Under the pieces are notes generated by a model. It was not told the DNA's origin. It worked only from the letters and a program-made list of their open reading frames with translations, and made no database searches. Positions 1 to 64,000 of a stretch of DNA of 64,000 nucleotides are shown in pieces (position 1 is the stretch's first letter; the number at the start of each line of letters is the position of its first letter). The DNA comes from Trichosphaerium sp. ATCC 40318 (taxonomy: Eukaryota; Protista; Tubulinea): the NCBI GenBank assembly GCA_038496445.1, contig JALMLS010000631.1, positions 145,388 to 209,387 on the forward strand, written 5' to 3'. Both the position numbers and the translations under genes were made by a program.

Positions 1-61
1 TCGTAGTTTATTACAAAAGAACTTTCATCTATCGAAAAATGTTCGCCTGTAGGGTTCATAT

Positions 62-2649
62 CTACTGGTTTAGGCCAAACCGTCTATTAATTTTGGTTTT
101 AGTGATTGTTGCATTGATTTCAAGGAAAAAACAAACCTGGCCAAGCGTCAAAGCCACAAAAGCCAACAGTAATAGCGCTTTTACGCTAAATCCACACGAC
201 ATGCGGAGTGTATACCGTTTTTTAGAAAAGTAGAGGTAAAGCTCCGCTAGAAATTCAAGTTTTTTCCTTGGTTTTGTTGAAAGCATGCGTGTACTCCGTT
301 TTTGGAAAGAAATGACTTTCGACGCATTAAAATCTATAGTCTTGTTCTCTCGTGGTAATAAAGAGCGAATCTACAAACTAATTTGTGACACCTTTATACA
401 AAAACTACAAACAATTTTATTCGTGAGAATGCCCAGTCTTTTTCAATTGTACTGACATGGCCTGTGAAGAAAACTGGTTAGTACTAAAGCGAAAAAGTTG
501 TTTGGTGCACAAAAAGACGAATACCATCAATATAATTACATACTTGTTTTGATATCATAGCCATCATGTTAGGTACAACTTTTGGCATGCTCATCGACTC
601 TGTCTCAGCTGGTGCACTTTGTGATCTCTCAATATCTTTTTCTTGTACTGGTTTACCTTGTTCACGCCTCTATTATGGCGTTGATTAATTACTACGACAA
701 GTTGACAACAAGATCGTTTACCTTGAGTTTGCCTTGAGCAATCATTTTTTCTCTTTTTTTGTGTAACCTACTTGCTGGCCTTCTAGACTTTGGTCTTCTC
801 TTTCTAAGAGATGTATAATTTCTACTCTTTTTTGAAAGCTTCGTAGGAGCCTTTAGCATTGCGCTTGATCTCTTGTAACTCAAATCTGATAGCAATGATT
901 GTGCTACACAAATAGTCAACTCAAAAGCTCCAAGGTTCAATTTAACGTACAAGCTGTGCTCGATTCTTCTGGGTCTGAGTCATCTTCGATATCGTTTGTT
1001 TTATCTAGTTGTACATTATCGTCAAGTGATACAATTGAGGTATCTTCTTGTTGGTTATTTTCTACTAAGTCTTCTTTTGGTTCTGGTTGTTTAACAATAA
1101 CGTCTGTCTTATTTACAGCGTTGTTGTAGTCTTCTTCCGATGCTTCCGAGTTTTCAAGCTCCACTTCGGGTTCTACTGCAGGTTCTAGCATAGGTTCTTC
1201 CTCTACCGTGGGTTCTTCAACTTCAGGTTCTGCGACTTTAGGTTCCTCTATTTCCGGTGTATAATCTAATTCTTCTGATTCCTCGAGTTGTACTTCAGGT
1301 TCTAGTGTAGGTTCTTCCTCCACTGTGGGTTCTTCAACTTCAGGTTCTACCTCTACTTCAGGTTCTAGCATAGGTTCTTCCTCCACTGTGGGTTCTTCAA
1401 CTACAGGCTCTACCGCTGCTTCAGGTTCTTCTACTTCAGGCTCTACTTCAGGTTCTACCTCTACTTCAGGTTCTAGCATAGGTTCTTCCTCCACTGTGGG
1501 TTCTTCAACTTCAGGTTCTACCTCTGGTTCAGGCTCTTCTAGTTCAGGTTCTTCGAATTCGGGTTCTTCTATCTCTGGCGTATCAGCTACTAAGATATTC
1601 TCCTTGTCAACATCATCAGATCCAGTAATATTTTCTTCAGATGGTTTGCTGACAACAATTGAAATATCTCGCCTTTCTTCCGTGGGTGTATTAATAAATA
1701 CTGAATCACCTGCCGGTGTACTAACAATTACTGATTGACTAGTCGTAGGAGAGAAAGGAGACGTCTGAATAAATACAGACGACTCACTATCTTCATCACT
1801 GTAATCGGTATTGATAACATTCTGTATGCTCTTATGAGATAAACTCTCGCTTTCGTGAGTGTCTACTCTATATGGTTCAATAAGATCCTTTTGTCTTTGT
1901 AGTATGCCTATGCTACTTGATTGAGGCATTTCAATGCGTATAGTCTCCTCACTAGATGATAGAGACTTGTTTGATTCGAGCTTCTCGCTGCTACGCTTTT
2001 TAGAAAGCAGATCAAGTTGCCCTGAAGAACTCTTTGTAGGAGCTTTAATGCTAGGTTCATTGGAAAGACTCAGACTTAGTGAGATGTCTTTTGATGCTGT
2101 AACATCTGTAAAATCGTCTGTGGTTGTAACAGTGTGCACGGCTAATACTTGTGCGCTTGCTTCGTATTCGATCGCAGTACTGTCATTTGACACGGCGGAA
2201 TTTTGAGTATTCTTTTCATTGTTTTGTGGTTTTGGAGTCGGTGGCGAACTGTCTTGCGATAGGGAGGGCGGTCTGGATAAAGTTAGTATAAATTAACACT
2301 AATAAAGCTTGATGTACCTGTAAGAAGTTCCTACGCTATTTGAAGAGAAGTCATTAACTTCTAAAGGTGTATCAATGAGTTTGGGTGAACAGGAATAAAT
2401 GTGCAAATGATCGCGACTATTTAGGCGTCCTGTACCTTTCAACGCTTTACCGTCATAATTAACGTGCTGTTTTTGCTTTCTGCGTGTAATGTCAGGTCAG
2501 TTATGCATTAATTAACGTACTCATTCAGTAGCGGTGTATTGCCTTCAATAGGGCGCCCTAACACAAATTAACAAAAAACATACAAAACTTTCGAACGCGA
2601 ATACTAACAAAGATTCCGTACCCTTTTCTTGTGAGCAGCAACTGCCCAT
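62..2649 (-). CDS. Multi-exon hypothetical protein: MGSCCS N-terminus, long Glu/Pro/Val-rich repeat region, basic segment and C-terminal hydrophobic helix
   Basis: ATG GGC AGT TGC TGC at 2649, directly after a tttttag acceptor. Large exon 937-2193 (EPEVEEPTVEEEP repeats). Downstream exons RKRRPKSRRPASRLHKKREK and KALLLLAFVALTLGQVCFFL ending at TAG 62. Joining all exons into one gene is inferred. Confidence 0.55.
1150..1570 (-). repeat. Coding tandem repeat, about 4 copies of EPEVEEPTVEEEP(M/T)LEP plus EPEV units
   Basis: Near-identical nucleotide blocks (ggttcttcctccactgtgggttcttcaact...) at ~1192, ~1310, ~1373 and ~1481. Confidence 0.9.
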
Positions 2650-2782
2650 CTAAAAAATTCACTATCCACGGGGAAAAGGTAAGTTTCTCCTTTGGCGTTG
2701 TTTGGTCGCTTAGTTGTTGTACTGTTAAGATTATCAGAAATCTTGTTAAAATTCATAATTTCATTAAATATCAAAATACACA

Positions 2783-5285
2783 ATGAAACGGGCAGCAGAA
2801 GGCACTGCGGAGTTAGATGGCGACAGAGCCAAAAAGCAAAAGGTTGAAGGAAAGGCTGAAGAAACAGAAGTAAAGGATACTGCTATTAAAGACGTCCCTG
2901 CACCGAATGTACGCGTAAAATGAAGAAAATAGAGATTCTAACTTCGTAATTAGATGCCTAGAAAGAATCTGTCTAAGAAGCGTAAAAGCATGAAGAATTT
3001 CTACAAGGAGCAAACGAAACTCCTAACAGCAAAACACAAAGTACTTTTAAATTTTAACTACGCTAAATAGCCTCTAGTATTGTAAGGCAATGATAGCAAA
3101 GGGAAGCTGCAAATTTCTAGAGTACGCAACAAATAAAAACTTGTAAGTACCGTACTCACGTTAAAAAGAACCTGTAAATACGATCACGATATGGAAGGCT
3201 TTCTGGCAACAAAACCAGCCGATATTGGAGACAAATGCTTTTCTTATGACAAGTATGGCATGTACGTAAACTGGATAACCCTCGTTCTTTTGCTTAGTTA
3301 TTTTTAAAGCTGTCGTTTCGGTTTGGGTTGTAGATTTGGTGCGAGCCACATTAAGGGTACAGAAGTTATTGTAAAGCCTGACGTACGCGAAATATGGCTT
3401 TATTTATGATTCTAACCACAACAACAGGCAAAAGAACTTAACTCTGATATTGACAATTTCCCTGACAAGCGTGTGATTACGCGAGTCCGAAAGTTGAAAC
3501 AAAAGAACTTCAAAGCAGCGAAAATGATACAGGTACATAATTCTGCTTATGACACTTTGATTTTTGTACATGGCAACAAAATCACTACAACTTGCCTAGA
3601 CTTATTATTATTGATGTCTAACTGTTGTATTTTGAAAAGAAAATAGAAGGTACACCAATGCCTTTAGCTTCTGGATGGTTTGCTAATCTTGGTATCGAGC
3701 CGCGAAATAAAAAAGAAGTAAGCACAAATTACTTTTTTTGTATTTAATCTATTTTTATGTATATTGACATTTGTTTTACAAGGTCGACTTTAAGAACAAA
3801 CTCATTCTCGCACCTTTAACTACTGTTGGAAATCTACCTTTCCGTGTTATTTGTAAGCAATGGGGAGCAGATATAACAGTATCAGGTACAGTTGGCGAAG
3901 AAAAAAAGCATTCTACTTTTGTGCTCCAAATGTTGACAGATTTCTTTAGAAATGGCAGTTGCTAGTGAAATTTTAAAAGGAAAAATGAGCGAATGGACTC
4001 TATTAAAGCGACATAAATCTGAAGACGTATTCGGCGTTCAATTATGTGGTAACAGAGTTGGTGTAATGACACGTTGTGTTGAAGTCTTAAATGAAAATAC
4101 AAGCATGGATTTTATTGATATAAACGCTGGATGTCCTATAGACTTAGTGTTCAACAAAGGCCAGGGATGTGGTCTGTTACAACGCGTATCTCGTTTAGAA
4201 AAAGGCACGTGATTAAAGCACTAACTAGTACTTTTTTGGATTTTCTTTCAGAAAGTAGCTTTGCTCACTTTTATGTCCAGTTGTGCGTAGTATGGCTGCT
4301 GTATCTACAGTACCTATTACTCTAAAGACAAGAACTGGTATTTACGCAAAGAAACGTGATGTTATAACCAAATTATTCCCAAAAGTTGCTGATTGGGGAA
4401 TATCAGCTGTATGTCTTCACGGTATGTTTGTAAACATTCATTAGTACTTTTTTTTTTGATACCTTCATAGGTCGTACCAGATTTCAGAGATACTCCGGAC
4501 TAGCTGATTGGAACTACATCAACGAGTGTACGAGAGTTACTGAGCTTCCTTTTATTGGTAATGGTGATATCTGGAGCTGGGAAGAGGCGCGTTAATATAA
4601 AAACCTACTCAAATTGTGTCTGATTATTTTAGGCTGTCGAGAAGTTAGATGGCGGTGTTGCTTCACTCATGTTGGCTCGTGGTGCTATTATTAAACCATG
4701 GCTATTTACAGAGATTAAAGAAAGACGACACATCGACATGTCATCAAGCCAGAGATTTGAATTGATAAAAGAATACACAAACCAAGGTCTATACTATTGG
4801 GGCAGCGATTCTCATGGTGTAGAACGTACACGCTACTTTTTGCTGAATTGGTATGTTACGCTCGAATTAATAGTCCGTTTTTAATATAAAATAGGCTATC
4901 TTTCCTCTGTAGATACCCTCCTGTGGCCTTATATGGTACGCTGTTATTCTGGAATGATACAATGAGTTTTTGTTTTGTTTTTTGATTCTCATGGTGATAT
5001 AGAGCGTTTCCCTAAAATGAATGAAGCTCCACCATCAGATATTGTATACAGAGATGATTTAGAAACACTTATGGCTTCTCATTCTATTGAAGACTGGATA
5101 AAACTGTCCGAAATGAGTACGTCTTATTTCTTTTCTACAAATTTTATTTTTTTGTACACATTGCTAATAAGTTTTTTTTAGCACTTGGACCTGTTCCAGA
5201 GGGATTTAGTTTCCAAGCAAAGCATAAAGCCAAGTCTTATGATGCAAAGATTAAAAATGAGTCTGTTGCAACAGAATGGGGTTAG
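2783..5285 (+). CDS. DUS3L: tRNA-dihydrouridine(47) synthase 3-like
   Basis: Exons give [102 protein letters not shown] and [11 protein letters not shown]-terminal Cys/His zinc-finger remnants. Stop TAG at 5283-5285. Confidence 0.93.
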
Positions 5286-5308
5286 GCTAGATAACCTTTT
5301 AACTGCAC

Positions 5309-6215
5309 TTAGTAAAGCCATCCCAAAATACTAAACAGCGTGGCAATGTCATCATTAGTTTCGTTGACTATGGGCGGCTGTGATTCTACAACTGTTGTAT
5401 TACTTCGTGTTGTATTTGTTTGTAATGAATTTAATTCTTGATTTGATGTAAGACGTTTTATTGTCTCTTTGTCTTCTCTTGCTTCTTGTTTTAGTTTGTA
5501 AATCTAGATTTCGTAAGTTTTGGTTGTTTTGTTCGTTGTTGTCTCTGGTGGAACGTTTTGTTTTAAGATTCATACTTGGTTTCTGAATTTCTTCATTGCA
5601 ACTCTGCGCTTATGTGTTACATATCGTAATTGTTGTTGGTGGATTTCGAAGTCGAGGCTTCTTTGACCTTTCGCCTGCAAAAAAAAACATTAATAAACGT
5701 GATTAATTATTTTTGGTGCGTACCGCTTGAATTTGTTTTCTTAGTGATGTGACTATAGAAAAATACTCCCTAGAGATATTTCTGGTTTGTTCTATTAAAC
5801 CTTCAAGAAGAATGACTCGCCGACGAAGTGTTTTTTGAATTGAAGTTGTGGCAGTATCTAGATAGATTATTAATCACAACAACTATACGGTAACCACTAC
5901 ACCACTAATAGCTAACTGTACCTTGTACTATTAGTATAGAAAAACTGCATACAAGCAATAAAAACGCCAACGAAATTTGTCTAAAAAGTTGTCAGTATTT
6001 CTTTGATTGAGAGTAGAATTCCCAACGTACGCTATTGTTGTCTTTGGGTGTTTCAACAGTGCCCATTCTTCATAATAATGAAGTATTATTGCTTGGCACG
6101 CGTAATCAATGCAGTTAATCGATATTGTAGGCTTACAGACGCTACAAATATCGTGTGCGTAAGGGTTTGGGAATAGCCAGCGCGTTGTTTTAGGATGATT
6201 GGTTGTTTTTGGCAT
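5309..6215 (-). CDS. Hypothetical protein with a central coiled-coil region (multi-exon)
   Basis: ATG at 6215 (MPKTTNHP...), coiled-coil-like exons at 5570-5860, last exon ...DIATLFSILGWLY* ending at 5309. No recognised domain. Confidence 0.5.
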
Positions 6216-6565
6216 AGTGCGTTGATGAGTTGCTACAAGCGTTGTGGTAAATAAATTTGATAGATACGAGATGTGGATTATCAATCTCGAGGAGTTACAC
6301 TATTTTTGGCCTCAAGCACCTCACAATGTAATACACTTCATAATAGTATCGTTCTACCAGCTCATCAGCGGTACTTGGGTTCTAATACCCCTTGTCACGT
6401 TCTAATAGACCTTGTCACGGTAACGATGCTTGAAAATAACATAGATGCGTTCTAAGCGCCAACAGGCGAACTAAGCAACACGTGGTGGTCAACCGCTACC
6501 AGCGCTAGTATTATGAAGTGGGGTTTTGAAAGGGTTAAGGAACCCCAGCCTCATTAGTAATTAAC

Positions 6566-7320
6566 ATGGCAAGAGTGACAAGGGTACCAGCGATGTCTTT
6601 TTCACTAAAAGCTCTTATCCTTACAATAATCTAGGCATTATCACATGCAGTAACACGACGAATACGTCTCAAGAGCAAACAAACCTCAAAGAGAGCAAGG
6701 GATGGCGTTAGTGTCCGGTTTACGCACGACAGCGATACACCCGACATGATAATAATACCTGCCCCTATATTACATGCTCCTGACCCTCTTACAAGTATGT
6801 TTTAATAATACAAGTTTTTCTGTAATCTTTTTTTTTTTTTGGGTAACATGTTTACCATTAGACTCTGATGTATTCCTGAGAATGCTAAACAAAGCGGAGG
6901 CTGAAGCAAAAGTACGTTATTAGTAAACGGTATTTGAGTCCAATTTTCTAACAACGGTACTTCGTGCAGGCGTGTGAACCTGTTGTAGATCCGCGCGGAA
7001 AATTCGTGGAGGCGGACCCAAGTGTACAGTTTAGGCCAAGAGCCGGGCTAAGCCTGTCTGGTTACAGAAAACCAGGCATTAGGTCCGCTCCACTATCAAC
7101 ACTAAAAAGCCCTTGGTACGTGCAATAATAGTTTTAAAAACCTCGAACAAATCACGTGTGAAATGTGGTTTTAAAAAAGTATTGTAGTTTTTTAACTTTA
7201 TCGTTTCAGGCGGTGCGCAAAAGCAACAGCCTTGCGGCGTTCAGAACCACGAACCAATAATAGCAGAACTCGCTTTCTTATAGCAAAAACTCGGAGAAAA
7301 GAACGCACCTAACGGTAGAA
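6566..7320 (+). CDS. Possible small hypothetical multi-exon protein
   Basis: ATG at 6566, open exons flanked by canonical gtac/gtat...ag sites (e.g. 6635-6794, 6971-7116). No recognisable motif; 3' end uncertain. Confidence 0.3.
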
Positions 7321-7613
7321 GCGTAGAAACGGGGAAAAAAAGAAAACCTATTATCTTCTAAAGCGCTAGTCTTCGCGTATTTTAGGGCTAGTAAAATTGA
7401 ATAATACTAGAAGTAAAACTGTACAGAATAAATACGACGAATTATGACATTTTTGAAGAATTCTGCCACTAGGCGCTAAGAATTCAACAGGCAATTCAGA
7501 ATTCTTCCCTTCTTTACTTTCTTTGACTTGTCAAAGTTTTAAACGGCTCTCAATGGCTTGAAATGAACTGATACTTTTGTAAGAGTATTCCCGTTGCTTG
7601 GTGTGTATGATTG

Positions 7614-8214
7614 ATGGCAAATCAAAACTTTTTACAGGCTTGCAAGACGAAAAAAGATGTTGACACCGCAATTCGGATTAATATCGATAAAGTGGTAGTT
7701 TTAAGGTACACTCGCGTAATTTTCAGCAACACTAACCGAAATTCAAGATTTGGCAAAGCGAATACTATCGAAACCATGATGCAAGACGAAGTTGTGCGTA
7801 GAAAGCGATATTTCTAACAGTTTGAAGCTAAAATGCGAATAGCTACGCAAAAGCGAGAAACTTATCTCAAAAATGGCATGTGTATTCGCAGTAGACATAG
7901 ATGACGTACCTATTTACGTTGAATACTTTGATATTTCTCTGATTCCAGCTACTTTATTCTTTTTCAACGCTCAGCACATGAAAGTAGACTTCAGGTACGC
8001 AAAATACGATAAATCGTTAGAACAACATCAAGTCTAACACTTAAAAAGCACACCTGATCACACAAAATGGATAGGAGCATTCAAGACTAAGCAAGATTTT
8101 ATAGACTTGGTAGAAACTATTTATCGAGGTGCAATGAAAGGCAAATATATTGTTCCTAGCCCCATACCAAGGGATCGTGTACCTAAGTATAGTCTGCTAT
8201 ACAAGGGTATATAG
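7614..8214 (+). CDS. TXNL4B: Thioredoxin-like protein 4B (Dim2)
   Basis: Spliced product [17 protein letters not shown]...[10 protein letters not shown]...[60 protein letters not shown]...PKY.LLY matches the Dim2 paralogue (HMKVD, PDHTK) rather than Dim1. Confidence 0.9.
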
Positions 8215-8812
8215 CCACGATGTGATGCTTCGACATCACAGCACCTTGTACAGGTGTTGAAGGAGGCTTCTGTTCACCCTGACGTCAAGGATGGCATACA
8301 AACAAAATAATATTTTAAACATACGAACTTAGTGTACGTCCTAATCAATACTTTTCTATGTATCTTTGAACGTAACTGAATGCTCGTAGTTCAGTTCAGT
8401 GGACAACACCCGGGTCAAAAACTCACCATGAAGTGTATGAGCATAATAAAACTCAATTTTCTTTACGCTTAAAACGACCTTTAAAGTACTATCGAATAGG
8501 CGAACAAGATTGCACGATCTAACCCTGTTGCAGAAAAATAGTAATTTACCTTCCTGAATTTTTGATTTCAAAGAATGGCGGAAAAGTAGTTTATTTTTGT
8601 AGGTTGCAACTTGGAAACTCCAAATTATGACTGGGTGACATACAAATATGTCGAACTATGATTACTGTCAACGTGGCTTTTTTTTTGTTGAACTTGTGTC
8701 ACACACAAATATATTCCAAAACCCCAAACAATTTGGTTAATATTATTGCCGACGTTGATTACTTTATTCGTCTATCAACATACATAAAGCAACATCTCCG
8801 TCAATATTAACA

Positions 8813-9937
8813 ATGAAAGTAACACTATCAACAACCACACCACGTGCTAAATGTTCTGTTTTCTTCAATACGAAACCTCATATTGCATGTGCTTTAAAAG
8901 ACGGACAAGTTGAAATATGGAATTGTGAAACTAAAACAAAGATTAAGGCATGGAAACCTTTGCAATCTGGTACCACACATATTTGTTTCCGTGTAAATCT
9001 AATCACAAAATAGATCAACCGTTACGCACTATTGCTATAACAAGTGATGATAAGTTCCTAGCCACTGCTGGCGACGAAAAAACGTAACTTTCCATTTTGC
9101 TACAATGTGTCTAACTATTGTCAACAGGATAGTTGTTTATGACATGGACACTGAAAAGTGTGTTGCAACGTTGCAAGGCCATACAGATTTTGTACGCACA
9201 ATCAGATTCTCATCTGACGATTCTATGATACTATCAGCAAGCGATGACTTTACCATAAAGTTGTGGGATTGGAAAAAGCAATCTGCCTTATGTACTGTTT
9301 AAGAACTTGTAATTTGTATTTTATGTTATTAATTTCTTTAAAGGTAGCTCAGTGGTTCACTCTCACTACGTCATGTGCGCTGTATTTAGCCCTGATGAAA
9401 AGTACGTCGCTTCAGCTTCGTTGGACAAGACTGTAAAGGTGTGGGCAGTAGCTGATTGTGCGTGTAACCAAAACTTATTGCCAACTAACCTTCGGTACAG
9501 TATTGAAAAATACCAATCCTTCACCAATACAAGTTCTCGAAGGTCACCAAAAAGGTGTAAACTGCGTTTCCTGGGATGGAGATCATATTGTTTCAGGTTC
9601 TGATGATCATTCAATAGCCGTATGGAACGGTTTAAAGGTAACACAAACAGAAATCGAAAATTAACTAACGGCGTTTAAGGGAGAAAGACTTTCGAGCATT
9701 GACCAAGCTCATGATGCCAACGTATGTTGTGTCTTAAAGCACAACAATTTTATCATATCATGTGGTGAAGACAACAAGTTATATGTATGGGACCTTAAAT
9801 CTGGAGCGAAGAAATCTAGCTATTCTTCTGATGATAGCAGATATTGGTGGGTGTCCTACAATAGCTCTTCAAACTTGATTGCAGCATGTCATGATAAGGG
9901 GCTTCAACTGTTTGTATCTGAGCAAAAAAGTGATTAA
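8813..9937 (+). CDS. Stand-alone WD40 propeller homologous to the N-terminal propeller of coatomer alpha/beta' (~300 aa)
   Basis: PRAKC..F, GQVEIWN, PLRTI, GHTDFVRTI, ILSASDDFTIKLWDW, HSHYVMCAVF, SASLDKTVKVW, LEGHQKGVN, IVSGSDD, SRYW, NLIAACHDKG occur in the same order as in alpha-COP residues ~1-320. Stop TAA at 9935-9937. Confidence 0.8.
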
Positions 9938-10232
9938 AACAACCACTTCTAACCTCACTATTTTCGCACATTGTCCATATTCACTTACAGCTGCTCCTTA
10001 ACTTTTGTATTTTTTTTGAGTGTTATCCTATCAGCTGGTTACTTCCACTGTTAAATTGGACAATGAATCTGACCACCCACAAAGCGACACTGTGTATTTA
10101 ACAAAATGTGAGAAAACGCAATAGACTCAAATTGTCCTTTTATCATCATCACTCGGACACGTTTGTCATACATAATTTTAGTTCTTCATTGGATGCGATA
10201 TTTATTGTGAACATATTAAAAGTGCTTCCAGT

Positions 10233-11129
10233 TCACATGACAAGGTGGTTATAAGCATTGAAAAGCAGCGATGATGTATATACATTAAGAAAAACACGAT
10301 CAATAAAGTGTGTCAACAGGGGCGAGGGAGCTATTATTGCAATCACTGTAACTATCCGCCACCACCACGTCTTCCCTGCAACACTGTAGAATACTTTTTT
10401 TTCCAAATACAAATACACTGGTTGAATAACAAAATAGACAAGAGCAGGAAGACCAAACCAAAAATCATAATTTTTTGCCAACTGAAATGGTACTACATGT
10501 GTCACACCTGACCAAAAGAAAACACCCCAAACACCTCCAATGGGGTAAGCTATCTTTCTAAACATACGTGCAAAAGAAAGGTTCCATCTCTTAGACCAGA
10601 ATTCAGTCACTGACTTGCTTAAAACAGGATTGTCGAAATGTGGAAAGTTTTCTTTTCTATTACAGGCCAGAGCCATGCCTATGTCAAATAGTTTATATAA
10701 AATCTCTTCCGACGCATATATAATAGGCCCAGTAGTAATATAGAGTGAAACAGACGAGTGCCTCCTGAGTAGAATTACAATATCAAGAATAAATAGCCAG
10801 AACGCCAATAATACGCTTCTAGATATCAAAAACCGCGTTTTCGACTGTACTAAAGGCGTTGCGTAGTCATCTGGATCAAATGGCAGTAGCAATCGTAGCC
10901 ATAGCGCAAGTGGCGACTTTAGGTCTTTGTTTAGCGTTAGACGTTGTATTGCAGTTAAAAAATATACGCCCATCACAAAACGCTCCGCAATAGTGTCAAA
11001 CAACGTAGGAATAGCGAATAAAACACCGGAGAGCAACAATCGTGCAAATAACCATGCACCAGTTGCATTTACCAAAGAAGCGATCAGAGTACTACCAAGT
11101 ATCACTGATGTCCCGTAAAATGCCTCCAT
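10233..11129 (-). CDS. MBOAT family (wax-synthase-like, MBOAT_2) membrane-bound O-acyltransferase, intronless
   Basis: PHFDNPVLSKSVTEFWSKRWN...F.WSGVTH motif with the catalytic His; multiple TM segments; single 298-aa ORF. Confidence 0.85.
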   Translation of the reverse strand: MEAFYGTSVILGSTLIASLVNATGAWLFARLLLSGVLFAIPTLFDTIAERFVMGVYFLTAIQRLTLNKDLKSPLALWLRLLLPFDPDDYATPLVQSKTRFLISRSVLLAFWLFILDIVILLRRHSSVSLYITTGPIIYASEEILYKLFDIGMALACNRKENFPHFDNPVLSKSVTEFWSKRWNLSFARMFRKIAYPIGGVWGVFFWSGVTHVVPFQLAKNYDFWFGLPALVYFVIQPVYLYLEKKVFYSVAGKTWWWRIVTVIAIIAPSPLLTHFIDRVFLNVYTSSLLFNAYNHLVM

Positions 11130-11272
11130 TACTGTTCAATAGTTATTGAATTACAAACGAACACAATTGAGATGAAATGAGAACAATTCACTATTTTTAC
11201 AGTTGAGGTTCACGTGATCAAGATGGAAATTAGGAGGTTTTTGAAACTTTTTCTATCATTTGAAAAAATTGT

Positions 11273-13454
11273 TTAGTATGGTCTATGTACAACATCCATA
11301 TAATCTACAAGAATGTTCTTCAACATTGTCCTGTCGACCATCTTATCTCCAGCTTCATATGTTTTAACAGTATCATTTCCCCATTTTGTTGGATTGGCAA
11401 CAACATCCTTGTAAAAAAAATTGATAAGTTCAAGCTTGGCGACAAAAAAAATAAACAAAGGCTGTTCATCGAACAACAGAGCTTACCGTAACAGCTTCTT
11501 TGAGGTCTTCAAGGAACTCTCCAATTACTTTTGAGTCAGTGTTGAGTGTAATAGATAAGTGAAGGGCAGGAGGTTTTACAATACGGTCCATGTTCCATCC
11601 TTTAGAACGAAGTACTTCTCCAACATGATAGATGTTATTCTTGCCTAAATATAATGTTTTATTACAAAAATAATTACCTAGCATGTGTCTAAGTATGTTT
11701 TTTACGTACTGTCTGTCGTTGTAAAAGCAAACCCACACATATCAGGTTCACCAATAACAGTCAATTCAGGTATTTTGTTTATTCCATTTTTTGCTTCCTC
11801 TGTGTATGTCATCAACTTTGATACAACATTCTTGTATCCTTCTTTTCCGTTCTTCATAAGTGCAGCCCAGGCGCCTGCAATTAGACCTCCAGGTCGAGTA
11901 CCAGCCTACAAAAATTCAGTTAAAAAAACGCATCAGGATTACTACTAGAGGTTTGAGTGGACATACGACTGTTGGTGTGCAGTAAAGCCAAGTATGTTCA
12001 CTGTAAGCAAAGAACATATGTTTACGAATCTCTGGTTCACGGAACATTACAACTGAAGTTCCTTTAGGTCCAAGTCCGTACTTGTGAACATCTGCAGATA
12101 TTGTAGTAACACCTTTTAAACAGTCAAGATTTAAAACGTTTTCTAAAGATGCTGCAGCTTGTACCAGGTAGTCTGAAGTCGTACACGTATGGTAACTCTT
12201 TACCAAGCATTTCCATGAAAGGCAGAACGAAGCCTCCAAGGCAGCAATCAACGTGTAAGCCAATACCATGCTCATTTGCCAACGAAGCTTTAAAAAAGTC
12301 AGTTAGCAACAGAAAGGATTTGATGATTATTACCAATCTCAGGAATAGGATCAATGACGCCAAAAGGGAAGCAAGGAGCACTTGCATAAATCATAAATGT
12401 ATCTTTTGTTATGGCTTTTCTTATAGCCTCTACATCTGCTCTATAGTCTTCTTTACGTACTGGAATTCGTACAACCTTAAAGCCTAAGCACAAAACGCAT
12501 TTAGCAATAAGTCAACTTAACACCTTTTGGAATTTACCAAAAAATTCAGATGCTTTGTTGATTGACGAATGTGATGTTGTAGAGCATATAAGTGTCGGAT
12601 TCTTTATGTCAGGTCGTCTAGATAGTACCCACTCTTTTGTAGCTTTTATACTGAGCAGAATTGATTCTGTACCACCTGAGGTAACGTTTCCACAAACTGT
12701 CTTTCTGACCTTGTTTCCCTATTTTTTGAGAAAACGTCAAATGACGAGAATGACATCTGTCTGTTTAAAACACGTACCAAAAGGTTGGCAGTCATCGCTA
12801 CAACCTCAGACTCGAACTTTTGAAGACTAGGGAACATACCAGGTGTCAAAGGATTAGTATTGGCGAACATACTGTAAGCCTAAGCGAGATTATTTTAGAC
12901 CAAAGTCTTGCTTTAAATATGAACCTCAACAAGAAGGGATTTGTGTTCCTTGTCCTTTGTTTGATAATAGACATATCCCCAAACGCGTCCATCCGCTTCT
13001 TTAACGTCTGAAACACTAACAGCCTTCATAATTGCTAAAACATCGTCCTTGCTAAGTGAGCCGTTTGGAAGTTCAGTATTTGTGTCCTGGTCGCCAAGGC
13101 CTTGTCGTAGCTTCTTTTGTGTCTTTTCTAAACCGCTAACGACTTTTGCTTGTTCTGCCGCAATGATCGAACTGCCACCTGGTATCGCTTGAATGGACTT
13201 TACCATGATATATTCAAGGTATGGAGTTACACCTACAGCAAGTGAGAAAACGGTTTCATTTTATTTCAAATGTGAGCGCACCGTGTTCGGCAACCTGTTT
13301 AGCAACATACAAACCCAAAACGGAACCTTATAACAGTCAAAAGTCAAAAACCATTTTTATTTGGTTTGATTTATCAATAACGCGTACCTACGCCAGCTAA
13401 ATAGTATGTAGCATTCCGAACTAGCGGATTTTTCCAAGATAGCTTTGACAGCAT
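11273..13454 (-). CDS. SGPL1: Sphingosine-1-phosphate lyase (PLP-dependent)
   Basis: TNPL.[81 protein letters not shown]. N-terminal TM exon; ATG at 13454 follows an acceptor site. Confidence 0.95.
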
Positions 13455-13924
13455 CTACACGCTCAATTAATCATATAACAGTGGTAACGTAATTACAAAG
13501 GACACATTCTTGCGTAACCGTACGTTTTTGGTTGTTTATTCTGTTTGAGAAGAAGCTTAAACGACTACTTTCTTAAAAAGGAATGTATCTTGTTTATTTT
13601 AGAAATGACCTGTCACTATTTCAATTCAAAGTAAACCGTCATCAAGACGTACAGAGCCAGTACCAATGTTATAGCTGTTGGTGACGCTGTGTACTCACAA
13701 TTGTACCAGGTTTACAGTTACATTTTGTTGGCGGCTTCTTCAAGTATCTACTCAAAGACACTAACTCAGAATAAGAATCTAGAATGACACTTTACGTATG
13801 TACATGTGATACTAGCTACAATATAAGTTGTTAAAAAAAAACTATCGTAAGAGGCGTAAAATACTGAGATTAAGTTTGAAAACAGTTTTTCGTGATTCTT
13901 TGCTGACAACTTCTCTGGCTTCTC

Positions 13925-14729
13925 ATGGAAATAAAGCGAGAAGTAAGTACTCAGTAACTGTTCTTTGTATTTAACGAATTCTAAGTTCAAGTCAACCAAA
14001 ACGCTGTTTAGAAGGCTTACAGATCTTCCAGTTGAGCTATGTCTCGATATAATAGAGTTAGACGTTGAAATCTATATCATGTGGCCTTTACTATCTAAAC
14101 AAGCAGCAACGACAACGAGATTTGATTGGAACTTGAACAAACAAGGTAAATGGATAAAATACAGGGGGTTAAAATACAGGAGGAAAAGGTATTGTAAAAT
14201 AGAGCTAGAGCATTGGGCTCATGGAATACGTGAAGGACCTTGTAAATACTGGTATCGTAATGGATTAATTCGTACCGAATGCTCGTATGTTAATGGTAGG
14301 CCGGAAGCAGTTTACAAACTTCTGGCACTGAGCGGTCAGCAGAAGTCACAAAGTAATTACGTCAACGGCAAGCAGGAAGGAGAGTACAAGAAATGGCACC
14401 GCAATGGTATATTAGCCGAACAATGTCACTATGTAAACAACAAACAAGAAGGAGAGTTTAAATCCTGGTACGATAATGGAAGGAAAGCTATACACTGTTA
14501 TTTTGTTGATGGTAAGAAACATGGAGAATACCAGAATTGGTTTACGTTTGGACCTATGAGAGAGCGTATGTCCTTTGTTAATGGAGAAAAAAAAGGTGAA
14601 CATACTTTCTATTTTCACAATCGTAGCAATCCGCAACCAAAGGTTTTAGTCAGGAGAACTTATTTTGCTAATAATAACAAGATAATTAGACAAACTTACG
14701 AGTGGCAAGAAGTGCAACAAGAAGAATAA
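13925..14729 (+). CDS. F-box-like + MORN-variant (MORN_2/YwqK-type) repeat protein
   Basis: MEIKRE, then an intron at 13943-13985, in frame with the 13965 ORF. LTDLPVELCLDII F-box-like motif followed by about five 24-aa G.++.WY.NG.....Y.NGK.EG repeats. Confidence 0.8.
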
Positions 14730-14800
14730 ACTGTCTTTTTTTTTTTTTGATTTTTGTACATTTTGATTTGATTAATTTCTTTTACTGTAGAGCTGTTGAT

Positions 14801-17318
14801 TTACGCTTGCTGTGATACTCGAAAGACTCTTTTGTAGTTTACTGTCTGAAAGAAAAATTCATTAAAATTACTAGGTATACCCTAATAACAAAGACTAGTT
14901 AGCAAAAGAAGAAAAAGTTCACCAAAAAAAAATCTTCTGAAAAAAAGTGGTTGTTGGAATGTTTGTGTTTTTACCTTGTTGAAATAGTTGTGAAACATGC
15001 CATCACGTTTGAAGTGTTTGTATCGTCTAAAATTCATCTTTTCATTGGTAGTTAAATTCATTCCAACAAACTGGATGTGGAACCACGTCAACATCACAAG
15101 CCATACTACACAAAGAATCAATTTAATATTACTTCTTAATATACTTGACAAGTCAAGGCTAAGTATGGCCTACGTACGTCCAAAGAATGAGTGAAAAATA
15201 ACCATGATAAAAGCAAGTCGATCAGCATTGTAATAGTGAATTACATGCCACCACAAAGCATACCACGTGTTTGTATTTGAAAATGTCAGCAAATCTATTT
15301 TTTAGGTTATTGTCATACATTTCATAGAGTACTTACATCTTATTGTTAACAACAGAAACCATATGTGTGATACAGTCATAAAAATGCACATAACCAAGAA
15401 TCGCCTTTAAAAAGAAAAGTTAGGACCGAGAAAAATAAGAAAAAAATAAGATTTAGAATTGCTACCTGTGGTTATCAAATCCAACTGAGTTTGATATCCA
15501 ATGACAATAGTGATCAAATCGTGCAATGCACTTATTAGTCTTTTCACAGTGCTTGGACCTTAACGGTTTTACAATCTTGCATGATATGCAATAACTAATT
15601 CCTGTGTTTTTTCCAAGTTTCCAATCCTCAAATACATCCTATTTTTTTTGATAAGTTTGATTAAGTTCATACTTCTTCATTTTACTACGTACCTCCAGTG
15701 ACTTTGTATTTTTTGGTAATGCACCTGGATCAGATCTGATGCATGTTATAAACAAGTAAAGGTACGCCACAATAAGGAAATAAAGGGCTGAGTGTTCCCA
15801 ACTCGTTAGAACATCAGGTGCTGATAATTAAAGAAAAAAAATGATAAACCACGTGAACGGCTTTGCTTGTTAATGCGAAATTGTTTTAGGATACTGTTTA
15901 TAAGTTTGACCAATAAAATAAGAGAACAAGCAAATCCACTAGCAAATACACAAACACCCCACCAACCCACAACTGACTTTGTAAGTGAGTTTAGATGAAA
16001 TTTTCTGCTTGTATACCCTTCACATGAGTTAGATTGTGGCTTCATATGTTACAACGCGTACATATAAACAAGGATGCTAGTGGTACGAAAAAGTATATAG
16101 GAAGTACCACAAATGATAGAACACCGAAGAAAATACAACAAAAACTATGAAATAGGTTGAGTTTCAAAGAAAAACTAAAGTTCTTACCTCCACGTTGCCC
16201 AAAACCTCACTAATGGTTGTACAATAGTTGATCCGTAAGCAATACCTTGTTTTAATGATTAGGCGACAAAGTATAATTATGGTTCGTACCATTCACCGCA
16301 TGCTTGGCAACGTATTTTAAATTTTTTTCTATTTTTCTATACTTTTTGGCTTGTGCTGCTTCAAGTGGTGTTTCTCCTTCTTCGTCTTTTCCATCCAAAT
16401 AAGCACCATTTAGAGCAAGTATATTTGAAGCTGCAATCTTCCCTTTTATAACAGCCCAATGTAATGGAGATCGTTGTGTCTTATCAACAAGGTTGACATT
16501 TGCTCCTTTTCTGATAAAATATCTATTGGTTTATTTAGTAAACGAACTAAGAGCTTAAAGGCGTCCTTTACTACGTACTTTTGTAAACTCTTGTGTCCTT
16601 GGTACGATGCCCATGAAAGTGGTGTATGACCTTCACCATCAGTCAAGTTTATATTCATCCTATAGTGCTCCACAAGTAAATAACAAACAAACCCTGCATT
16701 TTTCTGTTTACAACCAAAAATTAGCTATGTTTTCAAGTCGTTACAAACCTGAGCAGCGTGGTGTAATATAGTAAAACCATAGGCGTCACGTGCATGAAAA
16801 TTAGCATCTAAAATAGGAATCAACAACTACGTTGACAATTTTGTTTTCCTTCTCTAAAGAACGCACCATGTTCTAGTAAGTACCATACTAAATACGTATG
16901 TCCGCGCAGAGCAGCCACCATAGAAGGCGTCTATAAGCGTTAACGGATGGATTTTTGCGTTAAGTTACGTTGTACTGTAATAACGCACCTGTTTGTGGGA
17001 GTTTAGCACGTCTATTTGCGTTCCTTTCTCGAGTAGACATTTAACAACTTTGGCTTTACCGCTCCAGCAAGCCCTTATTTTATTAGACACTCTTACGCAC
17101 ATAACGTTTGATTTTGGTACCAATGTAAAGGAAAATTTCCATCTGAGTCCTGGTCATGAATGCTATCAGTATGCTCTTCAATATAAGCTATTATGGATTC
17201 TGAGCTTCCGTTTTGCAGTTCTAAAGTTCATTTAACGTTAATTCTCAAAACGAGCAAACTAACCTTGAAATACGCCACTAAGAGGGTTTATACGCTCATT
17301 TTTATCACTGGCGGCCAT
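14801..17318 (-). CDS. Ankyrin-repeat palmitoyl acyltransferase (Akr1/ZDHHC17-like) with a DHYC motif
   Basis: Ankyrin exons (GNFPLHWAC, GFTILHHAAQ, GHTPLSWASYQGH); YCISCKIVKPLRSKHC...CIARFDHYCHWISNSVGFDNHR; NLTTNEKMN.RRY..F...NYFNKG. Confidence 0.9.
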
Positions 17319-17716
17319 GTTGGCTTTTATTCGCGTATGCTCAAGATTTCAACAAATGAATCAAGCAAGCCACTGCACTGACGTAAATACAATCACTTAA
17401 GGTTGGAGAAACGAAAGGGTCGTACAGTTTCTTTTTCACTACAATCTCAAACGAATCAAAACGCAAACAAGACGCTATTTGAGCTCATAAAAACGTATCA
17501 GAAAGCAATGTTAAAATAAACTCTATTTGTAATAGCGGCGTAAACGTATTTACGTCATTCATCGTTTCTTGGGTACAATGGTAACTTTTCTGTTAATAAA
17601 CCAGAAACAAGGGCGACAGTTGAAAAGCTTTACATGAATTTTCCGCCTGTGACAATCAGAAATTTGGCAAGTTTTTAAATAGGCACAATTTGACCATTTT
17701 CAAATTTAAACATAAC

Positions 17717-19601
17717 ATGGACATCTCAGCTTTCGATATAAGGGCAGGTGGAACCGAGACATACGGGTTTGAGCCTGAACAAGCAAAAGTAAGCGAGATT
17801 TGTTCCTAGTTCGTACGTTTTATTAATTTACGCGTTAGATCGATGAATATACCTACGGATACGCCGCTGAAGACAATTATACTCAACAACCAGTAGAAGT
17901 TGAGCAAAATCGTGTTGTAAGTTATAACTTGGATGCCTTTGAGGTACGACCATCAATACGCGAACATTGACAAAAATAACTACAACGTTACTTGTAATTG
18001 ACTCAAAACTATGTGCTTACTTTAAATAATCGATTATTTAGCTATTTGATAATAAAACCCCACAAGAAGAGACTCCGTTTGTTGATTATTCGAACATAGG
18101 CGATTACGACCTAAGCAATGACGTGCAATCACTTACAACTGACAGTACGCTCAATCTATGGAAAGCTTTTTCTCACAATCACTTTTTTAGTGCAACAAAT
18201 AAACGTTAAACCAAAAATTGACCCATCCAAGGCTGCAAAATTCATAAAGTCACCAACTTCTCATTGTGGCAAGTGTAGAATATTTACAGAAAAACACAAA
18301 ATGGATTCTTTCTGTTTTTTTTCTTAGACACCTCTTGTGGTTCACTGATTTGCTAACCTACCTTCAGTTATTAACATAGTCCCACCACGTTGCGATTGGC
18401 CAATCATGCAAGCTTTAAGATCAATTTCTGTAGCCAACTCACGCTGTGGACCACATTTGTCCTTTATAGATCCTTTCGTAGATGTACGTAAAGTGTTGTG
18501 CCTTTTAAGCCGTAAAATTTTATACTGATGACAACCTCTACAGGTCAAACACTATCCAGACGCTAAGGAAATACTTGAAGACGCATTACGATCCGTAAAG
18601 CCATTTTACATTTCACTCAACACACTTAGCTCTTTTGAGCACAGTAAAAAGTATGTTGTTTAACACTCTTTCTTCTAAGAAAACCTCTACCTATCTAACG
18701 TATTCTAGATCATACACCTTATTTGTAGAAGCTAAGTCCGAACCACCAAACGCTATCCACGATTTACAAAAAGCAATAATGAAAGTATTTCCACAGTGCA
18801 ATGACACCGTAAGCTTAAGTTTGTTATTTGGTTGTCTATTTCTCATTTCCAATGAAGGCAACACGATCTAAAAATGGTTATATCCCACACATGTCAATTG
18901 GTAAATACAAGAGCAGGGAAGCTATGGACAGAGCAAAGCGGAGCATTAAAGCAAATTGGGTAAACTGTAAATTCTTGCTCACAGAGCTTTATCTTCTCTT
19001 CAGGTAGAGCTTTTGTCCTCGTAAATGTTACTTTATTAAATTTAACTAGAACTGGCGGCGATCCATTTGAAGTCCGTCACGTTGTGAAATTAGGTGGCGA
19101 TAAGTCGACTCCACATTTTGGCCCAGGATGCCAAATTAGCAATGACAGATATGGACGGTCTGTTGTCGTAATGGGTTTCCCGAAAAATTACACTGATTCA
19201 AAGCTGTTGTCCATTTTCAGAAGGGAAGGGTATAGCGTAGTAAAGGGAGAGGTAACTCAGAACCCAAGAGGCCAAAGACGTACTGTGGGTATGTACAACA
19301 AGCTTGTTTTATGGATCAACTTCGTAACAATTAGCTAATCTCGTATGAAGGTGTTGTGGAATTAACTAGCCTCGGTGAAGCAAAACGCGCTCTAAAAGAG
19401 GCTTTTAAAAAGAAACAACCTATTCCAGGGTATAACGTGTACATCAAGCACTTACCAAACATGGTACGAAGCATTAGTATCTCAGTTTCTAAACGTACTG
19501 ATTGTGTTCTGTTTTAGGTATTCCCAGGCTTAGTTGGAGATTATTGTAGTTACCCAAGCGCTCGCGCATTCCTAAAATCAAAAGGAATTCATGCAATATA
19601 A
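17717..19601 (+). CDS. 2H-phosphoesterase (2'-5' RNA ligase-like, LENG9-type) domain fused to a C-terminal RRM
   Basis: Two Hx(S/T) motifs, GPHLSF (~18450) and IPHMSIG (~18885), preceded by IVPP..W..+Q.LR. An RRM-like region follows (SVVVMGFP...LLSIF...VGVVELTS..EAKRAL). Confidence 0.7.
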
Positions 19602-19688
19602 AACGAAAACAATAAAACTATTTTTCACTTTTTTTCACCACGTGTTTACACTAAGTCAATAACTTTTATTGTGTATTTTCTTCTGGCA

Positions 19689-21540
19689 ATGGCTCTAGCG
19701 GCGCCTATACGCGTAGCCTTTCTAAGCATTGTCCTTGCATGCGTGTGGGTGGCTGTTTACGTGCGTATGTACCTCAGTGCTTGTTAGAGTGTTTAAACCG
19801 AAAAAAGCAAACAAACAGCATAAGATGGTGGATCCTAGCGGTATAGTGAAAGGTTTAAGCCAACGGAAATACAGAGGGTCTGTTCAGCTATGATACATAA
19901 CGCACTAACAATCCCAGCATTCGTATAGCAGACTGGAACAAAGTGAACACAAAACTATCTGTAGCGCAATGGGTACGTAAATACAGCGTATTTCTACGCT
20001 TACGATAGGTCGTAATAGGCTCATGCTGAATTTGACTCCAAATCGGTTGCTATAATACGTAATGCGCCTATCAAAGACTGGGGACGCGTTTTTTCGTGGA
20101 CTCCAACGTATTTAGCACAAAGCGATCTCATTTTACAAAACGTGAGCCAAAATACACGCCCTGTTTTCGGGCCGCTTTGGGATAGTACACAAGCCTTAGC
20201 GAATGTCGAAACAATACAGGTGCGTCAATTACAATTTTAACGGTCTAGCACTAACCCAACAAAAAGCAAGTAAATGCACACGTGCAACTCGATATGAGTT
20301 TGACAGATTTCTTTGGTTTGTATGTTTATTCACTCTTTACAGCAATAACTTAGTTTTAGAGAAAAGAACGACAAAGGGTCTAAGTACACTCACTACAATT
20401 ATGGCGTTGATCACCTCTCAGACAGTTTACTAACAGACTTGAAAGGTGACAAACCACTATCAGAGGAGTAAGTGACAAAGTGTAATAATTAGTTCGTAGG
20501 TATTGACAAAGTAGTGTTTGACCCAACACGTGATGTTAATGCATTATTTGAAAGTGCCAATATCAGATCAAGCTTACGCTATGATGGTACATTCCAATAA
20601 TACTCTACTAGTAATTATGTATACAAGGGAACGTTAATATGTTCGCTCAAATATATGGTAAAAAACAATGGATAGTACTACCTCCAAAAGCGAATACTGC
20701 ACTTTATTGCTACCCATCTATCCATCCTCATCGTGGTCACTCTCAACTACTAGACTCTTTTCCTTACAATGTCAATCGAACTACGTTCCCTCAGTATAGG
20801 AACATAGAGCCAATTGTTTTTGAGCTCGAAGCTGGCGAGGTGCTGTATGTACCTGAGTATTGGTTCTATCAGAGCGAGACTGAAGGGAATTCAATATCTC
20901 TTCACTCATGGATCCCTTCAACAACAAGCAAAGTACTTACAAGTACGGGTATTAATACACAAAAAAATCCTCATTTCGTACCTAGATATGATAAAAGAAT
21001 CAGAGCTACCTTGGGAGTCATCAAATACGGAGAAGGTAACAAAAGCAAGTGCACATTTAGAAAAGTTGACACTATTCAGGAGAAAGAGGAGCAGTTTTAC
21101 CTGTACACAACAGCTCTCGTAAAGGTACTAGGAAAATCCACAATGCCACGTGAACGTAACAAAACAACCAGGTGTTGGGATTTTCTCATAGCTTTCTGGA
21201 GAAGATGGTTGAAACGAGATGGCAACGATTGCTAGCTTCAAAACAGCTGTCCTCACAAAAAACTGGCATTTGCCATAAACCTGCTAATTTACGTCTTCCC
21301 GAACACATACGTGATCTAGTACAAAACCATAGGAGTACGTACCAGCGATAAAGTAAATCGCCCTTTGTAACATTTGTAGATGAACTATCTGTCAGGAAGG
21401 GCGTCCGTGGTTTATTGCTAAGTGAATGGATTGAATTCATTGCTGAACAATTAGTTCAAACTAATAGTCAAGTATGTAAAACCGGTTTTTGTAGGGATTA
21501 TAAGAACTTACACAAGAATAGATTGGATCGCTATTGCACT
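19689..21540 (+). CDS. JmjC (cupin_8) domain protein with an N-terminal signal anchor; predicted iron-free
   Basis: MALAAPIRVAFLSIVLACVWVAVY; LRYDGNVNMFAQIYGKKQWIVLPP; LEAGEVLYVPEYWFYQ.E...SISL. 3' end approximate. Confidence 0.75.
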
Positions 21541-22550
21541 CTTGCTTTGGGAAAACAAAATAAACATAGCTATTGTAATTCAAAAATTTATTTGGTCTAC
21601 ATGACGATGCAGTGCTTACTGACACTACAAAGATGCTGTTCGATTGCGAATGCATTCGCAGTCAAAGGGTATCTTATAACTGTCCACTGGGCCACCATGC
21701 AACGCAGTTTGCGTTGAATTGGCTCCAGAAGGAACGAATTCATTTCATGGATTTGGACCTCTGTTTTTGGAGGTCCATCAAAGCAGTACTACCGCATGGA
21801 GAGCTCCAAAGTGAAAGCAATATGGCTCATCAAAAGCAGAAGCTCAAAGGGTATCGGAGAAGCAGACTATGGTCACTCGCCATGTTCTGACCTCTGTTGG
21901 GTATTGTTCCATTACCATGTGAGTTTGATAAGTCTCTTTGTAGAACCCCTTTAATAGTCGTAAGTTTAGAACGAAAACGTGTGGTAACGGATAAGTAACA
22001 TAAAAAAAAATGATTCAGTCCCAGATATTTCCATTCCTGCATGACGCTTTTGGATCAGATCTTGTCATCACAAAGTTTTCTGAAAAAAAAACAACAAAGC
22101 GCGATGAAATAGTGGCGTACATTCATAAAAGCGACATGGCGTGGGTGGCACTGATTATCAGTGCTATTATACCCGTTCTACGTTTATTCTCATTTCATTA
22201 GAGTAGCGTCCCTACATAGCTTGTTAATTACTTAATTCATGGCAAGAAAATGGCTCGTTTACGCGTAAACGAGTTTTATAATAATAAAAAGCCTCAGATC
22301 CACTTTGTAACTCATGAAAAGTCTCATAGCGCTGTACGGTGATTTGTACTTGGAACATCATGTTGGCTGTAAAGGAGCTTCAAAAAACTAATGCGTTGTA
22401 CGTACATTATAATGTTAGGAGGGCTTTGAGAATTGAGCATCGCGGCTGAGGTGCGATCGATGCATGTTTGACAGATTATGACATATGTTGACTTTTGTTT
22501 GGTTCAAAAAGTGTTTTACTGCGCAAAAATAGTCTGAGAGAAGCACAGGT

Positions 22551-23447
22551 TTGGAAGTGGTCTCTCCCATGGAGGGAGAGGAGCAAACGGAATTTACACA
22601 ACAAAAAGTGCCAGATGAAGGAAAAACGTCCGTTACAAATAAGAAACTATGCAGACAACGCGCAAGGAATAGAAAAAAGAAATATGGTAAGGCAGCAAAT
22701 AAACCTAAACCAAAAAGGCGTCAACCGAAGCCAAGGAAGCCCAAAGCCACTAGATCACCCTCTAAAAAAGGTAAAATTATACCTACCGTTGGATTTACAG
22801 ACGCAGAGTACATTTTTGAAATCGAAAAGAATCCCGTAAGACGCCCTGGAAAGCCACCTATATGGTGGCCACATAACTACAAACATTTTCCGAACGATGG
22901 TCCAGCTCTTCCGCGTATGACACAGGAGCAATTGAAGGCGCAATCAAAAAATTCTATCATTTCAAAATTTTATGGCACTCGCGAAGAAATTGACGCAATT
23001 CTTGATGAAACGTACCTCTATGGTATCGAAATAGTGGATGGTATTGTTTATCGTTGCAAAAACATTGTTGGTACACGTTATGGCCTTGATTGTAAGTGTG
23101 TCAGACTGCGTAGAGTTGACACTTTTTGGGCTCACGGATACCCATTGACAGATAGTGGGTACACGTGGTTAGTAAAGCGTTTCGGTAGGCGTGAAGCCAA
23201 GCCATTGGCGAGAGATACTTCACCAGAGCTTGAAACCAGTACAACTCCTGTATCGAAGAAGAAAGAAGAGACATTGACTGAAGTTACTAAGGGATCCCTT
23301 TCAGCTGAAAGTTCGCGTCCTGAATATTCAAATGTTGCTGAGGAAAACTCAGAGATTATTACTGAACCTGGTAAAGAGGCTTCCCCTACGCCTGAAGAAT
23401 GTATTGAGTTGGAAACAATGCTCGAAACTAAATGTACAATAAAATAA
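22551..23447 (+). CDS. Hypothetical protein: basic N-terminal region, small central domain, acidic/Ser-Thr tail
   Basis: 298-codon open frame, long for this AT-rich DNA. The true start is probably in an upstream exon (acceptor-like cacag at ~22549). No recognised family. Confidence 0.55.
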   Translation: MEVVSPMEGEEQTEFTQQKVPDEGKTSVTNKKLCRQRARNRKKKYGKAANKPKPKRRQPKPRKPKATRSPSKKGKIIPTVGFTDAEYIFEIEKNPVRRPGKPPIWWPHNYKHFPNDGPALPRMTQEQLKAQSKNSIISKFYGTREEIDAILDETYLYGIEIVDGIVYRCKNIVGTRYGLDCKCVRLRRVDTFWAHGYPLTDSGYTWLVKRFGRREAKPLARDTSPELETSTTPVSKKKEETLTEVTKGSLSAESSRPEYSNVAEENSEIITEPGKEASPTPEECIELETMLETKCTIK

Positions 23448-23549
23448 GTCTCTCGGAGAAAGTATGGCTGCGAGAAAACTCGAACAAAATAACCTGCTTG
23501 ACCAAGCATTTTTTTAACTGATACATGGCAACACAATAGACGGTTTACT

Positions 23550-26500
23550 ATGAGTGCCTTGTACACCGACGACGATCCAGACTATAGGGATACTGTCATT
23601 GAGTTTGAACCGCCACCTATGCCTTATGGTGCCATTGATGAGTCCTCTAACGAAAATACGGCAAAGGATTATCGTTCCTCATGGAAATCATCGTTTGTTT
23701 CCAGCAGCGGTGGCTCAATAGGTAAACGTATCATGGTACGCACTTGAAACGGTCTTTATTTCGTTGGTACTGTTTGTTTATTTTCACTAAGGAACAAAGC
23801 GGTTGGGCGCAAGGTGCAGGGTTAGGAAGAGACGGTCAAGGTCGTATAGAGGCGCTAGACCCGAGTAAGTAAAAAATCATAATTAACACTGCGCTTGTGC
23901 GCCTTAAAAACGCAAAAACCGCATTCACACGGTCCCTAATCAGTTAATAGCACCAAAACTTGGCAGAGGCGGTTTAGGTTTCAAAGATGACGCCCCAGCC
24001 ATTGAAGCCAAAACTCATTCTATTGATATAAACAAGGTACAGCTTTCAATTGATTCATAAGTAGAATTTGTTTACATTAAATAAATATTTTTGCTTACGG
24101 GTTTGTTTAGACAGTTCCTATCCGCCAGGATCCAAAATTTATAATCTCAAACCATACTCATGAGTATGAACCTGACTTGGTTTATAACCAAGTTGATAAT
24201 TGGGTTGTACCAGTACGTATCTGTTGTGTTAAAGCAAAAGTTCGTTAGCATTTGACATCTGTCGACAGACGTCGAGATTTGGATTCATTTAAGCTTTGCT
24301 CGTCTTACAACTTTGGTTTAGAAAGAGGAAACAGATTACAATCTGTTTTGTGAAAAGGATCGTGTTGATAGAATGTTTGCTGCTAAAACTCGATTTGATA
24401 ATGTACCAAAAGATAAATTTCTATCAGCCCGTCGAAGATCAAATCCTTATGAAAAAATTGGAAGACACTTTTTTCAAAACAGAGCAGCCTTGAAAATGGC
24501 GAATATGGATCGTATGTTCGATTTGACAAAGCCACCAGAGGGTGTACGTAACTTATACATAAAAGTCCTTCGAAATCGCTAAACATTGATTGTTCAAAAC
24601 AATGAGTTTACTTGGTCAATGTTTATTGTTCTTCTTTGTTTATTGCTTACACGCTGTTGTTAGGATTCTGAATTATATTTTGCTGATGTTTGTGCTGGAC
24701 CTGGAGGATTTACAGAGTATATGATGTGGCGTTGTAAAACAGCATAGTACGTAGATTTTATCTGTTTATAGTTCATAGCAAATCAGCGTAGTTTTTATTT
24801 GTGTCGTTTTGTTGTTTTCTAACTGTAATAGTGGCTGGGGTTTCACCTTAAAAGGGAGAGATGACTGGCGTCTAGATAAATTCAATCCTGGAGCGCCTAA
24901 GGAGAACTTTCGTACTAACTATGGTGAAGACGGAACAGGTGTGCACAGGATTGTTTTAAAAAATGCGCATAATTTATTCTGTTTTTCCTAGGTAACATTA
25001 TGAAGACTGAGAACATTCAGCATTTTGCAGCAAAGATAGCAAGGGAGACATATGATAGAGGATTACATTTGTGCACAGCTGATGGGGTACACTGAGCTAG
25101 CAAAACAAAAAGCAAAACTCTTGTAGTTTTTAGGTTTTTTGAGGTTTTGTTTATTTACACTCTTAATAGGGCTTCAGTGTTAAGGGCGAGGAGAATCTCC
25201 AAGAAATTAAGGTCCGGCAGTTGGTGTTGTGTCAGTTTATTATGGGATTGGCTGTTCTAGGGAAAGGTGAGAGGTTTGACGATATCTGCGTACTCACCGT
25301 TTTTTTTTGTTTAGGTGGAAATTTTATGTGTAAGATATTTGATTGTTTCACACCATTCACAGTTGGTCTATTGTATATTCTATACAGGCATTTTGATAAA
25401 TTTTGCCTAATTAAACCATATACAAGTCGTCCAGCAAACTCTGAGCGGTAAGTGTGCGAAAACTGAAGCTATGATCTTTGGTTTTCTAACTCTTTCTTCC
25501 CTTTGCTCTCTTCATCTTCTCTTCTTTGTCTTATACTTGTATTTAGTTACGTTGTATGTATGGGATTAAAAGAACAAAACCCACCTGTATTGCAGTACCT
25601 ATATGCTCTCAATGATAAGCTCAATGATACATTGCTACCTGACGATAAAGATATTATTTACTCTGTTTCAATGGATATCTTAAATGCTGATAGAGCTTTC
25701 TTGCAGTATGTTCGTAATTCAAACATAAAGTACGTTGCCTGTTTTACCCTTGAATCTTTCCTTTTTTTTTTATGACGTGTTCGTGTAATACAATTGTCTG
25801 ATGTAGTTTAGGATAATCACAGAGCAAATAGAAGGCTTAGAAACCCTCATGAAGTATATTGAAGATGAGAATCTTTTATCAGTTGATCAGAATAGAATCA
25901 AAGATGAATGTCTTGAAGAATGGGGTGTTCAAGAACACCTAAATCCGTACAAGGTTCGTTTATTTTTTTTATTTGATATTTTTTTGTTCCCTCACTCTTT
26001 TTTCCTTGAGTTGCGCACATGATTTCAAATTACTGATTTATTTAATAGCATGTGAACAAGACGTACATGTCTAATAGACAAAGCTACGATACAAGGCCTT
26101 TGACGTATAACCACAGACAATCAAGGCGCGGAAGGGATAGATTCAGAGATGATTATTCTCGTGGTCGACGAGATGACTATGGTCGTAGAGACTATCGTGA
26201 TGACCGTGATAGAGGCGGAGGCCGTAATGATTACAGAGACCGTGATTATCATAGTAACAACCGCTACCGCGATCGCGATCGTGACGGTTATCGTGATGAT
26301 TATAATAGACGAGATAACTACGGCTATGACGCTCCACAATATGGTGATCATGATGCGTATAACCAAGCTGAACGTGAGGGAGCAGCGCGGTTGAGAAGGA
26401 TGTATGGAGGACCTGATCAAGGTACGTGGAAGGAAAAGAGTTTATTTTCTTTGAGGTTGATGACTTGTACTGACTTCCTCTGTTCAAGATGATGAACCTG

Positions 26501-27338
26501 CACAGAAACCTCAAACTGCAGTTGACTTACGTAAAAAGCATACTCAGAGTATTTATGCTAGATTGGATGCTAATAAGAAGAAGAGGAAACCTAGTAGACC
26601 TAAGCATTCAGCTAAGGTTGAGGAGTCTTCAGAACCTATTGGTAATAAGCTTGCGGCAAACGAAGATGATGAGGTTCGTGGTTTTTTTTTTTTCTTCATT
26701 TTGTTCTTTTTTTTTTTTAGCTTACTGGTGTTGTTTAGACTGCATCTCTCATGGCAGAGTTTTTAAAGCCTTCTGGTAGTGAGAAGACTTATACTCCTGT
26801 ATCAAAATCTAGTGAGCAACAAAAGTTGGAGACGCTGCAGAGATACAATCAAATCAAAGAATCCAAATTGAAAAAGCAGGTTAGTGGTGTCAACAAATCT
26901 TTCAATTTTTTTTTGGGGAAGTTTGTACGTTTGTGTTGTGGTTAATGGTGTTTGTTTTAGGTAAATTCGAAGTCTAATATTACTGTGAGGAATCCTATGC
27001 AAAGTATATTGGGTAGAATGGGCGGACCAGTGTCAGCACGTGGTACCAAGAGACCACCACCGTAAGTACTTTTTTTTCTATTCACCTTGTATCTTCGGCT
27101 TTTTTTCATAAAGAAAAATATTGGATTGGTCTTGCGAGCGCGATAGCTGCTCTCTAGTCAAAAATTAATTAATATTATTATGTTTACTTACTTTATGTGC
27201 AGGGCAAAGGAGGAAAATTCAAAACCGAAGAATCTGCACATAAACAGACCTGCTAAGAAGAGAAAAGTTGATCCTAATGCTTTTCAACTTACACCTGATA
27301 AACTGGCTGCTATTGCTAAATATAAAACAAAAAAGTAG
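23550..27338 (+). CDS. CMTR1: Cap-specific mRNA (nucleoside-2'-O-)-methyltransferase 1 (G-patch + FtsJ-like)
   Basis: G-patch ([19 protein letters not shown]), [89 protein letters not shown]. Arg/Asp-rich tail. Confidence 0.92.
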
Positions 27339-27843
27339 TGTCCAAACTCTGTTCTCACCTTGTACAATAAAAATTGAGTAGAGTAACTACTTTGCTTTCG
27401 TTATTAATATTTCGAATGAAGAATCTCTAAAACAGAGTCTAAGAGTCTGGGCCAATTATTAGTGTTAAATAAACTCACTCTTGATATTTTCTGGTTGACT
27501 TCGCTGGAACATCTTCGTTTTCAAGTCAACAAAATAAACTACAATACAAGTTTTTTTATTTTCTCTTTTGTCGCACTACAACGATTTTTTAGAGTTTTTT
27601 GTACATTGATTGTCGTATATGACCTTGTCATATTCGTCATTCGTCATCATTCAGATAACGAAGTACTTAATCCCTATGTATATAAGTTAGTTAATAAATT
27701 AGATTTCTCCTTACCTTGTACTATTTACAACGTCTTATAACCGTAGCTAAGTTATACGACATGATTACGTAGTTACGCCTGTACGTTAATCTGGTTTTTA
27801 ATAAATAAGATTTTACTGAGACAGTGTTCGTCTTTGAAGGTTG

Positions 27844-28531
27844 TCACAATAGCTTGCATGGGTTTATTTTTTTTCCTCTTCTTTTCTTCTTCTTTTTCAC
27901 TGGTTTATTACTCTGTCGTACTACCTCGCGTACTAATTCGACAAAGCATTCTTTCACGTTTTTTCCTGTTTGGGCGGATGTTTCAAAGAAGGAGGCAGAA
28001 ATACTTGATGCAAAAGATGATCCTCTCTGTGTCGAAACTTCTCTATCATTACAATCGCACTTGTTTCCAGCAACGACTATAGGAACATCTGATGTATCGC
28101 ATACGCGTTTGATATTGTCATGGCATTCTTCGAGATTTTTGAACGATAAGTCACAAAGGATCGAGTACACAAGCAAAAATCCTTTCGCGCTTCGAGTGTA
28201 CTAAAACAACATTAGAACACGATTTTTGTTCGAACAAAAAAAATCCGTACGATGTCACACAGAGCACTGAATTCTTCTTGCCCTGCCGTATCTAGAATGT
28301 CAACGAGGTATTCATTGCCATCAACGCATATTTGCTTTCTGTATGAGTCTTCTATTGTTGGATCTAAGGCGGACATGAGTCAAAGAAACAAACAGAAAAA
28401 TTTGTTCGAACATAAAACATCTTTGACGTACCGTAGGTAATTATAAATTGGTTGGTAATAAACCTTATCGTTAAAGCTGTCTTTCCAGAGCCACCAGAAC
28501 CAAAAAGTACAATAGGAATATTTGTAGCCAT
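27844..28531 (-). CDS. Ras/Rap-family small GTPase with polybasic region and CaaX box
   Basis: [51 protein letters not shown]. Confidence 0.95.
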
Positions 28532-29329
28532 GCTTTGATCTTGGTGTTGTTTGTAAAAAATGATTAAATTAGGAACTGTACCTTAATGACTTAACCCACC
28601 TTCTTCATAGAACACCCGACGACAATATTTAAAACTATCACTGGGATGCTCGCCTGATAAGAGATAAACGAAAGTACATTCCAGCAACACAATTATTTTT
28701 CGCTAACTCAAAAACTATCTTGAAATACTATCCTCTCCAATGATTTAGTATCTAATATCACCATACGCCCTCATTCGAACTGTTCGAAAGGGTCAAAATA
28801 TCGGAGAAACTGGGACAATCGCGTTTGATAACTAATAATGACCACAACAAGACAAACGACGCCGAAAAAACAGCCTGAGACTAAAATTTGTATCACGTGT
28901 TCGAAATCATAAAAAAAATCAATTCAATCAGCGTATTACGCTTTTTGCGCGTCAAGAAACTCCACAGTGACCAAATATTATTTCGAACAAAGTTCGAACA
29001 TACCAAAAAACCACGAAAAGATGGTACTGGAGGTACTTGCAAGAGTCACAGAATTGCGCGCTTGCTTGTAGTTGCCTAATACAACCGCGCGTTCGCAACA
29101 AAAGAGAGAAATTTTGACTAGAAGCAGTTATATTTATAAATGAGGTGTATGTAATAACAGCAATATGAACGTTACACAAAAAATAATAAAAAATAGAAGA
29201 ATCAAATTGGCCTATACGTTCTCCTGAGGTATTAAAGAACGAAGATTTTTCTTTAAACTTACAGAACAAGCCATACCTAAAGAAATCAGTACAAGAACTA
29301 CTCAATCTTGCAGAAAAAAAAAATAGAAA

Positions 29330-32300
29330 AAAGTAAGAAATATGTGGCGTGACCTACCAACTTGGCTGGCACAATATTCGTGGTATGCCTCACCACTTGG
29401 GAAAATAACAAGCTAAAACCATAAGTGTAAGTCATAAGGGATAGTGTAAAAGGATGTTACGTACACGTGTGTTTGCTGCTCTAGCGTCCTTTAGAGGTAT
29501 TTTACATATTGGACAACCACCTGGTTGTATTTGTGCTATCAAATGAAGTCAATTTCTACTCTTGAGCTTTTAATACTACGTACAGACTACACCCCAATGA
29601 CAATTTGCTTCCTCAAAGTATCGAGGTAACGGTTGATACTCAAAATTAAGCATTGCACTATTTTATTGGGTAAATGCAAGTGAGACGGTTGACATGATTT
29701 CTTTGTTTTGTTTGTGTACCTTGAAGAACCAATTGACTCTTTACCCATCTCACTATTCCAAACGAATGGTAATTCTATCTTAGAACCAGCAAGCTCAGTA
29801 TCATGAACAGTCCTGTAAATATCGTTAGACCAATCGTTACATCAAAAAGGTAAATGTACATACCTTATTTGTGGTCCCATTGCCGGCGGTCTTTGACTCC
29901 ATAGATAGCTATCCATTATTTCAAGGGTATCGTGTACTAATTCGGTTTGTGCAAGCTCTTTTTGCCCCGCAACTAAGAGTTTCTTATACACTGAAGGAGG
30001 TATTTCTTGATTGTGCTAATAATTATTGTAAATAGGTTTTTACTCATGCTGCTAAAGAGGGTTACCTTGTCTAGATTTTGAGCAAACTTTGTTGTTTTAA
30101 GTAAGCTCAGTAGTATAGCTGTAGTATGCTTTGGGCCAACTGCCTCGGTCATCATATCAATAACACTACAAAGTCATGAATAAAGATTAAAAAGATGGTG
30201 TAATTTTGTTGTTCCTAGCACTCTTCTATATCTCTTTGCATGTCACGTACATTGTAATTGTAATCTCTATTACACACCCTTCATTCTTTTCATACATTTC
30301 ATTGATTTCTGTTAAAGTATATCGCCAGAAGCTAACAGAGGAAGTGTTCGAATTATCACGCTAAAGAAATTTTGTCATTATCCACCAAGCTAGTAAATCA
30401 CGTGCCATAACAAGATTGAATCCCTTTAAATTATCTAAATAAACAGCTATTTTTAGAGCTTCTTTGATTTCACCACTTTTAAGCTGCAACATGAATAACC
30501 CACTAATTTAGGGTTAGAAAAAAATAGGGAATAAAAACATAAGATGATTGTAGGCAGTTACCTAAAAAATCCGGCGTCTTTGCACAGTTCTTTTACGTGT
30601 TCATGATTGAACCAATACCTTGTTGGGTTTTCTATTATACGCATCATGTCCTAAGAACAAAACAGTCAACCAAAAGTAAGATGCAACTGCAGGGTTTTAC
30701 CTTTTTGTATTTCCACTCTGATTTATGAGAATGTATTTTTGGATCTCCGTTACTGTCACAAACGTTGTTTTTTGCAGGACAGCCGTGTGTTAAGCATAGG
30801 CTCATTAATTTTTCAACAAGATTTTTATCTTTTCGGCACTTGGAGTGCTCCTTAAACAATAGCATCAGGTAGTTCCTAAACGCTCATTTAGCTTTTCGAA
30901 AATTAAACAAAAAGCACTTGTACGTACAGTTGTACTTCTGGTAGGTCACTACCAAGTGCGTCGTTAAAGTTCCAAGGTTGTACACCTGGGTATTGAGAAG
31001 CAGCAAATTGGGCAGTCTCAAGTGGACATGTATCCAGTAAACCACGAAGATGATTTACAAAAAGAATGATATAGCTTCTTGACTTGATCTAGATAGAATT
31101 GTTTGAGCATGTATTTAAACGATAGACTAAAGTCAAAAAAAACTATAACTTGAAGCGATGAAACGTAAGGTAGTAACGCACTTTGCTTAGAGCTGCTAAT
31201 CCATCTCCTTTTTCCAGCATTTCTAATACTCCATCTTCAATCTGACATTCAATTGATTCGACATTTGTTTCGCGTTCCTTTGTGAATCTAGCAAGACGTA
31301 TATCCTGAACGAACTTGATGCACCCTATGGTCTTGCTAAGGAATAACAGGCATATGTTTTGGATGAAAATAATTACCGTCAAGGCGTTGGCTGTTGGCAA
31401 TCTTGAAAATCTCTTCTTCTTGAAGAAAATCCTCATAATTCTCCAAGAAATCTAGGGCTTTAGAATCGCTCCAATCAGCTGTGTATGACGTATCCGCTAA
31501 TCAACATGTTAGAGTGCATTTAAAAACACGATAAAAATGACTCGTACATTCGTCAGGAGCCAAAATTTGTAAGTCAAAACATGCAGTAACTAATTCTCCA
31601 ATCATCAAAGCCTCTTCGCTCTGAGGAGCAATGACTGAATTGTAACGTTAATAATGAATACATGCTTAGACCACTTACTCTGTGTAAATTGAGCTAACCA
31701 CGTTCTTAGAGGAGGACCAAGTACTGCACGACGCCATTTGAGAGGTGTTTCTTTGCCCCGATTTTGATCTTGTTTCTTATACTTCCAGAGAATTTGGTAG
31801 GCAGCTTTTGCTGCATCATTAGATGGTGAGGTTGGTGGTTCTTCTTGTGTGAGTAATTCTTCTTCAATTACTGCTTCATCATCTGTTGGCATTACATCAT
31901 ATTCATCAGAACTTGATAGACTTGTATCTGTTGCTGATAGTGTAAAAGAATTCTCAGAGCGAAGTTTCATTACATTTTCTGTGAGTGTAAGTTAGATTAC
32001 AAGGCTACTGTTGGTTGTTTGTTATACCTCCAACTTCTGTTTTTGCTCTGTTTACAAGCGCTGAGAATTCATCTTTCATAGTTACCAACTAAACCAAAAA
32101 TGTCAATTCTGCGAGTAGGAAAACAGTCATTTGTTGGACGCTTACTTTGGCACCCAGACCTCCTGATAATCCACCAGAAAGGCTCGTTTTTAGAGAACTG
32201 AAAGAAGGGAAAAGAGAAGCTTCTAAAAGAGATTGGTGAGATTTTTGGACAGGATAAGAGGTACTTACTATTTGATCCTTCGTCTGTCTTTTCCGGATCA

Positions 32301-35000
32301 ACTGACTTTGCATCGCTGTCTCCTGACATAGGAGTACGAAGTTCCGAAGCAGGAGGAGAAAGACCTACAGTTTCGACTGGTGCTGGTGAGATACTTTGTA
32401 CGGGCTGAACTGGCTCTGGAGGGCTAATATCTTGAGGTGGAGTTGCTTCTGGTCGAGGAGCCGGATCTTCTTCTAAAGCTGATGGTGTGTCAGGTCTAAG
32501 GTGTTTTTAGCGAACGGGTTTTAATCAATTTCTGGGTTACCTTGGCGATGTTGAAGATCCTGCTTCAACTGAGTTATCAGCACTAAGATTTGGTTGATAC
32601 TGTGGTTTCGTATATTGAGATTTTAGCTTTGGTTTTGTAGGTGGAAGTTCATGGGTTTTCATAGATGAAGATGTGGAAGGAATGTTAACATTCTTTGAAG
32701 GAGCCTTAGAGTCACTAATAGATACGACACGCCTTTTTTTACGAGATCTTTTACTCCTCTTTGTAGTACTTGAACTGGACATCTTTTCGAAAATGTTAAC
32801 AATCACGTGAAATTTTTGCAATGGATTACCTTTGGTGAAGGGAATGCAGCTCCTTGAGTGATAGGTTTTATATCATAGTTATCAGTTCCACTTGGCGAAG
32901 AAGCAATTAAAGACGAGCTACTATCACGGCTCACACTAATAGCAGGTACTTCATCCTTTTTTGGTGTTAGTGCTGAGGGTTGAACTTGTTTGTAGTACTT
33001 CTGTAGTAAGTTCGTCAGTTACGCCTCCAGACGTATCACTTGGATTATCACTTACATTCGCTGGCGATGCAGGCTCTCTATTTTAAGGTAAATTACATGA
33101 CACGAAGAGTCAGGTATCGTACGATGTTGGTTTAGTAATTATTGGTTCAACAACCTTTTGTTCTATTGGTTGCGGTTGCGCTTCTATGGCAGATGTTTCT
33201 TGAGGAGGAGTATTTGGAGTTACTGTAATGACTTCATCTGCTTCTTTCCTAGCTTGTTGCTCTGCCTCTCTTTTAACTTTGTCCAAATAGGCCTATAACA
33301 GAGTGAGATTACAGCAAATAGTTAAGCACTGTACAGAATATTTGATTTTGAAAGTGCCATTCTCTGGGAATTTTTCATCATCTGGTTCAGCGTCTTCCAT
33401 ACGTGTAGCAACGTTTTCTAAGCGTTTGATATCTTTTTCTTCATCTTTTAACACAAGATGGAATATTGTTTTCCAATCACCAAGTTTTACAGCTCTTTGG
33501 AAGAACAAGTTATCATTAAAGTCAATTTGAGATATCTTAGAGTCTGCGCCTGAATTAAGAAATGTCAGTTAAATGCCTCTAGCACATACTCACCTGAACC
33601 CCCGTGAAGGATGTAAGCGCGTTTTCCGGTAATAGAGACAACCTTAAAGAGAGTTAAGTGACTTGTAAATAATACTTTCCTTACTTGGATATCTGTGAGA
33701 TCGTAGTGCCATTGAATTATTTCTTTGTTATCCACATCCACTACAAATATTGTTCTATCCGTCCATGATAATAAACAACTACCGAATTGTTTTATCATTG
33801 AAAAATTGACAGCTTTGCTTATAGGAGGCTTTAATCCTTGCCCATCTAGACAAAAACAAATTTGTCAATTGCAAGGTCTTTCTATGATATTTGTAATGTA
33901 AAGGCGTACCTCTAGATAGTAGAAATATTGGAGGTGTACTTTTTATGCTTTCTTTAAAATTAATAGTCTGCTTCACGGCTCCAGTTTCTCTGCACAACAT
34001 TTATCAACATTTTTGTTGCGAATTTAATTTAAGTTATGTGTACCTGTGCGCCCACCATAATCTACGACCTGGGCGTGCAGCTATAATAGCTTCTTCTCCT
34101 GTTTTTGATGTGTAATGACAACCACCATAAAGGCCATCTCTAGGTTTTTTACCTACCTTACAAATGTGTTAAGAATGGCTACAATATTTGATGCGAATAT
34201 ACCTGCATGGCTCCTTGCTTTGTGAAACTTATAGCAATCAGTTTTGTTAGAGATGAAACCAATAATTGGTTAAGCGTTGCACTGTAACTGAGCTCTACCA
34301 CGCGTCTAACAGGCAGGTAAGATAAATAGCCATTAAAAAAAATGGCAAAAAAACCCGCACGTGTTGCATTTAAACAGTAATTCGCTCTTGCCACTGAAGA
34401 ACGCTTTCAGGCGTAATCCAACAGGAGATAATGTAACCCTACCAAGCTCATCTCCAGAGAATAGCCTCATGTCGTCTAGACGCGTTAGAGATGCGTTAGG
34501 CTGAAAGACAAGAAGTAACACAAATTAGGGAATTTCTTACCACTAGTCCATACTATTTGCGTCACGGGAGCCTTGTGCTCACTTATTTTAAAGCGTACCT
34601 ACGATTTTGAGACGCTCTTAGAGGTACATTGAAATGTTTGCGTACTTTCGCCTTTTGTCTTGTTTTACCGATATTGTGCTCTACAATGTAAATATTGATG
34701 GGCTTTACGGTAACAACAGCTAAGAAGCGGTCATCTGGAGCGAATTTGACTTGTGTGATGTGCTGATCTCTAATGTCGCTGTTTGATACCAGTTGAAGGA
34801 ATGTCAGCGAAGTAGCTTCGAAAAAATACAAGGTTCCTTGTTACAGCGTTAAATAATGTTACAATGAACTGTTGAGTACCAGTATTTGTGCCACACACTA
34901 AGTACTGGCCAGAACAATCCAAACAAGTGTAATTGATTCTATTTGTGCCTAGATGAGAGTGTAGACTCTCAATGATACGGTGGTCAAGTACTGATGTCAT
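29330..35000 (-). CDS. HPS5/TECPR2-type protein: N-terminal WD40 propeller, low-complexity linker, helical C-terminus with a degenerate RING
   Basis: INYTCLDCSGQYLVCGTNTG, LFSGDELGRV, LLVSSLTK, VGKKPRDGLYGGC and AARPGRRLW resemble the HPS5/TECPR2 propeller. C-terminal CPICKIPL...VIFPSGEAYHEYC. 3' end approximate. Confidence 0.72.
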
Positions 35001-35232
35001 TATCAGCCTAGCTGCTTCCCATACATGTCACCCTAAAATTTGTATGAGGTTTCGACTGGAATTTCAATGAACTTGCGACGACACATTGTAATCAAGGCAT
35101 GACATGAGTGAATGTGGTGTCATGGTGTCACACCGTACCTGTAGCAGTTACGCGTCTGCCAAAATAATAGCGATTTACTATTATTGACTGCGCAAGAGAG
35201 CTTGAACTTACTAAGCTACCGTAACAGTCACC

Positions 35233-36658
35233 ATGCTTGCCGCTAGTCGATTTGTTAGAGCTTCTGGTGTAGTCAATGTCGCTAAAACCAAAGTGTATGT
35301 ACAAATCATTAGTTACCTCCCCTTAGTACTATTTTAGTGGTAAAACGCGAAAATACTGTACAACAGATGCTACTGAACAAAACGAAACAACATTGGTAGA
35401 AGACACTCTCCAGTTTCAAGAGCTCATGAAGGTAGCGTCTACAGTCAATTTTACGTATAAAAAATTAAATTTGTCCGTTCTAGAGCGAACCACTCGCAGG
35501 AGGAGCAGAGCACAACATTTGGATACGCGACTTGAGCAAATGGGAAAGACACCACCTGCGGTACGCAATTTCACCATTTTACGTTGCGTAATGATCTGTC
35601 TTACAATAAATAAGTGGTATTGGTGGCCCTGGTAAAGTAAAAACAGCATTGAACTTCCTTGGGTACAAAAACATGAAGCACTTTTGTTCAATTTATTAAT
35701 TGTCAACGTACAGTAACGAACTGGGAGCAAAAAATGTCATCAGATCAGACACAGCATTTGCCGAAGACGCAGCTTATGCCTTTCATAGCCTAGCAGATAG
35801 GTACAGATAGTTTTATCATCATTAACAAATGCAACACATTAAAACTGGTTGTTCAGGTTTGGCGAGCATGATATTGATGCTATGCTACCTCAATTGGGAC
35901 CTTGGCAACAAATAAATCTAGAGCGCTGGCAACAGCATTGCAAAGAGAATAACTTGACATGGTACGATTTTTTTAGCTCTAGCTTGTCATTCTAACTCAA
36001 TTTCAGGGAATATAAACTTGATGAAGTAAAGCGTAAACGTACTACAGGTGTACGTGTATACTACGATTATTCCTCTCTGTTATATAGATTTATTACGTTC
36101 ATATGTATTGGTGTATAATTTTATTTTAGGTTGGCTTGTTTTTAGAACCTGATGATGACGTACAGAACTTTTTATCACCTAAAAAATTAAAGGCAGATGG
36201 AAAATTATACAAAGCTCAAGATGGCATTGTGTCAACAAATTTTTCATTTGAAGGAGCTAGACCATCTACTACTGATGCCATGTATAAGATTAACGTTGCT
36301 GCATATGTAGCATTTGAAGTCAAGTGCGCACAAAACAAAAAGTTGATTTTTTTCTCTTCATATTTATTAAATGTCTTTTCTCGTGTTGATCTCTTTTGTG
36401 CTTACAATGTATTTGCTTAGAGAGGAGTTTAAAATTATTGATAATAACACAAAGAAAGCAATTTATACAGCACCTTCAGAATTACATGAACACTGCTGGA
36501 AGTTTGTTGCAGAGAATGCACATGAAGATTTCCGTTGGAAAGTTTTTGATATTAATTTTAATGTCATGTCACGTATGCTCAGCATTGTTAATACTAAGAA
36601 TGTAACAGTTGGTCCAAGTACAAAGCCATTTGTTCGCTGGGTTAACGAACTAATGTAA
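35233..36658 (+). CDS. Mitochondrial Tim44-like domain protein
   Basis: Presequence-like MLAASRFVRASG; F.EDA..AF..L...F...D...+, V.FEVKEEF.I.D....I and HCWKF......WKV.DIN patterns of the Tim44/Mba1 fold. Confidence 0.6.
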
Positions 36659-36909
36659 TACCAACAGCAAAGCTCAATAAAATATAATAGTAACACGACT
36701 TAATGCACTGTTGACAACATGTTCGTTGTGTAGGTTTTGAAGTTGTCAGGTTCTGTGAATACAGTTTGCTGATATTAGTTGACCCAGACATTGCTGGGTC
36801 GTTTATAGGCTTTAACACTACATATCTCGCCAGGTACTTGAGCTGAATAGTGTGTATTGTAGAATTTATCTCAATAACGTAATGATTGTGCTGTATCGCC
36901 GTCATTCGC

Positions 36910-38860
36910 ATGGCTCGATTCATTAGGGATGCTTTGCAATTAAATATCGCTAATTGTACTAAACAAACTCGACAACGTAAGAAAACGTTCCAAGCAGATA
37001 TAAAACGAACCGCTGCCGTACGTTTTCTTTAAAACAGACATTAAAGCTCAAATGACAGTGTAAAAATTAGCTAAAAGTTCTGACGTGACTTTAAGCGCCT
37101 AAACATCAAGAAACGCAACGCAAACTTGACACTTGACCAAAAACGAGTAGCTTTTGAAGAGGCGGCAATGGTATTGCGCGTGCACCTCTTCTCTGATTGG
37201 TACAACGTAGGTATGCAAGATTTGGTACGAGCCAATAAGCAAGTGCAATACTGGCACGTGATTAGCTGTCAAATAATTTTGCAACTAAAATTTACAATTA
37301 GGGAGAATCGTAGTGGGCTGATTACAACTTATCTATTCGAGATTTATCCTGACTACAACTGGGACTCATGGAAATTCAAGTACATTTAAAAAGTGAAAGT
37401 AGAGCATGTGTTAACAAGAACACAGGGTTGTACCTACTGAGTTTTGGAGTGATCGATTTAATTGCCTTGCTTGTCTCAATTATATTGGTGGTCTATTGAA
37501 TGTTAAGGTTCTAGAAGATTGGAATACTATTAGTGCACAAGATTTCGCAAAGCATGGGGCAGGAAAATTGCTCAGGTTCGCCATTGACAAGTAGAAAAAA
37601 GCTAAAAGTATAACGTGTTTAGTCACTTCGACAGCAGTATTGTGGCTTGTCTAGAGTACGCTTTTCCACATTATCAGTGGAAGTCGCAAGTAAGAAGGAC
37701 AGGTGAGATATATTGGAGTGATACAAAGAAACAGTCAAAGAGACTTGAAGTGATTGGACAGCGTCTTGGTATGAAGACACTAGATGATTGGTATAAAATA
37801 GAAAAACGACAAATAGTTAGGATGAGTTCACGTGAGATGTTGTACGTGAAATCTATTTACGTGATTGACTGCGCCTTTTCTCACTTGTTTGTAATAGAAA
37901 TGTTCATAATGGATCTGTGTATAATTGTTTACAGACAGCCTTTCCTTCATACGAGTGGAGCCCTTATAAATTTAGAAAGAAAGCCTTTTGGCAGACTTCA
38001 AAAAATAGAACAAATTTCTTGGGTGAGATAAAGCAACGATTTAACATTACCAACCCCGATGCCTGGTAAGACTTATTATTTCAAGACACGTTGTAAATAT
38101 TATAATTTAAGGTATCGCGTATCTACGGACCAATTAAGGGCATATGGAGGTACAGGATTACTACAGTATTGGCCTCACGTTCTTGGTAACATTGAGCCTA
38201 ACTTTAAATGGCAATGGCATCGTTTTGGGTTCCTTGGAAAACATGCAGAGCAAAGGTTAGTAAATGACATATCATTTAGTGATGGGGCTAAGTGGATATT
38301 CTTAGGGCATTGGCACAGTGTATCAGGGAGATATTTCCACAAGCGGAGGTAATAGAAGAAGCAACAATAGGTTTACAAGGAATGAATTATACGCGGATAT
38401 CTGTTGATATTTATGTACCACAATATAGCTTAGCTATAGAGTATCAAGGTGTACAACATTATAGTGATACATTCAAATGGCATAGTGGGATGCAAATCTC
38501 AGAAATACAAAAAATCCGAGATATGGAAAAGAATCAACAGTGTAAAAATGCGAGTACGTTTGGAACCACTTTGTCCTCTACAGATGTTGTTAGCAACTCA
38601 CCTTGTATTTATTAGATATACACCTTGTTCCTATCCCGTATTGGTGGTCTCCAGGTGATATAGGGGCGCTTATTGCAACAATGATGTACTACTATCCAGA
38701 TCTTGGATTGGAAATACCAAGTGGTGCTGTTCCTTTGCTTGAGGAGCCTCAGGATAACAAACGTGAGTATTTTAAGTTTATCAAGATAGCTTTACTTACT
38801 CACTACCGATTAGGTAGCCCACTCATGGTGCCTCCTGCAGAAATGAACACATTTGCATAA
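36910..38860 (+). CDS. Tandem ~70-aa 'DWY' repeat protein (4 repeats) with a C-terminal RAP/Vsr-like endonuclease-fold domain (paralogue A)
   Basis: Repeats centred on SDWYNV, EDWNTI, DDWYKI and DAWYRV. C-terminus VIEE...SVDIYVPQYSLAIEYQGVQHY...RDMEKNQQCK...HLVPIPYWW. N-terminus MARFIRDALQL. Confidence 0.8.
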
Positions 38861-38987
38861 AGGGAATAATTTTATTCAAACCACTAAACCTTAATTCAAC
38901 ATTCCATTTTATTACGAATTATAGTTTTATTCTTGTGTTAGTCTCTTGTTGTCCTTCATTTGTACTGGCTTTGTAAATATTATAAGA

Positions 38988-40342
38988 TTACAAGTACTTC
39001 ATGTGGAATTCAATATGCTCTTGTATGAATGTAGAAATAAAGAAGTAGCTATGATCATAACCATCTTGCATCCTGGAAAATGTACAATCAGAAAAAAATA
39101 AATGAAATCAAAAGCTGTACCTGACATCCAATGCAACATTTGTATTTCCTTTAGCGGCAGCCTTAAACAAATGTAAAAATCTACACCAAGTACAGACAAT
39201 AGACTTACAGTAAGGTTTTCAGGTAACAGTTGCTTCTTCCCCAAGAAACCATCAACTGTACCCTACGCAAAGTTGTTACAACAAATACTGAGCCCTTCTT
39301 GGATAATCCTGATCCTTCGTAAAAGAAAACTGTTCACGTGATTACCTGGTCAACAAGAATTGGTAGAGCGTCTCCTTCTCGTTTGTAACTCTTAATCAAT
39401 TCGGTAGCATCATAAGCCTAAGTCAAGAGTAAGAATATTGGCGTTTTTTTTCAACCGAAATTTCAAAAACCAGAAAAATAGAGCACGTGCCTTCCAATCT
39501 TCTTTGTTGCTTCCAAGGTATCCCCCAAAGCATTTTTCGCCCCATGGGCAATTTACTGGGTTACTTATAGGAGCAAATGCGGAAACACTCTATACACAGT
39601 CGTGTGAGAGAACGTCGTGTGAAAAATAAAAATACCTTAAAAGTGTTTGTCTTTAAACCAATAATAAGAGCACCATGGCCGCCCATTGAATGTCCTGTGA
39701 TACCTTGCCTGTTAACGTCTACTGGTGCAAGAGATTCTACAACTTTTGGAAGCTCTTTTGTTATGTAGGAGTACATGCGATAATTTTTCCACTTTGGTTC
39801 AGTGGCGTCAACGTAGAAACCAGCGCCAGTGCCTAGACTGTTGTAAATAGATGTAAAATTGGTGTTCCTCTCCTAAGACGCTATGTAGTGCACACAAAAA
39901 GATTTAAGCGGTAACGAAGTTGTGAATATAAACGTACCAAAGTCCCAACTCTCGTCTTCACCTTCAACGCCTAGTCCTCCTTTTGATAACAATAAGCGTT
40001 TAGAAAAAAAAAAAACCGAATGACACGCACTTGGTGAAGTGTCTGGAGCGATTAGAATCAACCCCTTTTCTGCAGCGTATTTCTGGGCACCTGCCTTTTG
40101 AATAAAGTTTTGATCTGTGCACGTCAAGCCTGACAAGAAGTAGAGGACTGGGTAAGCTTTCGACGCCTAGGTATTTAGCTATTATTACGCCCAATAATAC
40201 GTACAGCGTCTTTATCATTAGAATCGAAAGGCAAATAGATGTGAAACTTCATTTTACAGCCGAGTTCGGTTGACATATGCTCATAGCGATCTACTGAACC
40301 TCCAAAGCAGCGTGTTGAGTCTAGTTGTTTAGGTGCTTCCAT
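38988..40342 (-). CDS. ESD: S-formylglutathione hydrolase (esterase D)
   Basis: [78 protein letters not shown]. Confidence 0.96.
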
Positions 40343-40509
40343 TGTTTTTTGTAACTGAAAAAATACAGTTTAAGTCGCACCACGCCTTGTACCAAGTTAA
40401 AAGCCGTTAATAGTCCATGCACAGAGTGAAACTACTCACCAGAGATTGATCCACACGCAAATTAAGAGCACCTGTCAACCAACGTGAGCTATGCGTCATT
40501 TGATGATTT

Positions 40510-43272
40510 ATGCTTCGTATTTCATCAAGAGTGGCAGCCAATAGCAGTGGTACGCAATTGTAAAAAAATACCAATAATTAGCTCTTCTACGCTTAAATGC
40601 GCGTTTTATGTACTGATGCTCATCAATTTGACTAGATAAAGCCTCCAAAAACCTTTTGAATGAGCGCTTCTTTTTTGATGTTACAATTGCACCCACATTC
40701 AACCTTAAGACAATTGACGCGTGGTACAATGTAGTAAGCGCTGATTTTTTGGACGCGGGGTTCTTCAAGTTCATAGACAGGTAAGTTTTTCAAAAAGCTT
40801 GCCTAGTCCAAGTGATCTCACTTTACCCACCAGATATGGTGGATCTCCATCCAAGTGTCTACAAAATGTGTACCCTGAATACGAGTGGGTATCGTGGAAG
40901 TTCAAGTACGTCACCTTTTCATTGCAAATCACGTGACTCCGTTTTTGATACGTCTTCTTGACGACTATGTAATGACAGTATCGTTCAAGGGGTGGTCCGA
41001 GAGGCCATTGGGAAGATATAAAAGCTAGGTTATCTAAACTTGAGGCAGTTGCAGAGGAACTTGAACTCAAAGTCGTTGAAGACTGGTATAAGGTTAATAT
41101 TAGAGCTTTTCGAAACGTTAGTGGTTCAGGAGTCTTGGCAAAGTACGCTTATGAAAACACCATAGATTAATGTTAATATCTTAAAAGAGATGGTGGATCC
41201 CTTATAAAATGCCTTGCAGAAATATATCCAAACTTTGAATGGATAGAAGACAATTTCAAGTGCGCTCATTGTCTTTGATTGTCAAAAAAATGTTGTTCCT
41301 TACTTTTTCTTTTTTGTACTTTAGTATGGTGACACGAGGTCATTGGAGCGACCAAAACAATCTTGTAGATTTTTTTAATAAGGTTGGTGAAAAAGAGGGA
41401 ATAAAGGATTTAGATGGATGGTATGACCTATCACGTAAGGCCATGGAAAAACACAATATATTTCGGTTTATAAGGTAAACTATTTTTCTGATCCCTACCT
41501 GCTTTGTCATCATTTCATCGTGTCTAAGACTTCTTTGCATAGAAGTAAAAAGGGGTTACTGGATAAACTTATTAAAGTATTTCCTAATTACCGATGGCTC
41601 CCAGTAGAGTTTTGGGAAAGCAGGTTTCTTCTTATTTGCATTTTTCAACATTGAGTGACCTGTTGTTAGACGTGCGCCTGCTGGGTATTGGAACTCAATG
41701 GATAATCAACGCGCTCAATTTGAGGTTATTGGCCGACTATCGGGGATCAAGACAATGGATGGTTGGTATAAGGTCCCACAAGAAAAAATACTCAGCGATC
41801 AATCTTTGAACTCCATAATGATATCAAAGTGCGTCCCACAGTTTTTAACCAGTTGAATACTCAAATCTTGTCAGGTATAGTGGATATTTAGATAAGGCAC
41901 TGATGAGGTTGTATCCTCATTACTCTTGGGATTCATCACAGTTCAAATCTAGACGTACTAAACACCGACAGCATATCAACATGCAAAGAATGATTTTCGA
42001 AAATATTGGTAAAGAACTGGGTGTTAAGATGCTAGATGATTGGCGGGATATACCTGCTACAGATATTGCAAAGAAAGGTGGATCAGGAATTGTTCAATTA
42101 AAGTACTACACTGCATAAAGAGAAGATGTAAACTGACTTGTTCAACAAAAGGTATAATTCGTCAAGGAACAAAATGTTACAAGGTCTTTATCCACAACAT
42201 CCATGGAATTTTCCTGTCATTGAATACGTTGAAAAAGGCCACTGGTACGCTTAAACACTTACTGAACACCAAGTTTACATAATTCATTAACTAACTAGGC
42301 TCGACACAACAAATCAGCGCTCGTTTTTAACGAAAGCCACTAAAGCATTGAATATTACTAACAACGAACAATGGTGCCACCTTTTTTTATCTTTTCTTTT
42401 TCTTATTAATGGGTAAAGGTATCGTGTTTCAGAGGATCAAATACGCTCTTTAGGCGGTAAAGGATTACTTGCCTATTTCCCAAGAGTTCTAAGTGTACTT
42501 GATTCTGAGTTTCCTTGGCAATGGCATAAGTTCTTACATAAAGCAAAAAGAGCACGACAAAGGTACAATATATTCAACACGTGTTGAGGCTTAATCTCAT
42601 ATCAAAATTTGCAGGTGGCTTCGCCATAGTATCAAGAGAGTATTACCTTCTATTGAAGTATTAGAAGAGCATGCTATTGGTAGCATTAACGCATCTGGGA
42701 GCCCTTTGACAGTTGATGTATTTGTTCCAAAACATGACCTTGCTATTGAATATCAGGGTACGCATACTTGTTTGCCTGCAACGACTTATATGCTTTGTAA
42801 AGGAGAACATCACTATCACGAAAACATGGCTTACTCTCAACCAAAAGCGATGTATCTCCTACGTGATTTTGAGAAAGCTCAGCATTGCAAAGACAATGGT
42901 AAGAAAAAGCAACTAAAGAGTTTTTCAGCTCAAACTTTAATTGAACTTCCTTAGGTATATGTTTGGTGCCTATACCATATTGGTGGCCTGGCGATTTAGA
43001 TACACTTGTAGCAACATTATTATATTTTAAGCCAGACCTTGAGGTTTCTCATAAAATCACTAAACACATTGAACCATTATGTGAAAAACCAGTTGAGAGT
43101 ATTCAGCCAGGTGACTCTCCAGGTACGCTTGATATCCTTTTTATTTCTTTTGTTTCTATCAAAAAGGGTTAAGGCACTTTACTAATGATTGTTCTTACAA
43201 GGTGAGAAACTAATGAAGCCTACTTCAAATACAAGAGATACATTTGTTGAAATGGTTATTCAATGTACATAA
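40510..43272 (+). CDS. Tandem ~70-aa 'DWY' repeat protein (6 repeats) with a C-terminal RAP/Vsr-like endonuclease-fold domain (paralogue B)
   Basis: MLRISSRVAANS; repeats DAWYNV, EDWYKV, DGWYDL, DGWYKV, DDWRDI and EQWYRV. C-terminus VLEE...TVDVFVPKHDLAIEYQGEHHY...RDFEKAQHCKDNGICLVPIPYWW. Confidence 0.8.
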
Positions 43273-43801
43273 TCGACAAGGTTTGAAGTCATTGGCGGGT
43301 GTACACACTATATACTTGTATGGGTTGTACTCAGATTACACTCGTGTTGAGGCATTAACTGGTGCACAGAATGTAATATACTAGCAAAATGCTCATTTTT
43401 TAATCACAATGAGTTTGTTTATGCTTTGTGATAGAAAAAAATTATTGTGCCACAAAAGTTAGTACCATGAACGCCCTTTAGTACCAATAACATTATATCT
43501 GGTTTCACTTTTTTTGCAGCACCGTTTTTGAAGTTGAAATTTATAAAACGTTTCTGTCATCAAGATATTTCCGCTGGATTATCCGCTTATTTCCTATTTT
43601 AAAAAACGGTACATGTGCCTTTTGTCTAGAAGTTCTTGCCTGAGGCAAGGAGAGATAGTTTCCTATAGTTGAAACCGACACGGCCGCTCAGAAAAAAACC
43701 GGAAAATTCCGCGGAAAAGCTACCTTAACATCAAGTACATTATATCGTCATTAAACGAATATAAAAGTATGGCAGATAGCACTTTGGTCGAAGTTGAAGG
43801 C

Positions 43802-44525
43802 ATGACGCTCCATTGGGGTGACGAAGTACCTAAAGTACGTGAAAACAGCTTGTAAACGCGCTATCAAATTGATACCGCCGTTTATTGTAAAGGTAAGGTT
43901 AAACCTCGTATAGAACATTAAAGACATAGCTCTCAAGTACATAAAAGAAAATCCCGGGTACACCATTGACATAGAGCCTTGTACAAAAACGTACGCAAGA
44001 CGGTGCCCTCGAAACATGTCCCATTAATTCTTTATGAAGTGTATCAGTTGAAATAGATGGAGTAGTTGTCGCTGAAAGTAAAGAGGCTGTAGAAGTTCAC
44101 GAAACAGCGCATAAAATGGTAGGTCAACAACTGCAAAGAGTCTAGCAGCTACGCCAAATGGAGTAGTTAAGCTTCATTTGCGCTAGTAAAAGTTGCATGA
44201 AAAAAAACACGTGTTTAAATCGACTGTTGACTGGATTAACCTTAGGTTTATTACTTACCACGAAAGGATGTCAAGGGGAAATTTGACTCCAGGAAGGAAC
44301 ATACTGTGCGTATTCAACTGGTTTACAATATGATTTTTGACTTTCTGTTGTATTTAGAGTCACTGTCCTTTTAAGGGTATGGCGTCATACTATGATATAG
44401 ATATAAATGGTAAACAATACTCTAATGCTATTTGGAGCTATGAGACACCAATAGATAGTGTAAAAGGAATCAAGGATCTGGTTTCTTTCATGCCACAAGA
44501 AACGTTGAAATGGAAGGTTGAGTAG
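43802..44525 (+). CDS. DUF427 (NTP_transf_9) domain protein
   Basis: V.IDGVVVAES..A..V.ET....VYYLPR.DV, SHCPFKGMASYY, NAIWSYETP...V..IKDLVSF; 4 introns. Confidence 0.88.
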
Positions 44526-44653
44526 CCAGTGTTTAGTCTTGCATCTATTGTTACAATGTGTCAATGCTAGATATCTTTGTTTTTAATCACGTGAGCAATA
44601 AAGTAAAATAAATGGTGTTTGACAAACTTTGTTTATTGAAAGCAAAGCAAGAC

Positions 44654-45552
44654 TTAATGACACAAGTTTTGCATGGTTTCAGCTCCTTTTACTGGAGGAG
44701 ATGTCGCTGAATTTTCTGTCACAAGCTTGATAGCAACATGGAAAGGATCATGGACTGTCTTAAAGATAGCGTCACCTTGTACGTTGTTCCAAAACTGAGC
44801 AACTTTAGGAGGAAGTTGATCATCGTATTTCCCAACATAAACACTCTGAGCAAGAGATGAAGCTAGTACCAAATCAGCTATACTTAAGTTCATTCCAACA
44901 AGCCAATGAGAATCTTTAAAGTAATTGTCATTATAAAAAGATAGCTAAACAGAAAAGTCAGGAATAAAACCACCTCTGAGAATACTCACCTCATCATGTA
45001 GTTTGTTATGTATTTCTCTTACTTTGCCAGTGTCTTTTTCCTTTACTTTGAGAACAGTAGGTCCAAAGAATGATTCATATGCTAGAGTGTTGGAAGTCAC
45101 AACAACATTTCCTCTTAACGACTCATAAACACTGTCAATCTGTTTTGATAATACTTAGCTTAACACTGCCACTAACAGTCGTTTACCTTTGATAGCGATT
45201 CCAGGTCAGTAACTGGATAAAGCAAACTCGATTTTTTGATGCACAAATACCTTTGACAAGTCAGGATAAAACTATCACAATGGGGTGAACAAAAATACCT
45301 TGCTATTGCCCCTGAATCGCATACGATAGAGTCTTCATCCTTTAAAACGGGTATTTTACCTCTAGGATTCAATGACAAGAATTGTGGCGTCTTTTGCTCG
45401 CTCTTGACGAGGTTAACTTCCTTTGAAGAATAAGATGTCATGTGTAATAAAGGTAGTCGTACTGATAGCTTTACGTTTACATTTGTAGCCACTGCTACCA
45501 TGTACGCAAATCTTGATGGTAGAGATAACGGATTCCAATAGAGGGTTGTCAT
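44654..45552 (-). CDS. Glutathione S-transferase (theta/phi-like)
   Basis: LYWNPLSLPSR, V.LVKSEQKTPQFLSLNPRGKIPVLKDED.I+.DSGAIARYL, WLVGMNLSIADL. Confidence 0.88.
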
Positions 45553-45994
45553 TTAGTATTTCACTATAAGTATCAGTCAAATTCCAAACGAAATTTCACC
45601 TTTTTTTGTACCGGCGTTTTTTCCTTTACTTTATTTTCCCGATGGTACACATAAAATTTATCCGTGTCATCTTCTCTCAAAGTTTGAGCAATATCTCAGG
45701 TATACCCACATGGGATAAGTTTGTGTTCGAAAAACTTGTGTAATCAGAGGCTCAACCGTGTTCACAGAACGATTTTCTTGGTTCTGGGCTTCGGTTTCTA
45801 AGTATTACAGCTTGACACTGTGAATATTAATATCAACTCAGTGGGTAGAACGGTACTTTTTAGAGCATCTGAGGCTCGAGAGTCAAATTCACTAGAGTTT
45901 TGACTCAATTTTGATTCTCTTAAATGTTGACTTTTGTGTTTGTAATTAAACGGAACAAAGGCAACGCAACGGGTGCCAAATACCTCCACTACAA

Positions 45995-46873
45995 ATGAAA
46001 CGTCGCAAACGCAAAGTAAAGATCGTAGGCAGAAAGAAGAAAAAGGCGCCAACAACGAATAACACTCTAAAAGCGCTGAAACAATCTCCATTCGAAAACT
46101 ACGATATTGCCGTGCTCATAGTACAAACAGCATTTCCTGTAGTAAATTTTACACAAATTAACGCCTGGGGACGTCTAAACACCACACTTCACGAAGTAGT
46201 CAATGCTGAAGCGACGTTAAGCCATTTTTACGAGCGTCATTATTGCCCAAAATATAAAATCACAGGCACCCTCTCAGATCCTTCTATCATCAAAGAATTC
46301 TTGCAAAACCGCCTCAAATTCGATAGAGAACCCACGCCGAAAAAGCCACACTTAACCAGCTGTTTCATGGCCGACAACCATCTCGGCGATGACGCTCGCA
46401 ATAAGCTCAGAATGGTTATACAACGTAGTACTCTTCCTGATAACCTAAGGTTGATCACACGCTACAATACGTACAATACCGAAATTTACCGCATGAGCAC
46501 TGATGAAGTACGAGAATTACAAACAACAGTTGATATTTTTCCCATCCGAGCTTCTCAAGGAACAAAACCACTCAATGTGACACTAAACTGTAGTGATACT
46601 ATGGAGTTCGGTGCCGGAAGGTTAAGATGCAACATTACAATTTTACTAGACGATAAACTCGTGTGCAAAGGAGCGGCAGAATGGGGAGGCTCGTTAGACA
46701 AAATACAAGTAAAAACTGAAAATCTTGAGAAACTCTACAATATCATTAGTTGGGATAAGAGTAAAGACGCTACTAAGATTGAAAAAGTGTTGTTCATCAT
46801 GACAGCATTATCACAACTACATTGGCCTGCTGAAATACTTAGTTCAGATTACCCTCAGGTAGAAGAGGAATGA
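45995..46873 (+). CDS. Hypothetical intronless protein with a basic NLS-like N-terminus and a possible degenerate F-box
   Basis: 292-aa ATG-to-stop ORF; MKRRKRKVKIVGRKKKK; PFENYDIAVLIV...INAWGRLNTTLHEVV is weakly F-box-like. Confidence 0.6.
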   Translation: MKRRKRKVKIVGRKKKKAPTTNNTLKALKQSPFENYDIAVLIVQTAFPVVNFTQINAWGRLNTTLHEVVNAEATLSHFYERHYCPKYKITGTLSDPSIIKEFLQNRLKFDREPTPKKPHLTSCFMADNHLGDDARNKLRMVIQRSTLPDNLRLITRYNTYNTEIYRMSTDEVRELQTTVDIFPIRASQGTKPLNVTLNCSDTMEFGAGRLRCNITILLDDKLVCKGAAEWGGSLDKIQVKTENLEKLYNIISWDKSKDATKIEKVLFIMTALSQLHWPAEILSSDYPQVEEE

Positions 46874-47131
46874 ACCACTGCCTGAAAAGAAGAAAAAACG
46901 CAGAAAAAAAAGGTAAAGAACAAGCTTTTATCTCAATAAAATTCTATTCTACATTGCCTACTATTTTACACTTACACTCAAAGCTTTTTGTTGTGGACCT
47001 TGCATCTAGTTTTTTTTTGTTAGGGCATACACATGAGTCTTTTTTCACTTCAGCTCGGTTGTCAAGGCTTTCTTTCTTCTTTCCGAAGTCATTCAATCAT
47101 TCGTTCTTTGCACTTCTTGATCTCATAGGTA

Positions 47132-48506
47132 TCACAATAATGTTTGTACGGAGTTGATTAATTGCCTAAACAATTATTATTAATAACCTAACTTGCTACA
47201 GCCTTTGGCAATTGAAAAAAAATGCCTGTACTTTTGTGAAAAAAGATTCGAAAAAGTTGAGTTTACCATTGTTTAGATTTGCGAGATACTTTTGAGAAGA
47301 GGTGCCACTGCCATGTAAAATCATTATTTAAACCAGACAATGCGTAAGGGAAATAACGACAGAATCCTCCGCCTCCAAGTGCAGCAATCTGGTCAATAGA
47401 AACACGGTACCTAATTGCGAGTAAAAAAATCAATGTGACACTTTTTTGGGTTAAAAAGAAAAGCCTTTGTTGTGTCATAAAGACATGTACAAAAACTGAG
47501 AATTAAATTGAATTAGTACCAATCTTGTGGTGAGCGTATACGTAATGCATTAGCTGTAGTTTTTAAGAACGCCATTTGATTAACTGGCTCCTCCCAATAA
47601 CCAATTGGTTTCTCTCTATTGACCTTAAAATTCCATGGAAATTCTGTATAAAGTGACTGTAACATCCTTGGCAACGAACCACGATAACTAAATAAATAAA
47701 TATAAACATTAAGAGTATCTGAAGAGCAAAAAAAAAAGAAAGAAAAAAAAGTTAAATGTCATGTGTCAACAACATGTCAAAATGTCATTTTGCTTTTTTT
47801 AATTACCTATGAAGTACAGTTCCGCCTCCACGTTTTATAACCTGTGTTGTCCTCACGGTATGCCAATCACTCAGAGTTTTGACGTCAAGGGCCTTTGCTA
47901 TGTTGCTAAGAGTATTACGCTGATCATTGGCCCAAAATCGTTGAAGGTTGCTTGTAAATTGTTCTGGACGCCAATTGTATTTTGGATAAATACTACTGAG
48001 CGCCTTATACATGGAGCTGTCATACCTTGGATCAACGAGTAAGCGTTGAAAAACGGTTTTTTGCTAGTTTACTTTGTTGAGAAGATTGCAGCACCTTTCT
48101 CTGCCAGAATATCGCTAGGCGATACGCTGTACCAATCTTCTAGGGATTTTAAACGTAGGTTACGCCCAATCGCGTTAAACTTGTCTATTTGGTTTCCCAA
48201 TGCGTCCCAATGGTTTGCTGGTACGTTTTTAAAGCGCCACTCTTGCCAATTATGCGTTGGAAACAGTACGCGCAGAGCTCGCGAAAGAGAGTAATTATAC
48301 CTGTACGCTAATTAGTGGTTACGTAGTTGACGCAATTATTATTACTTTTTAAGTATGGTTCCGCCACCAGCTTGCTCTACGTCATCAGTTGTAACAGTAT
48401 ACCAGCCATTAAGTGTTGTAATGTGTAGCTTTGGTGCTAAAACAGTTATAAACAAATGTCTGTGGTGGGCTCTATTGCCTGCCCACTTGAAGGTACGGTA
48501 TTGCAT
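47132..48506 (-). CDS. Tandem ~70-aa 'DWY' repeat protein (4 repeats) lacking the nuclease domain (paralogue C)
   Basis: Repeats NGWYTV, EDWYSV, SDWHTV and QDWYRV. The last repeat ends WQWHLF..SRKSKQW|QLINSVQTLL* at the point where A and B continue into the nuclease. Confidence 0.75.
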
Positions 48507-48592
48507 TAATTAGACGGAAATAGTTGGAAAAGAAAAAAAAAACAAATTGGCTTCGATTTTTTGACACAAGAACAGGTTCGATATTGAACGAA

Positions 48593-49371
48593 TGGCCGCA
48601 CCGTTATTTCAAGAGTTCGTACTAGCGCGTCACGTGGATGTCTACAGCCACGTGATTCTGTGCGTGCTTTTTCGCAATTCAATGTTTTGAAACAGTTTTA
48701 TTGTTCGTGTACGACAAAGACAACTACGAGATGGTTCTGGTCTTATATGTAGGATATCCGAATGCGACTTTCAGCTTGAGTTTTAAGATTAGCCAGAGCC
48801 AAGATATACGAAAATTGTTGAGTTTTCTATGCAACAACGCTTTGCAATGTGTCGTTTTAGAAAATGGCATGAAACTCGCACAACTTTCGTTCACTGTTGT
48901 AAAGCAAAATACGGGGTACAAAATAGAACACCACGCAGCATAGTCAATTGTTGTATTTTAAGCTTTTGGGCAAAACAGTAACTCGAGTTTTTTTGTGGAA
49001 ACGAGTTCTAAAAAATTCGTAAAATCTTTTTTATTGGCGTTTTCAATTTTGGTGTACCTTTTTTTAAAGTTTGCTCGCCCAATTTACGTAAAGAAAAGTA
49101 AACGAGAGATGCAAGGAGGAAAAAAAAACCCAAAAAGTTTCTGACTTTATCTTCCAAATACGGCGGTTTCGTTAGGTACTTCGAATTGGTACATGGTAAA
49201 TGCGTAGACGCTTTTCAAGCTATTCTAAGGCAATCCAAAGGAAGTCCGGCGAGATGGCCCCTGAACCACAAAACCTATGAGGGGTTGGCGCAAGTTGATT
49301 ATCTACGCGTTGAAGTGTGTCTAGAGTATTGTAGAGAAAACGAGTTTTATTTATGTTACCCTTTCGTTTGA
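48593..49371 (+). CDS. Possible hypothetical multi-exon protein
   Basis: Open exon-like frames at 48701-48943 and 49177-49371, the latter after a ttag acceptor. No motif recognised. Confidence 0.25.
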
Positions 49372-49426
49372 CGCCTTTTCATCGATGCGTTTAATATTAC
49401 AGTCTTATATACAATAACTAACACTA

Positions 49427-50000
49427 TTAAAAGCGTCGGTTTGGCATAAACTCGAATAGAGTTATTTGCCCCGGAACATCATTGTAGTTCATTGTCACGC
49501 TGAATTCATCCAATTGGAATCGGCCAGATGTTCGAGTAGCGTTTATGGATGCAATTGCGTTTTGGTTTTCTTCGGATGCCGTTAGACGCCTTTTTACGCT
49601 AAACCTTGACGCTGCGAGTACATTAAAAGGGTGATTGAACAAAAAGCGTTTCGCAAATAAGAAAAAACGATATTACGCTTTTAATTGTAAATCTCGTTGT
49701 GCGTACTGCATTGTGCGTATGTCGTTATTCTCGATGAACCGGCGCCAACGTGTATTTGTTGTGTTTGTTCGATTTGACGTGAAGGATTTAGTAATTGTGA
49801 TATATTCATTCTGTATGGCTAAGTTGTTGCGTGGGTGACTGTGAGGAAAACGTTTTAGCTAAAATTGTACTTTTCGTTAAGTACACTTCCGCAAATACGA
49901 AAACGGCGTCTGAAAATATTCGATTTTTATCGGGCTGTGGAGAAGCGAGATACACAAATTTGTCGGGTGTTTCAGCTTGTTTTTTGCTGTGTCCCATCTT
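49427..50000 (-). CDS. Possible hypothetical multi-exon protein (3' exons; start not located)
   Basis: Terminal exon-like frame 49427-49642 and upstream open segments ending at gtacgc donors (~49706). Confidence 0.25.
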
Positions 50001-51024
50001 TAGCAACCAAAAAAAAAAAAAAGGAAAGATACAAAGATGAACTTTTTTTAGAATTGTGGGCATTTCACCCAAAAGTTTTACATTTTCATACAGAGTAAAG
50101 GGGTCTTAACAGTAAAATTGTAAAAAACTATCGTTTCAGATAATTTGCTGAGTGCATTACGCTCTTACGAAAAGGAGTCTTAAAAATAAAAGTTCAAACT
50201 AAAACCTAGTGCCAGTCATGTACTGATTTGTTTTTACATATCCCAAACTTTAAAATAATCAAATATTGGGAAAAAAAAACCAACCCGGATTACCTGTACA
50301 TGTAGAAGAATCCTTTAGTGTGCCGTTTGAAAAATATCGCTTCATACAGCCAACCGCCGCAAAAGGAATGTGCTAGGTAAAAGTGACAACATCCTTTGTA
50401 ACTGTAGTTGCATTAGCCCGCTGTAATCCAACTTTGGTTTTGTACGTTATATTAGGATGTAGCTGGGTGTTTAAACAACCAGTTGTTGGACACTTTCTTC
50501 CGCTTGACACTGTTTTTGAGTCGAAGTCACTATTAGACAACTTTCTTTTTTACCTTGGCGACAGGAACCAATATCTAGTAGTTCGGAGTTTGGTTTTGCG
50601 TTTTTGGGTACTGTTAGTCATTTGAAGCACACAGAGCATGTGCAATATATGTAAGAATGCTACGTTTGATTTACGGCGTATTAGCCGCTTATATCAGCGT
50701 ACATCTTTCTTAATGTTGTTAAAAGGAAAAACTTTGCGCAATTTCCCAAAAAAAGAACTCCTAACTATTTTGGTTTGAAATCAAAAAAATACGCAATCTC
50801 GCGTCGCTATCCTTTAGAATGGGTATTAGCGCCTCAAAACAACAAGATTGCACAAAAAAACTTTCTGAAAAAAACAAAAAAAAAGAATCAACGATGAGCA
50901 ATTTAGAGATAAGTACTACCATTTAAATTTACACAGAGAGATTTCTTTTTCCAAAAAAAAAAATACCAAGCCAAAAAAAGACAAACGAAGAAAAGTTTTT
51001 CCGCTGAAGGCATTTTCTCTTTTT

Positions 51025-54000
51025 TTAGTCCGAAGGTAATGCATTGTGTTCTTGTGATTCAGCGGTTAGTCTTTGTCTTCCACTTCTATTATTACGTTTT
51101 ATAATAGTGGCCTATTGAGTATATTAGTATGGGAAATACAACAGAGTGTTATAAATAGTACAGCTTGTGCTAGATCCCAACGTGTGATCATGCCTCTCAC
51201 TCCGTTATATACATCAGTTACTACCAAATGACGCAGTCCCATTGTCCTGAAAACTCTAAATACCCTTGATAGAGAACAACTCTCTTTAACTTGAAATGGG
51301 TTCCTGTGCATATCTAAAAAGTTAAAGTAAGCTAATAGGATTCACTACCAACAGCGATGATAATCGCAGAAGCCAAAAAAACAAAGTTTTTTATCCTCGT
51401 AAGGATTTGACTTCGTACAAGGCTTTAGGGTTATCCATGACTCCAGAGAGCTATCTGGAACTTCTATTTCTTTAATGGTGAGGAATCTAGGATAGTCTTC
51501 GCTAAAATCAGCCAAATCGATGCTAAACAAAATATCATTACAAATAAGTCACAATTGTGAAAAATTAAATGCTCATAGCTTACGGTTGATAGTAATTTCT
51601 GCGTATGCTCCCTGTGTCAGAAACAAATGCTCCTTTTTTAAGTAGAGTAATAAGCTGAGTCCTCAGAATAATACCCAAGAATGTATTACCAGCATCAACA
51701 ACAGGAAATCCATTGTGATCTGTATTTTTTAATACCTTCACAAAAAAAGTCAAACACAGAAAAAGTGGTTGTTACTGTACGCACTTGAATAACATTTTTC
51801 ACCTTTACAGATTCTTTGAAACAAACAACAGGTGTTGCCATTATATCCTGAGCACGATACTTACGTGTGAAGTACTCAGGTTCCCATTCTAGCAACGGTA
51901 TATGCTTCAACTCAATATGAATATCATAGAGACCTAGAGAAGGTTTTAGTAATGGGTTTGAAGAGAAAACATTATTTTTGTAAATGTAACAGTCAAAACC
52001 TCAGCAAAACAAAACCATTTTCGTACCTTCATTAAAATAATCACCAACCCATTTAGCAACCTAATAAAGTATTTAGTTTAAACCTCCATCAGCAGCACAA
52101 AAACAAATTTGGGTTGTTATTGGTGAAAAATTTAGTGTTAAAGATACGCAATTTTAATCAAGTTGATTGAGTATTCATGGTTTAATAGGTATGTAAAAAA
52201 GTTTATAAGTGAATACGAATGTACCATGAGAGTAACCATTATTGGTAAACCGTATGTAATATCATTGGTTGATTCTAGTAATATAACACAAAGCGATATA
52301 GTCATCCTTTAAAACAGAAGGAGTCAAACACGAGTTTACAACAATAGCCAATTGCACTTACCGCACAACACCTCCCAACATTGCAGCTGCACCTATCAGA
52401 GCGAAAGTACCTGCCTCAATATCCCAAGTTTCAGGTAAATACTCCTTCAGTATGTTGCCTAAGGTACGACTAATTAGACTCGAAAAACTGTCATAATATT
52501 TCGGTAAATAATGGTACCCATAAGCCTTCCCATTGAAGCTCCTACTAGAATTGTAGGTACAAATAAACCAGAAGGAACAGAGACACCATAAGTCCACGTT
52601 GCAAGGAAAAAATAGAATGCAAAGAAAACTAGCAGAGTAGTTTTACTGTAGGCATCCTCATTGTGAAACAAGCTACGTATGGCATCCTATGGGTATTAGT
52701 TAGTTTTTGTAGCTATTCTTGCACAACTGCACCTCTTGTGTTGTAAAGAAAATATTAGCCATATCGTTGTAAGTTCCTGGTGGACAGTAGAATTCATGTG
52801 TATTTGTAGATACGCGACTAGAAAAAATAAGTTAGTTACATGCTGGACATGGTCGGTGATTTGTAGTGGACTACAATTCAAGGAGTTAAACAAGCGTATT
52901 ACCCGCAATCGTGAAAGTAGTAAGACAACATAAATGAGCACGTGCTTGTTACTGCAGCTACCAAAAGTGCCTTAAGATAATGATTAGCTAAAAATAAATT
53001 GAATGAACTTGAGCTCACCTCTGCGAATTTGAGATAACCTTTTTTAATGTATCGCATACGAAACTGTGTTAGACGTAGATTAATAACATTAAACAAAGCT
53101 CCACCGAATCCACCGAGTACACCTATATCACAATTATTATTTGATACGTAAATAGTAGAATTGACTAAAATGGAAATCAATGTACCGAGTAAGATAAAAA
53201 AAGGAAATTGTTGAACTTTATATCCATGATGTTTTTGTGTTGTAAAAGTGCCAAAATCGATCAATCCATTCTGTGATAATGCACCCCACTTACCAACAAC
53301 ACCTGTTTTTTTAGGTGTAAATATTGTACTCGCAATGACAGGTATTTACTAAATTTGGGTCGTACCGGATAGTAAAAGATTCAAGGTAAAAGTTGATACC
53401 ATTGAGCAAAAAAATGTACGCCACGTAAGTGCTTGATTCCAAAAACTAGATCCTTCTTCTAGAGAAAATAACACACCACCAACGGGTGCCCCAAAAGCCG
53501 CTGCTACACCAGCCGCTGCGCCTGTTACAGAATTAGAAAAAATGTCTAAAACTGACTCAAAAACATTACCTCCAGACACAAAATCACGTTTTTCTTGATC
53601 GATTCGGAAGGATTTGCCCAGCCTAGTATCTATAGGAAATGATGAAGCTTTTCCTTGGCTAACACCACCAGCAATAATTGCTCCTGAATGGATCATTGGC
53701 CCCTTTAAATTTTTCGTTAACAAAATACGAGACGTATTCGTATTCGTTGTGTTAGAAAAAGAGTGTACCTCTTTTCCAACAGCTAACCCACCAGCAACTG
53801 AAAAAAGAACGCCAACTGCTTTTGCCACAAGAGTTTTAAAGCGAATGACGTTTGGTATTTTAATACCATTCAAATAGCACTAGAAATAGCATGTGAGAAT
53901 ACAATACTTAGGCAGAGCGTTTCTCGCTTTTTGGGGTTTGTCCTATTTTCTTACTTTAATTTCTGGGATACCTGAGCCACCTGCAATAGGCTCTATGAAT

Positions 54001-54617
54001 GATACAAGAAACGCAGCGACAGATACAAGCGCCATATTAATACCTATTGACAACATTTAGCGAAAACGTCAAAACACGTGATAGTAATAGATGTACGAAC
54101 CTACATAAGCAAAAAATGGTAGATACAGACAGTCATCACAATCTACAGCTACTAAAATGAAGTTAATTAGGTTTTGCACGTAGTTATAACCCGTACTCTT
54201 ATTAATAAGGCTAAATTTTACTTTGGCTATCTTTTGTATTATAAAATCGATAAGGAAAGCAACAATTGCTGTTAAAAGACCAACAATGAATGCTATTACC
54301 CATCGCGCTACAGAAATGTTTCTAAAAGCCTAAGACATGTCAATGACAAATTCAACTTCGCTATTTGTACACTGCGCGTCTTAGTACCACGCTTCTTGTC
54401 GCTCAGATCATTTTCTATTGGATCGTAGTCCAAAGACTGTAAAAACGTTAATCATTACGTATCTACGCATCACAACCTCGTATTCCTTGTTGGCGTGCGC
54501 ATTAATGTGATGGGCGCTTGACTTGTGGAAAGAATGTTGCTGTAGCCTACTTGTAGGTCCAGGGCCCATGGCAAATGGCCCTTGGCCACTAATGTCATTA
54601 GGTACAATGGTGGCCAT
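51025..54617 (-). CDS. CLC chloride/proton exchanger, CLC-6/7-like, with two CBS domains
   Basis: [81 protein letters not shown]. Confidence 0.95.
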
Positions 54618-54876
54618 TGAATACACTGAATAAGAAACTTGAATTTCAACTGCAAGTCAAACTCCAACAAAACCTTGCGTGCAATTTTTAAAATTACAGT
54701 CGGTTTTGCGTAAATAGAGACGTCATGTTATTCATTTACCGCCTCAATAAAACAACTTTTTTTTATACAAATGTCAATAAGAAATTATCAACTTGTGCAT
54801 TCAATGGTTGTTTTTCAATACAACATAAATATTAGTACTAGCTCTTACAGCAATGGTTTGTTAATTGGGTTTTTTT

Positions 54877-55689
54877 TTAGGCGGCTGGAGTTTCATCACC
54901 CTTTTTCTCTTTTAGGTTTAATTTGATCTTATCAGCGAGTTCTTCGAGTGCTTCTCTGATACCTTTTGGGAATTAGGAGGCGAGTCGCAATAAAAGAAAT
55001 TCCACTACGCACCATCGCCAGTTTTAGCTGAGATAGCAGCGCAAATAGCAGTACGCGAGCTAGAGTAACTTTGTACGTCTAGAGCTTCGCCAATTTCTGA
55101 ATCTGTTTTTGCGCCATCAATGTCCTGTTTGTTTGCAATGACAAACACAAGAACACCTATCAACGTTAGAAAATACGATTAAAACTCGCAATAATTTTTT
55201 TGCAAAGCGAAAATACGCAATTTACCAACCAAAAAGTCATTTTTTACTCACCTGCAAGGTTAGGGTCTCTCATCGCCTTTGAGAGTTCCTTTTTCGACTC
55301 TTCAAGCCTCTCTTCATCGGCAGCATCTACAACCCAAATGACTGCATCAGGTACGTTGTCCTACGCTACAATTAAGGCGCGCAAAGGAAGATCTTCACTG
55401 GTGCTTTTGTTTCACGCGTACTTGCGAATAATAGTATTTCCAAAGACTTCTGGTACTCTCCTTTCCAGATATGTCCCAAACGTTGAATTTTACGCCTTTT
55501 ACTTTCAAGTTGTATATTTTATAGGCCTCTGTTGGTTCCACAGAGATATCCTGCTTCGGGTTCATGTACTTGTGTAAAAATGTGGTCTGTAAAGCTTGAT
55601 CAGAAACGATCACTTATTAGGTGCTACATTACCTTTCCAGCACCATCAATGCCAAGAACAAGTATTCTGCTATGTACAGCGCCACCCAT
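54877..55689 (-). CDS. Divergent Arf-like (Arl) small GTPase
   Basis: MGG N-terminus, LGIDGAGKTT, WDISGKESTRSLWKYYY, WVVDAAD..RL.ES, ANKQD, SAKTGDGI. Confidence 0.9.
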
Positions 55690-55812
55690 GTTGTTAGTTT
55701 GGTAGGTTTTTGTGCAGTAAAAAAACAACGGTCACATAATTTCCAAAAACAAAAAAAAACAAGTATATTTTCATCTTCTGACACCCTCTGTTTTGGTAAA
55801 AACACTCACATT

Positions 55813-58132
55813 CTAGTTTACTACATTACAACGTTCTTCGTATGCTTTCCAAGCTGCGTCTTTGTACTTTTCAGCTGCTTTGTCCGGTGCGTCAGATTGC
55901 GTCACTCCTCGCCCAACGATGATGATATCAGCGCCCTGGTTTCTGCACGAAGTTAGATTACACTTTTACGTCGTTTTGGAGTTCTTACACTACTATCGAT
56001 GGAGTCCTGTAGTTTTGACCCATTTTGTCACCCTTCTTCGCTAGGTGCACGCCAGGAGTCATGTTGAGGAAACCCAAGTCGTCCTAGGAAAGAGTTAATA
56101 ACGCGACCGGTACACTTTTTATTCGTGAAACGCGATAAAATTATAACGTAAAATTAGTGTATGTCTTACTTGAGTGGAACCAACGCCACTTTGACAGATA
56201 AATCCAATCACAAAATCTTTGTTTTCGCGAGCAGTTGTAAGCGAAACCTCCGCCGTTTTTGTATTAGTATTAGCGTCTTGCGTAGACATATGCGCTATGA
56301 GCAAACATGCACGATCTGGGAGACCTAAAACAGTGTTAAATTTTGTTTCTTCCCGAAACAGACAAACATAGTAGTATTTGTACCTGGTGTATCCTTAAGC
56401 GCTGTAATACTCTGGGCACCACTTACTACATGAGCATTGGTTATATCTGCCCAAGAAGAAATTTTGTAAACTCCGCTAGAGTACTATGTGTCCTTGGTTA
56501 TTTATCGTACTGGAAAACGGGATATTCCGTACTTGATGTTTTACGGTATTCCCAATATCGGCGAATTTGCGGTCTTCGAATATTAAAAAATCGTGCTTAA
56601 TAGCTAAAGCGCGAAGACTGAGTACAAATTCACGATCGAAATCCTCTATGATATCTACGTGAGTCTTGAGGATAACAATATGCTGTCCAATGGATTCCGC
56701 AAGAGCCAAAATTTTGGTCTTGTCTGTCAAATCCGCAGCAACGCATAGAGTTGTTTTCTTCGTCTGTGAATGACTTGTAAGCATTACGGATTACGTTGGG
56801 CTCTGTAAAACGCACCTCCATGAGTTGGAAGAGTCTCTTGGCGACAGCATTTTGTGCTAATGCCACGCGGTCCGAAAAACGAACGTTTCTTAATACAGAC
56901 TTGTTTGCGTAAGGCGCAGGAACTTTGTTAGCGCTAAGCCATTCAGTAATTTCTTTAGCTACGACAGTGTCACTATTTTTCAGTAGGAAGGTAAGTGGTG
57001 ATTGTACCTTTTTCAGGAGCTAGTTTCTTGTGTTTGATGAGAATAGCTACTACCTCAGAGATTGTACATAATGAGTACAAGTTGATATTTTTTGCTTTCA
57101 AGTGTTGTCTTCCTCCTTGTTCGCGATCAATTACAACCATTGCTTCAGACGCAAGAAGACCCTTTATAAATAAGCTTATTTAAAATGGCTCGTATTTTGC
57201 GCAACCAAATACCTCTGAGTTGAGTAAAGCGGTAGTTTCGAGTACGCTAGCACCACTGGTAACGATATCTTCAACAATAATGCACGTGTCACCATTTTTA
57301 AAAGTTCCTTCTATTTGCTTTTTCGTTCCGTATGCTTTTTTCTCCTTACGTGTTATAAGCATAGGTAACTTGCATTCTTGGGATATGAGTGTTGCCAAAG
57401 GCAACGCAGTGTATGGAACACCAACGAGTTTAGTGTTTTTCTCTATGCGAACGCGTAAGTTGAAGTGGAAATGTCAAAAATCAATTGGCAATAAAATGGA
57501 AATAAAAAGAGGTGATTGCGTCGTGTGTTGTCCGTATGATTACAACCAGTACATATCACAACTGCGAACAGTACTGGTGTATGAAATACGAAGTAGTTTT
57601 CTTCTATGCATGCAAATTATTCTCTAGCGATCACAACAATTGCTGACACAAGCCAATATCAGCACTGCGGTGTGTCTGACAATTGGGCAAATGTACGCAC
57701 AGACTTATTTACACTGCAGTGTAGAGCGTTTTGTTGAACAACACAGTGACTCTGGCACCGGTATTTTGAGTTTAGAAATGTTTTTTTAAAGCGTGTAAAC
57801 ACACTCGTAGATTAATTGTGGGCAAGTGCCAATCTCTTAGTGATTTCTTACCGTCATAGCCCGCCGATTTCTCAACAAAATTATTCCACATCAGAGTACA
57901 TATTTTATGCATCAATGCTGGGTGGCATGGCAATAGGCGTCTTAGTTTGAATAGTCAGCATTTCTCGAAAGAGTTAAAGTTTTTTAAAACGTACAAATCT
58001 ACGCGCTGGTTAGTGGGAAACATGTGCGAAACGCGTACCAATGTAAAATGGGGAAACAACACCACTTTTTAGCACAAACGAGCCAAACTTTACTGCGCCT
58101 ACGTTAAACAGTTCAATTAGTGCCTCTTCCAT
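55813..58132 (-). CDS. UMPS: Bifunctional UMP synthase (OPRT-OMPDC)
   Basis: [100 protein letters not shown]. Confidence 0.96.
57525..57700 (-). ncRNA. Candidate intronic box H/ACA snoRNA
   Basis: Lies inside the 409-nt UMPS intron (57443-57851). Hairpin caattg..gacaca/tgtgtc..caattg, then ANANNA (AGAGAA/AGAATA), then hairpin cgtat..accagtac/gtactggt..atacg, then gACA. Confidence 0.5.
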
Positions 58133-58228
58133 TGTATATGATGGTTTTGAGATTACACTTAAGAAAAAGTGTTAAGTTTTCTCTACAGCGATTGTTTGTT
58201 TCTCTGTCCCTCTGGTTTATTCGTTTCG
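58133..58228. promoter_or_regulatory. Compact bidirectional promoter region between UMPS and the POP polymerase
   Basis: Only 96 bp separate the two divergent ATGs (58132 on -, 58229 on +). Confidence 0.55.
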
Positions 58229-61200
58229 ATGTTGCGATTCGTTAGAGCGAATAAAATCGCTTGCAAGCGAACACGGGCTCCAAATCGAACTCATTGGCGT
58301 GTTTCTGCTCGTAGACGTTACTGTACTCTACAAGAGGCAAATAACGATGAACCAGTAGCCGAAATTGAGCAGACAAACGAAATAGTTGAAGAGGTCCAAG
58401 ACACGTTTGAAAAGGTCTTGGCGCCCGACTTGGAAGGTGTAGAGATACTACCACCTATTGCAGACGACCCAGCTAATGAAATTATTGCCGACGCGCCTGT
58501 ACAGACACATACACCTGTCATTCCAGAACCGTCGCGTAAACCACTAGACATCAAGGCCGCACAAGGTACTTTGAACTCAGAATAAGATAACTTCATTTTA
58601 ACGCTTTTCGCTGTCAGATCAAGTACTTCTAATAGATGGTCTTGGCTTCCTGTGGCGAGCATTTTACGCCAAAACAGGTAAAATTGAGACACCTCAGGGA
58701 GAGGACGCAAGAGCTTTTCATGGTTTTATGCAATCATTGTTTAAGCTGCTTAAAGTGTGTCCGTCTGGTTATGTTGGTAAGTTAGTCGCTGATACTGTGA
58801 GACTGGGGTAGTGCTGATACAGATTTTTAGTTGTTTGCTTGGATGCTGGAAGAAAGAGTTTCAGGAATAGGTTGTATCCACCTTACAAGAAAAATAGGCC
58901 ACCAAAGCAGCACCTCATACAGAAACAACTTGTTTTTGTCAAGGAAGCACTTCGTGAATTGAATATTGCAGTTGCGTAGTGTTCTTTTTGTGGACAAAAA
59001 CTCTTTCTATGAAAATTTGACACATCATTTCATTTTTTCGTTTGACACATTGCATAGTATGTCGAAAAATCAAATTATGAAGCAGATGATATTATTGCTA
59101 CTATTGCAAAGGAGGCTGTATTTGCCGGAAAGAAGGTAAATTTATATTTGATTTTAATGCATAGTGATCTAAACCTATACAGGTTATTATTGCTGGTAAA
59201 GACAAGGATCTCATGCAACTTATTGATGAAAAAGTGCAACTATATGACTCTGGAAAATTTTATGGTAACAAATTTTGGTGTTAGATTCAAGGAAGCTGAC
59301 TTTATTTAAAGGTCCTGAGGAAGTACGCAATAAATTCGGTGTTGAACCTCAACAGTTACCGGATTTCCATGCACTTGTAGGAGATAGTGCTGATAACAGT
59401 ATGTTGTCGTCAATTCAATTAATCTTAATGCGTTTGTTAGTACCTGGAGTACCTTCTATTGGTAAAAAGGGCGCAGCTCAATTAATTTGTGAGTTTGGAG
59501 ATCTTGACACCTTGCTGGGTAATCTGGCAGAAGTAAAGGATCCTAAAAAGCGAGAGAGGTAATTAGTTTTTTTAGGATAGTAGAAGAATAAATTTAATTT
59601 ATACTCTAGGCTTAAAGAAAATGCTCGTATGTTAGAGCTTTATTATGAACTCGCTCGATTACGTCGTGATATTACCTTACCTGCACTTGAGAATCTTGTT
59701 GCAAATTTTAACGGAGAAGCTGGAAAAAACCATTTCGAGTTTTTCAACTTTAAACATTTTTTCAAGCCTTTGGATATGTTGAATGAAATATACAAACAAA
59801 TACGACCTGTTGAAGATCGCAAAGAAGTCATGCTTCAAGAAGAACTTGATGCTATATATGAAGCCGACGATCTCACAGACGAATCGCCGAGAGAGTTTGT
59901 TGCCATGGAAGTACGTTAATTTTTTTAGTCGCTTCAGCGCCTTGCCCTTATCTCGCTTAGAAAGCAGCTGCGACTGAAGGTCCTTCGTTATATCCTACTC
60001 TTGATCAAGTGGATCTTTTCCAAGGTGAAAAGACGGAAGGTAAAGCAACACCGGTGTCGGATATGCCAGTACCAGAGAAAAACAAACAGGTAGCTATCAC
60101 CTGTGTATATCCTTCAATTAAATATTACTAGCTACCTGATATGCCTCCTGTAAGATCAAATGGTTTCCCACAGGATCATTGGGATATCATGCATGACAAA
60201 CAGTATCAAAAGAGTCTCTTTAAGCGTATTGCTAGAGGTACTGTTTCAAGGTGTTTTTGTTATCATTCTAAAACTATTAACTAGATTGGAAGCCTGCATA
60301 CAAAAAAGTGAAGGGAGTAACAATAGTCAATGATAAGAAATCCGCAGAAAGGGTGATAAAGATGCTATATGAGTACAAAGACAGGTAAATACTACGACTA
60401 TTTACGACTCTGACAATACATAGATATCATGCTTGTGATACTGAGGCAATTGGTTTGGATTTGAAAAAAATGAACGCTGTTGGATCTGGTGTTGTTTTTG
60501 CTGCTTCAATATACCTCGGTAAGTTTACTTTAGTTTCATACATCTGATGATCCTGTTAACTAAGTTGTTAGGACCTGATTTGGACTTTGGAAATGGACCA
60601 AGAATTTTTATTGACAATCTAGACCGCGCTAATGGTACCCTTGAGCTTTTCAAGGATTACTTTGAAGATGAAGAAATCCTTAAAGTGTGGCACAACTATT
60701 CCTTTGATAGGGCAGTTTTGTATAATCATGGTATACTCTGTGAGGTAATGAGGTTCTTTATTGTCTTTTAAAATCTTACGTTTTGTTACAGGGTTTGGGC
60801 GCTGATACTATACATATGGCAAGGTTGTATGATACTTCAAGAGATTCATTTAGTTTGGAGTCTCTTTCAAAGGTTTGTAAAAAATCTTTAGTGTCAGAAA
60901 TTCATTACGTTGTTAATAGGATTTACTTGGCTCAAAAGAGCATAAAAGAAGCATGAAAGACCGATTCTCCGAACCTAAGAAGGAAGGATCAAAGATGATG
61001 GTTCTTCCTGAGTTGGATGATTTACAGCGCAACCCAGAAAAAGTAGAAGAATGGATAGGTACGCATTATTTTCTGACAATACGGTCGAATTAATATTCTT
61101 GTAGACTATTGTACTTTGGATACAGTTGCTACTTGGGAACTTCGAGAGAAACTTGAGGTACTATACGTACCTGCTTAACTCTTGTTCTTACTCAGTTAAA

Positions 61201-63927
61201 GGGTTTCCTCAGGAAGAGACCTTGGGAAGCAAAATACTTATGGGATGAAGTGCGATCTTAAATTATAAGATTTGATGTCAAAAGTGAATTTTGACGTTTT
61301 TAGAACCCTGTGAACACAAAAACTATGTTTGATTTGTACTTTGATTTATGGAGACCATTTGGTACTTGTTTAACGAATATCGAACGTCGTGGTGTCAAGG
61401 TATGCATGTTATTAACATTGTTTCAGCCAATATTAATTATACGCAATGTAGGTTAATGTAGATTACTTAAAACTCCTTGAACCACTGGCGGAACAAGATA
61501 TCAAGAAATACCATGACTTCTTCCGTAGATGGGCTATTAAACACTGTGATGATGCAAAATACATGAATGCTTGTACGAGAACAGCTATTGGTTGTCCAAA
61601 CAGTTTACTAAGACTAACCTGTAGCGTCTGATGCACAACTTCAACAACTGCTGTTTGCACCTTGTAACAATAAGAAGAACACTTCATTGAAACGTGAAGC
61701 TGAGAAGACTTTTACTATCATCTTCCAGGATGAAGAATGGGCAGAAATGGAGAAACAAGCTGAGCTTGAAGCTGCTATAGCAGCAAAAGAAGAAGAAGAG
61801 GCTAAAGCTAAAGAGACTGATTTTGAAGAAGTAGAAGAAGATCTTGGTGAAGCTCATGGAGGAGCTATTTCTTCTGATGCTGTTAATGAAGAAGTAGAAC
61901 AAGATCTTGAGGATGAAGAGGGTACTGATGTGGATTGGATTCAAGAAGACAAGACACCAAAGAAGAAAAAGAAGAAGAAATCTAAAAAAGCAAAAGCAAA
62001 GGAAGAGGAGTTTGGAGAAGAAGACGTATGAAAAATACTTTGTGATTTAGTACCCTTTTTTGTTCTTTTCTTTTAATGATTTATTAGTTGTTTGAAGATG
62101 AAGAGGCTCCAGAAGAACCACCAAAGAAGAAGAGGAAGAAAGTCAATAAGAAAGAGATTGTCCTCAAAGGCATGGGTTTGCCATACTTTGTACGTCTTGT
62201 TTAAAGAAGTAGCAAGCGTTTAACGTTGTGTGTTAATTTTAGGATGTAACAGCATCAGGGTGGCCAGCTGTTAGTGCAGATGCTTTGCGTAAGTTGGCAG
62301 GTGAACCACCAAACAAGTATGGTGCATTGTTCAGATACCAGAAACTTCGAAGAGGTACACTTTGGTGGCTACGACACTAGTTGTTATACACTAACAAATA
62401 TACTATAGCTGGACAAAATAATGCCATGTATGCTTGTGAAGCTATTAGCGCATTGACTAAGGCATCACAAATTGAAGTTCTCTTGAACACTTTTATAAAG
62501 CCATTGCAAGGTAAAGCTGTTTAACTTTTTTTTTGTTTGTTAACACGTGTTTTGTATAGTTATTCCAGACGAAAATGGGCGTATTCATGCATCATTGAAT
62601 ATCAATACAGAAACTGGACGACTTTCTTGTAGAAAACCTAATCTACAAAATCAACCAGCTTATGACAAAGACACTTACAGGATTCGTTCAGCATTTACCT
62701 GTGAGCCAGGAAACAGTCTTATTGGTACCACCAACATCTTTTTGTTTAATAATTCTGTATTGACCATCGTGTAGTCGCTGATTATGGGCAACTGGAATTA
62801 AGGCTTCTTGGACACATTACACGATGTGAGAGTATGTTACAGGCATTCAAAGAAGTACGTATAGAAAGCAGCATTGCTTTTGCATCTAGATGCTAACAGG
62901 TTTTTGTCAAGGGCGGAGATTTTCACTCAAGGACAGCTGTTGGTATGTACCCAGAGATCAAAGAGGCTCTTGATAAAGGAGAGGTACATATATCTATGGT
63001 GTACGAGATATTCTTCTTACTAATAATAAACTAGGTTCTTTTGGAATGGGATTACGCCAATGGCAATCCTCCAGCTCCACTTGTAAAAGAAAAATATGCT
63101 ACTGAAAGGCGACGAGCTAAGATGCTTAACTTTTCTTTGGCGTATGGTAAAACTGTTGTTGGTCTCTCTAAGGATTGGGGAGTCAGTGAGACAGAAGCGC
63201 AAAAAACGCTTGACGCTTGGTACGAACAACATACGTAGTTGAGCATAAGAAGCTAACACGAGAGTTAAAAATAGGTATCGAGATAGGCCAGAAGTTAAAA
63301 AATGGCAAATGTGGTCCAAGAGGAGAGCAGAGAAGTATGGTTGGACAAGAACGTTGATGGGTCGGTATCGTCCACTTCCTGCAATGTCAGAAAGAGGAGC
63401 CATGCGAGGTCATGCAGAAAGAGCAGCGATTAATACACCTCTTCAGGTAAATCATTTCTTAAGCCATTGTTTTGTTAGTGCACTTCTGATGCATTTTAGG
63501 GTGGCGCTGCTGATATTATGGTTAAAGCTATGCTGTTGATAGAAGCACATCCGAGACTAAAAGAACTCAAATGGTTACAAGTGATGCAGATTCATGATGA
63601 AGTAATTCTAGAGGTAAACAAAAAACCAGCCGTAAGAGTAATTATCTAACTTTATTCAAAAAAGGACCTGAAGAACACCAAGATGAAGCACTTGAGGTAC
63701 TAACGTTTTAAGCTTATTTGGTGTCTTATTGTATACTATAGATTGTAATGGACCTTATGCGTACCCAGTTCATCCTGGTGATGTCAAAAAGCCATTGCTT
63801 GTTGATCTCGTTGTAGATAGTAATGTTGGTAAAAACTGGTACGAAAAATGAAGTCTTTAAGTTGTTTTTTTTGCTAAGCTACAACTTGTGTTTTCTGACT
63901 TTTTTGTAAAGGTATGAAGCCAAGTAA
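58229..63927 (+). CDS. Family A organellar DNA polymerase (POP type) with N-terminal 5'-3' exonuclease, 3'-5' exonuclease and polymerase domains
   Basis: Presequence MLRFVRANK. 5'-3' exo motifs LLIDG..FLWRAF, FR..LYPPYK.NR, EADDIIAT, DKDLMQL, LVGDSADN.PGVP.IG.K.A. POP signatures HACDTE, DFGNG, KVWHNYSFD, ADT.HMARL.D. Polymerase motifs TETGRLSC.KPNLQN, ADYGQLELR, ERRRAKMLNFSLAYG, ERAAINTPLQG, QIHDE. Confidence 0.93.
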
Positions 63928-64000
63928 GTATCTCGATTCATTTTTATTTTGGGAATGGAGGGCATGTATAATAAAAAACTGGTTGGAAGAACAATTCGAA

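Follow-up and report, generated by a model that had tools for sequence, protein, structure and literature searches.

Do the clustered repeat genes in the 64-kb stretch of DNA analysed here (the window) encode nucleases that are directed to their targets by a modular array? The original prediction placed three paralogues in this cluster, carrying four, six and four copies of a repeat, and three-frame translation and profile counts agree on these numbers. We refer to them as genes A, B and C, and consider in turn their structure, the repeat, the C-terminal domain, their relatives and what the proteins may do.

Three intron-rich paralogues

Repeats are present at all three predicted loci, although each locus is split by short introns (8 in A, 14 in B and at least 4 in C). 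Gene A (36910-38860, + strand) has nine exons encoding 505 amino acids, defined by spliced contigs and an assembled model: 36910-37017, 37096-37253, 37302-37379, 37426-37575, 37623-37841, 37898-38065, 38112-38255, 38306-38553 and 38616-38860. The phases of its eight introns are 0, 2, 2, 2, 2, 2, 2 and 1. Spliced contigs from run X3 cover 37129-38764, and the first intron (37018-37095) is taken from the model only, without read support. The intron at 37254-37301 has GC..AG borders, which were inferred from contig pieces and depth figures and then checked; a GT..AG intron at 37243-37305 in the initial model was rejected, as those same data fit the GC..AG alternative.

Gene B (40510-43172, + strand) has 15 exons encoding 622 amino acids, based on contig joints and a model. 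Its introns lie at 40550-40635, 40781-40833, 40906-40989, 41143-41187, 41260-41324, 41475-41542, 41624-41669, 41829-41874, 42103-42151, 42245-42298, 42374-42418, 42563-42614, 42758-42802 and 42899-42954, with one phase-1 intron followed by eleven of phase 2 and two of phase 1. Exon joints were seen in spliced contigs from runs X1-X4 (three studies), with the first and last introns placed by splice consensus alone. Genes A and B are thus transcribed, as their spliced public contigs demonstrate.

Gene C (48506-47264, - strand) encodes approximately 307 amino acids with four modules, no nuclease domain and at least four introns; the proposed exons are 48506-48346, 48300-48073, 48025-47807, 47687-47520 and 47410-47264. 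This model was built from splice consensus and repeat register only, and ends at 47264 rather than at 47132 as predicted. Its end coincides exactly with the position of the phase-2 intron that precedes the nuclease exons in A and B, and no nuclease-like exon was found within 400 nucleotides downstream.

The paralogues are only 31-36% identical to one another, their introns (8-14) occupy conserved positions, and they are flanked by housekeeping neighbours, an esterase gene and a GST gene. They are multi-exon nuclear genes and no intron, intein or mobile element encloses them, which is not the setting of a homing endonuclease of the I-Bth0305I type. The N-termini of A, B and many relatives are short and basic, with few acidic residues; that of gene A can equally be read as a nuclear localisation signal.

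A five-helix module of about 75 residues

To describe the repeat, we built a profile of 71 positions from an 11-unit alignment of window exons. Within the window its only matches were at loci A, B and C, where units reached E-values between 1e-13 and 1e-30; the rest of the window gave none at E<1. The matches define an array of four modules in gene A (37140-38255, + strand), the first of them degenerate, and of six in gene B (40636-42562, + strand). Counted in the natural register, from W..NQ.. to YP..W..F, the repeats of A, B and C recur every 72-75 residues, with 75 the commonest value across the family; this is slightly longer than the roughly 70 first proposed. The proposed alternation of scaffold and variable positions holds over 1,427 repeat units, with W, P, G, NQR and DWY as conserved elements and some 15 positions whose entropy exceeds 3.4 bits. 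Lys and Arg are enriched at about a dozen positions of the module, and repeats inside a single protein are approximately 25-35% alike.

The array was modelled with very high confidence (pLDDT 93.2) as an all-helical structure with about five helices per unit. Structure comparison found no solved counterpart (best Z 4.2); a single module weakly resembles small helix-turn-helix-like domains (Z≤4.2), including HTH, Myb and SAM-like domains, and the best Foldseek rows for the array were annexin/giardin-type helical repeats with non-significant scores. The repeat did not turn out to be a characterised Pfam family, as no Pfam model passed in a scan of it; single window exons likewise matched no Pfam family, RAP included, and a search of BFVD with the array gave no match. 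As originally proposed, the module does not belong to the PPR, OPR, HPR or TALE repeats, which are two-helix units of 34-40 residues and did not appear among the Pfam matches.

The sole kin of the array, by predicted shape, appears to be DUF4046 (PF13255), a family of uncharacterised bacterial proteins. When models of two DUF4046 clusters from the ESM Atlas are superposed on the four-repeat model, the TM scores are 0.58/0.65 (220 residues) and 0.62/0.57 (265 residues), both sides being predicted structures. By sequence, the Pfam DUF4046 model stayed below its 22.8-bit cut-off, scoring 15.5 bits in P0024 (residues 70-369) and 16.9 bits in P0220, with 3 of 67 members at E~0.02. Literature searches on DUF4046 and PF13255 returned no paper, nor did searches for the repeat family; combining Vsr, tandem repeat and Acanthamoeba gave none describing it.

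A C-terminal domain with a restriction-endonuclease fold

In genes A and B the array is followed by a PD-(D/E)XK domain of the Vsr/DUF559/DUF2726 type, encoded by two exons in A (38306-38860) and three in B (42615-43172), both on the + strand. The C-terminal motifs noted in the original prediction are present in the spliced models, which contain the full set: VDIYVP (38403-38420), AIEYQGVQH (38433-38459), RDMEK (38517-38531) and IPYWW (38633-38647) in A, and VDVFVP (42712-42729), AIEYQG|EHH (42742-42813, interrupted by the intron at 42758-42802), RDFEK (42862-42876) and IPYWW (42972-42986) in B. Across 34 diverse domains, D46, P50, E57, Y58, G60, H63, D82 and K85 are near-invariant; six of these (D46, E57, G60, H63, D82 and K85) are conserved in ≥90% of the domains and are present in A and B, and alignment rows from the A and B nuclease exons retain every conserved residue in their span. 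The middle motif is E-Y-Q-G, in contrast to the E-x-K of classic PD-(D/E)XK enzymes.

The fold, taken from the model of a homologue (m51811d3198fd, pLDDT 82), has an alpha-beta-beta-beta-alpha-beta topology and is a restriction-endonuclease fold. VIA Z scores were 9.4 for both a Toxoplasma gondii mitoribosome chain (9g6k_Li) and NGO0050 (3hrl), 9.2 for I-Bth0305I (3r3p), 9.1 for Vsr with DNA (1cw0) and 8.2, over 107 aligned residues, for FAST1-FAST2-RAP of FASTKD4 (9gek_A). Foldseek placed the same structures on top with probabilities of 0.99-1.00, and the top matches also include a Tetrahymena mitoribosome chain and a Polytomella ATP synthase subunit. PDB sequence searches with the nuclease exon and the domain profile had no matches.

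The description of this domain as RAP/Vsr-like stands in part. Its core superposes on 1cw0, 3hrl and 3r3p and retains the D...E..G..H...D..K/R order of this group, which places it in the Vsr/DUF559/RAP neighbourhood, and the modelled fold also superposes on solved RAP modules. Its sequence does not support the name RAP, as a single domain out of 34 matched the Pfam RAP model (PF08373), with E=0.03. DUF2726 was the sole Pfam model to match many of the domains (18 of 34, best E 5e-6), although two protein-level matches reached 14-15 bits against a 24.7-bit cut-off; the DUF559 and Vsr models matched none. VSR, DUF559 and DUF2726 have been grouped together (PMC3424549). The members of this group and I-Bth0305I act on DNA in bacteria or phages and lack this array, whereas those of the window come from a eukaryote, are encoded by intron-rich genes and are fused to repeats.

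A large family and its possible functions

A search with the repeat profile recovered 7,901 proteins (clustered at 50% identity) at E≤1e-3, of which 1,331 reached E≤1e-30. Members contain between 3 and 27 repeats, and the 150 best matches had 5-27 matched stretches each. They come from amoebozoans, one heterolobosean and further protists, and also from a small number of bacteria. An array followed by the nuclease domain, as predicted, is the usual layout: 91 of the 150 best repeat matches share the domain, mostly at the extreme C-terminus. Searching for homologues by shared words, either from P0024 or from the mixed alignment A4, found almost nothing and also missed the window's own annotated proteins.

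Array-only proteins also exist in bacteria, as do two fusions of repeats and nuclease, one adjoining a NikA-like gene, a primase/AAA_25 gene and a DNA methylase, and the other an AlbA_2/Schlafen gene. In one further bacterial protein the repeats are fused to the polyvalent-protein domain LPD1. The nuclease domain itself is encoded at hundreds of phage and bacterial loci, but it is joined to the repeat in none of the 80 best viral loci and in only 1 of the 80 best prokaryotic loci. In ten bacterial proteins with the nearest nuclease domains, neither a Pfam family nor the repeat was found in the N-terminal part, and a related-locus search with P0058 found no viral locus.

Among proteins that process organellar RNA, the combination of a helical array with a small PD-(D/E)XK domain behind it is an established design. 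Genes A and B, both expressed and rich in introns, are nuclear members of a very large family that has no name; we favour the interpretation, at a probability of roughly 0.55, that they encode repeat-guided nucleases, possibly mitochondrial. The analysis establishes how the genes are built, that A and B are transcribed, that the repeats form a family, how both parts fold and that the motif residues are conserved; that the proteins bind and cleave nucleic acid, of which kind and at which place in the cell, is inferred. The chain of modules would lie along a nucleic acid and recognise a stretch of it through variable surface positions, and binding by the array would bring a metal-dependent nuclease domain into position to cut at a specific site. 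The basic, short N-termini may indicate mitochondrial import. Gene C, as an array-only paralogue, would bind without cutting. An organellar role cannot be the original one of the family because the family also occurs in bacteria.

The layout parallels that of human FASTKD1-5, the Chlamydomonas OPR-RAP proteins and the apicomplexan HPR/RAP proteins, which likewise place a helical array N-terminal to a small C-terminal domain of PD-(D/E)XK fold; as in RAP proteins, the domain ends in a hydrophobic strand and an aromatic pair (IPYWW in A and B). They differ in the repeat, which is a helix hairpin of 34-40 residues in those proteins, and in the domain, which goes unrecognised by the Pfam RAP model here. 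TALE nucleases and PPR proteins, in which each module reads one base, share tandem modules with scaffold and variable positions, a variable repeat number and pairing with a nuclease, but they have another fold and period and no homology to the window repeat, and the likeness among repeats within a protein is PPR-like rather than TALE-like.

It is possible, though clearly less probable, that these are instead DNA-targeting conflict nucleases that would work in the nucleus or cytoplasm rather than on organellar RNA. In them, arrays would read double-stranded DNA and a Vsr-type domain would nick or cut it, either to defend against viruses and mobile DNA or as the domesticated descendants of selfish elements. 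The nearest nuclease relatives with known substrates (Vsr, I-Bth0305I and TnsA) all cut DNA, the sequence of the domain is nearer to DUF2726 than to RAP, and the bacterial gene neighbourhoods, the LPD1 fusion, the many phage and bacterial loci, the weak HTH, Myb and SAM-like resemblance of the module and the alternative reading of the gene A N-terminus all point the same way. The window genes, however, look like old residents, given their conserved-position spliceosomal introns, housekeeping neighbours and divergence; the scarcity of repeat-nuclease joining among the best viral and prokaryotic loci and the lack of an array match in BFVD also argue against this origin.

Several observations count against repeat-guided cleavage itself, namely that two of the best structural matches of the domain are mitoribosome components, the E-Y-Q-G middle motif, the weak single-module likeness and the lack of a nuclease in gene C. 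Among FASTK proteins, which carry the RAP domain, a 2025 review describes it as still uncertain which members are catalytic (PMC12687428). The proteins could be non-catalytic RNA-binding or ribosome-assembly factors, like the RAP proteins of apicomplexan and ciliate mitoribosomes, with array and nuclease-like domain merely binding RNA or ribosomal particles. The organellar structures among the top matches fit this idea, and gene C and the array-only bacterial proteins show that an array functions with no nuclease attached. We consider it unlikely, as the near-invariance of D/E/H/D/K in 34 domains speaks more for a retained active site than for a surface that only binds. Most improbable is that the repeats form a scaffold for protein-protein contacts and recognise no nucleic acid, beside a non-specific or partner-regulated nuclease: although the array matches no solved nucleic-acid-binding repeat and its best rows are of annexin/giardin type, its modules are positively charged with a conserved polar NQR motif, it is constantly paired with the nuclease and its repeat number varies widely.

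The module has no solved structure, no recognising Pfam family and no paper that we could find, yet its family is huge. A survey found RAP to be undetectable in Amoebozoa and Excavata (PMC8190603), groups in which the repeat family occurs. If the modules read sequence, they would constitute a fourth modular reader beside TALE, PPR and PUF, already coupled to a nuclease, and would fill this reported absence in amoebae. Tentatively, the module may represent a kind of modular nucleic-acid reader not seen before, whose repeat-to-sequence code could be deciphered. Fused to a live Vsr-type nuclease, it would provide amoebae and some bacteria with natural programmable nucleases, would replace RAP, FASTK and OPR systems in Amoebozoa and Heterolobosea, and might also serve the unusually dense mitochondrial RNA editing or processing of this organism.

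Repeat-array genes and their neighbourhood

The window DNA is eukaryotic, with a GC content of about 38% and short, broken open reading frames. Three-frame translation located the Trp-rich repeat at all three loci of the original prediction, namely gene A (36910-38860, plus strand), gene B (40510-43172, plus strand) and gene C (48506-47264, minus strand), and counting in the natural register confirmed the 4, 6 and 4 copies it had assigned to them. A 71-position profile built from 11 exon units of the window (alignment A1) matched only these loci in a search of the whole window. Pairwise identity among the three genes is 31-36%, and they diverge from one another about as much as each does from P0024, a marine protist transcript. 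A tree of the nuclease domain, which rests on 118 columns only and leaves most deep forks open, unites A, B and P0024 in a single group with SH-aLRT support of 99.

Transcript evidence came from contigs of four public runs aligned to 36900-42899. Many of these contigs omit stretches of 38-105 nt with GT..AG borders or, in the gene on the minus strand that separates A from B, CT..AC borders, and thus represent spliced transcripts. Joints of gene B are present in runs of three studies and those of gene A in one run. Gene B has 15 exons encoding 622 amino acids and gene A has 9 exons encoding 505; A's first intron and B's two outermost ones are predicted rather than read-supported. Gene C (minus strand, five exons, about 307 amino acids) was predicted from splice consensus and repeat register; its model stops at the position where A and B have the intron just before their nuclease exons. 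In gene A, the intron 37254-37301 is of the GC..AG type, with donor GCACGT, as deduced from contig pieces and depth figures, and keeps the frame. Within A and B, contigs of three of the runs (X2-X4) carry around two dozen single-base differences from the window (37176-42473), probably reflecting strain or allele variation.

Between A and B lies an esterase gene (38940-40350, minus strand; Pfam Esterase, PF00756), probably of the esterase D/S-formylglutathione hydrolase type, with eight short introns and good spliced-contig coverage in all four runs. It contains a second GC..AG intron (39418-39490), also supported by spliced contigs. A glutathione S-transferase gene (44654-45552, minus strand; GST_N domain) separates B from C. 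An uninterrupted plus-strand ORF of 292 amino acids (45995-46873) has a strongly basic start (KRRKRKVKIVGRKKKK) and matched no family in a Pfam search; its lack of introns is uncommon for this intron-rich window.

Structure of the array and the C-terminal domain

A model of a four-repeat segment of P0024, built with 66 homologous segments, was all-helical (pLDDT 93.2), each unit made up of some five helices plus an extended linker rich in Trp and Pro. Foldseek comparison, a check proposed with the original prediction, matched the nuclease domain and left the array without a counterpart in the PDB (best row annexin-like giardins, E 0.1, TM 0.17). For the array, VIA returned nothing above Z 4.2, its weak rows being single small domains (TetR HTH, Slx4 C-terminal domain, SAM domains), and a BFVD search gave no match. 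A shape search of the ESM Atlas retrieved amoebozoan clusters and DUF4046 clusters of Bacillota (TM 0.58-0.65 over 220-265 residues); the DUF4046 Pfam model scored under its cut-off on array sequences. Any single Pfam family matched at most 16 of 67 members, and always weakly (SAM_TNK, CH, Myb_Rap1). Across 1,427 units, the conserved positions are S3, L8, Y12, P13, W17, F21, P25, W29, N34-Q35-R36, L42, L46, D53-W54-Y55, V57 and G66-G67; high variability marks about 15 positions, and Lys/Arg is enriched at about a dozen.

The C-terminal domain was present in 91 of the 150 best repeat matches, usually ending no more than two residues from the C-terminus. In an alignment of 34 domains, including the A and B exons, D46, P50, E57, Y58, G60, H63, D82 and K85 were at least 90% conserved, and their equivalents are kept in both genes. 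The first conserved Asp, the His and the second Asp presumably correspond to the Vsr catalytic residues Asp51, His69 and Asp97. AlphaFold2 modelling from this alignment (pLDDT 82.4) gave a helix, three strands, a helix, a strand and a helix. The top Foldseek rows were I-Bth0305I, Toxoplasma gondii mitoribosome chains and Vsr (E 1e-3 to 1e-2, probability about 1). VIA independently ranked 9g6k_Li (Z 9.4), 3hrl (NGO0050, 9.4), 3r3p (9.2), 1cw0 (Vsr with DNA, 9.1), 6rd4_2 (8.3), 9gek (FASTKD4 RAP module, 8.2), 6z1p_AS (8.2) and TnsA (7.8). By sequence, Pfam DUF2726 matched 18 of the 34 domains, with a best E of 5e-6, and the RAP model matched one. The predicted restriction-endonuclease-like fold was therefore borne out by both structural searches. 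The nearest sequence family of the domain is DUF2726/Vsr-like, with RAP as a structural cousin rather than its family. Steczkiewicz et al. grouped VSR together with DUF559 and DUF2726, and the structures they place there are precisely 1cw0, 3hrl and 3r3p (PMC3424549).

A widespread family with variable repeat number

Scored against 1.84 billion representative proteins, the repeat profile matched 7,901 at E<=1e-3, 4,279 at E<=1e-10 and 1,331 at E<=1e-30. This search was suggested originally as a way to find variation in repeat number, and the best 150 matches, 325-2124 amino acids long, indeed contained 5-27 matched stretches each. Unit spacing peaks at 75 residues. Phase 2 is common to eleven consecutive introns of B (40781-42614) and six of A (37254-38305), which return to two equivalent places in the module, one following the GG..LL helix and the other following W....F. 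Modules are thus bounded by symmetric exons, so that entire modules can be gained or lost with the frame kept, which would explain the broad range of repeat numbers.

Named sources include Heterolobosea sp. BB2, the amoebozoan Cavostelium apophysatum and an MMETSP transcript, and Discosea, Evosea and Tubulinea supply Atlas clusters of the same shape. The 27-repeat protein lies on a 1.37-Mb metagenome contig whose genes, taken as eukaryotic from their protein-kinase, SRF-type MADS and arrestin domains, surround it. A four-repeat profile also retrieved proteins labelled bacterial. Array-only proteins of four repeats (about 330 amino acids) occur in Pirellulales, Novipirellula, Fuerstiella and other Planctomycetota. 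On one 321-kb contig (L002), a four-repeat, nuclease-free gene (6001-6978) has neighbours with PSCyt1, PSCyt2 and PSD1 domains, which are typical of planctomycetes, and immediately downstream an ATP synthase operon including AtpR and ATPase_gene1. A Desulfobulbus MAG encodes seven repeats and the nuclease domain in one protein, and the adjoining genes are NikA-like, of the primase/AAA_25 type and for a DNA methylase. A second such fusion comes from a Deltaproteobacteria MAG, where its neighbours include a sigma-54 activator and an AlbA_2/Schlafen gene. A metagenomic protein of 207 amino acids (P0216) joins two repeats to LPD1 (PF18796, 77 bits), a polyvalent-protein domain. Without repeats, the nuclease domain is common on phage and bacterial contigs; the two were joined in none of the 80 best viral loci and one of the 80 best prokaryotic loci. 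Literature searches turned up no paper that treats DUF4046 or PF13255, nor any describing the repeat-array and nuclease family.

Proposed function

Where such proteins act and on what substrate can be weighed from their design and relatives. The layout of A and B parallels that of FASTK/OPR/HPR-RAP proteins, and A, B and many relatives have basic, acid-poor N-termini; a published survey detected no RAP proteins in Amoebozoa or Excavata (PMC8190603). On these grounds, A/B-type proteins possibly have a mitochondrial role. Their substrate may be DNA, as every nearest characterised nuclease cuts DNA and the surroundings of the bacterial fusions are mobile- or defence-like. Many conserved introns, housekeeping neighbours (the esterase and GST_N genes) and deeply diverged paralogues speak against the window genes having moved recently.

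Judged from its sequence features, an array that is positively charged, modular and variable in length, attached to a nuclease domain whose conserved residues are intact, is best fitted by a predicted sequence-directed nuclease, in which the charged array would direct the attached domain to a chosen sequence.
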